A DNA stretch of 64,000 nucleotides from positions 21,117-85,116 of the forward strand of contig CAIOPG010000006.1 in assembly GCA_903860135.1 (NCBI GenBank), read 5' to 3'. The number at the start of each line of letters is the position of its first letter. Positions within the stretch are counted from its first letter, which is position 1. Shown here in pieces: positions 1 to 64,000 of this stretch. Source of the DNA: Candidatus Omnitrophota bacterium. Lineage in GTDB: Bacteria; Omnitrophota; Gorgyraeia; Zapsychrales; Fredricksoniimonadaceae. The notes under the pieces were generated by a model, which did not search any database, was not told the origin of the DNA, and saw only the letters and a program-made list of their open reading frames with translations. Made by a program: the position numbers and the translations under genes.

Positions 1-188
1 AGTCCGGAGAATTGGCCGGATCTCTTAAAGATGTGGCCGACACCTACGAACAGGAAATTTCCGAAACAACCCGCTCGGCAACAACCTTGCTTGAACCTCT
101 GCTTATTCTTGTCGTCGGGCTTGTGGTTGGGTTTATTGTCTTGGCCATGCTGTTGCCGATCTTTAGGATGGAGATGTTCGTTTCCTGA
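1..188 (+). CDS. gspF: C-terminal fragment of a T2SS/T4P platform protein (GspF/PilC family). The start lies upstream of the window; frame 3 reads ...LAGSLKDVADTYEQEISETTRSATTLLEPLLILVVGLVVGFIVLAMLLPIF...
   Basis: Translating frame 3 by hand gives the characteristic GspF/PilC C-terminal TM helix and tail. The ORF is open at the window start, with a stop at 186-188. The provided ORF track shows a different, spurious frame here. Confidence 0.55.
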   Translation, partial: SGELAGSLKDVADTYEQEISETTRSATTLLEPLLILVVGLVVGFIVLAMLLPIFRMEMFVS

Positions 189-284
189 TTTTTTCTTTTT
201 ACACAGCCATATTTTTAAGTTATGGTATTTTATTCCAGATGATCGGTCATAACCGTTCACGGATAACCATTAGGGAGGGTTGAT

Positions 285-710
285 ATGATTGACAGTACAA
301 ATATGTCCCGGCACCGGGGGTTTACACTCATCGAGATCATGCTGGTGGTCATTATTATCGGGGCACTGGCCGCGATGATCGTTCCACGCCTGGCCGGGCG
401 GTCGGAACAGGCTAAAGCTTCGGTTGCCAAGGCGGACCTGATGAATATTTCAACGGCCCTTAAGCTGTATGAATTGGATAACGGTTCTTTCCCGTCGACA
501 TCCCAAGGGCTGTCTGCCTTGCGCGAGAAATCTTCTGCCGCGCCGGCGCCAAGGAACTGGAATGGTCCTTATCTTGAGAAGGATCCGCTGGATCCGTGGG
601 GCAATGCTTATGTTTATGCTTCGCCGGGAACGCATCGTCCGGACTATGACCTTTCCTCCAAGGGCAAGGATGCCGCCGCTGCAGACGATGATATTGTTAA
701 CTGGCAGTAG
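285..710 (+). CDS. gspG: Major pseudopilin GspG (prepilin-type N-terminal cleavage/methylation domain)
   Basis: N-terminus MSRHRGFTLIEIMLVVIIIGALAAM matches the classic G|FTLIE prepilin motif. The sequence shows GspG-like length and a C-terminal region. A GGGAGG RBS sits 6 nt upstream. Confidence 0.85.
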   Translation: MIDSTNMSRHRGFTLIEIMLVVIIIGALAAMIVPRLAGRSEQAKASVAKADLMNISTALKLYELDNGSFPSTSQGLSALREKSSAAPAPRNWNGPYLEKDPLDPWGNAYVYASPGTHRPDYDLSSKGKDAAAADDDIVNWQ

Positions 711-1131
711 CTTCTTTCGCCGTCGGTGTGGCATCACCTTCATCGAGGTGATGTTGACCGTTGTGATCCTTTCCGGCGGCTTGGTCGCGCTTTACCGTTC
801 CTTTTTTTCCGCCGTGGATTATCTTGATCGTTTGTCCCTACGGCTTACCGCGATCAACTTGCTAGCAGACCGTGTGGCCATTGTCGAGAAGGACTTTCGT
901 TCTGCCAAAGATTTCGACATAGGTGTGCTCGATGAGGACGTGGTGATCAACAATCATCCGGTCAAGTTTCATTACACCGTTGGCCTCAAGCCTGTGGGGA
1001 CGCTGCTATCGGTCTTTGAACTCGAGATGGGGCTCGGGTGGCAGGATCATGGGCGTAGCACGACGCTTTCCCGCACTGTTTATGTTTCGGGGGTTACGTC
1101 GCTTGTGCCGGAACCCGGGAAGGGGACTTGA
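694..1131 (+). CDS. Minor pseudopilin (GspH/I-like) with a prepilin N-terminal motif; the TTG start is inferred
   Basis: Motif GITFIEVMLTVVILSGGLVAL. The only in-frame start codon near the motif is TTG at 694, which overlaps the gspG end. The exact start is uncertain. Confidence 0.5.
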   Translation: MLTGSSFFRRRCGITFIEVMLTVVILSGGLVALYRSFFSAVDYLDRLSLRLTAINLLADRVAIVEKDFRSAKDFDIGVLDEDVVINNHPVKFHYTVGLKPVGTLLSVFELEMGLGWQDHGRSTTLSRTVYVSGVTSLVPEPGKGT

Positions 1132-1718
1132 TGCGCCGGGGCGGGTTTACGTTCATTGAGGTTATGCTGGTTTCGGCACTGTTCGCGATCCTTTCTGTTT
1201 CGATCTTCAAGTGCCTGCTCGATGGCATCAGACTTTCTGCACGGGCGAAGCAAATGATGTCCGGCGAGGATTCCGTACTTTTGTTCGACCGCCTGTCCTC
1301 TGATCTTCGCAACACATTCTTTTTTTCAAATATAGATTTTTCCGGTGATGAATTAAGCGTGGCATTTCCCTGCGTTATCTGGACACCGGCTGACCGCGTG
1401 AGCCTGCGCGCCGGGGAAGGCGTTGTTGACCAGATTGGCCGGGTTTCTTATGTTTATGATCCTTTCAAGGAAACGCTGGTGCGTCGTCAGGCCAATTATT
1501 CCCAGGCGCTGGCCGGCACCTGGGGACTCGATGAAGTGATGGTCGCCGGCGTTAAATCATTCCGGTTGCGATATTATTTCAAAGCCTCGCCGGAGCCTTC
1601 CACCCATGTCGCGGCGGCAGACGGTATCCCGTCAGGTGTTGAGCTTGAGTTGTCTGTGGTGGCCACGGACGGGACAAAGGTATTCAAACGTTATGTGGCT
1701 GTTCCGGCGGGGGTATAG
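1131..1718 (+). CDS. Minor pseudopilin (GspJ-like)
   Basis: N-terminus MRRGGFTFIEVMLVSALFAILSV. ATG 1131 overlaps the stop of the upstream gene (TGATG). Confidence 0.6.
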   Translation: MRRGGFTFIEVMLVSALFAILSVSIFKCLLDGIRLSARAKQMMSGEDSVLLFDRLSSDLRNTFFFSNIDFSGDELSVAFPCVIWTPADRVSLRAGEGVVDQIGRVSYVYDPFKETLVRRQANYSQALAGTWGLDEVMVAGVKSFRLRYYFKASPEPSTHVAAADGIPSGVELELSVVATDGTKVFKRYVAVPAGV

Positions 1719-2741
1719 ATGACGGCGATGCGGCGGCAAGGGTTTATCCTGATAACAGCACTATGGACACTGGCATTTTTGGCTGTGCTTGCTGTTACAC
1801 TTTTGGCCGGTGTGCGCCAGCGGATATTCCTTTTTCAGAGGATCGAGGATCGGCTGCGTGTCCAGTCTGCCGCCGAGGCCGGAGCCAAGAAAGCGCAGGC
1901 GGTTATCCTTGATGCCATGGAAGATGCCGCGGGAACATTCTCGGCGCAAGTAAAACAGCGTCTGGGCAATAATCCGGCGGAATTTTCCGCCATCGTTGTC
2001 GACGGTGTTTCTGTCGAGGTGGTGCATGAAACACCTGATGCGTTGACGGCGAGCCTTGTGGCGGTGTGGGGAGTGGCGGACGAGCAGTCCAGGTTCAACA
2101 TCAACACCGTTGCGCGCGATGTGCTGGCACGCCTGGCCGCAGAGGTCCTTGCCTGCAACGAGGCTGAAGCCCGCGCGGTTGCTGACGCGGTTGTGGACTG
2201 GCGTGATTACGGACGACATGAAACCGAAGGTTTTTTTAGCGGTGATTATTACAAGAGCCTTGAGTTTCCCTATCCGGTAAAAGAAAAACCGTTTGAGCGT
2301 GTCGATGAGCTTCTCCTTGTGAAAGGGTTTGACCGTAAGATATTTGACCGCCTAGCGCCTTTTGTGACTGTCTATGGTGACGGTCGCGTCAACATCAATA
2401 CCGCGTCGCGACCAGTGCTTATCGCGCTCGGCTTCGATGCCATGCTGGTTGACAAAATCCTCCGTGTCCGTCGAGGCGTAGACAATGTCGAGGCTACGGC
2501 GGACGATCATGTTTTTACCTTCGCCTTTGATATCGCGGCTGAAACGGCCAAGGCCGTGGCGCTGGAGCCGCGCGAGGTCAACCAGATCAATGAGCTGAAT
2601 GCCCGGAATCTGCTGGCCACCGAGTCCGGTATTTATTCTTTTTTAAGCCGGGTGCCTGCGCCTGACGGCGGATACAAGAGGTCTATCAGCTGTGTTTTTA
2701 GTGTATTTGAAAGCAAGGTATTGTACTGGTATGAAAAATAA
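1719..2741 (+). CDS. gspK: T2SS minor pseudopilin GspK-like
   Basis: Motif GFILITALWTLAFLAVLAVTL. Size of 340 aa is typical of GspK. The start immediately follows the upstream stop (TAGATG). Confidence 0.6.
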   Translation: MTAMRRQGFILITALWTLAFLAVLAVTLLAGVRQRIFLFQRIEDRLRVQSAAEAGAKKAQAVILDAMEDAAGTFSAQVKQRLGNNPAEFSAIVVDGVSVEVVHETPDALTASLVAVWGVADEQSRFNINTVARDVLARLAAEVLACNEAEARAVADAVVDWRDYGRHETEGFFSGDYYKSLEFPYPVKEKPFERVDELLLVKGFDRKIFDRLAPFVTVYGDGRVNINTASRPVLIALGFDAMLVDKILRVRRGVDNVEATADDHVFTFAFDIAAETAKAVALEPREVNQINELNARNLLATESGIYSFLSRVPAPDGGYKRSISCVFSVFESKVLYWYEK

Positions 2742-2796
2742 TCAATTTTATGTTGATGCCCTTTAAAGACATAGTCTATAATGTTCGCAACAAAGA

Positions 2797-4293
2797 TTGG
2801 ATACTATGACGCATAAATATAAAAAGTACATTACGATCTCGATCAACCCGGCCAGTGTCAAAGTGGCGCAGATCACATCCGGCGGTTTTGTGGAGAAGCT
2901 CTCCCGGCGCAGCATTTCAGGCGGGGCGGTGGATGCCGTATTACGCGATGCGTTGACAGGGTTTCAGACACGGCAGGCTGGGATCGTATGTGTGATCCCC
3001 GGTGATGTGGCCACTACAAAATTCCTGGATGTTCCTGCCGTTGACAATGACGAGATAGATGCCATCCTTGCTTTGCAGGCGTCGCGCCATACGCCATTTA
3101 GTAAGGACGAGATTTTGACCGGTTACGTCAAGATCCGTTCCCCGCGTGCGAATTTTACCAGCGTTCTTCTGGTGGTGGTTAAACGTCAGATCGTCAAGGA
3201 AAAGATCGCTGTTATGCGTATGGCGGGGCTGGAAGTTGCCGCTGTCACATTTGTGCCCGAAGGGGTAGCCCGTCTTTACGCGCAAGCACTTAATTTTCGC
3301 AAAAATGGTTCTGCTTTTATTGTTGATGTGGATGTGCAGAACACGCATTTTGTTATTTTGGCCGAAGGGACGGCTGTTATGGCGCGCAGTATCCCTGTCG
3401 GGATCGAACAGCTCAAGGCTGATCCGGCCACTGTCGCGAGGATCGCGGCCGAGGCAAAGGCATCAGTTGATGCCTTTGTCCAGGAGGGTGGGGTTCGTCC
3501 GGCCAGGCTTATCCTGACATCCGATCATCCTGCCTTGACAGCCCTGAGCGATCCACTGGCAGAAGCCCTTTTGCTGAAAGCAGAATATTTGCCTTATCAG
3601 AATTTAGCCAAGGGCTTCCCTGGCATGAAACAGCAGATCAACAGGGATTATATTGATGATACCGCCCTTGACGTTCTTGCGGCGGGGGTAACAATACAAA
3701 AGTGCGCAGCTGAACTTTTGCCGCAGGATCTGAAGGATCAGCGGATGGTCGCTGAAAAAGGCGGCGAAACCATGAAAGCAGGTATTCTTGTCCTGATGGC
3801 GTTCCTTTTCATCGGCGCGGGGCTTTTGAGCCGTGTTTATTTCAAGGATCTTTTCTTCAGGCAGAATCTTGTTGAGAAATATGCAGGCCAGAAAAAAGAG
3901 GTTGATCTCCTGGAAAAGATGATCGTCAAGACGGATATTTTACATACGTATATTCAGGATCGTCAAATCCCGCTCGAGGCGATCACCGAGCTTTACAGGA
4001 TCATCCCTGAGGAAATTTATCTTTCGGGTGTCAGCATTGATGAAAAAGGTGAGGTTGCTATCCAGGGCATTTCTGAATCGATGTCACGCGTTTTCTCTCT
4101 GGTTACGGCACTTGAAGAATCGCCACTTTTTGAAAATGTCAAGACCCGGTCGACCACGGCCAGGAAAGATCGCGGTAAGGATGTCGCGGTATTTGAAATT
4201 GCGTTCAAGCTTTCGACAGCCACAAAGGATGCAGGAGTAAAAGACGATACAATCACACGGCAGGGAAACCAAGGAGCGGGCCTTGATAAGTAA
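2797..4293 (+). CDS. PilM-like actin-fold ATPase domain fused to a PilN/GspL-like transmembrane and periplasmic domain (T2SS/T4P inner-membrane assembly protein)
   Basis: N-terminal about 330 aa are PilM-like. A TM segment (MKAGILVLMAFLFIGAGLL) follows, then a PilN-like C-terminal domain. Position is inside the pseudopilin operon. Confidence 0.55.
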   Translation: MDTMTHKYKKYITISINPASVKVAQITSGGFVEKLSRRSISGGAVDAVLRDALTGFQTRQAGIVCVIPGDVATTKFLDVPAVDNDEIDAILALQASRHTPFSKDEILTGYVKIRSPRANFTSVLLVVVKRQIVKEKIAVMRMAGLEVAAVTFVPEGVARLYAQALNFRKNGSAFIVDVDVQNTHFVILAEGTAVMARSIPVGIEQLKADPATVARIAAEAKASVDAFVQEGGVRPARLILTSDHPALTALSDPLAEALLLKAEYLPYQNLAKGFPGMKQQINRDYIDDTALDVLAAGVTIQKCAAELLPQDLKDQRMVAEKGGETMKAGILVLMAFLFIGAGLLSRVYFKDLFFRQNLVEKYAGQKKEVDLLEKMIVKTDILHTYIQDRQIPLEAITELYRIIPEEIYLSGVSIDEKGEVAIQGISESMSRVFSLVTALEESPLFENVKTRSTTARKDRGKDVAVFEIAFKLSTATKDAGVKDDTITRQGNQGAGLDK

Positions 4294-4909
4294 ATTTATT
4301 TCCGGGCTTTCTTCAAATGAACGCAAGATACTTACGGTCGCGTCCTTGTTTGTTCTTTTTGCTCTTTTCGACAGGCTTCTGGTGGGGCCTTCGTTGGGCC
4401 GGATGAAAGAACTCGACGAAAGCATCGCCAAAGAAGAAGATACTGTCCGCAGGAATCTTCGTTTTCTGGGTTACAAGGAGCGCATTGTCGGGCAAGCGGC
4501 CGCTTTCCGTGATTTCTATACGCAAGAGGTGCGCAGTGAAGATGAGGTTATTGCGGATTTCCTGAAAAAGATGGAAGGCATGGGATCGCAGGCGCAGGTT
4601 ACCTTGTCGAAGATATCGCCTGCCGGTCAGGAAGCGCAGAAGGATTATATCAAATATTTTGTGACCATGGATTGTACGGGCAAGCTTGAGAATCTCATGA
4701 CTCTTGTCTATACGATCAACAATGCGCAGGAATTGATCAAAGTTGAGAAAGTCAGTTTTTCCGGCAATTCGCGCGGAGCTGATACCGTCCAGGCTAACCT
4801 GACGGTTTCCAAAATGATCATCGGCGTAGATCCTTCCGTCGAAGCCAAAGCCCTTGTGCATGAAAAAGAGGTTGTCAAGGCCGAGGTCAACGCGGACATG
4901 GCAAAATGA
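4283..4909 (+). CDS. GspM/PilO-like bitopic inner-membrane assembly protein
   Basis: N-terminal TM helix and about 180 aa periplasmic domain. Overlaps the upstream gene by 11 nt. Called by context; direct similarity is weak. Confidence 0.4.
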   Translation: MISKFISGLSSNERKILTVASLFVLFALFDRLLVGPSLGRMKELDESIAKEEDTVRRNLRFLGYKERIVGQAAAFRDFYTQEVRSEDEVIADFLKKMEGMGSQAQVTLSKISPAGQEAQKDYIKYFVTMDCTGKLENLMTLVYTINNAQELIKVEKVSFSGNSRGADTVQANLTVSKMIIGVDPSVEAKALVHEKEVVKAEVNADMAK

Positions 4910-5700
4910 TCCCCTTCTGGCACCGGGCTTTTGCCTTGTGCGTCCTTTTTTTATGGGTATCCTCTGTTTGTGTTTCTGCCCTTCCATTAAGCCGGGAACA
5001 GTTATTTCAGCTGGCCACCATCGCGGCGGGAGAACATCAATTCGAACGTGCCATTGAACTTTTTCAGAAGGTCATTGAGAAAGAGCCTGCGTTCGCGCCA
5101 GCTTATAACGGGATCGGGCTTGTTCATCAATCAGACGAGAATGGTTCGATGGCTGAAGCGCTCCGCTATTTCAGGCTCGCTGTTGACATAGATCCGCAAT
5201 ACATTGAAGGTTGGAATAATCTGGGGCGTACATATTATACCCAAGGGAGTTTTGTAGAAGCGGAGCAGGCTTTTTTGTCCTCACTGCGCCTGAAACCCGG
5301 GCAAACAGATATTGAATTTTCCCTGGGCTGGGATTATCTTCTGGGGCAGTCCCGTCCAGATGAGGCCATTGATTATTTTGATAAAGTGATCGCGCATCAG
5401 GATAATCCCATGATCTATTACGGGATGGGGCTGGCGAATCTCCTTAAAGGCGATCGGTTAAAAGTGATCGAGGCTGTGACGCAATTACGCCGCCACCAGC
5501 GGGAAGAACAGGCTGTCCGCCTTGAAACCATGCTCAGGGAAAATGTCCTGATCAATTCCAAACCGGGGTTGCCATTGGTGACGGGTACGAAAGAGGATGA
5601 GTCATTGTTTGATCGTCAGCTTAAAGAGCTTGAGGCTAAAGGGTATAATGGCCAGGGTAAGGAAGGTATCAAGGTTCGTCTGAAAGGACCTTTATTGTGA
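4906..5700 (+). CDS. Secreted TPR-repeat protein
   Basis: Signal peptide then TPR-like repeats (AYNGIGLVH..., GWNNLGRTYYTQGSFVEA...). ATGA overlap with the upstream gene. Confidence 0.55.
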   Translation: MIPFWHRAFALCVLFLWVSSVCVSALPLSREQLFQLATIAAGEHQFERAIELFQKVIEKEPAFAPAYNGIGLVHQSDENGSMAEALRYFRLAVDIDPQYIEGWNNLGRTYYTQGSFVEAEQAFLSSLRLKPGQTDIEFSLGWDYLLGQSRPDEAIDYFDKVIAHQDNPMIYYGMGLANLLKGDRLKVIEAVTQLRRHQREEQAVRLETMLRENVLINSKPGLPLVTGTKEDESLFDRQLKELEAKGYNGQGKEGIKVRLKGPLL

Positions 5701-6836
5701 AGAAGAACTTTATCGTCTGTGTTGCGCTGGGGACGCGTCCTGAGGCTATCAAGCTTGCGCCTGTGATCATGGCCTTGCGTGCCACCTCGGGGGTCACGGT
5801 GCGCGTGCTTGTCACGGGACAGCACCGTGTCATGATGGACGAGGCGCTGGCGGTGTTTGGCATCACCCCTGATCATGATCTGAATATTATGCGTAAAGGC
5901 CAGGCCCTGTTTGATGTCACCGCACGTATCCTTCAGGGGGTGCCGCGCGTCCTGGCGCAGGAACCGGTTGACCTGATGGTCGTTCAGGGGGACACGGCGA
6001 CCACCTTTGCCTGTGCCCTGGCGGCGTATTATCACCGTATCCCGGTGGCGCATGTTGAGGCGGGGTTACGGACGGGAGATAAATACAGGCCTTTTCCTGA
6101 AGAAGTAAATCGGCGTTTGACCGGTGTCCTAGCAGACCTTCATTTTCCGCCAACGCCGCAAGCAGAGCAGGCACTCTTGCGCGAAGGGGTTGCCCGTCAG
6201 CGGGTGATCATGACCGGCAATACGGTGGTCGATGCGCTTCGCCAGGCGGCCGTGGCCAAACAAGGTTTTACGCATCCGCTATTGAAGACACTCGATGCGT
6301 CTGGCCGCAAGCTGGTGCTGGTGACCTTGCATCGGCGGGAGAGTTTCGGTGATGGGTTGCGCCAGGTCCTGCTGGCCTTGCGGGATATCAGCGTACTGCC
6401 CGGCGTGGATGTGGTGTATCCGGTGCATTTGAATCCGCAGGTGCGCGCGCAGGTCAAGGAAACGCTGGCCGGCGGGAAGGTGCATCTCCTGGAACCTTTG
6501 ACGTATGATCAATTTATTCTTTTGATGAAGAAAGCGCGCGTGATCGTGACGGATTCAGGCGGTATTCAGGAAGAGGCTTGCGCGTTAAGAAAGCCGGTGC
6601 TTATCACCCGTGAGACAACGGAACGCCCGGAGGCTGTCGCGTCGGGGTTTGCGGAACTGCTTGGGTTTGACCGCCCCCGCATTACGGCTGCCGCTGAGCG
6701 ACTCCTGACAGATGAAAAATATTACCGTGAACGCACGCGCCATGTGAATCCTTTCGGTGACGGAAAAGCGTCTGTACGTATCGCCAAGGCGTGTTTGAGT
6801 TACCTTAAAGAAAATCAATCCCGAGGTAAAATATGA
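5697..6836 (+). CDS. wecB: UDP-N-acetylglucosamine 2-epimerase (non-hydrolysing)
   Basis: Motifs VALGTRPEAIKLAPV, VTGQHR, HVEAGLRT, DSGGIQEE. GTG start overlaps the TPR gene stop (GTGA). Confidence 0.9.
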   Translation: MKKNFIVCVALGTRPEAIKLAPVIMALRATSGVTVRVLVTGQHRVMMDEALAVFGITPDHDLNIMRKGQALFDVTARILQGVPRVLAQEPVDLMVVQGDTATTFACALAAYYHRIPVAHVEAGLRTGDKYRPFPEEVNRRLTGVLADLHFPPTPQAEQALLREGVARQRVIMTGNTVVDALRQAAVAKQGFTHPLLKTLDASGRKLVLVTLHRRESFGDGLRQVLLALRDISVLPGVDVVYPVHLNPQVRAQVKETLAGGKVHLLEPLTYDQFILLMKKARVIVTDSGGIQEEACALRKPVLITRETTERPEAVASGFAELLGFDRPRITAAAERLLTDEKYYRERTRHVNPFGDGKASVRIAKACLSYLKENQSRGKI

Positions 6837-7528
6837 TATCCATTGTCGTTCCTGCGTATAACGAAGAAGAGGTTATTGTGCGTTTCCTGGAAGCATGTGT
6901 CCGGGACATCCGGCGCGACCTGCCTTTTGAGATCGTGGTCGTCAATGACGGCAGCCGTGATAATACGCGTGAACTGGTGCGCGGGTTTACGGCCAAGTAC
7001 GCGTTCATCCGTCTCGTGGACCACGAGGTCAACCGTGGCCTGGGGAAGGCACTGGAAACCGGCATCGCGGCGGCGCGCGGGGATGTTATTGTCACCATGG
7101 ATTCAGACCTGACCCATCCGCCGGCCATGATCCGTGAATTGGCAGCCGGCCTCAAGGATGCGGATATCTGCATCGCATCACGTTATGTGAAAGGCGGCGG
7201 CATGAAGGATGTCCCTGCCTGGCGCGTGTGGGTCAGCCGTTTGGCGAACTATCTGTTCGATCTGATCTTCTGGACGAACATCAAGGATCTTTCTTCCGGT
7301 TTCAAGGCATACCGCGCCCAACATCTGAAGAAGGCGCCGATCATGTCCAACGGATTCGAGTGCCAGATGGAGATCATGCTTTATTTTATCAAGAACAAAC
7401 TGCGTTCGCGTGAAATCCCGCTCATGCTCAAGAACCGTGAATTTGGCACGTCCAAGTTCCAGTTTGTCAAGATGGGGATGAAGTATGTGCGCAGCCTCAA
7501 GCGTTTCCTCGTCTACCGCTGGTCATGA
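6833..7528 (+). CDS. GT2 polyprenyl-phosphate sugar synthase (DPM1/ArnC/GtrB-like)
   Basis: Motifs ISIVVPAYNEEE, VVNDGSRDNT, DSDLTHPP. ATGA overlap with wecB. Confidence 0.85.
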   Translation: MISIVVPAYNEEEVIVRFLEACVRDIRRDLPFEIVVVNDGSRDNTRELVRGFTAKYAFIRLVDHEVNRGLGKALETGIAAARGDVIVTMDSDLTHPPAMIRELAAGLKDADICIASRYVKGGGMKDVPAWRVWVSRLANYLFDLIFWTNIKDLSSGFKAYRAQHLKKAPIMSNGFECQMEIMLYFIKNKLRSREIPLMLKNREFGTSKFQFVKMGMKYVRSLKRFLVYRWS

Positions 7529-7529
7529 T

Positions 7530-9182
7530 ATGAACCGGCCTGTTTTTTCATGGTTGACGGTGAGATCTTTTCAGATCGGGCTTATTGCCCTCGGGTTGGT
7601 GTTGCGCTGCATTCATTACGTCGAGAACCGCTCGTTCTGGCAGGATGAGCTATGCCTGGCGCTGAGCATTGTCAACCGTTCGTTCACGGAAATATTCCAT
7701 AACACCCTTCTTTTTCCTGATTTTGCCCAAGCACCGCTGTTGTTTCAATTCATGGTAAAGATCTTTGCCGGTGTGTTCGGCAACAATGAAATGGCACTCC
7801 GGTTTTTTCCGTTTGTGACCGGGGTCGCCGCGCTTTTCCTTGCCCGGCGTTTTTTTAATCGCCTGCTGGCACCCATCCCTGCCACCCTGGCGCTAGGCCT
7901 TTTCGCCCTGGCCGAACCGCTTGTTTATTTTTCAGCAGAACTCAAACCGTACGGCGTTGATGTTTTTGCGGCGTTGTTGGTGTATGAAATGTTTTTTGCC
8001 TTGAAGGAACGCTGGACATTGCGGCATTTGGCTGTTTTTATGGCGGGTGGAGCCTTGGTGATCTGGCTGTCGAATGCCATGCTCTTTATTCTTGCCGGAG
8101 CAGGGCTTGTGTTCGGCCTTGATCATCTGAAGCGGCAGGAATGGTCTAAAGTGCGTCAGCTGGCGATGGCTTATGGTCTATGGCTGGTTAGTTTTTTAAT
8201 CTTGTACAAGGTTTCGTTGAGCGGGATGCTCAATCATGACCTGGTGAGGAACTGGCGTCTGGCAGGCGGGTTTTCGCCCGAACCTGCGTTCTCGTTGGGC
8301 TGGCTGGTGTGGATCGCCAAGGCTTTTCTGGATATGTTCCGTTCACCCTTAGGGCTCGGCTGGACGGGGTTGATGGCGGTCTTCTTCTTCTGCGGTTGCT
8401 GGTTTATTTATCGCCGGGACAGGTTGCTTCTGTGGCTATTAATGGCACCGCTCTTGCTGGTGTTGTCGGCTGGTGCTTTCGACAAGTACCCCTTCTTTGA
8501 ACGACTAGTTCTTTTCCTTGTGCCCGCCGTGCTTGTCATCCTAGCTGAGGGTGTCTGTGGCGTTGCTTTTTCCAGGGTCTGGCAGGGGCGGGCCTGGGGG
8601 TCATGGATCGTTATAGCCGCTGTCCTGTGGTATCCTGTGTCGGCGGCGGCCTGGCAGGCGGTGCATCCGCGCGGGCATGAAGATAACCGTGCGGCCATGC
8701 AGTACCTGACAGATCATTACCGCCCAGGTGACATGGTGGCGATAAGCCCTCAAGCCCAGTATCCATTCTGGTATTACAGCCAGCGCATGGGGCTCACCAG
8801 CCGTTTGCCGATGCATCCGGCGGGGGCATCGGGAGAGCGCGTGACACCCGTGATCCAGCTGTTTCCTGATATTGTGCCTGAATCTGGGCAGGAGATGCTC
8901 GCGTTGCGCCAGACCCTCAGTGTGTATGATGCCGCCGGTTATTATCGTTCTTTCCGGCTGGCTGGGCGCTCGAGTGCCCCTTTGTTTGTCCCCGCGGCAT
9001 CGCCCGCGATCCTCAAAGGCATGGGCCGGGTATGGGTCTTCTTGTCGCATCACAATAATGCCCGTTACCCGTTATTTGTGGATCAGGTGTTTTCACGTGC
9101 CGGAGAGCGGCTGGATTACTTCGAACGGCCTGGTGTTTGTGTTGGCCTTTATGACGTTCCTTTGGCCGATAAGAAAAAGTAA
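7530..9182 (+). CDS. Polytopic GT-C glycosyltransferase of the ArnT/PMT (COG1807-like) family with a C-terminal periplasmic domain
   Basis: More than 10 predicted TM helices. A QDE motif lies in the first loop after TM1. Sits 1 nt after the GT2 stop. ATG at the MNRP codon was chosen over the upstream in-frame ATG at 7485, which overlaps the GT2 gene. Confidence 0.6.
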   Translation: MNRPVFSWLTVRSFQIGLIALGLVLRCIHYVENRSFWQDELCLALSIVNRSFTEIFHNTLLFPDFAQAPLLFQFMVKIFAGVFGNNEMALRFFPFVTGVAALFLARRFFNRLLAPIPATLALGLFALAEPLVYFSAELKPYGVDVFAALLVYEMFFALKERWTLRHLAVFMAGGALVIWLSNAMLFILAGAGLVFGLDHLKRQEWSKVRQLAMAYGLWLVSFLILYKVSLSGMLNHDLVRNWRLAGGFSPEPAFSLGWLVWIAKAFLDMFRSPLGLGWTGLMAVFFFCGCWFIYRRDRLLLWLLMAPLLLVLSAGAFDKYPFFERLVLFLVPAVLVILAEGVCGVAFSRVWQGRAWGSWIVIAAVLWYPVSAAAWQAVHPRGHEDNRAAMQYLTDHYRPGDMVAISPQAQYPFWYYSQRMGLTSRLPMHPAGASGERVTPVIQLFPDIVPESGQEMLALRQTLSVYDAAGYYRSFRLAGRSSAPLFVPAASPAILKGMGRVWVFLSHHNNARYPLFVDQVFSRAGERLDYFERPGVCVGLYDVPLADKKK

Positions 9183-9261
9183 AACGCAACGCCTTTGCCT
9201 TGTTTTTGAGAAAGCACGTTGTGTTTGGTATAGCGAATTAAAAATTGTTCCCCCGTGTGCC

Positions 9262-9290
9262 TTGAAAACCCCATTAGTATATGGTATCTT
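9262..9290 (+). promoter_or_regulatory. Putative sigma70 promoter with an extended -10: TTGAAA, 17-nt spacer, TGgTATCTT
   Basis: -35 TTGAAA at 9262-9267. TGnTATCTT at 9282-9290. Contains the recurrent TATATGnTAT(C/A)TT motif. Confidence 0.35.
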
Positions 9291-9307
9291 TTCCTTTGTG
9301 AAGAAAG

Positions 9308-9414
9308 TCTAAGGGCAAACTACTTGAAAAAGTAGGGCGCAAAGCCGTGAGCCTGAACCCGTCGTGTTGCGGGAAGGTTGTCTGGTTGCCGATGTGAGTA
9401 CGTTAACTCACGGC
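9308..9414 (+). promoter_or_regulatory. c-di-GMP-I (GEMM) riboswitch aptamer candidate
   Basis: AAGGGCAAACuacuuGAAAAAaguagGGCGCAAAGCCgugaGCCUGAACC...GUUGCCGAUG closely parallels the Vibrio Vc2 aptamer GGGCAAACcauucGAAAgagugGGACGCAAAGCCuccgGCCUAAACC...GUUACCGAUGG. A GNRA-type hairpin is present. The outer stem gccgugag/cucacggc closes the element. Confidence 0.6.
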
Positions 9415-9446
9415 AAAACCCTTCGATCTTTTCGAAGGGTTTTTTC
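9415..9446 (+). terminator. Intrinsic terminator serving as the riboswitch expression platform
   Basis: Stem cccttcga/tcgaaggg (9419-9426 and 9432-9439), 5-nt loop, then a run of six T. Lies 54 nt upstream of the 9500 start codon. Confidence 0.7.
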
Positions 9447-9499
9447 ATTTCAGGGGGTTTCCCTGAGGTGGCGCCCTGCATGCATAGGAGGTCTGGCAT

Positions 9500-11140
9500 A
9501 TGGGGCGTTATTTATCGATAACCTTTGCGGCTACAGTCGCAATTATTTCTTTATTTCCTTTACATAATGTTGCGGCGAGGGAAGATATTCCTATGATGAT
9601 GCCGCAGGAACAACCCATGATGCCATTCCCTTATCAAATGCCCGTTAATCCTGGTGTGCCTGTGCCGGCAACGGGGTCTGTTGTGCCGTTGCCCGTGCCT
9701 GTGTTGCCCAAGGGGGATGCCCTGGTTGCCTGGATGGCGTCTAATGTCAGTTCCAAGACAGGCATGTTTTTCAGTTTTCAGGTCTTACCTGAAGAAAAAG
9801 CCGAGATCTACGGTGCCATGGGCGAGGCTTCTTCTGTGCCCGGGATCGTTGAACGCACCATTGTCGAAGAAGGGCTGGATATTTACGATGGCGCTGTCGG
9901 GCAGATCGCGTTGACCGTTGCCGGCGGGGAGGATAAATTAGCAGTGGCCAGGCATCAACTGGATGTGTACTGGTCAGGAAAATTGGAGAGCCTGATCAGT
10001 ATCCGGGCAGGGTATCCTAATTATAATTTTGTTTATGATCCCAAAGATCCGGAGGTCGTGACGTCGTTGCTGACAGACGAGGGCCGGCGCGGATTTATTT
10101 TTCGTATCATCAATGCCAATGGCAACTACCTGGTGCGGGATCCCTTGGACGGCAAGGAACGGATGGCGGGTTTCCCGGAAGCACCGGATCTACACTGGGA
10201 AGACTGGAAGCCGGTTGCCGGAGAGAATGCCTGGATCGTGATCGCGGCCATGCAGTTGTATCACAAAGAGTATTATAAAGCGGATGTGGATCAATACGTT
10301 GCGCCTGAAGGACCTGTCGAACTGCGCCTTGCCGAAGAATTGGCGCGTGCGGCCATGGTCCTGCAATCGGAGACCGGCGGCATAAGGATGGCACCGATAG
10401 GGACGTACCGTGAGAATGAATTTTATTCAACGTCCACCCAGGGCCAGTGGTGGTACAACCAGATTTCGACAGAGAATAATCTTTCCTGGTACAGCGCGTT
10501 CCGGATGCTGTACCGTGTGACCAGCAAAGAGATCTATCTCCAGGCGATGCAGAAGATGGCAGGTTTCTTCAAGCAGGTTTATGATCCGGTAACGCAGACT
10601 TTTTATCAGGGGATGACCTATAAAGCAGGTGTCTGGCAGGTGAACAGCTCGAATTTTGCGGTGGATGTGCAGACCTGGGGTATTTTATCGCTCGGCGCGG
10701 CTACCATTGAAGACTGGTTCGGAGAGGGCGTTGCCTATTCATTCTGGGCGAAGGCGCGGGAATATTCGGGCACCTGTAATGATCAAGGCTTATTGATGGG
10801 CGTGGGGTATACCAAAGAAAAAGGCCGTGTTTCTGTGGAGTGGAGCGCAGGGGCGATCATGGCGGCGCGTGAACTGGCGGTATTCTATCGTAATTCCCAT
10901 CGTGAACTGGCGCAGGCCGCGGGGCACGATGCGGAGCAGATGCGTGTCGGCATGGAATTACTGCGCCGCGACCTCCCGGGAGGCCAGTCTGCTTATGCCT
11001 ATTCATCCAAACGCGGCTGGATCCCTTTTGGCTGGAATTCGCATGACCCGCGTGTCGTCAGCCTGGCGTCGACCGGTTGGATGTTCTTTGTTGACAAGAA
11101 ATTTAATCCTTTTTGGCTCGATGGCAAAGGCCAGGACTGA
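9500..11140 (+). CDS. Secreted hypothetical protein with a Pro/Met-rich linker; possibly an (alpha/alpha)-barrel polysaccharide-active enzyme (weak)
   Basis: Signal peptide MGRYLSITFAATVAIISLFPLHNVAA. AGGAGG RBS. Trp/Tyr-rich motifs (WWYNQISTENNLSWY, AWIVIAAMQLY). No confident family assignment. Confidence 0.7.
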   Translation: MGRYLSITFAATVAIISLFPLHNVAAREDIPMMMPQEQPMMPFPYQMPVNPGVPVPATGSVVPLPVPVLPKGDALVAWMASNVSSKTGMFFSFQVLPEEKAEIYGAMGEASSVPGIVERTIVEEGLDIYDGAVGQIALTVAGGEDKLAVARHQLDVYWSGKLESLISIRAGYPNYNFVYDPKDPEVVTSLLTDEGRRGFIFRIINANGNYLVRDPLDGKERMAGFPEAPDLHWEDWKPVAGENAWIVIAAMQLYHKEYYKADVDQYVAPEGPVELRLAEELARAAMVLQSETGGIRMAPIGTYRENEFYSTSTQGQWWYNQISTENNLSWYSAFRMLYRVTSKEIYLQAMQKMAGFFKQVYDPVTQTFYQGMTYKAGVWQVNSSNFAVDVQTWGILSLGAATIEDWFGEGVAYSFWAKAREYSGTCNDQGLLMGVGYTKEKGRVSVEWSAGAIMAARELAVFYRNSHRELAQAAGHDAEQMRVGMELLRRDLPGGQSAYAYSSKRGWIPFGWNSHDPRVVSLASTGWMFFVDKKFNPFWLDGKGQD

Positions 11141-11186
11141 TCGCCCTGCCTTCCTGATAGAATCCCCCCAAAAATCTGTCTGTCAT

Positions 11187-11216
11187 TTGGTACATTTGAT
11201 ATTTATATGTTATCTT
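11187..11216 (+). promoter_or_regulatory. Putative extended -10 promoter (TGtTATCTT) for paralog A
   Basis: TATATGTTATCTT at 11204-11216. Weak -35 TTGGTA. Same motif as at 9282, 46170 and 54716. Confidence 0.3.
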
Positions 11217-11258
11217 TATTTCTAGATGGATGGAGTCTATTCAAGCAAGGGATAAAGA

Positions 11259-13466
11259 TTGAATATAAGAGTGATAGCGCACAGATGCTTGATGCTTTTT
11301 TTGATGCTGACTTTAGCGGCGTCAGATGTGCGTGTCTATGCGCAGGGAGTTCCCCCACCCGGCACCCGCCTGGCCTTGAGCCCTGTTTTCGCGCCGCCGC
11401 TACTCAAGGGCATCAAGGTGTTCCGCAACGATCCTTTTCGTTTTGATTTCATTTTGGATAAGGGGGATGTCCATCAACCGCTGCCCAGCGAACTTGAAAT
11501 AAAGCGCCTGATCAAATACTTCCTCGCTTCTTTGACGGTGCCCGAGAAAGATTTGTGGGTCAATTTAAGCCCTTATGAAAAAGACCGCATTGTGCCCGAA
11601 GCCTTTGGCCAGACCGAAATGGGGCGTGACTTACTGGCTCAAGACTACATTCTCAAACAGATAACAGCGTCAGTGATTTATCCTGATGAAAAAGTCGGCA
11701 AGGAATTTTGGTCTAAAGTCTATGCCGAAGCTCAGAAACGCTACGGCACCACCGACATCCCCGTCGACACTTTCAACAAAGTCTGGATCACCCCCGCTAA
11801 AGCCACCGTCTACGAACACCAAGACGCCGCCTATGTTGTCGAATCCAGGTTAAAGGTCATGTTGGAGTCCGATTATAAAGCCGCTATAGAAAATAAGGAA
11901 TTCGCACGTAGGGGCGGGTCCGTGACCCGCCCTATTTTATTAAATACGCCCCCAGCGTCACCCGCCCCCGCCGCAGCGTGGGGCGGGCATGGGAGGGGGG
12001 ATGACATCGCCAAACAAGTCCTCCGCGACGTCATCATCCCTATCCTCAACAAAGAAGTCAACGAAGGCCAAAACTTCGCCACCCTGCGCCAGGTCTACAA
12101 TTCCCTTATCCTTGCCACTTGGTATAAGCGTAAAGTCAAAACCAGCATCATGGGCAAGGCGTACGTCGATCAGAAGAAAGTTTCTGGCATTGACATCGCC
12201 GACAAGAACGAAAAAGAAAAGATCTGGTCTCAATATGTTGAAGCTTTCAAGAGGGGTGCTTTTAATCTGATCAAGGAAGAGAAAGACACGACGACTCAAG
12301 AAATGATCCCGCGGCAGTATTTTTCCGGTGGGGCGGATATGTCGATGGAGGTTTTTGAGGTAACAGATGCGGCCATGCCAGCAGAGGTAAATATTGATAA
12401 TTGCAGTATCGTAAATGTTGATGGGGGTATGCTGTTAGTGAATTCCGGTCTATCTAATCGCAAATGGGTAACAACTGATTTATTTGAACACAATCCACGG
12501 AAGTTTATGTATTCTGTAAAAATGTCTGGCCTTGCCAGGCTATTAAAACCACCAGCACAAGGCGATCCAATTTCGTATTCACTTGCTTTGATCAGTGATA
12601 GTTATTTGAAAACATTTAATCGAGGTGGTGGTGGCAATGTTGGATTAGTCTTTGATTTTGCGGATGAGGATGTTCTGGCAATTTTGGCATCGATGAACGA
12701 TATCGCGGCCTTTGATAAGACAGAGGAGACGCAACGTGAATTCATTAAAAAACAATTAAAACGTGATCCTAGTAATGTTATGTATCAAACTATTGTTGAC
12801 AATAGTCCTCCTAGGCAGCTTGCTATTGTGCCTGAAGAATTGATTAGGGCTTCAATCAAGGCAGGAAATAAGAATAATGAAGTAATTGTTAAGAATAATT
12901 TAACTCTGCAACCTAAAGCAATTATCTTGATTGTAAGGTGTCAGGGAGGATCACGTTTGTTTCGGGAAGATGTCGATGCCTTAAAGGTTAATCCAATGTT
13001 AAGTGAGGTCTATTCTGCAATGACAGCTGGGAAATTACCAGTTGTTATTGTCGGTGAAAATGGTTCCCCATTGAAGACTGCTAGGAGAATCTTTAAGCAT
13101 ATGTTTAGGGATCTTCAGGAAACAAGACCGTTCTTTTTTGAAAAGAAGTCTGGCCCATCGCCGGCAAAGTCCGGGTTTATAGGATGGATCGGTGTGTTCG
13201 TGAAGCAAAATCCTTCTGCTATTACACGTATAGATCGTGGCCAGAAGAATAGTGACAATGCCGAGAAGCTTGGCGGTATCGACCTTGATCCGGCCAAGAT
13301 CGACTTAAGTACAAAGAATTCCGGCGGCGAAATTGCGTTCAACCTCGACCCCGCGATGCTCGCCCGTATGCAGCATGCTTCTGGGATTTCGCCTGTTATT
13401 GTCAGTGTGCACCCGATGGAAAGCCTTTCGGCATTTCTGGGGATTGTGAAGCCGGGAGGGCGGTAG
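11259..13466 (+). CDS. Secreted protein of an uncharacterised paralogous family (paralog A, 735 aa)
   Basis: Signal peptide ending VYAQ. A roughly 300-aa N-terminal domain is highly similar to the 54826 gene (LIKYFLASLT, EEDLWVNLSPYE, GTTDIPVDTFNKVWIT, LKVMLESDY, EVNEGQNFA, PR.YFSGG). The last about 40 aa also match (DPAMLARMQ / DPIMVAEFQ). The central and C-terminal portions are AT-rich. TTG start; GTG at 11271 or ATG at 11292 are alternatives. Confidence 0.8.
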   Translation: MNIRVIAHRCLMLFLMLTLAASDVRVYAQGVPPPGTRLALSPVFAPPLLKGIKVFRNDPFRFDFILDKGDVHQPLPSELEIKRLIKYFLASLTVPEKDLWVNLSPYEKDRIVPEAFGQTEMGRDLLAQDYILKQITASVIYPDEKVGKEFWSKVYAEAQKRYGTTDIPVDTFNKVWITPAKATVYEHQDAAYVVESRLKVMLESDYKAAIENKEFARRGGSVTRPILLNTPPASPAPAAAWGGHGRGDDIAKQVLRDVIIPILNKEVNEGQNFATLRQVYNSLILATWYKRKVKTSIMGKAYVDQKKVSGIDIADKNEKEKIWSQYVEAFKRGAFNLIKEEKDTTTQEMIPRQYFSGGADMSMEVFEVTDAAMPAEVNIDNCSIVNVDGGMLLVNSGLSNRKWVTTDLFEHNPRKFMYSVKMSGLARLLKPPAQGDPISYSLALISDSYLKTFNRGGGGNVGLVFDFADEDVLAILASMNDIAAFDKTEETQREFIKKQLKRDPSNVMYQTIVDNSPPRQLAIVPEELIRASIKAGNKNNEVIVKNNLTLQPKAIILIVRCQGGSRLFREDVDALKVNPMLSEVYSAMTAGKLPVVIVGENGSPLKTARRIFKHMFRDLQETRPFFFEKKSGPSPAKSGFIGWIGVFVKQNPSAITRIDRGQKNSDNAEKLGGIDLDPAKIDLSTKNSGGEIAFNLDPAMLARMQHASGISPVIVSVHPMESLSAFLGIVKPGGR

Positions 13467-13533
13467 GCTTATTTATCCGTGTTAAACGGCAAGGGTTCAA
13501 ACGACGATAAATATGACAATTATAAGAAATCGG

Positions 13534-13561
13534 TAGACAATTTGTTCCACATTTGTATAAT
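13534..13561 (+). promoter_or_regulatory. Putative sigma70 promoter for tRNA-Lys (TAGACA, 16-nt spacer, TATAAT)
   Basis: TAGACA 13534-13539. TATAAT 13556-13561. About 30 nt upstream of the mature tRNA 5' end. Confidence 0.4.
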
Positions 13562-13591
13562 ATCGTCTCGCAGTTTTATGCCGCTCCTTGC

Positions 13592-13664
13592 GGGCCTCTA
13601 GCTCATCTGGTAGAGCAAGTGACTCTTAATCACTTGGTACCGAGTTCGACTCTCGGGAGGCCCA
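13592..13664 (+). tRNA. tRNA-Lys (anticodon CTT)
   Basis: Cloverleaf folded by hand: acceptor GGGCCTC/GAGGCCC, D-stem GCTC/GAGC, anticodon stem AGTGA/TCACT with loop CTCTTAA, T-stem CCGAG/CTCGG with TTCGACT loop, discriminator A. Length 73 nt; CCA is not encoded. Confidence 0.85.
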
Positions 13665-13672
13665 CTATTTAG

Positions 13673-13708
13673 AAAAGCCGTATCCCTTTTGGGATATGGC
13701 TTTTCTAT
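13673..13708 (+). terminator. Intrinsic terminator downstream of tRNA-Lys
   Basis: 14-bp stem aaaagccgtatccc / gggatatggctttt with a tttt loop. Confidence 0.6.
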
Positions 13709-13762
13709 TTCTTGAGAGCCGACCGAGAGGAGAAGGAGCCCCGCAGGGCGACTGGAGGGCAC

Positions 13763-13781
13763 CGACTCTCGGGAGGCCCAC
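13763..13781 (+). repeat. Direct repeat of the tRNA-Lys 3' end (19 nt identical, here followed by CCA)
   Basis: cgactctcgggaggcccac at 13763-13781 equals 13647-13665 of the intact tRNA. Confidence 0.8.
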
Positions 13782-13985
13782 CATATTAACGACGAAGAAG
13801 CTTCTCTTTAACTGGGGGAGCTTTTTTGTGATCTTCCCACGAAAAAGTGGACACAACGAAGGGGTGGTGACAGTATGAGAACTAGCTCAAAAAACGGAGG
13901 TGTTCAGTGGCAGGAGAATCGAACAAGAAAAAGCAGTTTGACCGTGAATTTAAAATGTCTGCGGTCAAGACCTGATAGCTCATCT

Positions 13986-14010
13986 GTTGGAGCAAGTGAC
14001 GATTTGTCGA
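13986..14010 (+). repeat. Degenerate copy of the tRNA-Lys D-arm and anticodon stem (23/25 nt)
   Basis: tagctcatctgttggagcaagtgac versus tRNA tagctcatctggtagagcaagtgac at 13599-13623. Confidence 0.75.
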
Positions 14011-14096
14011 GTACAAGGATTATTTGCAGGATATTAGTGAGGCCTCTTTTACAATCTCTTCTTGAGATTGTTGAGCAATAAAAATCATTTCCCCCC

Positions 14097-14125
14097 TTGC
14101 ATTTTCCATAAATAGAGAGTATATT
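14097..14125 (+). promoter_or_regulatory. Putative sigma70 promoter (TTGCAT, 17-nt spacer, TATATT)
   Basis: TTGCAT 14097-14102. TATATT 14120-14125. Confidence 0.45.
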
Positions 14126-14132
14126 TAAAACA

Positions 14133-14319
14133 TAGACAAGGTCTCACTGAGTTGTAAGACCTAACACGGCCGAACAGGCCGTGACATTTATCGGGCAAGG
14201 TTGTCCGTAAATATAAAGTATAGAAGCTTTAGATATAGTCCTGCAAAGGGCTGGCCCAAAAGGGCGGAAGACAAAGACGTCTTCAATTCATCATCAATGA
14301 ATTGAAGACGTCTTTTTTT
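14133..14319 (+). ncRNA. Candidate small structured RNA or leader of about 190 nt (promoter to strong terminator), function unknown
   Basis: Bounded by the 14097 promoter and the 14274 terminator. Internal perfect hairpins ggtctcactgagttgtaagacc and cacggccgaacaggccgtg. No convincing ORF. Confidence 0.35.
14274..14319 (+). terminator. Strong intrinsic terminator
   Basis: 18-bp perfect stem aagacgtcttcaattcat / atgaattgaagacgtctt, loop catca, then a T run. Confidence 0.75.
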
Positions 14320-14500
14320 GTTTCAATGTTGAAAATCGGCAGAAGGTTTCAAATCAGATAAATGGAGGATCTATGGGGAAAGTAAATTGTTTGGGAAGGG
14401 ATTCGCCTTCTGGAGGGAGGTCGTAGCATTGTTGGGCGTGTGTTGTTTTAATAGGGAAGGTAGAAAACAAATCAAAGGTCAATAACAAAGGAGTAATCAC

Positions 14501-15727
14501 ATGAATTCTGGCGATACAGCATGGGTCCTTATTTCAACGGCCCTTGTCATGCTCATGACACCGGGGTTGGCGTTTTTTTATGGGGGGATGGTTCGACGGA
14601 AGAATGTCCTTAGTGTTTTGATGCAGTGTTTCTTTATCCTGTGCCTGGTGAGTGTGCTGTGGGTTGTTTACGGGTACAGCCTGGCCTTCGCACCCGGGAC
14701 AGGTTTCTGGGGCGGGTTGTCGTGGTCGATGTTGAACGGTGTCGGGCTGGATCCGTATGCTGATTATTCGGCGACCATTCCGCATCAGGCTTTCATGATC
14801 TTCCAGGCCATGTTCGCGGTGATCACGCCGGCGCTGATCATCGGAGCGTTCGCCGAGAGGATGAAGTTTTCTTCGTTTGTCGTGTTCATTGTCCTGTGGC
14901 TTACATTCGTATATGCACCGATCTGCCACTGGGTGTGGGGTATCGGTGGTTTTCTTCGTAATATGGGAGCGCTGGATTTTGCCGGTGGAACGGTGGTGCA
15001 TATCAATGCCGGTATTGCGGCGCTGGTGACCGCGCTCATGATCGGTCCGCGCAAGAATGCGGAGAAGCATATTCCTTCGCCGCATAACCTTCCGTTTGTG
15101 GCACTGGGAACGGCGTTGCTGTGGTTCGGTTGGTTCGGGTTCAATGCCGGTTCCGCGCTGGCGGCCAATGGTTTGGCGGCCAATGCGTTTGTCGTGACCA
15201 ATGTGGCGGCGGCAGCGGCAGGCTTGAGTTGGGCGATGATCGAGTGGTTCCGTAACGGCAAGCCGACGCTTTTCGGTGTGGCTTCCGGTGCTGTGGCAGG
15301 CTTGGTGGCGATCACGCCGGCGGCGGGTTACGTCAATGTGTCAGGGGCGCTCATTATCGGGCTTCTGGTGAGTGTGTTTTGTTATCTGGCTGCGGCGGTT
15401 ATTAAACCAAAAATGGGTTATGACGATGCGCTCGATGCTTTTGGCGTGCATTGTGTCGGCGGTATCTGGGGTGCTTTGGCCACGGGCCTCTTTGCCACGA
15501 AGCTGGTGAACGCGGCGGGCAATGACGGGTTTTTCTATGGCAATCCGGCGCAGTTCATGATCCAGGTGAAAGCGGTTGCGGTTACACTGATCTATTCCAC
15601 GATCGTAACGTTTATCCTGTTTAAGGTCGTAGATCTTGTTATGGGCATGAGGGTGACAACCAAGGAAGAGGATGTGGGCCTTGACTTGACCCAGCATCAT
15701 GAAAGAGCTTACACGGTATTGGAATAA
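14501..15727 (+). CDS. amtB: Ammonium transporter
   Basis: Motifs AWVLISTALVMLMTPGLAFFYGGMVRRKN and the canonical Amt TM core. AAAGGAG RBS. Confidence 0.95.
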   Translation: MNSGDTAWVLISTALVMLMTPGLAFFYGGMVRRKNVLSVLMQCFFILCLVSVLWVVYGYSLAFAPGTGFWGGLSWSMLNGVGLDPYADYSATIPHQAFMIFQAMFAVITPALIIGAFAERMKFSSFVVFIVLWLTFVYAPICHWVWGIGGFLRNMGALDFAGGTVVHINAGIAALVTALMIGPRKNAEKHIPSPHNLPFVALGTALLWFGWFGFNAGSALAANGLAANAFVVTNVAAAAAGLSWAMIEWFRNGKPTLFGVASGAVAGLVAITPAAGYVNVSGALIIGLLVSVFCYLAAAVIKPKMGYDDALDAFGVHCVGGIWGALATGLFATKLVNAAGNDGFFYGNPAQFMIQVKAVAVTLIYSTIVTFILFKVVDLVMGMRVTTKEEDVGLDLTQHHERAYTVLE

Positions 15728-15755
15728 TTAATTAATGAAAATGGAGGATAATACG

Positions 15756-16097
15756 ATGAAGATGATCATTGCGATCATTCAACCAGGGAAACTGGACGAT
15801 GTCCGTGACGAGTTATACAAGGCTGACATTAACCTGATGACAGTCACTGAAGTGCTGGGACATGGGCGTCAGAAGGGCGTCACCGAGATTTACCGCGGTG
15901 CCAGGGAGATGGGAAATTTCCTGCGCAAGGTGCGTCTGGAGATCGCGGTCAATGACACCTATGTCGAGGCTGCCGTAAAGGCGATCGTCAAGGGTGCCAA
16001 GACCGGTGAAACGGGTGACGGCAAGATATTCATTCTGCCGCTGGAGCAGTCTATCCGTATCCGCACCGAAGAACGTGGGAGTATCTCGATCGGCTAA
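15756..16097 (+). CDS. glnK: Nitrogen regulatory protein P-II
   Basis: MKMIIAIIQPGKLDDV..., the T-loop region RGAREMG, and position immediately after amtB. The start is chosen at the MKMII codon. Confidence 0.9.
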   Translation: MKMIIAIIQPGKLDDVRDELYKADINLMTVTEVLGHGRQKGVTEIYRGAREMGNFLRKVRLEIAVNDTYVEAAVKAIVKGAKTGETGDGKIFILPLEQSIRIRTEERGSISIG

Positions 16098-16147
16098 TGA
16101 AGCGGGATGCCAGAATAATGTCGGCATCACACTAGATGATCAATGGC

Positions 16148-16180
16148 GGGGAGGGGGCCTAAAAACCCCTCCCCTGTTAT
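16148..16180 (+). terminator. Intrinsic terminator after glnK
   Basis: Stem ggggagggg / cccctcccc followed by a T-rich stretch. Confidence 0.6.
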
Positions 16181-16272
16181 TAATGTAATGTTTAAGAAAT
16201 AAGTAACAATCTCCTTGAGTCTGGATTTGAAAGAAATATAATTTTAATATATTTCTTTATAAAGGAGAAGAT

Positions 16273-17319
16273 GTGAAGTCATTTATATTCATATCGTTGT
16301 TGTTGTTTGGTTTTTGGGTTACGGATGTATTTGCGCTGGACATGGATCTGGTGTCTCAAGGACTTGATGCGTATGCTAGGGAAAATAATCTCCCTGAAAG
16401 CGATGCGGCAGTGGCGACGACAGGCGTCGATGTGTCCGGCAGTGAACAGGCACCTGACATGGTTGTGATCCCGTATGTGCCGCAGGCTCCGGCGTTAAAG
16501 GTCGTGCGCAAGCAACATGAATTTGAGGTGGGTATTGAGCGGTATCAATACAAGTATCATGAGTACGCCGAGATCGGTTCAAAGTTCATGCATATGAGAG
16601 GCGCCTATAGCGGCATTTTTATGGCGTATGCCTTCCGCCCGGTCGACATTGATTCCATGGTCGAGCAGATCATCAATCTTTATCGTGTGGAATTGAGGTA
16701 TGCCACCGGTCGTGTTAATTATACAGGCGCTCAGCAGGATTCTTTGGGCAATGTTACCGGGTTTACTTATAATGGTGTTAATGATTTTGTATTTGAAGGG
16801 CGCGGGATCCTCGGTAATGAGTACGCACTGCCTCAGGCATGGACAGTGACACCTTATACGGGACTGGGCTATCGTTTGTTGAATGATAGTATGCAAGAAG
16901 CCGGCCCGGGGGGGTATGAACGGGAATCCAGCTACTGGTACTTGCCGTTGGGGGCGACACTGGCCAAAGATTTGCCGCGCGGCTGGAGATGTGAATACAA
17001 TGCCGAGTATGATTATTTTATTTCCGGGAAGCAGGTTTCACATCTTGAGGATATAGACTCGGCCCTTGATCCATTGGGGAATAAACAGAACAAGGGGTTT
17101 GGCTGGCGCACATCCTTGAAGGTGGTTAAAAGCTTTCCTCGCGTGAAATGGAGCCTTGAACCCTACTATCGTTTTTGGCACATTCAAAAGTCGTGTGTCG
17201 AGCCATGGACATCGCAAGGACAGCCTATTTCGGGGTCGGTTCCTGACACCATCATCGTTGGTTGGGAACCAGACAATATCACCCAGGAACTGGGTTTGCG
17301 CCTGGGGGCTCAGTTTTAG
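16273..17319 (+). CDS. Putative outer-membrane beta-barrel protein (signal peptide, C-terminal ...LGAQF)
   Basis: Signal peptide MKSFIFISLLLFGFWVTDVFA. Alternating amphipathic segments. Terminal Phe typical of OMP barrels. Function unknown. Confidence 0.5.
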   Translation: MKSFIFISLLLFGFWVTDVFALDMDLVSQGLDAYARENNLPESDAAVATTGVDVSGSEQAPDMVVIPYVPQAPALKVVRKQHEFEVGIERYQYKYHEYAEIGSKFMHMRGAYSGIFMAYAFRPVDIDSMVEQIINLYRVELRYATGRVNYTGAQQDSLGNVTGFTYNGVNDFVFEGRGILGNEYALPQAWTVTPYTGLGYRLLNDSMQEAGPGGYERESSYWYLPLGATLAKDLPRGWRCEYNAEYDYFISGKQVSHLEDIDSALDPLGNKQNKGFGWRTSLKVVKSFPRVKWSLEPYYRFWHIQKSCVEPWTSQGQPISGSVPDTIIVGWEPDNITQELGLRLGAQF

Positions 17320-17383
17320 CCACCGCGGTTTGACAATGGTTTCGTTTGTGGTATAGTAAACCAAATTTTTACACTAAAATAAA

Positions 17384-18133
17384 ATGACTTCTACACCCGA
17401 ATTTCCTCATATCATTGGACTGGCCGCCGAGCTTAATAAAGATAATGCTCTGGGACACTTTCTTCATTTTTGGGAAAGCACCATCTATGCGGTCATCGTG
17501 ATCGCCTTACTGGGTGTCGTAGCGTATGTTGCCACACGCCGGTGTGAGGTCCGTTCGCCTGGGCGCTTGCAGAGTGCGGCGGAGTTCTTTGTTATCTTTG
17601 TCGATGATTTTGTTCAAAGTGTCTTGGGTGCGCGCGGCCGCAAGTTCACGGCTTTTGTCGGCACGCTTTTCATTTATATCCTGGCCATGAACTACATCGG
17701 CCTGATACCTTTTTTCAAGTCTCCCAATGCCGAATGGTCAACGACCATGGGGCTTTCCCTTATCGTGTTCTTTTATGTACAATATACGGCGGTCAAGGAA
17801 CTGGGTTTCGGGGGCTATTTTGATCACTTGATGGGCCAGCCGCGCGGGATGATGGCTTTTACCCTTATCATGCCGGTGTTCATGCTTTCGGTCCATATCG
17901 TGAGTGAATTGATCCGTCCGATTAGCCTTTCCCTGCGCTTACGCAGTAATATTTACGGCGACGATATGATCCTGGCGTTGTTTGCGAGCTGGGGGCTTAA
18001 GGACGGGTTTTTATGGCTTTTTCCGAATTTTTTCCTGGTTGTGCTCACATCAACGATCCAGGCGGCGGTGTTCAGTATTTTGACGCTGGTATATTTTTCA
18101 CTTATCATGAAACATGAAGAAGCGCATCACTAA
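17384..18133 (+). CDS. atpB: ATP synthase F0 subunit a
   Basis: Conserved R in SLSLRLRSNIYGD, polytopic membrane protein, first gene of the atp cluster. Confidence 0.85.
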   Translation: MTSTPEFPHIIGLAAELNKDNALGHFLHFWESTIYAVIVIALLGVVAYVATRRCEVRSPGRLQSAAEFFVIFVDDFVQSVLGARGRKFTAFVGTLFIYILAMNYIGLIPFFKSPNAEWSTTMGLSLIVFFYVQYTAVKELGFGGYFDHLMGQPRGMMAFTLIMPVFMLSVHIVSELIRPISLSLRLRSNIYGDDMILALFASWGLKDGFLWLFPNFFLVVLTSTIQAAVFSILTLVYFSLIMKHEEAHH

Positions 18134-18156
18134 TTAATTACCAACAGGAGGGAATA

Positions 18157-18390
18157 ATGGATTTTCACGCGGCATTAGCTATTGGTTTACCGATCGGACT
18201 TGGCCTGGCGGCTCTCGGCGTCGGTACTGGTTTGGGTAACGCAGTTTCCAGCGCGCTTGAGGCTTTCGGACGTCAGCCTGAGGCGATGGGCAAGATCATG
18301 ACGCTTATGCTCCTGGGTTGCGCCATTATTGAAACGATTATTTTCTACGTGCTGGGTTTTATCGTATTCCCGCTTATCGGAAAGATCTAA
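18157..18390 (+). CDS. atpE: ATP synthase F0 subunit c
   Basis: 77 aa, two TM helices, GRQPE loop motif and a conserved Glu in helix 2. Confidence 0.9.
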   Translation: MDFHAALAIGLPIGLGLAALGVGTGLGNAVSSALEAFGRQPEAMGKIMTLMLLGCAIIETIIFYVLGFIVFPLIGKI

Positions 18391-18432
18391 TTTTTTCTCC
18401 GGACATTTACCGGAGCTGAGGATGGGGTAGTT

Positions 18433-18936
18433 ATGGAACTTTTTAAATTGCTGAATTTTCAACTGATCACCGCCCAGATGGTTTGTTTCTTTCTGGTGTT
18501 GTTCGTGTTGAAAAAGTTTCTCTGGAAACCCGTGTTTGATATCCTTGAGGCGCGCCGCAAGAAGGTTGACGACGAGATCGCGGCGGTGGATGCGTTGAAA
18601 GCCGAAGCGGTTAAGTTCCGCACGGAAATGGAAAAAGCACTGGCGGCCATTGAAGAAACAGCGCAGAAGCGGCTGAAAGAAGTTGAAAATCTTGGCGAGG
18701 TAAAATCCCGCGAGATCAGGGAAAAAGCGCGCATCGAGGCTGACCGCATCATCGAGGATGCCAAAGGTGAATTGCATTTTGAACTCCTGCGCGCCCGTGA
18801 AGCGCTCCGGGGCGATGTGGTGGATATGGTGATGAAGGTGACCGAGCAGATGATCCAGGAAAAACTGACGTTTGCCGAGGATCGTAAAATTGTCGAGTCG
18901 CTGTTGGCTGATTTAGAGAAAGTGCATGAAAAATAA
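18433..18936 (+). CDS. atpF: ATP synthase F0 subunit b
   Basis: Single N-terminal TM helix then a long charged coiled-coil. Operon position. Confidence 0.8.
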   Translation: MELFKLLNFQLITAQMVCFFLVLFVLKKFLWKPVFDILEARRKKVDDEIAAVDALKAEAVKFRTEMEKALAAIEETAQKRLKEVENLGEVKSREIREKARIEADRIIEDAKGELHFELLRAREALRGDVVDMVMKVTEQMIQEKLTFAEDRKIVESLLADLEKVHEK

Positions 18937-19474
18937 ACTGGCCGCCAAGCGCTACGCCGAAGCGTACATCGAATTTGCCCAAACGAAGATCGGCCTCGCG
19001 CGGTGCGTTGATGACATGAAGTCGTTGCGCACGGTCATGCGTGAAACACCTGACTTCCTGCATTTCCTGCGGGCACCTGAAATACCGGTTCATGAAAAAG
19101 GCGCGCTCATTGACCGTGTTCTTGGGCAGGTGCTGGCAGAGGAGACGCGCACGTTCATCAGGTATCTTCTGGTCAAAGGGCGTATTGATCTTCTCGATGG
19201 CGTAACGGATTATGTGCGGGTGGTTTATGCGCACGGCGAGGTGGTGGATGTCTTGTTGCGCACGACATTCCCGCTCGAGCTGGATGTCGTCGAGCGCCTC
19301 AAGGCGCGGGTCGAAGTGATTGCCCGGAAAAAGGCAAATCTTTATTTGGAACTGGACCCAGACCTTTTGGGCGGTGTTCAGATCGTGATAGGCAATACCA
19401 TCATTGATGGATCGGTACGCAACAGGCTGTTGCAACTTAAAAAACAAATGCTTCAAGCGAAGGTGGTTCCATGA
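18926..19474 (+). CDS. atpH: ATP synthase F1 delta subunit
   Basis: 182 aa OSCP/delta-like protein between atpF and atpA. Confidence 0.8.
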
Positions 19475-20994
19475 GTACCCTGAGGCCCGAAGAAATTTCT
19501 TCTATTCTTAAGAACGAGCTCGAAAATTTCAAGACGCATATCAAGACCGAATCTATTGGTACGGTCATCCAGGTCGGTGACGCAATCGCCCGTGTGTATG
19601 GCCTTGACGATGTTATGGCCGGCGAGATCATTGAGTTTCCCGGCAATGTGTTCGGGATGGCGGTCAACCTTGAAGAAGACAGTGTCGGTGTCATCATTTT
19701 CGGCAAGGATAATCCTGACCGGAATATTAAAGAGGGTGATACGGTCAAGCGTACCGGCAAGATCGTCCAGGTTCCTGTTGGCGAGGCACTCAAAGGGCGT
19801 GTGGTCAATGCCCTGGGGATGCCCATCGATGGGCGAGGGTCCATCATCTCGGAGCGTTTCCGGGCCATGGAATTTGCGGCACCTGACGTTGTGTCGCGCC
19901 AGCCGATCGATACGCCCCTGCAGACGGGGATCAAGGCTGTGGATGCGATGATCCCGATAGGCCGCGGACAGCGCGAGCTCATCATCGGTGACCGTCAGAC
20001 AGGCAAGACAGCGGTGGCCATGGATACGATCATCAACCAGAAGGGCAAGGATGTTTATTGCATCTATGTCGCTATCGGTCAGAAGATTTCCAGTATTGTG
20101 GCGGTGGTTGAGACCTTGAAGAAGAACGGTGCCATGGACTATACGACGGTTGTCAGCGCCTCGTCGCGCACATCGGCGTCATCGCAGTACCTGGCCCCTT
20201 ATTCTGGTTGTGCCATGGGTGAGGAATTTATGTATAAGGGCAAGGATGTCCTTATTGTGTACGATGACCTTTCCAAGCATGCGCAGGCGTATCGTCAGCT
20301 TTCGCTTTTATTGCGCCGTCCGCCGGGCCGTGAGGCGTATCCGGGAGACATTTTCTACCTGCATTCACGCCTGCTGGAACGTGCCGCCAAACTGTCTGAC
20401 AAGTTGGGCGGAGGTTCATTGACGGCATTGCCTATCATTGAAACCCAGGGCGGTGATATCACCAGTTATATTCCGACGAATGTCATTTCGATCACCGATG
20501 GCCAGATATACCTGGAATCGGATCTCTTTTTCTCGGGCGTGCGTCCGGCCATCAATGTCGGTCTTTCCGTATCACGCGTCGGTGGCAAGGCTCAGGCCAA
20601 AGCCATGCGCAAGGTCGCGGGTAAACTCCGCCTTGACTTGGCGCAGTACCGTGAACTGGTCACGTTCCTGCAGTTTGGTTCCGAACTTGATAAAGCCACC
20701 CAGGATCAGCTGACCCGCGGTGAGCGCGTTGTCGAGGTTTTGAAGCAGGGGCAGTACCAGACATTGGCGCTCGGCCAACAGGTCATTTTGATCTCGGCTA
20801 CGGTCAACGGTTACCTGGACGATCTTCCCGCGTCGAGCATCAAGCGTTTTGAGGTGGCGTTCTTGCAGTTTATGGGCCAGCGTTATCCCCAGGTTGCCAG
20901 GGTTATTGAAGAAACGGGCGATCTGGCTGGCGATAACGCCGATGTCCTGAAAGCCGCGATCATCGAATTCAAGAAAGAGTTTCTTAAGAAATAA
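19471..20994 (+). CDS. atpA: ATP synthase F1 alpha subunit
   Basis: Walker [12 protein letters not shown] and the alpha-subunit signature regions. Confidence 0.95.
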
Positions 20995-21848
20995 TGTCAC
21001 AGCAATTAAGGCAGTTAAAGTCCCGTATCCGTTCCATCGAGGGCACCTGGAAGGTGACCCGCGCGATGGAGATGGTGTCCATGGCCAAGTTCAAGGGGCT
21101 CGAAGCGCCGTTGACAGCGGCACGGTTTTATTTCACCAAGATCGAGAATATCCTCAACAATTTGCTTGCGGCAGATTCTGAGGCAACGCATCCTTATTTT
21201 CGTGCGCGCGATAAAGGGGCTGTTGCCCTTGTGGTGATCACGTCGGATACCGGGCTTTGCGGCGGTTATACGGACAAGGTATTGCGGCAGGCGGATGCGT
21301 TCATTGCGGCGCATCAAGGGCGTGATGTCCGGCTTTATGTTTATGGCCGCAAGGGGCAGTCGTATTTCCGCCGGACAGGGCGTGAGGTTTACCGTTATTT
21401 TCCCGCCGCGCACGGGCGCCTTTCCCAGGTTTTTCATCGGGCCATTGTTGAGGCGGTACTTGACGCTTATGACAAGAAAGAATTGGCTGAAGTCCATGTC
21501 TGTCATACGGTCTTTAAGTCGATGATGAAGCATGTACCTGAAGTGGTGCGTTTCTTGCACATTGATCCCAAGCCTAAAGAGGCGAGCGGGGATTTTATCA
21601 TTGAAAGCGGCATCAGAGGGATACTCGCTGACCTTCTGCCGATGTTCCTTGCCAGCCGCATGCGGCTGTTGATGCTTGAATCGTTCACCAGTGAACAGGC
21701 GGCGCGCATGGTGGCGATGAAATCGGCCAAGGACAATGCCAAGGAATTAATGGGCGACCTTATATTACTTCGAAATAAAATCAGGCAGGCGACGATCACG
21801 AAAGAGGTCATCGAGATCATTTCTTCTGCCGAAGCATTGAAAGGATAG
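20994..21848 (+). CDS. atpG: ATP synthase F1 gamma subunit
   Basis: N-terminus [29 protein letters not shown] and C-terminus typical of gamma. Confidence 0.9.
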   Translation: MSQQLRQLKSRIRSIEGTWKVTRAMEMVSMAKFKGLEAPLTAARFYFTKIENILNNLLAADSEATHPYFRARDKGAVALVVITSDTGLCGGYTDKVLRQADAFIAAHQGRDVRLYVYGRKGQSYFRRTGREVYRYFPAAHGRLSQVFHRAIVEAVLDAYDKKELAEVHVCHTVFKSMMKHVPEVVRFLHIDPKPKEASGDFIIESGIRGILADLLPMFLASRMRLLMLESFTSEQAARMVAMKSAKDNAKELMGDLILLRNKIRQATITKEVIEIISSAEALKG

Positions 21849-23258
<1,410 letters not shown>

Positions 23259-23264
23259 GACTCT

Positions 23265-23555
23265 ATGATCACGCCACAGGTACCATTGCATCTGTCTGTT
23301 TTAACACCGGCGAAAGTCCTTTTTGACGCGCCGGTGGATTATCTCTTTGTCCCCGGCGGGGCAGGGGATTTTGGCGTTCTCCGGGATCACGCGTCCATGA
23401 TCGCTTCGCTGAAACCCGGGGCTTTTGAGATCCGTCCGTTGTCCGGAGGGGTGCTGAATTTTAAAACAGGACAGCCTGCGCTTTTTGAGGTCGTCAATAA
23501 CAAGGCCTCTATTCTTCTCGATGCGGGGGACACGGCTTCTTTCCCCAAGATATAA
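23265..23555 (+). CDS. atpC: ATP synthase F1 epsilon subunit (short form)
   Basis: 96 aa beta-sandwich N-domain-like protein at the end of the atp operon. Confidence 0.75.
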   Translation: MITPQVPLHLSVLTPAKVLFDAPVDYLFVPGGAGDFGVLRDHASMIASLKPGAFEIRPLSGGVLNFKTGQPALFEVVNNKASILLDAGDTASFPKI

Positions 23556-23585
23556 GATTGATCTTCGGGAGGCAAAAGCCCAGCC

Positions 23586-24983
23586 ATGAGCTTTTGCGGT
23601 TTTCCTATGGTATCTGTCCGTCAATATATCACCCAGCATTTTTTTCGTTCCCCCACGCGTGTGGCCATTACGCTTTTTACGTTACTGGTCTTTGCCGGAA
23701 CTTTGTTGTTAAGGCTTCCGCTGGCAACAACCTCAGGTCAAATTTCCTTCATTGATGCGCTGTTCACCACTGTGTCGGCTGTCAGTGTTACCGGGCTCGG
23801 GGTGGTGGATACAGGGACGTATTTCACGGCTTTCGGTCAGGTTGTGATCATGCTTCTGGTTCAGTTGGGCGGGGTCGGGATCATGACGTTTTCAACCTTG
23901 TTCATCCTCATGGCAGGGCGCAAGCCGGGCATTGTTGCCGGCCAGACGATCCAGGATACCTATACGCAAACGGGCGATCGGTCACCGTTGGATATCCTCA
24001 AGGCGGTGTTGGTCTTGACTTTTGCGATCGAAGCGGTGGGGGTGGCGATCCTTGCTTGCTGTTTCTTGAGGGAAATGGCGTGGCCGCAGGCCTTGTACAC
24101 GGGGCTCTTCCACAGCATTTGTGCTTTTTGCAATGCCGGGTTCTCCCTTTTCCCCGACAACCTGATGCGGTACCGGGCGGACTGGTGGGTGTCGCTGACG
24201 GTGGCGGTCCTGATCATCCTTGGCGGGACGGGGTTCCTGGTCATGACAGATATTCACCGGGCAGCCAAGTTCCGGGGGAAGGCCTGGCGGCGGCTCAGCC
24301 TGCAGACCAAGCTGGTCCTTTCGATCACCGGGATACTGCTTGTGAGCAGTACCCTTATCATCATGTGGATGGAACGCGGGCACACGCTCCACAACTTGCC
24401 GCTCAATCAAAAGATCCTGGCGTCTTTCTTTGAAGCTGTAACGGCACGCACGGCGGGATTTAACACCATCGACCACGCGGCGATGGCCAATGAGACGCTG
24501 TTCTTTGTTATTATCCTTATGTTCATCGGGGCGGCACCTGGAAGTTGTGCGGGCGGTGTCAAGATCACAAGCGTGAGCATCCTTGTCCTTTTGGGTATCG
24601 CGCATTTTAAAGGCGAAGACCGACCGCAGATATTCTACCGTTCCATCAACAAGTCTTTCGTCGATAAAGCCATCAGCACGGTCTTTCTCAGCATGATCGC
24701 GGTATTTGCCGTAACGATGTGCGTCGAGATGGCGGAGGAATTCAATGCGTTTCTTCCGCGCGGGCATGACAAGTTCCTGGACATTCTTTTTGAAGTTGTC
24801 AGCGCGTTTGGGACTGTTGGTTTATCGACCGGGTTCACCTCGAAATTTACCAGCTTGGGGAAATTTTTTCTGGTGATCATGATGGTCGTCGGCAAGCTTG
24901 GGATGATGACCCTGATCTTTGCGATGAGCCAGCGCCGGATAAAGAAATATTTTTATGCGGAAGAGAATGTGATGATCAGCTGA
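23586..24983 (+). CDS. trkH: TrkH/KtrB-family potassium uptake membrane protein
   Basis: Repeated pore-loop motifs (SAVSVTGL, CNAGFS, RTAGFNT, GTVGLSTG). 10 or more TM segments. Confidence 0.85.
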   Translation: MSFCGFPMVSVRQYITQHFFRSPTRVAITLFTLLVFAGTLLLRLPLATTSGQISFIDALFTTVSAVSVTGLGVVDTGTYFTAFGQVVIMLLVQLGGVGIMTFSTLFILMAGRKPGIVAGQTIQDTYTQTGDRSPLDILKAVLVLTFAIEAVGVAILACCFLREMAWPQALYTGLFHSICAFCNAGFSLFPDNLMRYRADWWVSLTVAVLIILGGTGFLVMTDIHRAAKFRGKAWRRLSLQTKLVLSITGILLVSSTLIIMWMERGHTLHNLPLNQKILASFFEAVTARTAGFNTIDHAAMANETLFFVIILMFIGAAPGSCAGGVKITSVSILVLLGIAHFKGEDRPQIFYRSINKSFVDKAISTVFLSMIAVFAVTMCVEMAEEFNAFLPRGHDKFLDILFEVVSAFGTVGLSTGFTSKFTSLGKFFLVIMMVVGKLGMMTLIFAMSQRRIKKYFYAEENVMIS

Positions 24984-25017
24984 TGCCTGACGGGCACAGG
25001 AGAAAACGGGAGCTTTT

Positions 25018-25674
25018 ATGAAACAGATCGTTGTTATTGGTGTCGGGAACTTCGGGCATTACCTGGCCAAGGAGCTGTATACCAAAGGGTATGAGGTGAT
25101 CGTGATCGATAAAAGCCAGGCGCGCGTCCAGGATATCCATTCTTATGTTACCCAGGCGGTGGTGGCGGACTCGACGGATATGGAAACCTTGCGTACGCTG
25201 GGTGTGGATCGGGCCGATCTGGTGATCATTGGCATCGGGTCGAACTTGAGTGAGTCGATCCTTACCGCGCTGAACGTAAAAGATCTTGGGGTGAAAAAGA
25301 TCTTCGCCAAGGCCCAGAGTGAAAATCACGGGCGCATCCTGGAGAAGCTTGGCGTCAACGAGGTGTTCTTTCCTGAAAAAGACCTGGCCGTGTCGGTGGC
25401 GCGCCAGATCCATAATCCGAACATGATCGATCATATCCCGTTCGTCGACGGTTACACCATTGTCGAAATGGCCCCGCCGCGGAGCTTCATCGGCAAGCGG
25501 TTGAAAGAGGCCAATATCATCAATAAATTCGGCGTCCAGGTCATGGCGATCAAGGATGTCCTGACCGACCAGCTGAGTGTTATCCCGACGGGCGAGTATA
25601 TGATGAAAGACAGCGATATCCTTATCCTCATGGGGCAAAAGGACAGCATTGACCGCATCAAGGATGCGGAGTAA
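25018..25674 (+). CDS. trkA: TrkA/KtrA potassium uptake regulatory protein (RCK_N plus RCK_C)
   Basis: Rossmann motif IVVIGVGNFGHYLA and a C-terminal RCK_C region. Confidence 0.85.
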   Translation: MKQIVVIGVGNFGHYLAKELYTKGYEVIVIDKSQARVQDIHSYVTQAVVADSTDMETLRTLGVDRADLVIIGIGSNLSESILTALNVKDLGVKKIFAKAQSENHGRILEKLGVNEVFFPEKDLAVSVARQIHNPNMIDHIPFVDGYTIVEMAPPRSFIGKRLKEANIINKFGVQVMAIKDVLTDQLSVIPTGEYMMKDSDILILMGQKDSIDRIKDAE

Positions 25675-25947
25675 AGATTTGTTTGCGACCGTGTAAATGT
25701 TTAGGGCGTCGAGAGGATGTCTTTAGTTGACACCCTCCCCCGCGAGCGAAGTAATGATGAAAAAGGGTGCTCGTTCAAAATATTTTGTTCATGAAATAGG
25801 GTGTCCTTGTTTTTCCAATTAACTTTAGCATTCCGTTGATTTTTCGGGCTTCAAGGTTCGCCGGCACGATCGCTTGACAGGACCACGTATTAAAGTTATC
25901 CTAAATATAGAATATTATGAGAAACATGATAAACAGGAGATTTATAC

Positions 25948-26523
25948 GTGAGCAATGAAAGGCCTTTAACTACGGGTGAAATTGCTGATCTTTGCCATGT
26001 CCATTTGAGGACGGCATTGCAGTGGATACATGACGGTAAGCTGAAGGCGTACCGCACGCCGGGCAATCACAGCCGCGTCAAGGTTGAAGATTTTATCGGT
26101 TTTCTGAAACAGTATAATATGCCGATCCCTGAAACCCTTTCCGGACGGGGGAATTCGCGCAAAGTGTTGATCGTGGATGATGATGAGAACATGGTCAGTT
26201 CGATGCGCCGTTTGTTCAAGAAGGAACCTCATTTTGAAATTGAAGCGGCGTTTGACGGCTTTGAGGCCGGGATCAAACTGCTTTTGTTCAAGCCGGACCT
26301 TGTGATCCTTGACATGAAAATGCCGGGGATGAATGGTTATGAGGTGGCGCAGAAGATCAAGCATTCGGCCAATTGTGAGCACACCAAGATCATAGGGGTT
26401 AGTGCTTATTTTGAAGATATTGACAAGGAGCGTCTGCGCGAGGTAGGGGTGGAATGTTGTTTTGACAAGCCATTTAATCCCGGTGAACTGATTGAAAAAG
26501 CGAAAGAGATGCTCGCCGCTTGA
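25948..26523 (+). CDS. Response regulator with an N-terminal excisionase/MerR-type HTH and a C-terminal receiver domain
   Basis: N-terminus LTTGEIADLCHVHLRTALQWIHDGKLKAYRTPGNHSRV (HTH_17-like). Receiver motifs LIVDDDENM, phospho-acceptor D in LVILDMKMPGMNG, and a conserved K in GVSAYF. Confidence 0.7.
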   Translation: MSNERPLTTGEIADLCHVHLRTALQWIHDGKLKAYRTPGNHSRVKVEDFIGFLKQYNMPIPETLSGRGNSRKVLIVDDDENMVSSMRRLFKKEPHFEIEAAFDGFEAGIKLLLFKPDLVILDMKMPGMNGYEVAQKIKHSANCEHTKIIGVSAYFEDIDKERLREVGVECCFDKPFNPGELIEKAKEMLAA

Positions 26524-27452
26524 TCCCCGCTGCATTCCTCGAACGTTTGTCGCTGATCGTCCCTCCGGAAGATTTGTCTGGTGTCGTTCATACTTTCTCC
26601 GTCAAGGAAGCTTTTATTCTTCGGGTCAATCCTTTAAAGGGCGAGGCAGAGGCAACGCTCGGGCGCCTGGCGGAAGAAGGTGTGAGCCTGGCCGCTGTGC
26701 CGTGGTGCGGCGACGCCTGGATTGTCGGTGCTGAAACCGTTGAGGCCATGTCCCGGCATCCGTTATTTGATGAAGGGAAGATTTATCGCCAGAGTTTGTC
26801 GAGCTTGATCCCGGCTGTCCTTCTGGGCGCTTTGCCGGGAGAGCGTGTGCTCGATGCGTGCGCCGCGCCGGGCAGTAAGGCAACGCAGATCGCGGCGATG
26901 ATGCGTCCTGAGGGGGAGGTCGTCGCGGTGGAGGCGGTCAAGGCACGATTTTTTCGCCTGCGTTCTGTTTGTGCGCTTTTGGGTGCCGCTACGGTGGCCT
27001 GCAAATTGTGCGATGTCCGTCGCCTGCGTTTACCGGACAATATGTTCTTTGACCGTGTCCTTGTCGATGCACCGTGCAGTTCCGAAGGGCGTTTCCGGGC
27101 CGATGATCCCGAAAGCTATGCATATTGGAGCCCGCGCAAGATCAAGGAAATGAGCTACAAGCAAAAAGGCATCCTCATGAGTGCCGCGCGTTTGCTCAAG
27201 CCGGGAGGCTGTCTGGTCTATGCCACATGCACGTTCGCGCCAGAGGAGAATGAGGAAGTGGTGGACTGGTTCCTGAACAAAAGTGAAGGGGCTTTTGCGC
27301 TCGAGGAGGCCGGGCTACCGGGAGTGCCACGCCTGCCGGCCGTGACGCGCTGGGGACGCGATGCCTTTTCGCCTGATATGGCGATGTGCTTACGGGTTAA
27401 ACCGGACCATCTTTATACAGGTTTCTTCGTCGCGAAATTGAGGAAGTTATGA
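26520..27452 (+). CDS. RsmB/RsmF (NOL1/NOP2/Sun) family RNA m5C methyltransferase
   Basis: Motifs DACAAPGSKATQIA and VDAPCSSEG (catalytic Cys pair). TTG start overlaps the upstream stop. Confidence 0.8.
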   Translation: MIPAAFLERLSLIVPPEDLSGVVHTFSVKEAFILRVNPLKGEAEATLGRLAEEGVSLAAVPWCGDAWIVGAETVEAMSRHPLFDEGKIYRQSLSSLIPAVLLGALPGERVLDACAAPGSKATQIAAMMRPEGEVVAVEAVKARFFRLRSVCALLGAATVACKLCDVRRLRLPDNMFFDRVLVDAPCSSEGRFRADDPESYAYWSPRKIKEMSYKQKGILMSAARLLKPGGCLVYATCTFAPEENEEVVDWFLNKSEGAFALEEAGLPGVPRLPAVTRWGRDAFSPDMAMCLRVKPDHLYTGFFVAKLRKL

Positions 27453-28375
27453 AAGACCTTCATCGTGTGGCTGGGCATTTCGGGTTTAGCGATATCCGGT
27501 TCCGCCCTGACATTGCTGTCGCCGGAAGCCCGGAACGCACAGAATTCCGCATGGTCGTCGAAGTTCCCGATGGCCAGCTGATCATCCTTGAGCAGATTAA
27601 CCCCTACCGGACAGAACATAGAAGGTCGATGGCCCGGGTCCTGGCGACCCTGTCGGCGCGCGGGTTGCCGTTGGTTGTGCCTTTCATCAAAGATGTTGCG
27701 GGTGAGACCCTCGGGGTTGTAGGAGGAGAATGCTGGCAGGCGGTGCCGTATGTTAAGGGGGTTCAGCTTGACCGTCCGGCGTATGCGTTGGAAGGCTGGC
27801 GCGGGGCAGCGTCAGCGCAGTTTTTGGTGGACATCAAGAAGGTCGCGGATACCGAAGCGGTTCTTCAGGCGGGGTTTGTGTTTGACCTGCCGGGTTATAT
27901 CGACGGGCTATGGGCGGTGATCCGTCGCCGCAGGCCGGAAGTTGCGCAGGCTTTTATTCCGATGATGCGTCATGTAGAAGAGCATCTGTACCCGTGCTAC
28001 CGGGCTTTGCCCGCGAGCTTTGGCCATGGGGATTACCATGCGCTCAACATTATCTGGGGCGATACGGTGATCAATGCTGTCATTGATTGGGAATTTTGTG
28101 GCATGAAGCCGGAATTGTACGATGCCGCCAATATGCTGTCTTGCCTGGGGATCGAGGATCCTTCAGCACTCGATGGCTCGTATGCGGATAATTTTATCGG
28201 GGTATTAAAAGCTTCCGGTTTGTTTGCGGCGAAAAGTTTCACGTCGTTGCCGGACATTATGATCGGGATGCGTTTTGCGTGGGTCTCCGAATGGCTCCGC
28301 AAGGATGATGACGAAATGCTCCAGATGGAACTCGATTATTTTGATATCCTCAAAGCCAGGTGCGGGGCTTTATAA
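27449..28375 (+). CDS. Phosphotransferase (APH/choline-kinase-like) family protein
   Basis: Motifs FGHGDYHALNIIW (HGD catalytic loop) and IDWEFCG. Substrate unknown. Confidence 0.5.
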   Translation: MKDLHRVAGHFGFSDIRFRPDIAVAGSPERTEFRMVVEVPDGQLIILEQINPYRTEHRRSMARVLATLSARGLPLVVPFIKDVAGETLGVVGGECWQAVPYVKGVQLDRPAYALEGWRGAASAQFLVDIKKVADTEAVLQAGFVFDLPGYIDGLWAVIRRRRPEVAQAFIPMMRHVEEHLYPCYRALPASFGHGDYHALNIIWGDTVINAVIDWEFCGMKPELYDAANMLSCLGIEDPSALDGSYADNFIGVLKASGLFAAKSFTSLPDIMIGMRFAWVSEWLRKDDDEMLQMELDYFDILKARCGAL

Positions 28376-28386
28376 AGAACTTGTGA

Positions 28387-30054
<1,668 letters not shown>

Positions 30055-30347
30055 ATCGGAAGAGAGGGACCTAGATAAAGATAGGCCGGGGAAAGCGGGT
30101 GTTACGCGCTTCGGAATGCCCGTGATTGATCGCTCCCTACCCATCTGATCCCCAGAATCCTGCTGTTCAGAAATGGATCCGGCAGTATTAGTAAGATCCG
30201 CGCGTTTCAATATAATTATAATTATTTGCAAAATTGAAAAGCATCAGGTATTATTCATACAGTGCAAATGGCTGTATGATCGTTGGCGTTGGACATTCCT
30301 TATTTTTCCTTAAACATCAAAAAATTCTTTCCTGAACCAGATCCGGC

Positions 30348-30836
30348 ATGATTTCTTACAACGACCACACATTGGATCAATATCTCGCTGAACTTTCACG
30401 GCGACAGCCTGTCCCTGGCGGTGGTTCGGCGGCGGCGGTGTCAGGGGCCCTGGGGGCGGCGCTCATCGCGATGTCGGCCCGTTATGCGCTGGGGAAGGGA
30501 AAAAGTGAAGCTGTTGAGCAGAAGATCAATGAAATTGTTGTCGCGGCGGATGCGGCGCGCCTGTCATTCTTGGCACTGGCAGGCCGTGATGCCGAGGCTT
30601 ATCAGGCTGTTTTGCAGACCCGCAAGGCGGCAAACAAGGCCGCTCACGCGCTGGCTTTGGCTGAAGCCGGCCGTGTCCCTGTCGATATCATGACCTTGTG
30701 CCAATCATGCCTTCAGCTGGCGCCATATCTTTATCAGGAAGGGAATCCTTTCTTGCTCAGCGATGTCAAGGCGGCCGAGGCTTTCCTGAAGGCTGGCGTC
30801 GCGGCGGCCCGCATCATGCAGGAGGTTAACGCATGA
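30348..30836 (+). CDS. Formiminotransferase-cyclodeaminase C-terminal-like (FchA-like methenyl-THF cyclohydrolase) protein
   Basis: PGGGSAAAVSGALGAALIAM motif typical of the FTCD_C family. Directly upstream of and coupled to folD. Confidence 0.6.
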   Translation: MISYNDHTLDQYLAELSRRQPVPGGGSAAAVSGALGAALIAMSARYALGKGKSEAVEQKINEIVVAADAARLSFLALAGRDAEAYQAVLQTRKAANKAAHALALAEAGRVPVDIMTLCQSCLQLAPYLYQEGNPFLLSDVKAAEAFLKAGVAAARIMQEVNA

Positions 30837-31699
30837 GTGCTGTTTTGTTGGACGGCAAAGTGTTGGCGCTGCAAGCCTTGGCCGGATTAAAGGCGGAAGT
30901 TGAGCGTCTCAAGGGGCTTACCGGTGTTATACCGCGTTTTGTCAATATTGTTATCGGGCACGATGCCGGTGCCGCTTCTTACGGCAAGTCGCAAAAACGC
31001 GCAGCCGAGGCGATCGGGGTTGATTATCAGTTTACGTTCCTGCCCGCGCAGGTGAGTCAGGAAGAGCTCCTCGAGCAGATCAATTTTCTCAATCATGATA
31101 TGGCGGTGCACGGGGTGATGCTTCACAAGCCGGTACCGGCGGGGATATTGTTTGACGCGGCGGTCAACGCGATCAGCCCGGACAAGGATCTTGAAGGCAT
31201 GGGGGTTGTTAACAGGGGCCGGTTGTTCATGGGGCAGACCAAGGTCATACCGTGCACACCGGCGGCAGCCATGGCGCTTTTGGCCGCGAGTGGCGTTGAC
31301 CTTGCCGGCAGGAATGCCGTGATCGTCGGGCGCAGTGAGATCGTCGGCAAGCCGATGGCCATGCTTTTACTGGAAAAGAACGCAACCGTAACGGTGTGCC
31401 ACAGCGGCACCAGCCGTGCCGGGCATTTGGAAGATCATGTCAGGGCGGCCGAGATCTTGGTGGTGGCCATGGGCAAGCCAGGATTCATCCGCGGAGAATG
31501 GGTGCGTGAGGGGGCTGTTGTTATCGATGTCGGCATCAACGCGGTCGACGGCAAGATCACGGGCGACGTGGGGTTTGAGGCGGCTGTTCAGCGGGCAGCG
31601 TTTATAACACCTGTTCCCGGCGGGGTCGGCCCGGTCACGGCGGTCATGCTCATGCGCAACGGGATAGAATTATTCAAACAGCATCTTGGTCAGGCATGA
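30833..31699 (+). CDS. folD: Bifunctional methylenetetrahydrofolate dehydrogenase/cyclohydrolase
   Basis: Conserved FolD regions (VGRSEIVGKPMAMLL, TPVPGGVGPVT). Confidence 0.95.
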   Translation: MSAVLLDGKVLALQALAGLKAEVERLKGLTGVIPRFVNIVIGHDAGAASYGKSQKRAAEAIGVDYQFTFLPAQVSQEELLEQINFLNHDMAVHGVMLHKPVPAGILFDAAVNAISPDKDLEGMGVVNRGRLFMGQTKVIPCTPAAAMALLAASGVDLAGRNAVIVGRSEIVGKPMAMLLLEKNATVTVCHSGTSRAGHLEDHVRAAEILVVAMGKPGFIRGEWVREGAVVIDVGINAVDGKITGDVGFEAAVQRAAFITPVPGGVGPVTAVMLMRNGIELFKQHLGQA

Positions 31700-32751
31700 A
31701 AAATATTGTTATCATCGGCCATGCGCCGGCAGCTCATGCGGCTATTTTGGCCATACTCGCGCGTGATCCGTCGACGGCCATTACCCTGATCAGCTGTGAC
31801 GGGAATCTTCCGTATGACCGTATGCTTTTGCCCGGGTTGATCGATCGTTCTGTCGCGGAAAAGAATATTTATTGCGCGCCGGTGGATTTTTATCAATCCG
31901 CCCGCATTCAGCTTGTGCTGGATAAGGAACTTTCACGCATTAATTTTGATCGCAAACGCGTCTTTACGGTCGAGGCTCCTGTGCCCGGTCGAGGCCCCGG
32001 CGCAAGGCTTCAGGTTGATTACGACGGTTTGATCATCATGGATGCTCCAGAAATAAGGCTTCCGGCCCTCAAAGGGGTACGCCGTCAGGGAGTGTTCCAC
32101 CTGGCGCGCCTCGAATCGGTTAGAAGTTTGATCCGTTATCTGGCGCTTACGGAAACGGTGGTGATCGAATTTTCAGGTTTTGCCGGTGTGCGGGCAGCGC
32201 TGGCACTCAGGTCTGCCGGCAAGGAAGTCATTGTGGCGGTGCGGCAAGACAGTCTCCTGCCGGATATTCTCGACGAAGGCCGTGCCGGCATGCTGGTGCG
32301 GGGTCTTGGCGCGCGCGGGGTGCGCCTTCTGCCGTCAGGCGGCGGGATCTCGGATATCATTGGTGAAGCCGAGGTGAAAGCGGTGCGGTTTGCTTCGGGT
32401 AAGGTCGTGGCGTGCGATATGGTTGTCCTTGAAGATGTGTCGGCTGACCTGCGTTTTCTTGATGATGCGGCGGTGGGAGTATCCGGGCGCATGGTTGTTG
32501 ATGATGCCTTTCGGACTTCTTTTGCGGATGTGTTTGCCATCGATGCTGTCTGTCAGGCAGATCAATTGAAATTGATGGGTGGATATGGCGTGGATACCAT
32601 GGCCGGCTGTGCTCAGGCCGTGACCGCCGTAGCAGGATTGTGCGATGAAGCAACGGGTTTGCCTGGATCGGGTTTTGGCCAGCGCGATATGCTCGATGCT
32701 TTTTTTCACCCGCAGGAATTGAACTTTCTTTGCCAGGAGGTTGTTCTCTGA
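31696..32751 (+). CDS. FAD-dependent pyridine nucleotide-disulfide oxidoreductase family protein
   Basis: N-terminal dinucleotide-binding IVIIGHAPAAHAA and a second Rossmann region VVIEFSGFAGVRAA. Confidence 0.6.
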   Translation: MKNIVIIGHAPAAHAAILAILARDPSTAITLISCDGNLPYDRMLLPGLIDRSVAEKNIYCAPVDFYQSARIQLVLDKELSRINFDRKRVFTVEAPVPGRGPGARLQVDYDGLIIMDAPEIRLPALKGVRRQGVFHLARLESVRSLIRYLALTETVVIEFSGFAGVRAALALRSAGKEVIVAVRQDSLLPDILDEGRAGMLVRGLGARGVRLLPSGGGISDIIGEAEVKAVRFASGKVVACDMVVLEDVSADLRFLDDAAVGVSGRMVVDDAFRTSFADVFAIDAVCQADQLKLMGGYGVDTMAGCAQAVTAVAGLCDEATGLPGSGFGQRDMLDAFFHPQELNFLCQEVVL

Positions 32752-33692
32752 TGGCCAGGACATTGTTTTTTTTATTTTTATTCTTTCCTTCCTTGTGTTT
32801 TGCGATTGAATCTCCAGGCCCATTGGAAATGCAAGATGCCTTGGCTTATCGTGCCCGTGGCGACGAACTCCAAGGGCAGGAGTCCTGGGGGCGGGCTCTC
32901 TTCTATTACGAACAAGCCGAGGCTTCGTTCCTTGCTGACGCTTCTTTTTTTAACGACAAGGGCGTGCTCTTGGAACATCTCGGGAGGATCAAAGAAGCGG
33001 AAGAATGTTATTTAAAGGCGATTGAATTGGATTTCAAATGTTTGCCGGCGTACAGCAACCTCGGTTATATGTATAAAAATCAGAAAAAGTATGATTTGTC
33101 TGCGCAATATTTCAGCAACCGCGTGCAGTATGGGAATCCAAGAGATCCCTGGATACTTGTGGCTCAGCAGGAACTTGAGAAACTTGGGTATCATTTACCG
33201 GCATTACATCAACAGCGAATGCAGAAAGAATGTGGCATCCTTGAAAATGAGCTTGTATTTCAGAAAGCTTTGCCAAAGATAGACGAAAGTCGTAAAGCAT
33301 ACGTCAGTGCTGAGATCGAATATCAGCTTGGTGTAAATTTCTTCAATGTCAGGGATTATGTTGCGGCGACGGAAGCTTTTCAGGCTTGTTTAAAATCTAA
33401 TCCACGCCACAAATCTTCACAGCATTATTTGGCACGCATTAAAGATCTTGAAGCTAGGTATCCTTCTTTAATGAAACCTGTTTTGCCGGAGATTAAGAAT
33501 ACAGACAATGCTACTGATAGGGCTATGGATAAAGCTGTTATTATTGCCACGGGTGAGTACAAGAAAGGTCTGGCGCAGATGCGGTTGGGGCGTTACACGG
33601 ACGCGGCCAAGGCTTTTGAGCTGGCGTTAGCCTTTACTCCAGATAATATTTATATCCAAGCGGCGCTTGCCCAAGCCCGTAAGGGGCGTTGA
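32730..33692 (+). CDS. Secreted TPR-repeat protein
   Basis: Signal peptide then multiple TPR-like repeats. Confidence 0.55.
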   Translation: MPGGCSLMARTLFFLFLFFPSLCFAIESPGPLEMQDALAYRARGDELQGQESWGRALFYYEQAEASFLADASFFNDKGVLLEHLGRIKEAEECYLKAIELDFKCLPAYSNLGYMYKNQKKYDLSAQYFSNRVQYGNPRDPWILVAQQELEKLGYHLPALHQQRMQKECGILENELVFQKALPKIDESRKAYVSAEIEYQLGVNFFNVRDYVAATEAFQACLKSNPRHKSSQHYLARIKDLEARYPSLMKPVLPEIKNTDNATDRAMDKAVIIATGEYKKGLAQMRLGRYTDAAKAFELALAFTPDNIYIQAALAQARKGR

Positions 33693-33693
33693 G

Positions 33694-36264
33694 GTGGCAG
33701 ACCGCATCCTTCTCATTGATGGTCATGCGCTTGCTTACCGTGCTTTTTACGCGGTTCAGGATTTACGCAATAGCCGTGGCCTACCGACCAATGCGGTGTT
33801 TGGTTTTATTAATATTTTTCGCAAGATACTAAAAACATACGCGCCTGATCATGTGGCGGGCTGCTTCGATACAGGCAAGGCCACATTCCGGCGTGAAAAG
33901 TTCGCCGCTTACAAGATCCAGCGCTCGGCCATGCCTGAAGACCTCGTCGGACAGATTCCGCTGATCAAGGCTGTGCTGCGCGCCTACGGGGTGCCTGTCT
34001 TTGAGAAAGAGGGCTATGAAGCCGATGACCTGATCGCGACATTGGTGGCGCGGTTCGGCTGGGGGCATGAGATCATCATCGCTTCGGACGACAAAGATAT
34101 GCAGCAGCTTGTTTCCGACGGCGTGCGTGTTTATAACAGCCGCCGTGATGCCCTGCTTGGCCCTGCCGATACCCTCGCGCGCTTTGGCGTTGGTCCTGCT
34201 GGGGTGGTCGATTATCTGGCGCTGGCGGGTGACGCGAGTGATAACATTCCCGGCGTTGCGGGTGTCGGGGATGTGACGGCGCAGAAGCTTTTGAAAGAAT
34301 TCGGATCGCTCGATGGCATCTTGGCGCGCTCGGCGGAGATCAAGGGTAAGCTCAGGGAGAAGATCGAGCAGGGTAAGGCTTCAGCTCTTCTCAGCCGAGA
34401 GCTGGCGACGCTCGATGCGCAGGTTCCGCTCGATTGCACGCTCGATGATATTAAATTTGGCAGGATGGATCGCAGTGCTTTGTCCAAGCTTTTTATGGAG
34501 TTTGAATTCCGGCGGCTTGCCGAAGAGTTTGCGTCTGTGCAGGAGCTGTCCCTTCCGGCTTTGATGCCAGCTGCAACTATCAATGACGGTGGCCATGACG
34601 CGGTGCAGTGTGCGGGCGTCGCCCTCTTGACAGGTTTCATTGCTCTCCTGCCTGTGACCGGAGAGGATGGGGCTGGCCGCAAGGTGTTTGAAACTGTTGT
34701 GGCGGCTTCCGGCGGTGTTGTGTTCACATTTAAGGCGGATGAATTGGCGGCCCTGGCGGATGTGTGGATGTCGCCAGATGTGGTCAAGTGTGTTTATGAT
34801 GCCAAGCCTTTATTGAAAGCACTGGCTCTGACCGGGTTTGACCTGAAAGGGGAGGTTTTTGATGTCATGCTGGCTGGATACCTGCTCAAGTCCGGCTTAT
34901 CGGCGTTCACCCTTCCGGCCTTGGCGCAGGCGTACCTGAACAGTTCTTTGCCCGAAGGGACTGATGCCTTAGGGCATCAAGCGGCGGCCCTCGAAAAACT
35001 TTATGCGCCGCTGAAGGCAGAGCTTGATGACAAGAAATTAGCGGAGCTCTTTTGGAATATTGAAATGCCATTGTGCGCGGTGCTTGCTGTCATGGAAGGC
35101 CGGGGGATATGCCTGGATACCGCTATTCTCGCGGACCTTTCGCGTGAATGCCAGCGCCGCATTGAGGATATGACCGGGGCACTGTACGCACTTGCCGGAG
35201 GGGCGTTTAATCTTAATTCGCCCAAACAACTGGGTGTGATCCTGTTTGAAAAACTGGCGTTGCCCGTTATCAAGAAAACCAAGACAGGGCCGTCGACTGA
35301 CGAAGAAGTGTTGTCGCGCCTGGCGCCCTTGCATGAACTCCCGAAGCTTATATTGGAATATCGCCAGCTGGCGAAATTACGTTCGACTTATCTTGATGCT
35401 TTGCCCCGGCTTGTTGATCCTGACGGCCGCGTGCGTTGTGCGTTCAATCAGGCGGGGACAGAAACAGGCCGCCTGAGCGCGGATCATCCGAATCTTCAGA
35501 ATATTCCGGTGCGCACCGATATTGGCCGCGCGATCCGTAAGGCTTTCTTGCCGTCTTCAGGCGGGAATGTCCTGGTGTCGGCGGATTATTCCCAGATCGA
35601 GTTGAGATTTCTGGCGCATCTTGCGGCTGATCCGCGGCTGAGCGAGGCTTTTGTCAACGGTGAGGATATCCATACATTTACAGCGGCTCTGATCTTTGAT
35701 GTCCCGCAAGCCATGGTTACGGATGTAATGCGTTACCGCGCCAAACGGATCAACTTCGGGATCATCTACGGGATGAGCGCTTTTGGCCTGGCCAAAGACC
35801 TTGGTGTCCCGCAACGTGAAGCCCAGGATTTCATAGACCGGTATTTTTTACGTTACCCGGCGATACAGGCTTTTATGGCGCGGTGTGAGGCCGAAGCAGT
35901 GGAACGGGGTTTCGCCATGACCATGTTCGGCCGGCGCCGTTATATCCCCGAGATCAACAGCCGTAACACGGCTGTGCGCCAGTTCGCCGGGCGACAGGCG
36001 GTCAATACGCCGGTGCAGGGGGCTGCTGCCGACCTGATGAAGGCGGCGATGGTCGCGGTGCACCGGATGCTTGAGGCGCAGTCTTTTTCGGCGGATATGG
36101 TGCTTACCGTGCATGACGAACTGGTATTTGATGTGCCCGAAGCCGACGCACTGCGACTTGGGCAGGCAGTCAAGCGTGTCATGGAAACAACATTAACGTT
36201 AGCAGTCCCCGTCGAGGTGACTGTCAAGGTTGGTCCCAACTGGGCGGAGATGAAAAAAATATGA
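33694..36264 (+). CDS. polA: DNA polymerase I
   Basis: 5'-3' exonuclease N-terminus ILLIDGHALAYRAFYA. Polymerase motifs RRxAKxINFGxIYG and VHDELVFDV. GTG 33694 is preferred because it directly follows the upstream stop; ATG 33667 is an alternative. Confidence 0.95.
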   Translation: MADRILLIDGHALAYRAFYAVQDLRNSRGLPTNAVFGFINIFRKILKTYAPDHVAGCFDTGKATFRREKFAAYKIQRSAMPEDLVGQIPLIKAVLRAYGVPVFEKEGYEADDLIATLVARFGWGHEIIIASDDKDMQQLVSDGVRVYNSRRDALLGPADTLARFGVGPAGVVDYLALAGDASDNIPGVAGVGDVTAQKLLKEFGSLDGILARSAEIKGKLREKIEQGKASALLSRELATLDAQVPLDCTLDDIKFGRMDRSALSKLFMEFEFRRLAEEFASVQELSLPALMPAATINDGGHDAVQCAGVALLTGFIALLPVTGEDGAGRKVFETVVAASGGVVFTFKADELAALADVWMSPDVVKCVYDAKPLLKALALTGFDLKGEVFDVMLAGYLLKSGLSAFTLPALAQAYLNSSLPEGTDALGHQAAALEKLYAPLKAELDDKKLAELFWNIEMPLCAVLAVMEGRGICLDTAILADLSRECQRRIEDMTGALYALAGGAFNLNSPKQLGVILFEKLALPVIKKTKTGPSTDEEVLSRLAPLHELPKLILEYRQLAKLRSTYLDALPRLVDPDGRVRCAFNQAGTETGRLSADHPNLQNIPVRTDIGRAIRKAFLPSSGGNVLVSADYSQIELRFLAHLAADPRLSEAFVNGEDIHTFTAALIFDVPQAMVTDVMRYRAKRINFGIIYGMSAFGLAKDLGVPQREAQDFIDRYFLRYPAIQAFMARCEAEAVERGFAMTMFGRRRYIPEINSRNTAVRQFAGRQAVNTPVQGAAADLMKAAMVAVHRMLEAQSFSADMVLTVHDELVFDVPEADALRLGQAVKRVMETTLTLAVPVEVTVKVGPNWAEMKKI

Positions 36265-37661
36265 GGATCGTCTTTGTAGCTTCCGAAGTTTTCCCGTTCG
36301 CCAAGACCGGCGGGCTGGCAGATGTCTGCGGCACCTTGCCGCTGGAACTCGAGCGGCTTGGTCATGACGTGATCATCATTATGCCGTATTACCGTTGTGT
36401 CGGCCGACAGCCGGCATTCAGTGATGATGCCATGATGGGTGTCGTCGGGAAAGACCTTAAGGTGTATTTCCTGCGTCATCTGGAATTCTTCGACAGGCCG
36501 CAGCTTTACGGCGAAGCCGGCGGTGATTACCCTGATAATATGGATCGTTTTGCGTTCCTGTGCCATGCAACGCTCCGTTTGCTCAAGGCATTGGGCAAGC
36601 CTGTGGATATCATTCATTGCCATGATTGGCAGACGGGCTTGATCCCCGTTCTTCTTAAAGAAAACTACGCTGATGACCCGTTCTTTGCGCGGACACGTTC
36701 AGTGCTGACGATTCATAATCTTGCTTATCAGGGTGTTTTTCCGAAAGAGGAAATGCCCCGTCTCGGCCTGGACGCGCGCTTGTTCAACCCCGGTGCGCTT
36801 GAGTTTTATGAAAAAATTAATTTCCTCAAAGCCGGCATTGTTTTTGCCGATCATATCACAACGGTAAGCCCGCAGTACGCGGCCGAGATTCAGACCAAGG
36901 AATCAGGTTGTGGGCTTGAAGGGGTGATTTGCCAGAACAAAGATCGACTGGCGGGCCTGTTGAACGGCCTGGATTACAGGCAGTGGGATCCGGCGACGGA
37001 CAAGCTTTTGGATCCGACGTATGCGGCCAGCAGCGTTCAGGGCAAGGCTGTGCACAAAGGGAAATTGCAAAAGGCCTTGAATCTTCCGGTGGCTAAGGCC
37101 ATCCCGGTCTTTGGTTTTGTGGGCAGGCTTTGTTATCAGAAGGGCTTCGACCTTCTGGAGATTGCTTTTGACGATCTGATGAAAAGGAACGTGCAGGTTG
37201 TTTTTATGGGGGTGGGCGAAGAAAAGTACCAGAAGCTTCTTGTCAGACTGGCAAAAAAATATCCCGGGCAATGTGGGGTGGTGATCCGTTATGATGAAAG
37301 TTTCGCGCACATGATCTATGCCGGGGCGGATATTTTCCTGATGCCGTCGATCTACGAACCTTGCGGATTGACGCAGATGATCAGTCTGCGCTATGGCACG
37401 ATCCCGCTGGTGAGTGAGGTGGGGGGGCTGGCGGATACGGTTACGGATTTCACCCTGAATGCGCTCAAGGGGAACGGTTTTGTCATGCCGGACTACACCC
37501 CCGAGGGGTTGTTGGCGGCTGTAGATCGGGCCTGTGCTGTTTTTGCCCGCAAGGATGATTGGGGCGTTTTGATCGCCAGGGCCATGGCATGCCGCTGGAC
37601 ATGGGAATCATCAGCGGTCCATTATGTGGCGTGTTATGAAAAATGCTTAAGATCGGCCTGA
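36261..37661 (+). CDS. glgA: Glycogen synthase
   Basis: N-terminus MRIVFVASEVFPFAKTGGLADV and a GT5 C-terminal domain. Confidence 0.9.
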   Translation: MRIVFVASEVFPFAKTGGLADVCGTLPLELERLGHDVIIIMPYYRCVGRQPAFSDDAMMGVVGKDLKVYFLRHLEFFDRPQLYGEAGGDYPDNMDRFAFLCHATLRLLKALGKPVDIIHCHDWQTGLIPVLLKENYADDPFFARTRSVLTIHNLAYQGVFPKEEMPRLGLDARLFNPGALEFYEKINFLKAGIVFADHITTVSPQYAAEIQTKESGCGLEGVICQNKDRLAGLLNGLDYRQWDPATDKLLDPTYAASSVQGKAVHKGKLQKALNLPVAKAIPVFGFVGRLCYQKGFDLLEIAFDDLMKRNVQVVFMGVGEEKYQKLLVRLAKKYPGQCGVVIRYDESFAHMIYAGADIFLMPSIYEPCGLTQMISLRYGTIPLVSEVGGLADTVTDFTLNALKGNGFVMPDYTPEGLLAAVDRACAVFARKDDWGVLIARAMACRWTWESSAVHYVACYEKCLRSA

Positions 37662-38296
37662 CCGGTAGTTTCGGGGCGGGTAAGTCTTTCGTCGCGGCCA
37701 TGTTCGCGGCGCGGGGCGCTCAGGTCATCCAGGCGGATGATGTGGTTCATGCTCTATACGAAAGAAATAAACATTGCCGGGATGCCATAGCCAAGGCTTT
37801 TGGCACCGGGATCGTCGGGCCGTCGGGGGTTGACCGTGCCGGCTTGGGCAGGATTGTTTTTAAGGATAAGGATGCGCTGGCACGGCTTGAAGCCATTGTG
37901 CATCCGTATGTGCGCCGTGATATCCTGGCGGCGATAAAGAAAGCGGGGAGGCGCATGGTTGTTGTTGATGCGGCTATTTTATGCGAGGCCGGTTGGCACA
38001 CCATGGTTGATACGGTGATTGTCGTCAAAGCTCGGCGAGATATCCAGATCAAACGTGCCATGGCGCGTACAGGACTTTCTAAAGCTGATGTCCTCGGGCG
38101 CATCCGTCGGCAAATGCCGTTGAGGGAAAAAATGAAATATGCGGCTTATATTATAAATAACAGCGGGTCTCCCGCTCAGACAGAACAACAAGTGGAACGG
38201 ATCATTCGGTCCCTTCACGCCGGCCCGTTAACCGGGCGCAGGATCTTGCCAACAACACCCACCAACAGGAGTAAGCAGTATGACCAAAGAATCTAA
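37643..38296 (+). CDS. coaE: Dephospho-CoA kinase
   Basis: Motif [13 protein letters not shown] (P-loop). Size about 200 aa. Confidence 0.85.
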
Positions 38297-39626
38297 AAGT
38301 GAACGCAACCAGGTCCCGCAGGAAGAAACCGTTGTTGCGGCGACGCCTCAACCCGCGGCAGATGTTCCGGCCAAGAGCCTGAACATCGAGGAATTGAAGG
38401 AAATGAAGATGCCGGAGCTTTCCCAGGTCGGGCGGAATTTGAACGTCGAAGGCGTTAGTGCGCTCAAGAAACAGGACCTGATCTTTAAGATCCTGCAGGC
38501 CCAGGCCGAGAAAGACGGGCTCATGTTCGGTTCCGGAGTCCTGGAGATACTGCCTGAAGGGTTCGGGTTCCTGCGCAGTTCCGGTTACAATTACTTGCCA
38601 TGCCCTGATGATATCTATATTTCTCCGTCGCAGATCAGGCGCTTTGACCTTAAAACGGGCGATACCGTCAGCGGTCAGATCCGGCCGCCGAAAGAAGGCG
38701 AGAAGTATTTTGCCCTGCTGAAGGTCGAGGCGGTCAATTTCGAGCACCCGGACAAGTGCAAGGACAAGATCCTTTTTGATAATCTGACACCGCTTTATCC
38801 CAACGAGCGGCTGAAGCTTGAAAATACTCCCGGCGATATTTCCATGCGCATCATGGACCTATTGACGCCCATCGGCAAGGGCCAGCGGGCCCTTATCGTT
38901 GCGCCGCCGTACAGTGGCAAAACGGTCCTGTTGCAGAAGATCGCCAATGCGATCACGATCAGCCATCCGGAAGTTGTCATGATCGTGCTTCTGATCGACG
39001 AGCGTCCGGAAGAGGTTACGGATATGCAGCGCAACGTTAAGGCCGAGGTTGTTTCTTCGACCTTCGATGAACCGGCAGAACGTCATGTCCAGGTGGCGGA
39101 AATTGTCCTTGAGAAAGCCAAACGCCTCATCGAGCACAAGCGAGATGTGGTTATCCTGCTGGATTCGATCACGCGCCTGGCCCGCGCCTACAACACGGTC
39201 GTCCCGCATTCCGGCAAGATCCTTTCCGGCGGTGTGGATTCCAGTGCCCTGCACAAGCCCAAGCGTTTCTTCGGGGCCGCGCGTAATATCGAGGAGGGCG
39301 GTTCTCTCACCATTATCGCCACGGCGCTTGTGGATACCGGCAGTCGCATGGATGAAGTTATTTTTGAAGAATTCAAGGGGACGGGCAACATGGAACTTCA
39401 GCTTGACCGAAGCCTGTTCCAGCGCCGTATTTATCCGGCCATCGACATTAAACGTTCCAACACCCGTCATGAAGAGCTTTTGGTCACCAAGGAACAGCTT
39501 CAGCGGATGTGGCTTCTGCGCAAGGTTTTTACGGATCTAAATTCAGCCGAAGCCATGGAGATCCTCATTCAAAAGATGTCACAGTCAAAGAACAACGAGG
39601 AATTCTTGCAAAATATGAACAGATAA
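38280..39626 (+). CDS. rho: Transcription termination factor Rho
   Basis: N-terminal RNA-binding region then a RecA-like core with Walker A (PPYSGKT) and Q/R loops. Charged N-terminal extension. Confidence 0.95.
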
Positions 39627-39703
39627 TGTATACTTCTCCATTCTTTGGGAAAATGCCCGGCCAGGCGGCCGGGATGTGATGTTATATGTAAAAGGAAGGT
39701 GTT

Positions 39704-39907
39704 ATGAAAGACGGTATCCATCCTGATTATCAGGAAACAACGATCGCCTGTGCCTGCGGCCATGTGATGAACACCCGCACGACCAAGAAGAATATCCGCG
39801 TCGAGATCTGTTCGAGCTGCCATCCGTTCTTCACCGGATCCAAGAAGGTGATGGATACGGCTGGCCGTATCGAGCGTTTCCAGAAGCGGTATGCTAAAGG
39901 AAAGTAA
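39704..39907 (+). CDS. rpmE: 50S ribosomal protein L31
   Basis: [20 protein letters not shown]...[10 protein letters not shown] zinc-ribbon motif. Confidence 0.9.
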
Positions 39908-40964
39908 TCTGAAGAGAATGGCGGACGCCAGGTCCCGTCATGCCGAACTGGAACAAATCTTTGCTTCAGCCGGCGCTATTGCTGACCAGGATGCGTATCA
40001 GAAGCTCGCCAAGGAATTCGCGGACCTTAAACCCGTCATCGAACTTCAGCAGGAATATGCCAGGAATATGACGCAGATCGCGGAAGCGCGCCGTATGCTC
40101 GCGGACGAGCTGGATCGTGATCTGCGTGATATGGCCCGGCAGGAGCTTGCCGAATTGGGCACAGCCGCCGAAGCGATCGAATCCCGCATCAATGATTTCT
40201 TTGATCCGTTAAAGAATGAAAAAGACCTGGATGTGATCCTTGAGATCCGTGCCGGTACAGGCGGTCAGGAAGCGAGCCTTTTTGCCGCCGATCTTTACCG
40301 TATGTATTGCAAATATGTCGCGCTCAAATCCTGGAAGATTGACCCCATTGCCGTGAGTGAAGGGGAAAAAGGTTACAAGGAAGTCATTTTCAGCGTCAGC
40401 GGGAAAGGCGCTTCCCGACGCCTCAAGTGGGAGAGCGGTACGCACCGTGTCCAGCGCGTCCCTGCCACCGAAGCGTCCGGGCGTATCCATACATCTGCCG
40501 CGACCGTAGCTGTTCTTTTTGAGCCTGAAGAGGTGGATCTGGCCATTGACCCCAAAGACTTAAAGATCGATGTTTTTCGGGCATCAGGCCCCGGCGGGCA
40601 AAGTGTCAATACCGCTGATTCGGCCATTCGCATCACGCATCTGCCGACGGGGCTTGTGGTGGTGTGCCAGGATGAACGGTCTCAGCTGAAAAACAAGATC
40701 AAAGCGATGCGCGTCTTGCGTGCCCGTATGCAGGAGCATATCCAGCAGGAACGTGCCCGTAAAGAAGCTTCCGCCCGCAAGGCCCAGGTAGGGACCGGCG
40801 ACCGCAGTGAAAAGATCCGCACTTATAATTTTCCTGATCATCGCGTGACCGACCACCGCATCGGGTTTACCACCCATCAGCTTCCGGCGGTTATGGAAGG
40901 TGACCTAGATGAGATCTTTGACGCTTTGCTCAGGGCCGAACAGGACGCCAGAGACCAAGCGTAA
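39891..40964 (+). CDS. prfA: Peptide chain release factor 1
   Basis: GGQ motif ([10 protein letters not shown]), PAT tripeptide region, RF1-like N-terminus. The start may instead be ATG 39918. Confidence 0.95.
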
Positions 40965-41755
40965 TGACCGTCGACGAGCTTTTTCTCACCGCGATCCTTG
41001 ATTGTACCCGCAGTGACCTGTATCTTCATCCACGCGTGTTAACGGACGCAGAGCAGTTTCAGCTGGATGAAAGGCGGGCTCGCCACAAGGCTGGTGAGCC
41101 GGTGCAGTATTTGAACGGGTTCACTGAATTTTACGGGTATCGTTTTGAGGTTGGTCCGGGGGTGCTGATCCCGCGTCCTGAGACGGAAATCCTGGCTGAG
41201 CTGGTTATCCGTTCCGTCAAGGCGGATAGGCGGCGGGATATCCGCATCCTTGATATAGGGACCGGTTCAGGCTGTTTGGCCATTAGCTTGGCCAGGGAGT
41301 TGCCGGAGTGCCGCGTGGTTGCCATTGATGTTTCCGAGACCGCGCTCGTTTATGCCCGGCGGAATTCGGTTCTTAACGGCACTTTGGATCGTGTGGCCTG
41401 TGTTCAGCGGGATATGTTCTGGTTTCTCGATGAGACTGCTGAGCGTTTTGATGTTGTTGTTTCAAATCCGCCGTATATCCCGGGCAGTGCCTTGGGAACG
41501 TTGCCGGCGGATGTTCGCCATGAGCCCGAGCTGGCGCTCGATGGCGGGCCGGACGGATTACATTTCTACAGGTTTCTTGTGCCGGCTTCGTGGAAGGTTC
41601 TTGTGCCGGGTGGGTTGCTGGCCGTTGAGTTTGGCGACGGGCAGGCAAAAGAGTTGGAAAATCTCTTTGCCGTCACCGGGCCTTGGGATAAAATAAAAAT
41701 TCATCAGGATAATGCCGGGAAAGCCCGTATCATGACGGCCCGGAAAGTGATATAA
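40964..41755 (+). CDS. prmC: Release factor glutamine N5-methyltransferase (HemK)
   Basis: VVSNPPY motif and SAM-binding DIGTGSGCLAI. Directly downstream of prfA. Confidence 0.85.
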   Translation: MTVDELFLTAILDCTRSDLYLHPRVLTDAEQFQLDERRARHKAGEPVQYLNGFTEFYGYRFEVGPGVLIPRPETEILAELVIRSVKADRRRDIRILDIGTGSGCLAISLARELPECRVVAIDVSETALVYARRNSVLNGTLDRVACVQRDMFWFLDETAERFDVVVSNPPYIPGSALGTLPADVRHEPELALDGGPDGLHFYRFLVPASWKVLVPGGLLAVEFGDGQAKELENLFAVTGPWDKIKIHQDNAGKARIMTARKVI

Positions 41756-41778
41756 CCCGTTAACCATGAACAGGCCTT

Positions 41779-43041
41779 ATGGACAAGATTATCATTGAAG
41801 GGGGCAAGCCCCTTAAAGGGGAAGTCAGTATCAGCGGATCTAAGAATGCGACCCTGCCGATTCTGGCAGCGACGCTGTTGACCGATGAAACATGTATTTT
41901 GCGCAATGTTCCCAAACTGCTGGATACGACCACCATGATCAAACTGCTCAAGTCATTGGGCAAGGATATAGAATGGGACAAGGACAAGTTGATCATCATG
42001 TCCGCCGGGCGACCGAATCCGGTAGCGGATTACAAACTCGTTTCGACCATGAGAGGTTCCATTTGCGTGCTGGGCCCGCTGTTGACAAAGCTGGGTGAGG
42101 CGCGGGTGTCGTTGCCGGGGGGTTGTGTTATCGGGGTGCGTCCGGTGGATTTGCATATCAAGGGAGTTGAAGCGCTCGGTGCCAAAGTGGATATCGAGGC
42201 CGGTTATATCCTTGCCAGGGCCAAACGCCTCAAGGGCACGCGCGTGTATCTTGGCGGCGCTTCGGGCCCGTCGGTGCTGGGCACAGCCAACATCATGATG
42301 GCCGCGACGCTGGCCGAAGGCGAGACGATCATTGAATGTGCCGCCTGTGAACCTGAAGTGGAAGATCTCGCCAATTTCCTGAACGAAATGGGCGCGCGGA
42401 TCAAGGGGCAGGGCAGTCCGCGCATCATTATCCAGGGCGTCAGAAAATTGCATGGCGCCGACTATAAAATATCACCGGACCGTATTGAGGCCGGCACGTT
42501 TGTGTTATTGGCGGCGATGGCGCGCAGTCACTTTGTTATCCGGGATATCGAGTATCATCAGTTGATGGCTCTGGAAGATGTGTTGCAAAAAGTAGGGGTT
42601 CACGTCGAGGCCGGCAAGAACATGGTTTCCGTTAAAGCCGCGAAGGTCATCAAGCCTGTCAGTATCACGACGTATCCTTTTCCGGGTTTCCCTACGGATT
42701 TGCAGGCGCAGTACATGGCCTTGATGACCCTGGCCGACGGCGTGAGCGTTATCCGTGATACGGTTTTTCCTGACCGTTTTATGCACATTGCCGAGCTCAA
42801 TCGCATGGGGGCGCAGATCCGCCGCGAGGGCGGCAGTGCGATCATCGAGGGCGGGCATGAGCTCAGCGGGGCACCGGTCATTGCTTCCGACCTGCGCGCT
42901 TCGGCGGCGCTGGTCATGGCCGGCCTAGTGGCTAAGGGGAAAACGGAGATCCGCCGCGTGTACCACCTTGACCGCGGGTATGAGAACATTGACAAGAAAC
43001 TGGTTGCGCTCGGTGCCAGCATCAAGCGTGAAAAAGAATAG
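41779..43041 (+). CDS. murA: UDP-N-acetylglucosamine 1-carboxyvinyltransferase
   Basis: N-terminus KIIIEGGKPLKGEVSISGSKNATLPILAATLL and full-length EPT fold. Confidence 0.95.
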   Translation: MDKIIIEGGKPLKGEVSISGSKNATLPILAATLLTDETCILRNVPKLLDTTTMIKLLKSLGKDIEWDKDKLIIMSAGRPNPVADYKLVSTMRGSICVLGPLLTKLGEARVSLPGGCVIGVRPVDLHIKGVEALGAKVDIEAGYILARAKRLKGTRVYLGGASGPSVLGTANIMMAATLAEGETIIECAACEPEVEDLANFLNEMGARIKGQGSPRIIIQGVRKLHGADYKISPDRIEAGTFVLLAAMARSHFVIRDIEYHQLMALEDVLQKVGVHVEAGKNMVSVKAAKVIKPVSITTYPFPGFPTDLQAQYMALMTLADGVSVIRDTVFPDRFMHIAELNRMGAQIRREGGSAIIEGGHELSGAPVIASDLRASAALVMAGLVAKGKTEIRRVYHLDRGYENIDKKLVALGASIKREKE

Positions 43042-43086
43042 TTCAACGGTAGGGCCGGGTCTTTGAACCCGCCGGTGTGAGTCCCC

Positions 43087-43653
43087 ATGATCCTCATGAT
43101 CGACAACTACGATTCGTTCACGTACAACATCGTCCAGTATTTTGGCGAGTTGAAGGCGACAGTAAAAGTTTACCGCAATGACGCGATCACCGTCGAGGAG
43201 GTCATTCGTCTGGCGCCGGAACGTATTGTCGTATCACCCGGGCCCAGCAGCCCCGAGCATGCAGGTGTTTCCGTTGATGTTATCAGGTCGTTGGCAGGGA
43301 AATTGCCCATCCTGGGGGTTTGCCTTGGCCATCAGGCTATTGGTTATGCGTTTGGCGGCAAGATCATCAGGGCCGGCAAGCTGATGCACGGGAAGACCTC
43401 GCAGATCCGTCACGACGGTAAAGATTTGTTCAGAGGGCTTTCCAATCCGTTTGCCGCTACACGTTACCACTCGCTGGTCATAGAAGAGACAACGATCCCG
43501 GATTGTCTCGAGATCACAGCGCGTGCCGAAGATGATCATGAGATCATGGGGGTGCGCCACAAAACGCTTCCGATCTGGGGGGTGCAGTTTCATCCCGAGT
43601 CGATCCTGACCCTTGAAGGTAAAAAACTGCTCGCGAATTTCCTTGGGCTTTGA
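43087..43653 (+). CDS. trpG: Anthranilate synthase / aminodeoxychorismate synthase glutamine amidotransferase component
   Basis: Class I GATase catalytic triad: Cys in GVCLGHQ, His and Glu in GVQFHPES. Trp-gene context favours trpG over pabA. Confidence 0.8.
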
Positions 43654-43662
43654 GGGCTTGCC

Positions 43663-44676
43663 ATGCAAGACATCCTTGAAAAACTCCAGCATAAGAAAGA
43701 CCTGACGGACGTCGAGATGCGCGCGGCGATGACCGCGATCATGACCGGTTGCGTTCTTGATGCTGACATCCGCGAATTTCTTCTTGGCCTTAATGCCAAA
43801 GGGTTTACGGTCGAGGAGATCACGTCGGCGGCGGTGGTCATGCGGGAATGTGTGGTTGCCGTCGACACAGGTGCTGTGCGCGTGTTTGACATTGTCGGCA
43901 CAGGCGGTGATGCGCGCCATTCGTTCAACATTTCAACCACGGCGGCATTTGTGATTGCTGCTGGCGGGGTTAAGGTCGCCAAGCATGGCAATCGTTCAGT
44001 CTCAAGCCTTTGCGGCAGTGCGGATGTCCTTGAAGCGCTGGGCATCAACCTGGCCATGCCGCATGAGCGCCTGGCGGCATGCCTTGAAGCGGTCGGCATT
44101 GTCTTTCTTTTCGCCCAGCGGCATCATCCGGCGATGAAGCATGTCGCCCCTGTGCGTAAAGCCCTGGGGGTTAAAACCATTTTTAATATTCTTGGCCCCT
44201 TGACCAATCCGGCGTTTGCGGCCTGTCAGATGATGGGTGTTTACAGTTATCCGCTGGTTGAGCAGATGGCGCATGTCTTGAGGAATCTGGGTGCCGCGCG
44301 CGCAGTGGTGGTTCATAGCACTGACGGTCTCGACGAGATCTCGACGGCTGCGGAAACGTTCGTGAGTGAAGTGACCGACGGGACTGTGCGTTCCTACCGG
44401 ATCGTGCCTGAAACTTACGGGTTTACGCGCGCCGCAGAGGCTGATTTTAAGGGCGGCGACAAAGCTGTGAATGCGGCCATCCTGCGTGCTATACTGGCAG
44501 GGGAGCAAGGTCCTCGGAGGGATATTGTGCTGATGAATGCGGCTTTCGGCCTTTATGCGGCAGGGGTAGTTGACTCGCCGGCCGACGGACTGGAAAGGGC
44601 TAGAACCGTTATCGATAGCGGCGATGCTCTGCGCAAACTGGAACAACTGAAAGAGTTCACTAACTGTGGCTGCTGA
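43663..44676 (+). CDS. trpD: Anthranilate phosphoribosyltransferase
   Basis: Motifs DIVGTGGD and KHGNRSVSS. Confidence 0.9.
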   Translation: MQDILEKLQHKKDLTDVEMRAAMTAIMTGCVLDADIREFLLGLNAKGFTVEEITSAAVVMRECVVAVDTGAVRVFDIVGTGGDARHSFNISTTAAFVIAAGGVKVAKHGNRSVSSLCGSADVLEALGINLAMPHERLAACLEAVGIVFLFAQRHHPAMKHVAPVRKALGVKTIFNILGPLTNPAFAACQMMGVYSYPLVEQMAHVLRNLGAARAVVVHSTDGLDEISTAAETFVSEVTDGTVRSYRIVPETYGFTRAAEADFKGGDKAVNAAILRAILAGEQGPRRDIVLMNAAFGLYAAGVVDSPADGLERARTVIDSGDALRKLEQLKEFTNCGC

Positions 44677-45451
44677 TTTCCTGAAAACGATCCTCGACAA
44701 GAAACGCGCGCACAATGAGCGCAAGCGGCCGTTTTTTGACAATATCCGCAAGCATTTAGATGCGTCCAGCTACACACGGTATGGTTTGTTCCGCCAGGCT
44801 ATTGCCCGTCCGGGGGCGGTCAACTTGATCGCTGAGATCAAGAAGGCCTCTCCTTCCAAAGGCGTGATCCGTCAGGATTTTAATCCCGGCGTCCTGGCCG
44901 GTGCGTATGAAGCGGCCGGTGCCGCTGCGATCTCGGTCCTGACTGAAGAAGATTATTTCATGGGAAAGTCGGCGTACCTGAAATTGGTGAGCGAAAAGTT
45001 CAATACCCCGACGCTGATGAAAGATTTTATCATTGATGAGGGTCAGATCTACGAGGCGCGGTATTGTGGTGCAAGCGCGGCTCTGCTGATCATGGCGGCA
45101 CTTTCTGACGAAGAAGTCCGTCGTTTCTTGACCCTGGGGGAACGGTTGGATGTGGACTGCCTCGTGGAGGTTCATCATGAAGAGGAGCTTGCCCGGGCCC
45201 TTGATTGCGGGGCCGGGATCATTGGCATCAATAACCGTGATCTGCGCACGTTCACGGTGGACATTGCCGTCAGCGAACGCATGGTCGCGCGCATTCCGGC
45301 GGGTAAGGTTATTGTCTCTGAGAGCGGTATCAGCACTCACGCGCAGGTTGTCCGGCTGCAACAGGCCGGGGTGCATGCGGTGTTGATTGGAGAAACATTC
45401 TTGCGTGAGCGGGATATTGGAAAAAAGATCAAAGAAGTCATGTTCGGTTAA
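44666..45451 (+). CDS. trpC: Indole-3-glycerol phosphate synthase
   Basis: Motifs IAEIKKASPSKG and IGINNRDLRTF. Confidence 0.9.
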   Translation: MAADFLKTILDKKRAHNERKRPFFDNIRKHLDASSYTRYGLFRQAIARPGAVNLIAEIKKASPSKGVIRQDFNPGVLAGAYEAAGAAAISVLTEEDYFMGKSAYLKLVSEKFNTPTLMKDFIIDEGQIYEARYCGASAALLIMAALSDEEVRRFLTLGERLDVDCLVEVHHEEELARALDCGAGIIGINNRDLRTFTVDIAVSERMVARIPAGKVIVSESGISTHAQVVRLQQAGVHAVLIGETFLRERDIGKKIKEVMFG

Positions 45452-45496
45452 TGTTCCCCGTCCCCGTTGCGGGAAGGGTTAGAAAAGGGTGATCCA

Positions 45497-46120
45497 ATGG
45501 TCAGAATCAAGATTTGTGGTATTACGGATAAAGATGATGCTTTCAAGGCCGTCAAGTTCGGGGCCGATGCGCTGGGGTTTGTTTTTACAAAGAAAAGCCC
45601 GCGCTATGTGTCGCCGTCGCGCGCGCGCAATATCATTTCGATCCTCCCGCCGTTCATCACGATGGTGGGGGTGTTTGTGAACGAGCGTCAGGGTGCTGTC
45701 AATGACATCATTTCTTTTGCCGGACTGAATGCGGTTCAGCTGCATGGCGACGAGGATCCCCAGTATGTTAGCCGCCTGAAACGCGGCAACTGCCAGGTCA
45801 TCAAGGCCTTCAGGGTGGGGGCTGGTTTTGATTTCAGCAGCATCAATAAATATGATGTCAACGGCATCCTGTTTGATGCTTACCAGGACGATGCTTTTGG
45901 TGGTACAGGGAAAACGTTCAACTGGGAACTGCTCCGCCAGGCCGATATCAAAAAGCCGTATATTCTTTCGGGCGGATTGAACCAGGAAAATATCCTTGAG
46001 GCGGTGACGCTGTTGAAGCCGTATGCCGTGGATGTTTCCACCGGCGTAGAGGCCGAACCGGGAAAGAAAGATCATCGCAAGATGATGTCGTTCATCCAGA
46101 ATGCCAGGATAACCGTGTGA
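45497..46120 (+). CDS. trpF: Phosphoribosylanthranilate isomerase
   Basis: MVRIKICGIT N-terminus and a TIM-barrel PRAI. Confidence 0.85.
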   Translation: MVRIKICGITDKDDAFKAVKFGADALGFVFTKKSPRYVSPSRARNIISILPPFITMVGVFVNERQGAVNDIISFAGLNAVQLHGDEDPQYVSRLKRGNCQVIKAFRVGAGFDFSSINKYDVNGILFDAYQDDAFGGTGKTFNWELLRQADIKKPYILSGGLNQENILEAVTLLKPYAVDVSTGVEAEPGKKDHRKMMSFIQNARITV

Positions 46121-46149
46121 GATGAAAATCATCGTTTTTCGTCAGCCCT

Positions 46150-46178
46150 TGTTTTGTAAAAGTCCCGTATGTTATATT
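46150..46178 (+). promoter_or_regulatory. Putative extended -10 promoter (TTGTTT, 17-nt spacer, TGtTATATT)
   Basis: GTATGTTATATTTC at 46168-46180, the same motif as at the other three sites. Ends at the 5' end of the structured element. Confidence 0.3.
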
Positions 46179-46179
46179 T

Positions 46180-46351
46180 CTTATAGCCGATAAAGGTAAA
46201 CCCGGGGAAACCCGGGGACACAAAGCGACAGACCTAATGTGCGCCATCGGGTAGTTGGGTGAAGGTGTTGATGGGGTTTTGTGGTTGGCGTAAGATGGTG
46301 GCTGCGTTGCCGAAGCGCGAGGGGAGATTCCCCAGCTTTTATCGGCTATAG
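46180..46351 (+). promoter_or_regulatory. Second c-di-GMP-I (GEMM)-like structured RNA candidate, with no obvious downstream gene
   Basis: GGUAAACccgggGAAAcccgggGACACAAAGCgacagaCCUAAu...CGGGUAGuUgGG...GUUGAUGG parallels the Vc2 motif blocks. A 15-bp outer stem pairs cttatagccgataaa with tttatcggctataag. The insertion is larger than in the canonical aptamer. Confidence 0.45.
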
Positions 46352-46363
46352 TTGATCTTGAAA

Positions 46364-46394
46364 TAAAAAAGGGAGCCGTTTGGCTCCCTTTTTT
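46364..46394. terminator. Bidirectional intrinsic terminator (A-run, GC stem, T-run)
   Basis: aaaaaaGGGAGCCgtttGGCTCCCtttttt. Ends the + strand structured-RNA unit and the convergent - strand ompA/LysM gene. Confidence 0.75.
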
Positions 46395-46412
46395 GTGGTC
46401 AGGAATAATATT

Positions 46413-47423
46413 TTATTCGATCGGGATAATGATAACCGTGCCCTTTTTCAGCTTGTTGGGATTCTTGATGCGGTTCTGGTTGATCTCATAAAGATATTTC
46501 CAGCGGTTGCCGTTGCCCATCTCATTCTTGGCGATCTTCCAGAGGGAATCATTGGGCTGAATCGTGTATTCACGTGTTGAAACATTCGGAGCGGACTCCA
46601 GGTTTTCTTTCTGCTCCATCGTGAATTTGTTTGGATCCTGGTTTTCAACAACAGCATCGGCCGGGATCTGGTCGGCGGGGACATTGAATTCCTCGACTTC
46701 GGCGATCATGAACTGGGCGTTTCTGTCTTTCTGCATGCCGGCCAGATCTTTTACCGGGGCCACAGCATCGAGCTTGCCGCGGGAAACGATCTTGATGCGT
46801 TCTTCGGCGATGCCACTGCGCAACATATAACCCTTGACGGCATCACTGCGTTTCTTGCCCAGCTTGAGGTTGTATTCATCTGAACCGCGCGCATCGCAAT
46901 TGCCTGTAATAAGGATGGATGCTTCGGGATTTTTCTCGAGCGTCTTTACCGCTTTGCTCAGGATAGGGATGTGGTCATCGCGCAATTCCGCTTTGTTGTA
47001 ATCAAAGTAAATTTTGACATTCCGGATGATCTTTTTAATGAGCAGCGATGCTTTGGGAGCAGCTGCCTGGGGTTCCACCGGTTTGACTTCCTCATTGTTC
47101 TGTCCATCATTGGCTTGGTAGTCATAGATCACTTTAAGTACATAAACGTAGCCACGGTTGCCCCAGTCTTTCTTGACTGAACCAGCCTGTTTGGGCCACC
47201 ACCAGAAACCGCCGCGGGCATCCTTCACCGGAGCCGGTAAGGCATCGGTGGGCCACCAGCTGAAGCGTTGCTGAAGGACCTTTAAATCACCGTCGCGCTT
47301 TGCCTCGCGCGCCGCCTTGGTAACAAACTGCGCATGGGCGGTGGTTGGCAGTGTCAGTACGGCTGCAAAAACCGTCAGGCATACCAATAAAACATTGCGG
47401 GAAAAACTGGAACTTTTGTTCAT
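46413..47423 (-). CDS. OmpA-family protein with a C-terminal LysM domain
   Basis: Signal peptide MNKSSSFSRNVLLVCLTVFAAVLTLPTTAHA. OmpA_C motif NCDARGSDEYNLKLGKKRSDAVKGYM. LysM (YTIQPNDSLWKIA...GTVIIIP). The start is chosen at the MNKSSS codon. Confidence 0.8.
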   Translation of the reverse strand: MNKSSSFSRNVLLVCLTVFAAVLTLPTTAHAQFVTKAAREAKRDGDLKVLQQRFSWWPTDALPAPVKDARGGFWWWPKQAGSVKKDWGNRGYVYVLKVIYDYQANDGQNNEEVKPVEPQAAAPKASLLIKKIIRNVKIYFDYNKAELRDDHIPILSKAVKTLEKNPEASILITGNCDARGSDEYNLKLGKKRSDAVKGYMLRSGIAEERIKIVSRGKLDAVAPVKDLAGMQKDRNAQFMIAEVEEFNVPADQIPADAVVENQDPNKFTMEQKENLESAPNVSTREYTIQPNDSLWKIAKNEMGNGNRWKYLYEINQNRIKNPNKLKKGTVIIIPIE

Positions 47424-47524
47424 AAGAACCCCTTTGATGATATTTAAAATATAAGATAGGTTTGATAATATCATATTTTCAAGAAAGCGGAATAAAAGTT
47501 TTGGTTTTGTGGTATAAGAGGAGT

Positions 47525-48061
47525 ATGGATTTTCAACAAGCATGGGAAGAAACCCTGAAAAATACACAGATCGTGCGCCGGCGTGTTTCCTCTTTACATA
47601 CGTTCGACGATACCCGTGTGCCGTATATGTTTTTATCCCCTTCTTTAATCAACGACGGGGATACGGTTGTGCGTAAAGGGGAAGTGGTGGTGCAGAAGCC
47701 GTCGTTGATCCTTCCTCCCAATATGCCCCGTTTTGACGGTTTTGATTTCGGGCAGGAAGCGGATGCGGATCAGGGGGCGGTCGTCAGTTTTCTCATGATG
47801 CGCGGCATATCTTTCCCTTCGATGAAATACAACAATACAACGCATTCCCTTGATGTTTTTGAGGGTGGGATTGACCGTGCGGTGTCATTCTTTGCCAATC
47901 AACTTGAGCGTGAGGAAAATGTGTCCTGCGGCCTTGTCACGGGTCATGAAGAAACCTGGCCTTTTTCCATCCTTATTTTTATTTGTGCCCAGGTCGCGCG
48001 CAATAGTGAATTTGACCTTAATCGCCTGATGGACGATTATCGCCGCCATCATCCAGACTAA
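47525..48061 (+). CDS. Hypothetical cytoplasmic protein
   Basis: ORF with an AGAGGAG RBS. No recognisable motifs. Confidence 0.4.
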   Translation: MDFQQAWEETLKNTQIVRRRVSSLHTFDDTRVPYMFLSPSLINDGDTVVRKGEVVVQKPSLILPPNMPRFDGFDFGQEADADQGAVVSFLMMRGISFPSMKYNNTTHSLDVFEGGIDRAVSFFANQLEREENVSCGLVTGHEETWPFSILIFICAQVARNSEFDLNRLMDDYRRHHPD

Positions 48062-48077
48062 TTATATAGGGAGATCC

Positions 48078-50654
48078 ATGCAACGCATTCTTCAGGTGAT
48101 AATCGCTGGATGTATTCTTTTTCTGGCTTCAATAGCCGGAGCCGATGTCCAGAGTTTCACGCTCGATAACGGACTGACGGTGCTTGTTACCGAAATGCCA
48201 TCATCCCCGGTGGCGGCTGTCTATGTTTGGGTTAAGACGGGAGCCGCCAATGAAGGGCAGTTCATCGGCAGTGGGATCACGCATTTTGTGGAACACATGG
48301 TTTTCAAAGGCACAGCCCGGCGTGCGGCAGGAGTTATTCCTGAAGAGGCGCGCGCCATGGGCGGGTATATCAATGCGTCAACGGGTTATGATCATACGTC
48401 GTATATCCTGAGTGTGCCTCCAGAGAAACTGTCCGGTGCCTTTGACCTTCTTTCGGATATGGTGATGAAGCCTGCGTTCGATCCTATTGAATTGGAGCGC
48501 GAGCGTGAGGTCATTATCAAGGAAATGCGGATGCTCCGTGACAAGCCTGACCGTCGGCTCAATGAGCTGGTTTACAGCACGGTTTATCATGTTCATCCGT
48601 ATCAATTTTCGATCATCGGCAGGGAAGATGTCTTTCTTACGCTTCAATGCGCGGATCTTCAGGAATATCATCGCCAGCTTTATGTCCCCAACAACATGAT
48701 CATCGCTGTTGCCGGAGGTGTCCGGGCAGAGGAGGTCGTTGCGCTTGTTAAAAACTTCTTTGATGGTTATCCGGCGCGGTCGTTTCCGTTGAGGAATTTG
48801 CCGCAGGAGCCTGAACAGATCAGCCAAAGAACTGTTGCGGAGGCGTATCCCACAGAGTTGACGCGCGTTATGATGGCTTATCAGGGCGTCCCTTTGCTTG
48901 ACCGCGATCTTTATGCGCTTGATGTGCTGGCCATGGCGATGGGCGAGGGAGAAAGCTCCCGTCTTTATCAGGAGCTTTACAAGCAACGCCGGCTGGTCGA
49001 ATCTATATCGGCAGGCAATTACACACCGCAGGATCGCGGGTTCTTTGAGATTTCATTGATGGTCAAAGGGCAGGATCCGGCGGTGGCTGTATCTGCCGTC
49101 GAGTCTATGGTCGCGCGCGTGAAAAAACAGGGGCTTTTTCCCGATGAGCTCAACAAGGTCAAGCGGCAGGTGGTGGCGGATAATATTTATGAACGCCAGA
49201 CCGCCGAAGGGATGGCCTGGAAGTCAGCGGCGGATCTTGCGTTCACGGGAGACAAGGATTTCTCGGCGCACTACATCCAGGGGATTCGCGCGGTTACGAC
49301 GGAAGATATCAGGCGCGTGGCCGTTCGTTATTTGATACCGTCGCACCTGAATGTTGTGACCCTGAAACCTGATGTTAAAGAAGGTTCATTAAAGGTGGCT
49401 GAGGTACCGACGGCGACTGATATAGATAAGATCGTTTTGCCTAATGGGCTTGTCCTTCTTCTCAAGGAAGATCACACCCTGCCGCTGGTTTCTGTCAATG
49501 CCGTCTTTAATGGCGGGATGCGCCTAGAGACCCTCGAGAAGAATGGTTTAACGTCCTTGTTGGGTGCGGTATGGGATAAGGGGCTTCCGGGGGCGTCTGC
49601 CATGACGATCGCCAACGCCATCGAGTCGCGTGGGGCTTCTTTATCAAGCTATGCCGGGCGCAACAGCATCGGCCTTGGCATGACGTTCCTGCGCGAAGAC
49701 ATGCCATTGATGATGGGGTATTTCGAGAAGTTTATCACGGGTCCTTCTTTCCCGCCCGATGAGATCGCCAAGGCCAGGGAAGAGTTGCGGACGGCGCTGA
49801 TCGAGCGTAAGGACAATATCATGCAGATATCATCGCGCGCCCTTATAGAGGATCTTTATCAAACACATCCTTTTCGCTTAGACGGCCTTGGTTCGGCGGA
49901 AAGCCTTGGGCGCGTTGCACGGACCGATATCCTTGATGTTTTTCATCGATGCGTACGACCGGACAATGGTGTTATCGCCGTATTTGGGGATATTGACAAG
50001 GCGGCGGTCCGTCGGGATATTGAACGCCGTTTGGGCATGTTAAAGCCTGGCAAACTTGAATTACCTCTATTTACAGAGGCCCCAGGGATTGCCTTGCGGG
50101 TTCGGGATATTTCTTCGCCAAAGAACCAGGCCGCGGTGCTTTTTGGATTTCGTGGACCATGGATCGCCTCGCCAGATCGTTATGCCACCGAGGTGATGGT
50201 AAACATTCTCGGTTCTTCGCTGGGAGGCCGGATATTTAAACGGGTGCGCGATGAGCTTGGGAAGGCTTACGCGGTCAGCGGCGGGATCACCTCCGGGGTT
50301 GATGCCGGGATGATTAGTTTTTTTGCCTTGACCAGCAATGAAGGGATCCCTTTGGTAAGGGCGATCATGGAAGAAGAGTTTGCGCGTATCCGACGTGAAT
50401 CTGTGTCGGCACAGGAGCTCGCCGCGGCCAAGATCTACCTGCAAAGTGCCATGGCCAGAAGTCAGCAGGCAATCGGGGCACAGTCTGCGACGCGGGCGGG
50501 GGATGAGCTTGCAGGGCTTGGCTATGCCAATGCCGCTCACTATGCCGAGCGCATTGCCGCCGTGACGGCCAACGACGTGGTTCAGGCGGCCATGGTCTAT
50601 CTGGATATTTCCAGCGCGGCGTTAACCGTCGTCCATGCCGCTGATAAAAAGTAA
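48078..50654 (+). CDS. Secreted tandem M16-family zinc peptidase (pitrilysin-like)
   Basis: Signal peptide. Inverted zinc motif HFVEHMVFKGT (HxxEH) in the first unit. Second M16-like unit in the C-terminal half. Confidence 0.85.
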   Translation: MQRILQVIIAGCILFLASIAGADVQSFTLDNGLTVLVTEMPSSPVAAVYVWVKTGAANEGQFIGSGITHFVEHMVFKGTARRAAGVIPEEARAMGGYINASTGYDHTSYILSVPPEKLSGAFDLLSDMVMKPAFDPIELEREREVIIKEMRMLRDKPDRRLNELVYSTVYHVHPYQFSIIGREDVFLTLQCADLQEYHRQLYVPNNMIIAVAGGVRAEEVVALVKNFFDGYPARSFPLRNLPQEPEQISQRTVAEAYPTELTRVMMAYQGVPLLDRDLYALDVLAMAMGEGESSRLYQELYKQRRLVESISAGNYTPQDRGFFEISLMVKGQDPAVAVSAVESMVARVKKQGLFPDELNKVKRQVVADNIYERQTAEGMAWKSAADLAFTGDKDFSAHYIQGIRAVTTEDIRRVAVRYLIPSHLNVVTLKPDVKEGSLKVAEVPTATDIDKIVLPNGLVLLLKEDHTLPLVSVNAVFNGGMRLETLEKNGLTSLLGAVWDKGLPGASAMTIANAIESRGASLSSYAGRNSIGLGMTFLREDMPLMMGYFEKFITGPSFPPDEIAKAREELRTALIERKDNIMQISSRALIEDLYQTHPFRLDGLGSAESLGRVARTDILDVFHRCVRPDNGVIAVFGDIDKAAVRRDIERRLGMLKPGKLELPLFTEAPGIALRVRDISSPKNQAAVLFGFRGPWIASPDRYATEVMVNILGSSLGGRIFKRVRDELGKAYAVSGGITSGVDAGMISFFALTSNEGIPLVRAIMEEEFARIRRESVSAQELAAAKIYLQSAMARSQQAIGAQSATRAGDELAGLGYANAAHYAERIAAVTANDVVQAAMVYLDISSAALTVVHAADKK

Positions 50655-50705
50655 CGGAAAAAATTTTAAAATAATATTTGATAATACTAGATCGAGGGCA
50701 ATCCA

Positions 50706-52067
50706 ATGAACAGAAACATACAGCTCGAACTTGAAGATAAGTTGCTCGACAAGATTAAAGGTCGCCTTCATGTCATCCAGCTTGACCATGAGCGTGCGGA
50801 GATAGCTTTTGCTGCTCTGGAGAGTGTGCTGATCAATGATAAATCCCGCCGGTTCTCCAATGAGTTTGCCGACACAGAGGCCAAGCATATTTTTGTCCGT
50901 GAGTTTCTTTCTTACGGTATTATTGAAAAACTTTTGTGTGACACCGATGTTGAGGATATTATCATCAACTCCCTTCAGCCTATTTATATCCATCATGCCC
51001 AGAACGGGTTTATTGAAGCCGGCATAAAGTTTTTGAATATACGCGAGCTTAATCTTTTCATCAAGAAACTCATTATTTTTGCTAATCGTGATTCCATGAA
51101 GAGGGTGATCGATCTGGAGCTCGCTAATCTCGGCGGCCGGGCAAACATCATCACATCACCGTTTGGTGCCCAGATCACCATCACCAAGGCCAAGGTGGAT
51201 CCCATCAGCGTGATCGATCTCATCACACGCGGCACCCTGACTTACGAGGTGGCGGCTCAGTTATGGCTTTATGTGGATGGTTTGTCCATACGGCCGGCCA
51301 ATATTCTTCTGGCTGGCGGTCCCGGAACGGGGAAAACAACGTTGCTCAATGCCCTGTTCAGTTTCATTCCCGACAAGGATCACGTTGTTATCATTGAAGA
51401 CACCCTTGAACTCAATACCCTGCTGATGGACACGGTTTCCCGCCTCGAGAGTGATGATGAGCTGTCGCTGGCAGACCTGGTAAAAAACAGCCTGCGCATG
51501 CGTCCGGAACGTATTATTGTCGGCGAAGTCAGGGGCATTGAAGCCCGCGATATGATCACGGCCATGAATGTGGGAAAGTTTTGCATGTGCACCATACACG
51601 CCCTCACGGCGCGCGAGGCTATCATCCGTCTGCAGAGTGACCCGATGAATATCCCTGAAGCATTGATAAACCTGATCGATGTTTTTGTGGTGCTCAAGCG
51701 GTTTCATGTGGGGGGCAAGGTGTTCCGTGTGATCGACGAGGTGAGTGAAACCGGAGGGATGGAGCAGAAGAAGATACTGCTGTCGCCGATCTATAAATAC
51801 AATTACGAGCAGAACCGTATAACACAGATGTCGCCGAGCACGATCTATCGCGATAAGCTTTCCCGTGAAGCCGGCCTTAAGCCACGCGACATTATCAACG
51901 AAACGATCGTCCGCGCGCATGTACTTGAACGGCTGCACAGCCGTGGTGTATTTACGATTAAGGATGTGACCACTTTCTGCCGTGCTTATCGTCAAAATCC
52001 CGCCGATGCCATGGACCGTATCGGCCTCAATCGCCAGGCTCTTCTAAAAGAAGTCGAAAGGTTGTAG
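50706..52067 (+). CDS. Type II/IV secretion-system ATPase of the FlaI/CpaF/VirB11 family
   Basis: Walker A LLAGGPGTGKTT. Asp/Glu box VVIIEDTLEL. His box region. N-terminal domain. No adjacent TadB/C or pilin genes. Confidence 0.75.
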   Translation: MNRNIQLELEDKLLDKIKGRLHVIQLDHERAEIAFAALESVLINDKSRRFSNEFADTEAKHIFVREFLSYGIIEKLLCDTDVEDIIINSLQPIYIHHAQNGFIEAGIKFLNIRELNLFIKKLIIFANRDSMKRVIDLELANLGGRANIITSPFGAQITITKAKVDPISVIDLITRGTLTYEVAAQLWLYVDGLSIRPANILLAGGPGTGKTTLLNALFSFIPDKDHVVIIEDTLELNTLLMDTVSRLESDDELSLADLVKNSLRMRPERIIVGEVRGIEARDMITAMNVGKFCMCTIHALTAREAIIRLQSDPMNIPEALINLIDVFVVLKRFHVGGKVFRVIDEVSETGGMEQKKILLSPIYKYNYEQNRITQMSPSTIYRDKLSREAGLKPRDIINETIVRAHVLERLHSRGVFTIKDVTTFCRAYRQNPADAMDRIGLNRQALLKEVERL

Positions 52068-52095
52068 GCATTCCCATTCATTCTGGGGGCTTGTT

Positions 52096-53178
52096 ATGGC
52101 CAAATTATTAAGAAAATCCAACGCCAGGTCCAGATCGTCTGAGTCCTTGCATTATCAGGGCCAGCCAAGGCTGGGAGACGCAAAGATCACGGTTTTTGAT
52201 TATGATGCGGACAACTGTATTGAAAAAGTTGTTACGGACGTGGAAGCGTGTTTTCCTTTTCGGAATAAACCGACGGTAACATGGGTCAATGTGGACGGTT
52301 TGCATCAGACGGATATTCTTGAAAGACTGAGCCAAGGTTATTTGCTGCACCACCTTGTGCTTGAGGATATCCTGAACATTAATCAGCGCCCAAAGGCGGA
52401 AGATTTCGGGGAGTACATTTTCTTCGCCGCCAAGATGATGGAATATAACGAAGAAAGCGGCGAGATCACCGAAGAACAGGTGAGTATCATCCTGGGTGAT
52501 AATTTTGTTATCACGTTTCAGGAAGAGAAAGTGGGCGATGTCTTTGGTGATATTCGTCAGCGGTTGCGTGCCGGCAAGGGGCGGATCCGAAAAATGAAAG
52601 CGGATTATCTGGCGTACGCCATGCTCGACGCGATCGTGGACAATTACTTTGTGATCCTTGAAAAACTGGGCGAGAGGATTGAGTCTATCGAAGAACTCCT
52701 GGTTGATAAACCGGATCGGCAGACATTGCAGGCGATCAATCGTGTTAAACGCTCCCTGATTTTTCTGAGAAAATCTGTATGGCCGTTGCGCGAGGTTGCC
52801 CGCACCGTGACGCAGACCGAGTCGCCGCTTATTCGTCAGGAATCGCTGGCTTATTTTCGGGATATTCATGATCATATTATCCAAGCCGTGGACACCATCG
52901 AGGCTTTTCGTGATACGGTGTCGGGCATGTTGGACATTTACTTGTCGAGCCTGAGCCATCGGCTCAACGAGGTGATGAAGGTCTTGACGATCATTGCCAC
53001 GATCTTTATGCCGCTGACCTTTATTGCCGGGATATACGGAATGAATTTTAATACGCATGCTTCGGCCTGGAATATGCCTGAATTGAACTGGCCGTTGGGG
53101 TATCCTTTGGCCCTTGTTCTTATGCTGAGCATTGTTACGGGGATGGTTGTGTACTTTAAGAAAAAAAATTGGTTTTGA
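52096..53178 (+). CDS. corA: Magnesium/cobalt transporter CorA
   Basis: GMN motif (IAGIYGMNFN), two C-terminal TM helices, soluble N-domain. Confidence 0.9.
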   Translation: MAKLLRKSNARSRSSESLHYQGQPRLGDAKITVFDYDADNCIEKVVTDVEACFPFRNKPTVTWVNVDGLHQTDILERLSQGYLLHHLVLEDILNINQRPKAEDFGEYIFFAAKMMEYNEESGEITEEQVSIILGDNFVITFQEEKVGDVFGDIRQRLRAGKGRIRKMKADYLAYAMLDAIVDNYFVILEKLGERIESIEELLVDKPDRQTLQAINRVKRSLIFLRKSVWPLREVARTVTQTESPLIRQESLAYFRDIHDHIIQAVDTIEAFRDTVSGMLDIYLSSLSHRLNEVMKVLTIIATIFMPLTFIAGIYGMNFNTHASAWNMPELNWPLGYPLALVLMLSIVTGMVVYFKKKNWF

Positions 53179-53189
53179 CAGGAGGGATC

Positions 53190-54014
53190 ATGCTGAATTT
53201 CAAGGTTGATACGTCCACGTGCATCAATTGCGGCCTTTGCGCCAGCGATTGTCCGGCGAAGATCATTATGATGGGGGACAACGGTCCTGCGATCGCGACT
53301 GCGGATGAAGGGCGTTGTTACAGATGCCAACATTGCCTGGCGATTTGTCCGAAAGGGGCTGTTTCTATCCTGGGGGTTCTGCCATCAGCTTGCGCCCCTC
53401 TCGAAGGGAATCTGCCGTCAGCGGACCAGGTCGAAATCCTGATCAGGGGGCGTCGTACGGTACGCCGTTATCAGGATGAGAATCTTGATCCGGCTTTGAT
53501 CGCGCGGCTGCTGAATGTCGCCTGGCAGGGTGCTAGTGCCCGAAATGAGCGCAAGGTATTGCTGACGGTCATCGATGACCGCAAGGTCATGGAGGCTTTT
53601 CGCGCGGAGACGCTGGGCGCACTGGCACGCATGATCCGTGACAACAAGCTCCCGCCCGGACGCGAACGTTTCATTGATATTGTGGCGGCATGGGAAAACA
53701 AAAAGATCGATATTATATTTCGTGGTGCTCCACACCTCGTTGTGGCTTCTGCGCCTAAAACCTGCGCGACGCCCGAGGCAGATTGCCTGATCGCCTTGAC
53801 GACCTTCGAGCTCTTTGCCAGCAGCCTTGGTGTGGGTACGGTATGGTCGGGTATGTTGCAATGGGTTATGCTCGAGATATGGCCTGCCTTGAGGGGAAAA
53901 CTTGGGATACCGGAAGATCATGTGATAGGTTTTTCGATGGTCTTCGGGAAGCCGGCGGTAAAATACACCCGTACGGTGCGGCATGAGCCGGCCTGGATCG
54001 CGAGGGTTCATTGA
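53190..54014 (+). CDS. Ferredoxin-domain nitroreductase family protein
   Basis: Two Cys motifs CINCGLCASDCP and CYRCQHCLAICP, then a nitroreductase-like domain (RRTVRRY). Confidence 0.7.
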   Translation: MLNFKVDTSTCINCGLCASDCPAKIIMMGDNGPAIATADEGRCYRCQHCLAICPKGAVSILGVLPSACAPLEGNLPSADQVEILIRGRRTVRRYQDENLDPALIARLLNVAWQGASARNERKVLLTVIDDRKVMEAFRAETLGALARMIRDNKLPPGRERFIDIVAAWENKKIDIIFRGAPHLVVASAPKTCATPEADCLIALTTFELFASSLGVGTVWSGMLQWVMLEIWPALRGKLGIPEDHVIGFSMVFGKPAVKYTRTVRHEPAWIARVH

Positions 54015-54673
54015 CAGGGATGGTGCCTGGACAAATGACCCGGGGGCGCACACTAGATCACGCCGCGGCTGTTTATGATATTTTAAGCCCGCTCATGCTG
54101 TTGGGGCAGGAACAAATGATGGCGCGACCGTGCCTGAAATATCTGGAAGATCCGGTCATTCATGACGTGCTTGACCTGGGTTGCGGGACAGGCACGCTGA
54201 CGCTTGAGATCGCCAGGCTATTGACAGCCCGTTGCGGCCAGGTGGTGGGCATTGATGCCGCCCCGCGCATGATCGAGGTTGCCAGGAAGAAAGCCGGGAT
54301 TATCCGTAATGTCCGTTTTGACGTTGTGGCCGCCGAAGCACTGCCTTACCCGGATCAAAGTTTCGACCATGTCCTTTCCACTTTCTTTTTTCATCATATA
54401 GATATGGAACTTAAATTGCGCGCCATCGACGAAGCGTTCCGTGTGCTCAGGCCGGGCGGCTCGCTCATCATTGTTGATGTTGATGCCCCGACCAATCTTT
54501 TCGGGCGAGTTTGTGCCTGGGCAGGGTATTATCTCTTCAAGCAGGAAGAAATACGCGAGAATATTGAAGGCAAACTATGCCTGGCGGCCGAACGTTCAAG
54601 GTTCGGCGCTTTCAAGCGCCTGGCGCATTATCAAGGGTATGTATCGGTATTGCAATTGACCAAGGGTTTTTGA
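54011..54673 (+). CDS. Class I SAM-dependent methyltransferase
   Basis: Motif I VLDLGCGTGTLT and post-motif LRPGGSLIIVD. Confidence 0.8.
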   Translation: MTGMVPGQMTRGRTLDHAAAVYDILSPLMLLGQEQMMARPCLKYLEDPVIHDVLDLGCGTGTLTLEIARLLTARCGQVVGIDAAPRMIEVARKKAGIIRNVRFDVVAAEALPYPDQSFDHVLSTFFFHHIDMELKLRAIDEAFRVLRPGGSLIIVDVDAPTNLFGRVCAWAGYYLFKQEEIRENIEGKLCLAAERSRFGAFKRLAHYQGYVSVLQLTKGF

Positions 54674-54695
54674 CACCCCCGCCCTTTTGTGTGTC

Positions 54696-54724
54696 TTTCC
54701 TTTTTTTCATGTATATGTTATATT
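54696..54724 (+). promoter_or_regulatory. Putative extended -10 promoter (TGtTATATT) for paralog B
   Basis: GTATATGTTATATT at 54711-54724, the same motif as upstream of paralog A and both riboswitch-like units. The -35 is weak. Confidence 0.3.
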
Positions 54725-54825
54725 GTTTTCGTCATTATTTTCTCAAATTAGATTAGTTGTCATTCGCCCAAAAAAATTTGGCTGAAAGAAATTTTCTTTC
54801 AAGTTATTTAATAAAAGGGGAAGAT

Positions 54826-56436
54826 ATGGTACAAAAAACGCTAACCTTTCGCTGGATCTCAATCTGGGTTTTGGTGAGTTTTCTGGCCACCGCCGTGATC
54901 CCGCCCAAAGTGTACGCGCAGGCACTGAACCTGCCGGCGCCCGGGGCTATGGTGGGGTTGACCCCGGCGTATGTGCCGATCCTGATGAAGGGCGTGCGGG
55001 TGCATCCCGAGAATCCGCTTCTTTTTGATTTTATTGTGGACAGCGGGAAATCAAATTTTAAAGCAGAAAGCCCGGCGTTCAAGGCGGAGTCACAGAAGCT
55101 CATCAAGTATTTCTTGGCGTCGTTGACCATCAAGGAAGAAGATCTTTGGGTTAATTTAAGCCCGTATGAAAACAACCGCATCATCCCGCAGGTACTGGGC
55201 AAGACCGAGATGGGCCGCGATATGCTGGCGCAGGATTATATCCTCAAGCAATTGACCGCTTCGCTTATATATCCCGAGAAGGACCTGGGCAAGGCGTTCT
55301 GGAACCGGATCTACACCAAAGCCAAGGAACAGTTTGGCACAACCGATATCCCGGTCGATACCTTTAACAAAGTCTGGATTACCTCCGACAAGGCAAAAGT
55401 CTTTGAACGCAACAATGTCGCTTATATCGTCGGCGCGCACCTGAAAGTCATGCTCGAATCCGATTATCAAGCTGCGCAGGCTGTTGGCGTGCGTACAGGT
55501 GATCCTGTTATCACACCCGCCCCCGCCGCAGTGTGGAGAGGGCAAGGGAGGGGGGCGTCAGAAGAACTTGCCAAACAGGTCATCCGCGACGTCGTCATCC
55601 CCGAGATCGAAAAAGAAGTCAACGAAGGCCAGAATTTTGCAATGCTGCGCCAGATGTTCTATTCGATGATCCTCGCCTCTTGGTACAAGCTCGCTTTGAA
55701 AGATGCCCTGTTGAATCAGGTGTACAGTAATAAAGATAAAACCAGCGGGGTTCTCTCCGATGACCCGGCGGTAGCCACCAAGATCTACGAACAGTACCTG
55801 CAGGCGTATAAGAAAGGCGTGTTCGATTACATCAAAGAAGATATGGACGCTGTCACCCATGACCCTCTGCCCAGAAAGTATTTCTCGGGGGGGGTCGTTG
55901 ATTTGGCTAGCAAGGTGGAAGTTGAACGTCAGTCGGGTCGTTTGAATCTGACGGAAAATACCCAGCTCATATCTTCAGTATTCCTTTTGATGGTAAAGTT
56001 TTCGTCGGTGTTGGGAGGGCGTCTTTCATTGGCCAAACATTTGTCTTTGGTTGCGCTGATGACGGGTCTGTTCGCATGTCAGCCTGCTGTCCAGCCTCCG
56101 GCTGATCTTTTCTATGATTTAAGTAATTCCGACTTGATTACTTACCCTATTCAACTTGCGCCTGCCGATGCTACAAGGGTCTTTGTTCCCTTCAAGGTGG
56201 ATCATTCTGCGGATGTCGGTGGTATCGCGCTCAATGGGAAGCTGATGGACTTGGATGTGGCCAAAGACGGGAAGGGCGTTGAGATGAAATTCGATCCGAT
56301 CATGGTGGCGGAGTTTCAGCGGGGAAATTTTACGGGGGTTGAGGGGGTTATCCTCAATATTGTTCCGATGGTCAGCCCCTTATCGTTGTTGGGTCTGGAT
56401 AAAGCTTCGGTGGAGTTGGTGTCGGCCAAAGGGTGA
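54826..56436 (+). CDS. Secreted protein of the same uncharacterised paralogous family (paralog B, 559 aa)
   Basis: Signal peptide ending VYAQA. N-terminal about 300 aa are highly similar to the 11259 gene, with nucleotide identity around 70-80% in conserved blocks. The C-terminal tail is also similar. The gene is 31 nt upstream of tpsA. Confidence 0.8.
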   Translation: MVQKTLTFRWISIWVLVSFLATAVIPPKVYAQALNLPAPGAMVGLTPAYVPILMKGVRVHPENPLLFDFIVDSGKSNFKAESPAFKAESQKLIKYFLASLTIKEEDLWVNLSPYENNRIIPQVLGKTEMGRDMLAQDYILKQLTASLIYPEKDLGKAFWNRIYTKAKEQFGTTDIPVDTFNKVWITSDKAKVFERNNVAYIVGAHLKVMLESDYQAAQAVGVRTGDPVITPAPAAVWRGQGRGASEELAKQVIRDVVIPEIEKEVNEGQNFAMLRQMFYSMILASWYKLALKDALLNQVYSNKDKTSGVLSDDPAVATKIYEQYLQAYKKGVFDYIKEDMDAVTHDPLPRKYFSGGVVDLASKVEVERQSGRLNLTENTQLISSVFLLMVKFSSVLGGRLSLAKHLSLVALMTGLFACQPAVQPPADLFYDLSNSDLITYPIQLAPADATRVFVPFKVDHSADVGGIALNGKLMDLDVAKDGKGVEMKFDPIMVAEFQRGNFTGVEGVILNIVPMVSPLSLLGLDKASVELVSAKG

Positions 56437-56467
56437 AACTGGCTTCGATTGCGTTAAGGTTATATAA

Positions 56468-59400
56468 ATGCTGAGACATATCATCAAAAGCTTATTGGGC
56501 ATATGGTGTTTGATCCTGGGGTTGACTTGTTGTGCATTGGCAGAACCGCCACAGGTTAAGGTTGTTGACGGTGACGGCACTCTTTCCCAGACGCAGGCTC
56601 CTGCGGCATCGACAACGGATTTTACGGTGTCAGGTCATATTGTAGGTGAAACCAGCCGGGCCGACATTCTTCCTGATGAGACGTGGAATGTACGCTTTTC
56701 AAATCCAAACGACAGCTTTCTTCTTCGTGTCCTTGACCCTTCGGGTACACGCATTCTTGGGAACTTGAATATTTATTACGGGAGCTTTGTCCTGTTGAAC
56801 ACCCATGGGATCGATATAGGCGCGTTGGCGAGGGTGAATGTCAATCATGCTGTTTTTGTTGCCTCGACGATCGACATTCAAAATCGTGATTTCATAGCGG
56901 GGAAGTATGCTTTTGATGCTGCGCACGGAGCCGCCAACAGAACTGTAGTTAACCACGGTTTGATCAGGACAATGGGTTCCAGTTCGGTCGTTTTGTTGGG
57001 TCAGGCCGTTGAGAATGCAGGGGTGATTGAGGCGCCACTCAGCAAGGTTGCGCTAGCCGCTGGTGATGCCGTGACATTGAGCCTCGATGCCAATGGGTTG
57101 ATCGGTGTGGAGGTCGCGGATCCGGTGAAAAGCAAGGTCCTTGACGGGGATGGCCGTGAGGTCGCCGCGCAGGTTGCCAATACGGGGACGATCACCGCCG
57201 ATGGCGGGACTGTGTTGATTAGCGCCAGGTCCTTGAATGATGTTTTCAACCGCAGCGTGAACCTTGAGGGGCGTATTCAGGCTAATCAGGCCCTGCAAGG
57301 TGCTGACGGCACCATCAGGATCGTGGCTTCGGATAAAATTGTTAATACGGGCGTGCTGGCAACGCGCAACGGCAAGCTTTATCTTACCAGTGACGGCGCG
57401 ATAGAAACGTCGGGGCATCTGGCGGCCGGGACGCTGGTGGAGCAAGGGGCGTCATGGCGCATGGGCGGTGAGGTGCAGGTCGGGACGGCCAGCATGGACA
57501 ATGCCGACGGCGCCGCGGTTTTGAGTACGGGCAGTTATACCGGGACGTTTGAGGATTCCGGCGATATCATTGTTGACAACGACGCCCGTATCACGCTGAC
57601 CGGTGCGACCGTGTTTGGGGCGGACACGGATCCCGGGACGCAGGCCCATGATGGCAACGGCATTTTCACCATGAACACCGGGTCTTCGATCATCGGCGGG
57701 GGGCATGCCTTGACGCTGTATTCCGCCGACAGGGATTCCGCCGGGGGAGCGGCGTCGTCGGTCCTTCGCGATATCAGCGGGGTCAACGGGTTGAACCTTT
57801 ATCGTTCTTCGGCGGCAACGGCCAGTCCTGCCTATACGCTGCGTGGAACCCTGGACGCAGGGGCGTACAATCTGGACATCGACGGGGATATTGTCTTGGA
57901 TCCAGGAGGCGCGTTGACCAATGCGGCTGATATTTTTATCACGGGTAACTGGACTAATAACGGTGGCACGTTCACGCCAGGGGCGAGCAGGGTGAATTTT
58001 ATCAGCACCATAGCGGATCAGCTGATCAACGGGACTGCCGTGGCACAGGTGTTTTATGACATCAGGGTGGCCAAGGGCAGTAAGACGTTAAGCGTGGGGG
58101 GCAGTACAACGGCATTGTCCTTGCACGACTTGGCCTTGGACAGTGGCATTTTCGCGACGGGGACGGCAACGACGGTCAATGTGGCGGGCAATGTGGTCTT
58201 TAATTCATTGGCAGTGACCGGATTTAATGGATTAACGCTCGATGCCGACACGTTCACGGCCAACGATGTGGTCAATATGATCGGCAACACGGCGCGCACC
58301 TATTACCCGGTTACGGATGCCGTGCTTGATGCGATGATCGCCGGCAGTCAGGTCAAGACCTTGATCATCGGCGTGCCGTATGACCAGGATGCATATGGCT
58401 GGCTGGCCAATTACTGGGGCGGCAGTGTCCCCGTCGGGACGAACCGCGTGAATATGGTTGATCGTAATTATGTTGCGTACATCGCGCATGTGAAGGACAG
58501 GATCGCCTCGGCGGGTTCAAGCCTGAAGCTTATCGTCGAGTTTGGTAATGAGTATAACCTCCATCCGGAGTGGTTTGGCGGTGATAGCCGGAACTGGTTC
58601 TCGGCGTTGACGGCGGCGGTCAGTGCTGTTCACGCGGCCTTCGGCAACAGTGTCAGGGTTTCAACAGCCACAGGTGATATTCCAGCAGATTTTGTGACGA
58701 CCATCCGGACTGGTGTTGACCTCGTTGGCGTGAACACTTATCGTGGGTTGGGCAACACCAGTTCGCTGGTAGCTGATTGGAATACGGCATGCTCTCTGAC
58801 GGGGATGGCGACACCTCTTTATGTCTCTGAATCGGGGTTCCCCTCGTGGGTCTGGGATGGTGGAGAGGCACAGCAGGACATCAATGTTCTTTCGTTGCGT
58901 GATGAGTTCCTGAAGAACAATCTTGGCATAACGTTCATGAGTTTTGAAGATAACATGAGGAAGGGCGGCTCGTTGTTTACCCAGGATTCACGTGAAGATT
59001 ATTGGGGATGGTTGCGCGCCAACGGGACGCATAAGGCGGTGTATGACACCATGTCGGCCGCTTGGGCATTGCCGGAGTTTCAGGCCGGGGCGGCGCATAT
59101 TAATGTTGCCGGTGACTGGGTCAATAACGGTGGCACATTTACCGCGGGCACAAGCACGGTGACGTTCGATGCGTCCAATGCCGGACACATCGTTAAATCC
59201 GGGACGTCGGCGTTTGCGGATGTTGTTTTTGACGATGGGGGCAAAGGCGGAGCTTGGACAGTAGCGACGGATCCCATGCAGGTCAACGGGAATTTGTCGC
59301 TGACCAGTGGCCATGTGACCCTTGGCATGAAGCTTATGGTTGGGGGCAATCTTGACATTGTCAACGCCACACTCGATGCGGTGGGTAAGACCATTGAACT

Positions 59401-59965
59401 TGCGGGGGACTGGCGCAATGCTGGACTTTTTATCCACGGGAATAATACTGTGACGCTCACCGGAGATGACCAGACGGTAGCAGGGGACAATACTTTCTAT
59501 AATTTGACCAAGACAAGTGCTAAAGGATCGGCACTGACTTTTGAGGCTGGATCTGTGCAGGCGATCGCGGGGGCACTGACATTAACAGGGTGTTCGGATG
59601 TTTACATGCGCTTGCGTTCGGACGTTCCCGGGAAGCAGTGGAAGATGCGTGCGGCTTCGGTTGATATGCAATGGCTTGACTTGAAGGACTCCTGGAATAC
59701 TGGAGACGATATCACGCCTTTGAATTTTCTGGATAGTGGCAATAATACAGGTTATGCCTTTGATCCTGATTATCCTGCTTTATCGACGGGTATTTTCCGT
59801 TTGGATGTCCTAGATATTCATGGGTTGACGTTTAATCTGGCTGTTGCACATGAGGCTCGTCTTGCGGCGCAGTTTCTGGGGTCATCCTTGATAGAAATGG
59901 ATGTGCCGTTTCCGGGAACTCCGCCCGTTATGTTTGGTTTATCCCATAAGTTCATGGTTGAATAA
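56468..59965 (+). CDS. Two-partner secretion exoprotein (TpsA/filamentous-haemagglutinin-like) with an internal GH-A-clan-like glycoside hydrolase segment
   Basis: Signal peptide. TPS-domain-like N-terminus (SNPNDSFLLRVLDPSGTRILGNLNIYYGSFVLLNTHGIDIGALARVNVNHAVFVASTIDIQNRDF). Gly/Thr/Asn-rich beta-helix-like repeats. An internal segment has VEFGNEYN (acid/base-like) and LYVSESGFPSW (nucleophile-like). Confidence 0.7.
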   Translation: MLRHIIKSLLGIWCLILGLTCCALAEPPQVKVVDGDGTLSQTQAPAASTTDFTVSGHIVGETSRADILPDETWNVRFSNPNDSFLLRVLDPSGTRILGNLNIYYGSFVLLNTHGIDIGALARVNVNHAVFVASTIDIQNRDFIAGKYAFDAAHGAANRTVVNHGLIRTMGSSSVVLLGQAVENAGVIEAPLSKVALAAGDAVTLSLDANGLIGVEVADPVKSKVLDGDGREVAAQVANTGTITADGGTVLISARSLNDVFNRSVNLEGRIQANQALQGADGTIRIVASDKIVNTGVLATRNGKLYLTSDGAIETSGHLAAGTLVEQGASWRMGGEVQVGTASMDNADGAAVLSTGSYTGTFEDSGDIIVDNDARITLTGATVFGADTDPGTQAHDGNGIFTMNTGSSIIGGGHALTLYSADRDSAGGAASSVLRDISGVNGLNLYRSSAATASPAYTLRGTLDAGAYNLDIDGDIVLDPGGALTNAADIFITGNWTNNGGTFTPGASRVNFISTIADQLINGTAVAQVFYDIRVAKGSKTLSVGGSTTALSLHDLALDSGIFATGTATTVNVAGNVVFNSLAVTGFNGLTLDADTFTANDVVNMIGNTARTYYPVTDAVLDAMIAGSQVKTLIIGVPYDQDAYGWLANYWGGSVPVGTNRVNMVDRNYVAYIAHVKDRIASAGSSLKLIVEFGNEYNLHPEWFGGDSRNWFSALTAAVSAVHAAFGNSVRVSTATGDIPADFVTTIRTGVDLVGVNTYRGLGNTSSLVADWNTACSLTGMATPLYVSESGFPSWVWDGGEAQQDINVLSLRDEFLKNNLGITFMSFEDNMRKGGSLFTQDSREDYWGWLRANGTHKAVYDTMSAAWALPEFQAGAAHINVAGDWVNNGGTFTAGTSTVTFDASNAGHIVKSGTSAFADVVFDDGGKGGAWTVATDPMQVNGNLSLTSGHVTLGMKLMVGGNLDIVNATLDAVGKTIELAGDWRNAGLFIHGNNTVTLTGDDQTVAGDNTFYNLTKTSAKGSALTFEAGSVQAIAGALTLTGCSDVYMRLRSDVPGKQWKMRAASVDMQWLDLKDSWNTGDDITPLNFLDSGNNTGYAFDPDYPALSTGIFRLDVLDIHGLTFNLAVAHEARLAAQFLGSSLIEMDVPFPGTPPVMFGLSHKFMVE

Positions 59966-59985
59966 AGGGTGAGGTTCTTGTACGT

Positions 59986-61746
59986 ATGCGCAAAGGAATG
60001 TGGGTAATAGTTGTCATCGGATTTTGGGTGTTTTTGGTCAATGCCAGCGGAGAACTATTTGCCGCTGTCCCTGACATTGAACAGGCGAGTCAGTCTTCCG
60101 TTATAGGGAAACGTGTCCCTCAGGGGATTGAAAAGGCCATGGATGATGTCCAAGCTACGTTTAAATCCAGGATGATCAAAGAGGCACTGGATGCCGTAGA
60201 ATCTGCGTTGCAAGGTGCTTCGCCTAAGGCTCTGCCGCTTGTTCCGGATAACAACGGGGTTTCTTTTTTTGTCAGGAAGGTGCAGGTGAAAGATTCGCAG
60301 TTGTTGACAGAGACTTCCCTGGCGCCTTTGCTTGAGCCTTTTGAGGGCCACCAGCAGACGATTCGGGCGATGCAGGGTCTTGCAGATATGATCACGGCTG
60401 AGTACCGCAAGCGCGGATACCTGAGCAGCCAGGCCTATATTGCGCCTCAAGAAATAGCGGATGGCGTCTTTACGGTTTCTGTGCTCGAGGGGCGTATCGG
60501 TCGGGTCATTTTCGAAGGGAACAAGCATTATTCCACAGAGGTGCTCAGTCGTTACTGCGTTATCCATGAAGGGGATTTCTTCCGTTACCAGAAATTGCAG
60601 GAATCCGTCTTTAAGCTCAATGCGCACCCTGACAGGGTTGTTCGGGCGATCATCCGTCGAGGCAGTGCCCTCGGGCAGACGGATATTATCTTTAAGGTTG
60701 ATGAAAACAAATTGTTGGCGTCAAACCTTTTGATGGATAACCGCGGCTCGAAGCCTGTCGGTCAGCATCGTGGTGGGCTAGGCTTGCGCCGTGACAATCT
60801 GTTTGGGCAGGATGATACCCTGCGCATGGGCACCATGATCGGGAAGGCGTTCAGCTCGGGATTTGTGGAGCATGCCTTGCCCATTCAAGCGTTGGGTTCC
60901 GTCTGGAAAACAGGGGTTAGTATGGCCAAGTCCGCACCCCGGAAGCAATACAAGCCTTATCGGGTCAGCAGTACTTCCATGGATTACTGGGGCAGGCTCG
61001 AGACTAGGTTTATTACCACAGAAAGCCTTGCCCTAGATTGGCGCACAGGGATGGATATTAAAGAGAGCCGCACCATGGTGCTCTCTGGGACAGACAGCCG
61101 TGAACGGCTTAGGGTTATCCGCTTCGGGCCTACGCTGACCCTGCGCGATGACGGTGGCATGACGGTGATCGATGATCAGTTCTCGCTCGGACTTAATGCG
61201 ATGGGGGCGGTGCTGAGTAGCGGGTCTTCGCAGCGGGCAGGAGTAACACCGGCTTTCTTTGCTTCGGACTTCAGCCTTGAGCGCCTACAGCGGATGCCGC
61301 TGAAGACGCGGTTATCTTTAAAGGGAAGATCGCATTTGTCGGGTGATAAACAGCCGGCGTCAGAACAAATGCTCTTGGGCGGGGCGGACACGGTGCGCGG
61401 GTATCCTGAAGGAGACTATTTTGCTGATCAGGGTGTGTTGATGAATGCGGAATATTTGGTGCCGTTTTTTTTCATTCCTGATGCATGGAAGATGCCAGGC
61501 ACAAAGAACCGTATGCGTGATGCGCTTGATTTTGCGTTTTTTTATGATCATGGCCTCGGTTGGGTGAAGTCTCCGGTCAACGGCCAGAAAGCGTCGACGA
61601 GCTTGCGCGGAACGGGTGTTGGCGTGCGCGTACGTATGGCGGCTGATGTTTACTTTACCATGGATCTTGCCTACGCTATTGGTGCCAAGCCTGATCTGAG
61701 CGACAATCATTTCAGGATCCACTCCGCCATACAAGCTAATTTCTAG
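59986..61746 (+). CDS. TpsB (ShlB/FhaC family) outer-membrane transporter
   Basis: Signal peptide. POTRA-like region then a 16-strand barrel-like C-terminal domain ending ...IQANF. Immediately downstream of the TpsA. Confidence 0.8.
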   Translation: MRKGMWVIVVIGFWVFLVNASGELFAAVPDIEQASQSSVIGKRVPQGIEKAMDDVQATFKSRMIKEALDAVESALQGASPKALPLVPDNNGVSFFVRKVQVKDSQLLTETSLAPLLEPFEGHQQTIRAMQGLADMITAEYRKRGYLSSQAYIAPQEIADGVFTVSVLEGRIGRVIFEGNKHYSTEVLSRYCVIHEGDFFRYQKLQESVFKLNAHPDRVVRAIIRRGSALGQTDIIFKVDENKLLASNLLMDNRGSKPVGQHRGGLGLRRDNLFGQDDTLRMGTMIGKAFSSGFVEHALPIQALGSVWKTGVSMAKSAPRKQYKPYRVSSTSMDYWGRLETRFITTESLALDWRTGMDIKESRTMVLSGTDSRERLRVIRFGPTLTLRDDGGMTVIDDQFSLGLNAMGAVLSSGSSQRAGVTPAFFASDFSLERLQRMPLKTRLSLKGRSHLSGDKQPASEQMLLGGADTVRGYPEGDYFADQGVLMNAEYLVPFFFIPDAWKMPGTKNRMRDALDFAFFYDHGLGWVKSPVNGQKASTSLRGTGVGVRVRMAADVYFTMDLAYAIGAKPDLSDNHFRIHSAIQANF

Positions 61747-61810
61747 CTTTTTTATTCCAAATTCAGGATCACGGCAGACAGGGAAGAGCCTAGGAACGTA
61801 AGAACGATTC

Positions 61811-62260
61811 TTACGTTGTCGGAGCTTGTTTCTTTAATCTGTACGAATGGGTGTAATGTTCTTTGAAAGAGGGGTACATAAAAAGAAGCCATATACCTAG
61901 GTAAAGGTAGCCTCTGAGCGGTGTGTCGTGGAAGGCGGAACGAACATTCAGAAATTCATAATTATGACCGACGATGAAGGTGATGGCACGCATGACGAAT
62001 AACCATTGATAAAAGCGGATCCAGCGGGGCGGTTGTGAAAAAGCGCGTTCAAAGAGAGGCACAAGGCACAGGCAGGTTACGATAACATCGAGCATAGCCA
62101 AGGCGTACCAGATCATGGACACGGGATTGAGACGCCAGAGCACATTATAGTAAATAAAAGCCGAACCATCGGGCACTCCGATGGACAGCACGGAAAGTAT
62201 TGCGAATACCGCAAAGACGATCAGATAAAGCTTTAATCCGAGATTGATTGGCAAACGCAT
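61811..62260 (-). CDS. Hypothetical integral membrane protein (4 predicted TM helices)
   Basis: Hydrophobic segments. One of only two minus-strand genes in the window. No motif recognised. Confidence 0.4.
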   Translation of the reverse strand: MRLPINLGLKLYLIVFAVFAILSVLSIGVPDGSAFIYYNVLWRLNPVSMIWYALAMLDVIVTCLCLVPLFERAFSQPPRWIRFYQWLFVMRAITFIVGHNYEFLNVRSAFHDTPLRGYLYLGIWLLFMYPSFKEHYTHSYRLKKQAPTT

Positions 62261-62354
62261 GACTTTATTGTAAAATAACTTTGCTGTTTAGGGAAAATAT
62301 ATTTGAATTATTGGCATCATCACGCAAAGGGAAGATAAAACAAGGAGGAGCAAG

Positions 62355-62909
62355 ATGCTGGTACTTTTGGTCATTCTAGGGTTGGTGGTGCTCGCGATTA
62401 TAACGGTGAGCGGAGTGTACAATGCGCTTGTTCAGTTGCGTGTGAGCGTGCAGAATGCATGGTCGCAGATCGATGTCCAGCTCAAACGGCGGCATGACCT
62501 GATCCCGAATCTTGTGGAAACGGCCAAGGGGTATATGGCGCACGAGCGCGCTACGCTGGAGAATGTTATCAAGGCCCGTCAGATGGCGGTCGATGCCGGA
62601 TCATTGAAAGACAAGGTCGCGGCGGAAAATATGCTCACCTCAACTTTAAGAAGCTTGATGGCTGTTTCTGAAAATTATCCGAACCTCAAGGCGGATCAGA
62701 CCATGTTGCGCCTGCACGAAGAATTGACCGCGACCGAGAACAAGATCGGGTTTGCGCGCCAGTATTACAACGACGAGGTGAATCGGTTAAATATCGCGGT
62801 ACAGGCTTTCCCTTCTAATATGATTGCCTCCCAGTTCGGGTTTAAGTCGGGCGAATTCTTTCAGGTGGAAGTTCCCGAAGAACGTCAGGCACCTCAGGTG
62901 AAGTTCTAG
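62355..62909 (+). CDS. lemA: LemA family protein
   Basis: N-terminal TM helix then VSGVYNALVQLRVSVQNAWSQIDVQLKRRHDLIPNLVETAKGYMAHE, a typical LemA sequence. Confidence 0.85.
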   Translation: MLVLLVILGLVVLAIITVSGVYNALVQLRVSVQNAWSQIDVQLKRRHDLIPNLVETAKGYMAHERATLENVIKARQMAVDAGSLKDKVAAENMLTSTLRSLMAVSENYPNLKADQTMLRLHEELTATENKIGFARQYYNDEVNRLNIAVQAFPSNMIASQFGFKSGEFFQVEVPEERQAPQVKF

Positions 62910-62928
62910 CTGATTAAGGACAGCGCCG

Positions 62929-64000
62929 ATGCCGTACGCATTCACCCAGATCGAGCAGAAAAAGACAGGAACGATCCAGTGGTCACTGGCGTTTCTTCTT
63001 TTGTTTTATTTCTTTTCGGCGCTATTGATCGGCTACGCGGTCAAGGTCTGGTTTTATTTTTCGGCCCTCGATACCACGTATGGCGCTTTGCCGGGGTGGC
63101 CGCCGCTCGATGGGCAAACGGTTATCCTGACACTCGCCGGAGCACTGATCGCCGGCACGATCCACTGGAAGTTCTCCCAGCACGACCTTATCAACAAGAT
63201 CCTTCAGATGATGGGCGGGAGGCTGCCCGATGATCAGCGTCAGGAAGAGCGGATATTCAGGAACGTGGTCGAGGAAGTCATGGTGGCCACTGGCGGGAAA
63301 TACCGGATTGAGCCGTATATCCTGCCGACAGCCGCGATGAATGCGTTCGCCTTGCAGGATTTCGCTGGCCGTTCTGTGATCGGCATAACCGAAGGCCTTT
63401 TGATGCGGCTTAACCGTGCCCAGCTCGAAGCGGTTGTCGGGCATGAGGCGGGGCATGTGGCCTCGGGGGACTGCTTGCAAACGACGACAACGAGCTGTCT
63501 CTTTAAGACTTTTGATAATATCTGTGATATGACACAGCGGCTGTTGACGGTGTCCGGTCAGGCGTCGTATATCGGATCGGTGTATCATGACCGGGATTCC
63601 CGGCGTTCCAATGACGGGCGCATGATGCTGTTCTTTTTAATGCTTTTTGTGCTGGCGTCGATCCTGCGCTTCATCGGATTTCTGGGTTCTATGTTCATTT
63701 CCCGTCAGCGGGAATATCGCGCGGATGCCATGGCGGCCAGGTTGACCCGTAATCCGCTGGCGCTGGCTGAAGCTCTGCACATTATCAACAATCGCTGGAA
63801 AGGCAGTGGGATGCCAGGCGAGAACATGGAAGCCATCTTTATTGCCAGTCCCCGCCGTAGTGCGCTCGAACAAACAACCAGCGTCATGGCTGAACTTTTC
63901 ACCACACATCCTCCGGCTGAGAAGCGCATCGCTATCCTTCTGGACATGGCGCACGCGAGCCGTCAGGATCTGGATGCGGCCTTGCTGAAAGCTGTTACCA
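62929..64000 (+). CDS. M48-family (HtpX-like) zinc metalloprotease, 3'-truncated by the window end
   Basis: Hand translation of frame 1 from ATG 62929 gives two N-terminal TM helices and HEAGH in AVVGHEAGHVA, and runs open to the window end. The ORF track omits it and lists an implausible ORF in another frame. Confidence 0.75.
   Translation, partial: MPYAFTQIEQKKTGTIQWSLAFLLLFYFFSALLIGYAVKVWFYFSALDTTYGALPGWPPLDGQTVILTLAGALIAGTIHWKFSQHDLINKILQMMGGRLPDDQRQEERIFRNVVEEVMVATGGKYRIEPYILPTAAMNAFALQDFAGRSVIGITEGLLMRLNRAQLEAVVGHEAGHVASGDCLQTTTTSCLFKTFDNICDMTQRLLTVSGQASYIGSVYHDRDSRRSNDGRMMLFFLMLFVLASILRFIGFLGSMFISRQREYRADAMAARLTRNPLALAEALHIINNRWKGSGMPGENMEAIFIASPRRSALEQTTSVMAELFTTHPPAEKRIAILLDMAHASRQDLDAALLKAVT

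Follow-up and report, generated by a model that had tools for sequence, protein, structure and literature searches.

Type V and two-partner secretion (TPS) systems export adhesins, cytolysins, proteases, lipases and CDI toxins. The TPS exoproteins (TpsA) FHA, HMW1, EtpA, HxuA and LepA are alike in having a signal peptide, an N-terminal TPS domain and a beta-rich stalk, and are accompanied by an adjacent POTRA/ShlB transporter (TpsB). Enzyme cargo is already known in TpsAs, from the protease LepA and from CDI toxins, and classical autotransporters (SPATE proteases, EstA esterase) likewise export a globular enzyme, which either rides on a beta-helical passenger or replaces it, through an Omp85-type or autotransporter barrel. 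TpsAs are typically adhesins according to a review, and the cargo named in two reviews of the TPS pathway consists of cytolysins, adhesins, CDI toxins, a protease and haem acquisition. A glycosidase is absent from both lists, in agreement with the earlier note on this DNA, which had called such a cargo unusual for a TpsA, and nothing usable on glycoside hydrolase (GH) cargo in a TpsA came up in literature searches.

The exoprotein described here is encoded in the window, i.e. the whole 64,000-nucleotide stretch of DNA that was analysed. It shares the general layout of the known TPS exoproteins and differs from them in its cargo, an internal domain of ~290 residues predicted to be a (beta/alpha)8 glycosidase, and in its host, an uncultured Omnitrophota bacterium rather than a proteobacterial pathogen. 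SPATE proteins and EstA are of type Va, with a protease or lipase at the N-terminus, whereas the present protein is of type Vb, with the glycosidase in the middle of the stalk. The features of the pair are as follows.

56468-59965, + strand: tpsA, 1165-aa two-partner-secretion exoprotein with embedded glycoside-hydrolase domain (from the ORF list and translation)
56468-56542, + strand: Sec signal peptide of tpsA, aa 1-25, MLRHIIKSLLGIWCLILGLTCCALA followed by EPPQ, cleavage predicted after ALA (read directly from the sequence)
56558-58201, + strand: N-terminal beta-rich stalk, aa 31-578, TPS domain included, all-beta in the AF2 model with pLDDT mostly >85
56687-57325, + strand: TPS secretion domain, aa 74-286, Pfam PF05860, with NTHGI replacing the NPNGI motif
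58217-59077, + strand: clan GH-A-type (beta/alpha)8 glycoside-hydrolase domain, aa ~584-870
59096-59671, + strand: C-terminal beta-rich stalk, aa 877-1068, all-beta in the AF2 model, with 'GxW.NxG...' repeats
59738-59962, + strand: C-terminal tail, aa 1091-1165, weakly conserved and predicted disordered (pLDDT <50 for 1103-1165)
59986-61746, + strand: tpsB, 586-aa Omp85-type outer-membrane transporter (Pfam POTRA_2 2.5e-16, ShlB 2.9e-16, POTRA, Omp85)

The TPS domain was missed in the Pfam scan of full-length TpsA and was detected when the N-terminal 343 aa were scanned alone (PF05860, E 1.6e-11, 45 bits for a cut-off of 33.5). It has structural matches to the TPS domains of EtpA, HMW1, HxuA and FHA; for the AF2 model of the whole protein, the best Foldseek matches were the TPS domains of the first three, followed by GH2 and BuGH158. 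A helix (2-20) is predicted by AF2 within the signal peptide, and the 'AEPPQ' junction of the latter is kept in the orthologues. In four other loci (L001, L002, L005 and L006) tpsB is also found directly downstream of a tpsA with the GH domain, with 56-72% identity. Considering the TPS domain, the adjacent POTRA/Omp85 TpsB and the beta-rich stalk, 56468-59965 and 59986-61746 form a type Vb two-partner secretion pair; the identification of the host protein as a TpsA in the earlier note is borne out by PF05860 (45 bits) and by the tpsB with POTRA_2 and ShlB immediately downstream. The passenger is modelled as beta-helical, in view of the high pLDDT of the stalk (aa 31-578 and 877-1068) and of matches to full-length EtpA and HxuA.

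Within the GH domain, the following elements were delimited.

58229-58246, + strand: probable barrel strand beta1 'GLTLDA', aa 588-593, aligning with the strand-1 motifs 'IRGVTL' and 'IKGICY' of relatives
58376-58471, + strand: subtype-specific 32-residue insertion after strand 3, aa 637-668, PYDQDAYGWLANYWGGSVPVGTNRVNMVDRNY, without counterpart in a family of ~335-aa proteins
58529-58558, + strand: strand-4 motif LIVEFGNEYN, aa 688-697, with N694-E695 as predicted acid/base (E695 codon 58550-58552)
58814-58864, + strand: strand-7 motif PLYVSESGFPSWVWDGG (PLYVSESGFPSW), aa 783-799, with E788 as predicted nucleophile (codon 58829-58831)

A GH-A-like segment had previously been proposed at 58290-59040 (aa ~608-858), a range that falls inside the domain, from two motifs said to be spaced about 90 residues apart. 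Both motifs are real and in frame in the ORF at 56468-59965 (+), and E788, carried by PLYVSESG of strand 7, lies 93 residues after E695. The resemblance to clan GH-A goes beyond chance, as judged from the homology searches. These involved the 274-aa GH segment and eight subtype sequences, which include six full or partial tpsA orthologues (56-74% identity) and one 40%-identical relative from a giant ORF. Pfam scans of full TpsA, of the 274-aa segment and of all eight subtype sequences returned no glycosidase family; PF02836 (GH2) was matched neither by the segment nor by any of the eight sequences, even with the E-value limit relaxed to 10; and PDB sequence searches with the segment and with the eight-sequence profile gave noise only. 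Since these direct searches gave nothing, homology was shown via intermediate sequences. In a database of 5.8 billion sequences, the segment has homologues at E 1e-12 (P0001/P0002) that pass the threshold of Pfam Glyco_hydro_2_C (PF02836), which is passed by the intermediate homologues only. The alignment of the GH domain with the large ~335-aa family by hhalign reached 100% probability and E 6e-43, and the profile built from this family plus the window matched, among solved structures, GH158 (8e-14), GH2 enzymes (4e-11) and GH157 (3e-10). No characterised enzyme was found in the intermediate family with the tools used, in the literature or among the relatives retrieved.

The structure prediction that the earlier note had proposed for the segment gave a TIM-barrel fold, with all-beta stalk only on both sides of it, and aa ~584-870 of TpsA are accordingly described here as a predicted (beta/alpha)8 domain. 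AF2 confidence is low at strand 1 (pLDDT <50 for 582-594), and the first hints were of a missing strand, with ~40 residues unmatched in the MAFFT alignment against the ~335-aa family and an hhalign match beginning at strand 2. The idea of a seven-stranded or truncated barrel was dropped because 'NGLTLD' aligns with the 'IRGVTL' strand-1 motif of the giant-ORF relatives, and an eight-stranded barrel with 'GLTLDA' as beta1 is probable from this alignment.

Among solved structures, the family-plus-window profile matches best with the GH158 endo-beta-1,3-glucanases (BuGH158, PDB 6PAL; GH158(Pro), PDB 9ORO), which also match structurally and with which the domain would share the clan GH-A barrel and the retaining mechanism. 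The strand-4 motif of TpsA aligns with the GNE of GH158, in which Glu143 is the acid/base (PMC13195107). The sequence match is limited to strands 2-6, a subtype-only profile fails to reach GH158, and the TIM barrel of GH158 is followed by a C-terminal Ig-like domain (PMC13195107) where TpsA has a beta-rich stalk; by sequence membership and architecture, the TpsA domain is outside GH158. It does not match the family model PF02836/GH2 either, and the sugar-binding and Ig-like N-terminal domains of GH2 are absent from it.

The GH-A family to which the module belongs contains at least 1,600 clusters. Its ~335-aa members, mostly from marine Bacteroidota (e.g. P0015, P0063), carry the GH2 TIM-barrel Pfam domain and are annotated as 'GH2 TIM barrel-domain containing protein' or 'exo-beta-1,3-glucanase (GH17 family)'. 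They are clear homologues (28-35% identity), with GNEYNxHPEWF, NxYR, SExG and EEYWG in common. These proteins are stand-alone or T9SS-tailed, unlike the stalk-embedded TpsA module, and their longer strand-1 loop, the His in 'TAHGE', the strand-8 'DEWWK' and the long strand-8 loop are altered in TpsA. In a neighbour-joining tree (no support values), the nearest relatives of the module are glycosidase-like modules in giant ORFs (L003, L007, L010-L012, L015, L019, L024, L027-L029), two of which (L003p and L010) resemble it in strand 8 ('FMSFEDNMRKG' or 'KDNRNKG') and have the same loop deletion. Their host proteins (>2800-4200 aa) have no TPS domain within the stretch read and are encoded on metagenome contigs that may or may not be from Omnitrophota.

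The strand-4 Asn-Glu is invariant in 8/8 subtype sequences and 49/49 family members, and N694-E695 is located at the end of a strand predicted by AF2 (687-694). E788, within the predicted strand 784-789 (AF2), is invariant across subtype and family, and its strand aligns with the 'ITEIG' strand of the GH2 structure 6ncw. Together with the two glutamates, R610 (strand 2) and Y758 (strand 6) are invariant in the six orthologues and the 40%-identical relative, and the window has R610, N694, E695, H699, N756, Y758 and E788, each conserved across most or all of the eight subtype sequences. The catalytic residues thus appear intact from the alignments, and enzyme activity is likely on the same grounds. 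Of the other canonical GH-A active-site residues (strand-2 Arg, strand-6 Tyr, strand-5/6 His, strand-8 Trp), compared by alignment only, R610 and Y758 are kept, while the family His (735) is T/S and the family Trp (831) is Arg; other residues conserved at 90% or more in the family and altered here are W753 (V), W761 (L) and D792 (P). The loop 'GxxPxxxGVPYD' after strand 8 is deleted in TpsA, and the insertion at aa 637-668 is shared, in conserved form, by the orthologues and the L003 protein. The altered subsite residues, the strand-8 deletion and the strand-3 insertion therefore suggest sugar-binding subsites unlike those of any characterised relative.

The tpsA-GH architecture was seen on six or more contigs, independent of each other and drawn from different assemblies. 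Paralogous Omnitrophota TpsAs, which align over aa 1-606 and 877-1103, lack precisely the GH segment, and the domain is therefore an insertion between two beta-rich stalk stretches. As for a signature of recent transfer, no compositional break was found at the borders of the GH domain. Constraint on TpsA was gauged by per-region protein conservation and not by dN/dS, since saturation of synonymous sites is expected at ~70% protein identity, and the proportion of invariant columns is highest of all TpsA regions in the GH domain (48%), with 45% in the TPS domain.

The main reading, to which a probability of roughly 0.65 is given, is that a catalytically competent clan GH-A glycosidase is inserted between beta-rich stalk stretches of this Omnitrophota type Vb exoprotein. 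Following established TPS biology, TpsA would be exported by Sec and its TPS domain would dock onto the POTRA domains of TpsB; by analogy, the chain would then be threaded unfolded through the TpsB barrel and fold outside the cell, so that the (beta/alpha)8 domain of ~290 residues would be displayed by the stalk, either at the cell surface or beyond it. Following clan GH-A chemistry, E695 would be the acid/base and E788 the nucleophile of a retaining double displacement, by which a beta-glycosidic bond may be cleaved or transferred. If this is true, a TIM barrel of 290 residues can traverse the TpsB pore and fold mid-stalk, and a glycoside hydrolase in a TpsA stalk would add polysaccharide cleavage to the functions of type V secretion.

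The loss of several family-conserved subsite residues, the deleted strand-8 loop and the absence of a direct Pfam match would also fit a glycosidase-like fold with very weak or no catalytic activity, acting as a carbohydrate-binding (lectin-like) adhesin head that tethers to a host or surface glycan, adhesin being the typical role of a TpsA. Pseudo-enzymes usually lose at least one of the catalytic residues concerned, whereas the strand-4 Asn-Glu, strand-7 Glu, strand-2 Arg and strand-6 Tyr are here invariant down to 40% identity, in a domain constrained as much as the TPS domain, and such an adhesin head is considered unlikely.

Retaining GH-A enzymes can transglycosylate, and the domain might be active mainly as a transglycosylase or glucan remodeller, as GH17 and GH72 glucanosyltransferases are, with the extracellular glucan or matrix of the producer itself as its target, and not in degradation. 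Some family members have weak Pfam matches to GH72 (glucanosyltransferase), and fusions to a 1,3-beta-glucan synthase domain, to GT2, or to CBM6/CBM35 occur in others. The glucan synthase and GT2 fusions, however, belong to distant family members outside the TpsA subtype, and no glucan-synthesis genes were seen beside tpsA/tpsB in the window, where CorA, a nitroreductase, a methyltransferase and LemA are encoded next to the pair; a remodelling role is judged quite improbable. For a glycosidase as in the main reading, the substrate could be, as a weak guess, similar to beta-1,3-glucan or else some other beta-linked polysaccharide, surface-bound or extracellular, from a host, a prey or a biofilm matrix. 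Hints on the substrate come from the wider family only, namely from the synthase, GT2 and CBM fusions and from a Labilibaculum locus in which a member is accompanied by three GH17 and two GH30 genes as well as MFS transporters.

Chance motif resemblance in a beta-helical passenger, or an assembly chimera, could be imagined in that short NE and SE.G motifs arise by chance in large proteins and the window comes from uncultured organisms, but is refuted by the homology (E 1e-12 and E 6e-43), the TIM-barrel fold prediction and the independent contigs from different assemblies, with borders devoid of compositional break, and has a negligible probability.

Omnitrophota are uncultured, apparently host-dependent or predatory nanobacteria. 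A more speculative extension of the main reading, regarded as doubtful, is that the TpsA glycosidase would be a contact weapon or an anchoring-and-drilling tool of such bacteria, presented on the stalk and cutting a specific host or prey surface glycan, the module having been exchanged with the giant secreted proteins implicated in Omnitrophota predation. If so, type V secretion would gain glycan degradation as a new functional class, and tpsA/tpsB, being small and expressible, would give access to the biochemistry of Omnitrophota-host attack. Giant Omnitrophota proteins were described by West-Roberts et al. (2023), and their glycosyl-hydrolase domains are tied in the literature to attack on prey cell walls. 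Those with related glycosidase modules are experimentally intractable, and a TpsA of 1165 aa with a single transporter offers a small clonable system to approach the activity and target glycan of the module family.

Additional components were also considered around the pair. The upstream 559-aa ORF (54757-56436) was rejected as a third component because synteny is absent in the related loci. The C-terminal tail of TpsA is variable, with 27-50% identity to the orthologues against 65-78% for the GH domain; the idea of a CDI-like toxin there found no support, the tail being only ~75 aa long, predicted disordered and directly followed by tpsB, with no intervening small ORF of 80 aa or more. Copies of the 'GxW.NxG...' repeat begin at aa 493, 882 and 980 of TpsA, and their number differs between the orthologues.

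The genes at 56468-59965 and 59986-61746 are a TpsA exoprotein with its TpsB transporter, a canonical two-partner secretion (TPS) pair. The features of this region are as follows (aa numbers are those of TpsA):

54757-56436, + strand: ORF of 559 aa, hydrophobic segment at the N-terminus, 31 nt before tpsA
56468-59965, + strand: tpsA, 1165 aa (ORF list and translation), with TPS secretion domain PF05860 (Pfam on the N-terminal 343 aa)
57944-58009, 59111-59176 and 59405-59470, + strand: stalk repeat 'GxW.N.G.F..G...V.F' (aa 493, 882 and 980)
58217-59077, + strand: predicted clan GH-A-type barrel domain, aa ~584-870 (limits from sequence alignment)
58529-58558, + strand: LIVEFGNEYN, aa 688-697, in the TpsA ORF
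58814-58864, + strand: PLYVSESGFPSWVWDGG, aa 783-799, in the TpsA ORF
59738-59962, + strand: C-terminal ~75 residues, aa 1091-1165, predicted disordered
59986-61746, + strand: tpsB, 20 nt after tpsA (Pfam POTRA_2, POTRA, ShlB and Omp85)

PF05860 was detected when the N-terminal 343 aa were searched alone (E 1.6e-11, 45 bits against a cut-off of 33.5 bits); Pfam on full-length TpsA returned no relevant domain. By inspection, the N-terminus looks like a Sec signal peptide (…LTCCALA|EPPQ). In the AlphaFold2 (AF2) model of the whole protein (mean pLDDT 77.9), aa 31-578 and 877-1068 are all-beta, aa 598-865 alternate between alpha and beta, and disorder begins at 1103. The top Foldseek matches of this model were the secretion domains of EtpA (2e-13), HMW1 and HxuA; GH2 beta-glucuronidase and BuGH158 were matched from rank 9, with FHA (rank 15) and HpmA below the first of these.

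The embedded segment was searched separately and gave no Pfam match and no PDB sequence match directly; its homology is nevertheless clear through intermediate sequences. A search of 5.8 billion sequences matched it to two proteins of ~435 aa (P0001 and P0002; E 1e-12 and 1e-11, 27-29% identity on 97% of the query), both of which pass the Pfam Glyco_hydro_2_C threshold and have a T9SS sorting domain at the C-terminus. A profile search extended this to at least 1,617 clusters, mostly of ~335-aa proteins, the named ones mainly from marine Bacteroidota and annotated as 'GH2 TIM barrel-domain containing' or 'exo-beta-1,3-glucanase (GH17 family)'. A mixed profile (50 family sequences plus the window segment) matched solved structures of GH158 (9ORO, 8e-14; 6PAL), GH2 glucuronidases and galacturonidases (from 4e-11) and the Labilibaculum GH157 9FZ9 (3e-10), and hhalign comparison of the window domain's eight nearest relatives with the family gave 100% probability (E 6e-43, 231 columns). 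Structure prediction agrees with a clan GH-A-type barrel (AF2 model of aa 575-880: pLDDT 68, pTM 0.74), and Foldseek gave nearly the same picture. The earlier note had proposed such a segment at aa ~608-858 of a TPS exoprotein, marked by LIVEFGNEYN and a strand-7-like Glu motif ~90 residues apart, and had named a beta-helix without glycosidase signal as the contrary outcome. Its proposal is borne out: the segment lies inside the delimited domain of a TpsA with PF05860 and an adjacent tpsB, both motifs are in the ORF, E695 and E788 are 93 residues apart, and the predicted fold is alternating alpha/beta with a glycosidase signal.

Aligned to the Bacteroidota family, the domain is matched from strand 2 onwards, as it is with hhalign, and AF2 confidence is poor at aa 582-594. 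Relatives in giant ORFs show 'Y.IRGVT[LV]' opposite the window 'FNGLTLD', in register with the family 'Y.IKGICY'; on this alignment strand 1 is taken as aa 588-593, probably with a shortened loop after it.

The candidate catalytic pair is E695 and E788. The 'GNE' of the window and family aligns with 'LGNESE' of GH158, in which Glu143 is the acid/base and Glu229 the nucleophile (PMC13195107), and in the GH2 enzyme 6NCW 'ITEIG' stands opposite the 'SE.G' strand. Residues were compared among the window, six orthologues, the relative at locus L003 and 49 family members, and those kept were R610 (strand 2), N694-E695, H699, W702, N756 and Y758 (strand 6), E788, K832, E843 and W846. At positions where the family is conserved to 90% or more, the changes are H735 to T/S, W831 to R, W753 to V, W761 to L and D792 to P; the window subtype has also lost the loop after strand 8, and strand 3 is followed by an inserted loop of 32 residues (aa 637-668). 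Its sugar-binding surroundings are thus remodelled around an intact catalytic core. By analogy with clan GH-A chemistry, a retaining double-displacement reaction would use E695 as acid/base and E788 as nucleophile; a transglycosylase role would be a variant of this active reading. The chief alternative, a head that binds glycan without catalysis, is less likely given that all core catalytic residues are invariant.

The whole architecture is common to six protein clusters (P0270, P0271, P0143, P0155, P0272 and P0156; 56-74% identity), to two Candidatus Omnitrophica MAG loci (L001 and L002; 72-73%) and to two metagenome loci (L005 and L006), with tpsB directly downstream in all four loci; database entries for the orthologues carry no Pfam annotation. 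Invariant columns are most frequent in the GH region (48%), followed by the TPS domain (45%), the stalk (35-41%) and the C-terminal tail (12%). Orthologues differ in how many stalk repeats follow the GH domain (none in P0156, ~250 extra residues in P0270, P0155 and P0272); the GH domain itself is constant. The same 'GxW.NNGGTF.PGTS.V.F' repeat stands on both sides of the domain, and paralogous Omnitrophica TpsAs (e.g. P0274 and P0273) match the protein over aa 1-606 and 877-1126 but leave out the GH segment, so the module is an insertion in a pre-existing stalk. Across the borders of the domain, GC content is without a break. Conservation is by far lowest in the C-terminal ~75 residues (27-50% identity); periplasmic retention, processing or a variable effector are possible roles.

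From established TPS biology (reviewed in PMC5422565), TpsA would be exported by Sec, recognised at its TPS domain by the POTRA domains of TpsB, translocated unfolded and folded extracellularly. Passengers listed in two type V/TPS reviews (one being PMC5422565) are adhesins, cytolysins, proteases, lipases/esterases, CDI toxins and haem acquisition proteins; neither review has the word glycosidase or 'glycoside', and no example came up when full texts were searched for TpsA together with 'glycoside hydrolase'. The system is classified as a canonical TPS pair whose cargo, a divergent member of an uncharacterised GH-A family, belongs to an unreported class. This falls short of a categorically new system, since enzyme-bearing type V passengers and glycosidase modules in large surface proteins are already known; its main value is to offer a small and testable way into the surface enzymology of Omnitrophota.

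Related modules were found in giant ORFs, at the following places:

L003:2-8893 ('Bacterium isolate M55B113', GTDB genome contig): ORF of >2964 aa, open at both ends
L007, L010, L011, L012, L015, L019, L024, L025, L027, L028 and L029, whole loci (metagenome): ORFs open throughout the fetched 8.5-12.8 kb, i.e. >2800-4270 aa

The L003 ORF carries the window subtype (40% identity, same strand-3 insertion, 'FMSFEDNMRKGG'). It has no domain in Pfam, and its C-terminal part is a run of hydrophobic, apparently membrane-spanning segments. Contigs with giant-ORF modules reach 309 kb. A neighbour-joining tree without support values places the TpsA modules beside those of L003 and L010, with the remaining giant-ORF modules next, and separates them from the stand-alone Bacteroidota enzymes. 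Preprints describe glycosyl-hydrolase domains within giant Omnitrophota proteins and GH2-type genes beside them, read as tools for prey cell-wall degradation; a link of the present giant ORFs to Omnitrophota is only suggestive.

Substrate hints come from the wider family. The locus of P0063 (Labilibaculum antarcticum) holds three genes of GH17, two of GH30 and MFS transporters, and so has the composition of a beta-1,3/1,6-glucan utilisation locus; P0063 is flanked by GH30 and GH17 genes (L004:9001-12732), then by ORFs of 323 and 549 aa without Pfam domains, the latter perhaps the GH157 enzyme of PDB 9FZ9 (537 aa). Family fusions include a 1,3-beta-glucan synthase domain (P0146, 2315 aa), a GT2 glycosyltransferase (P0151) and CBM6/CBM35 with Big_7 and a T9SS tail (P0130). 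GH158 and GH157, the nearest solved families, are among those degrading beta-1,3-glucan (PMC13195107). The locus, fusions and nearest families suggest weakly that the chemistry of the wider family is that of beta-1,3-glucan; extending this specificity to the window subtype is speculative, as the subsite residues are altered.

Of the neighbouring genes, the 559-aa ORF has no match in Pfam and is not syntenic with tpsA in L002; L001 has two copies of a ~60-aa motif from its C-terminus (GGI.L....LDL..K..GV...FDP.M...), the only part that recurs. Further upstream (50706-54673) lie a T2SS/T4P-type ATPase (T2SSE), a CorA Mg2+ transporter, a ferredoxin-nitroreductase fusion and a class I methyltransferase, and downstream a LemA gene (62355-62909). 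Nearly all long ORFs of the window are on the + strand, many being listed with a TTG or GTG start.
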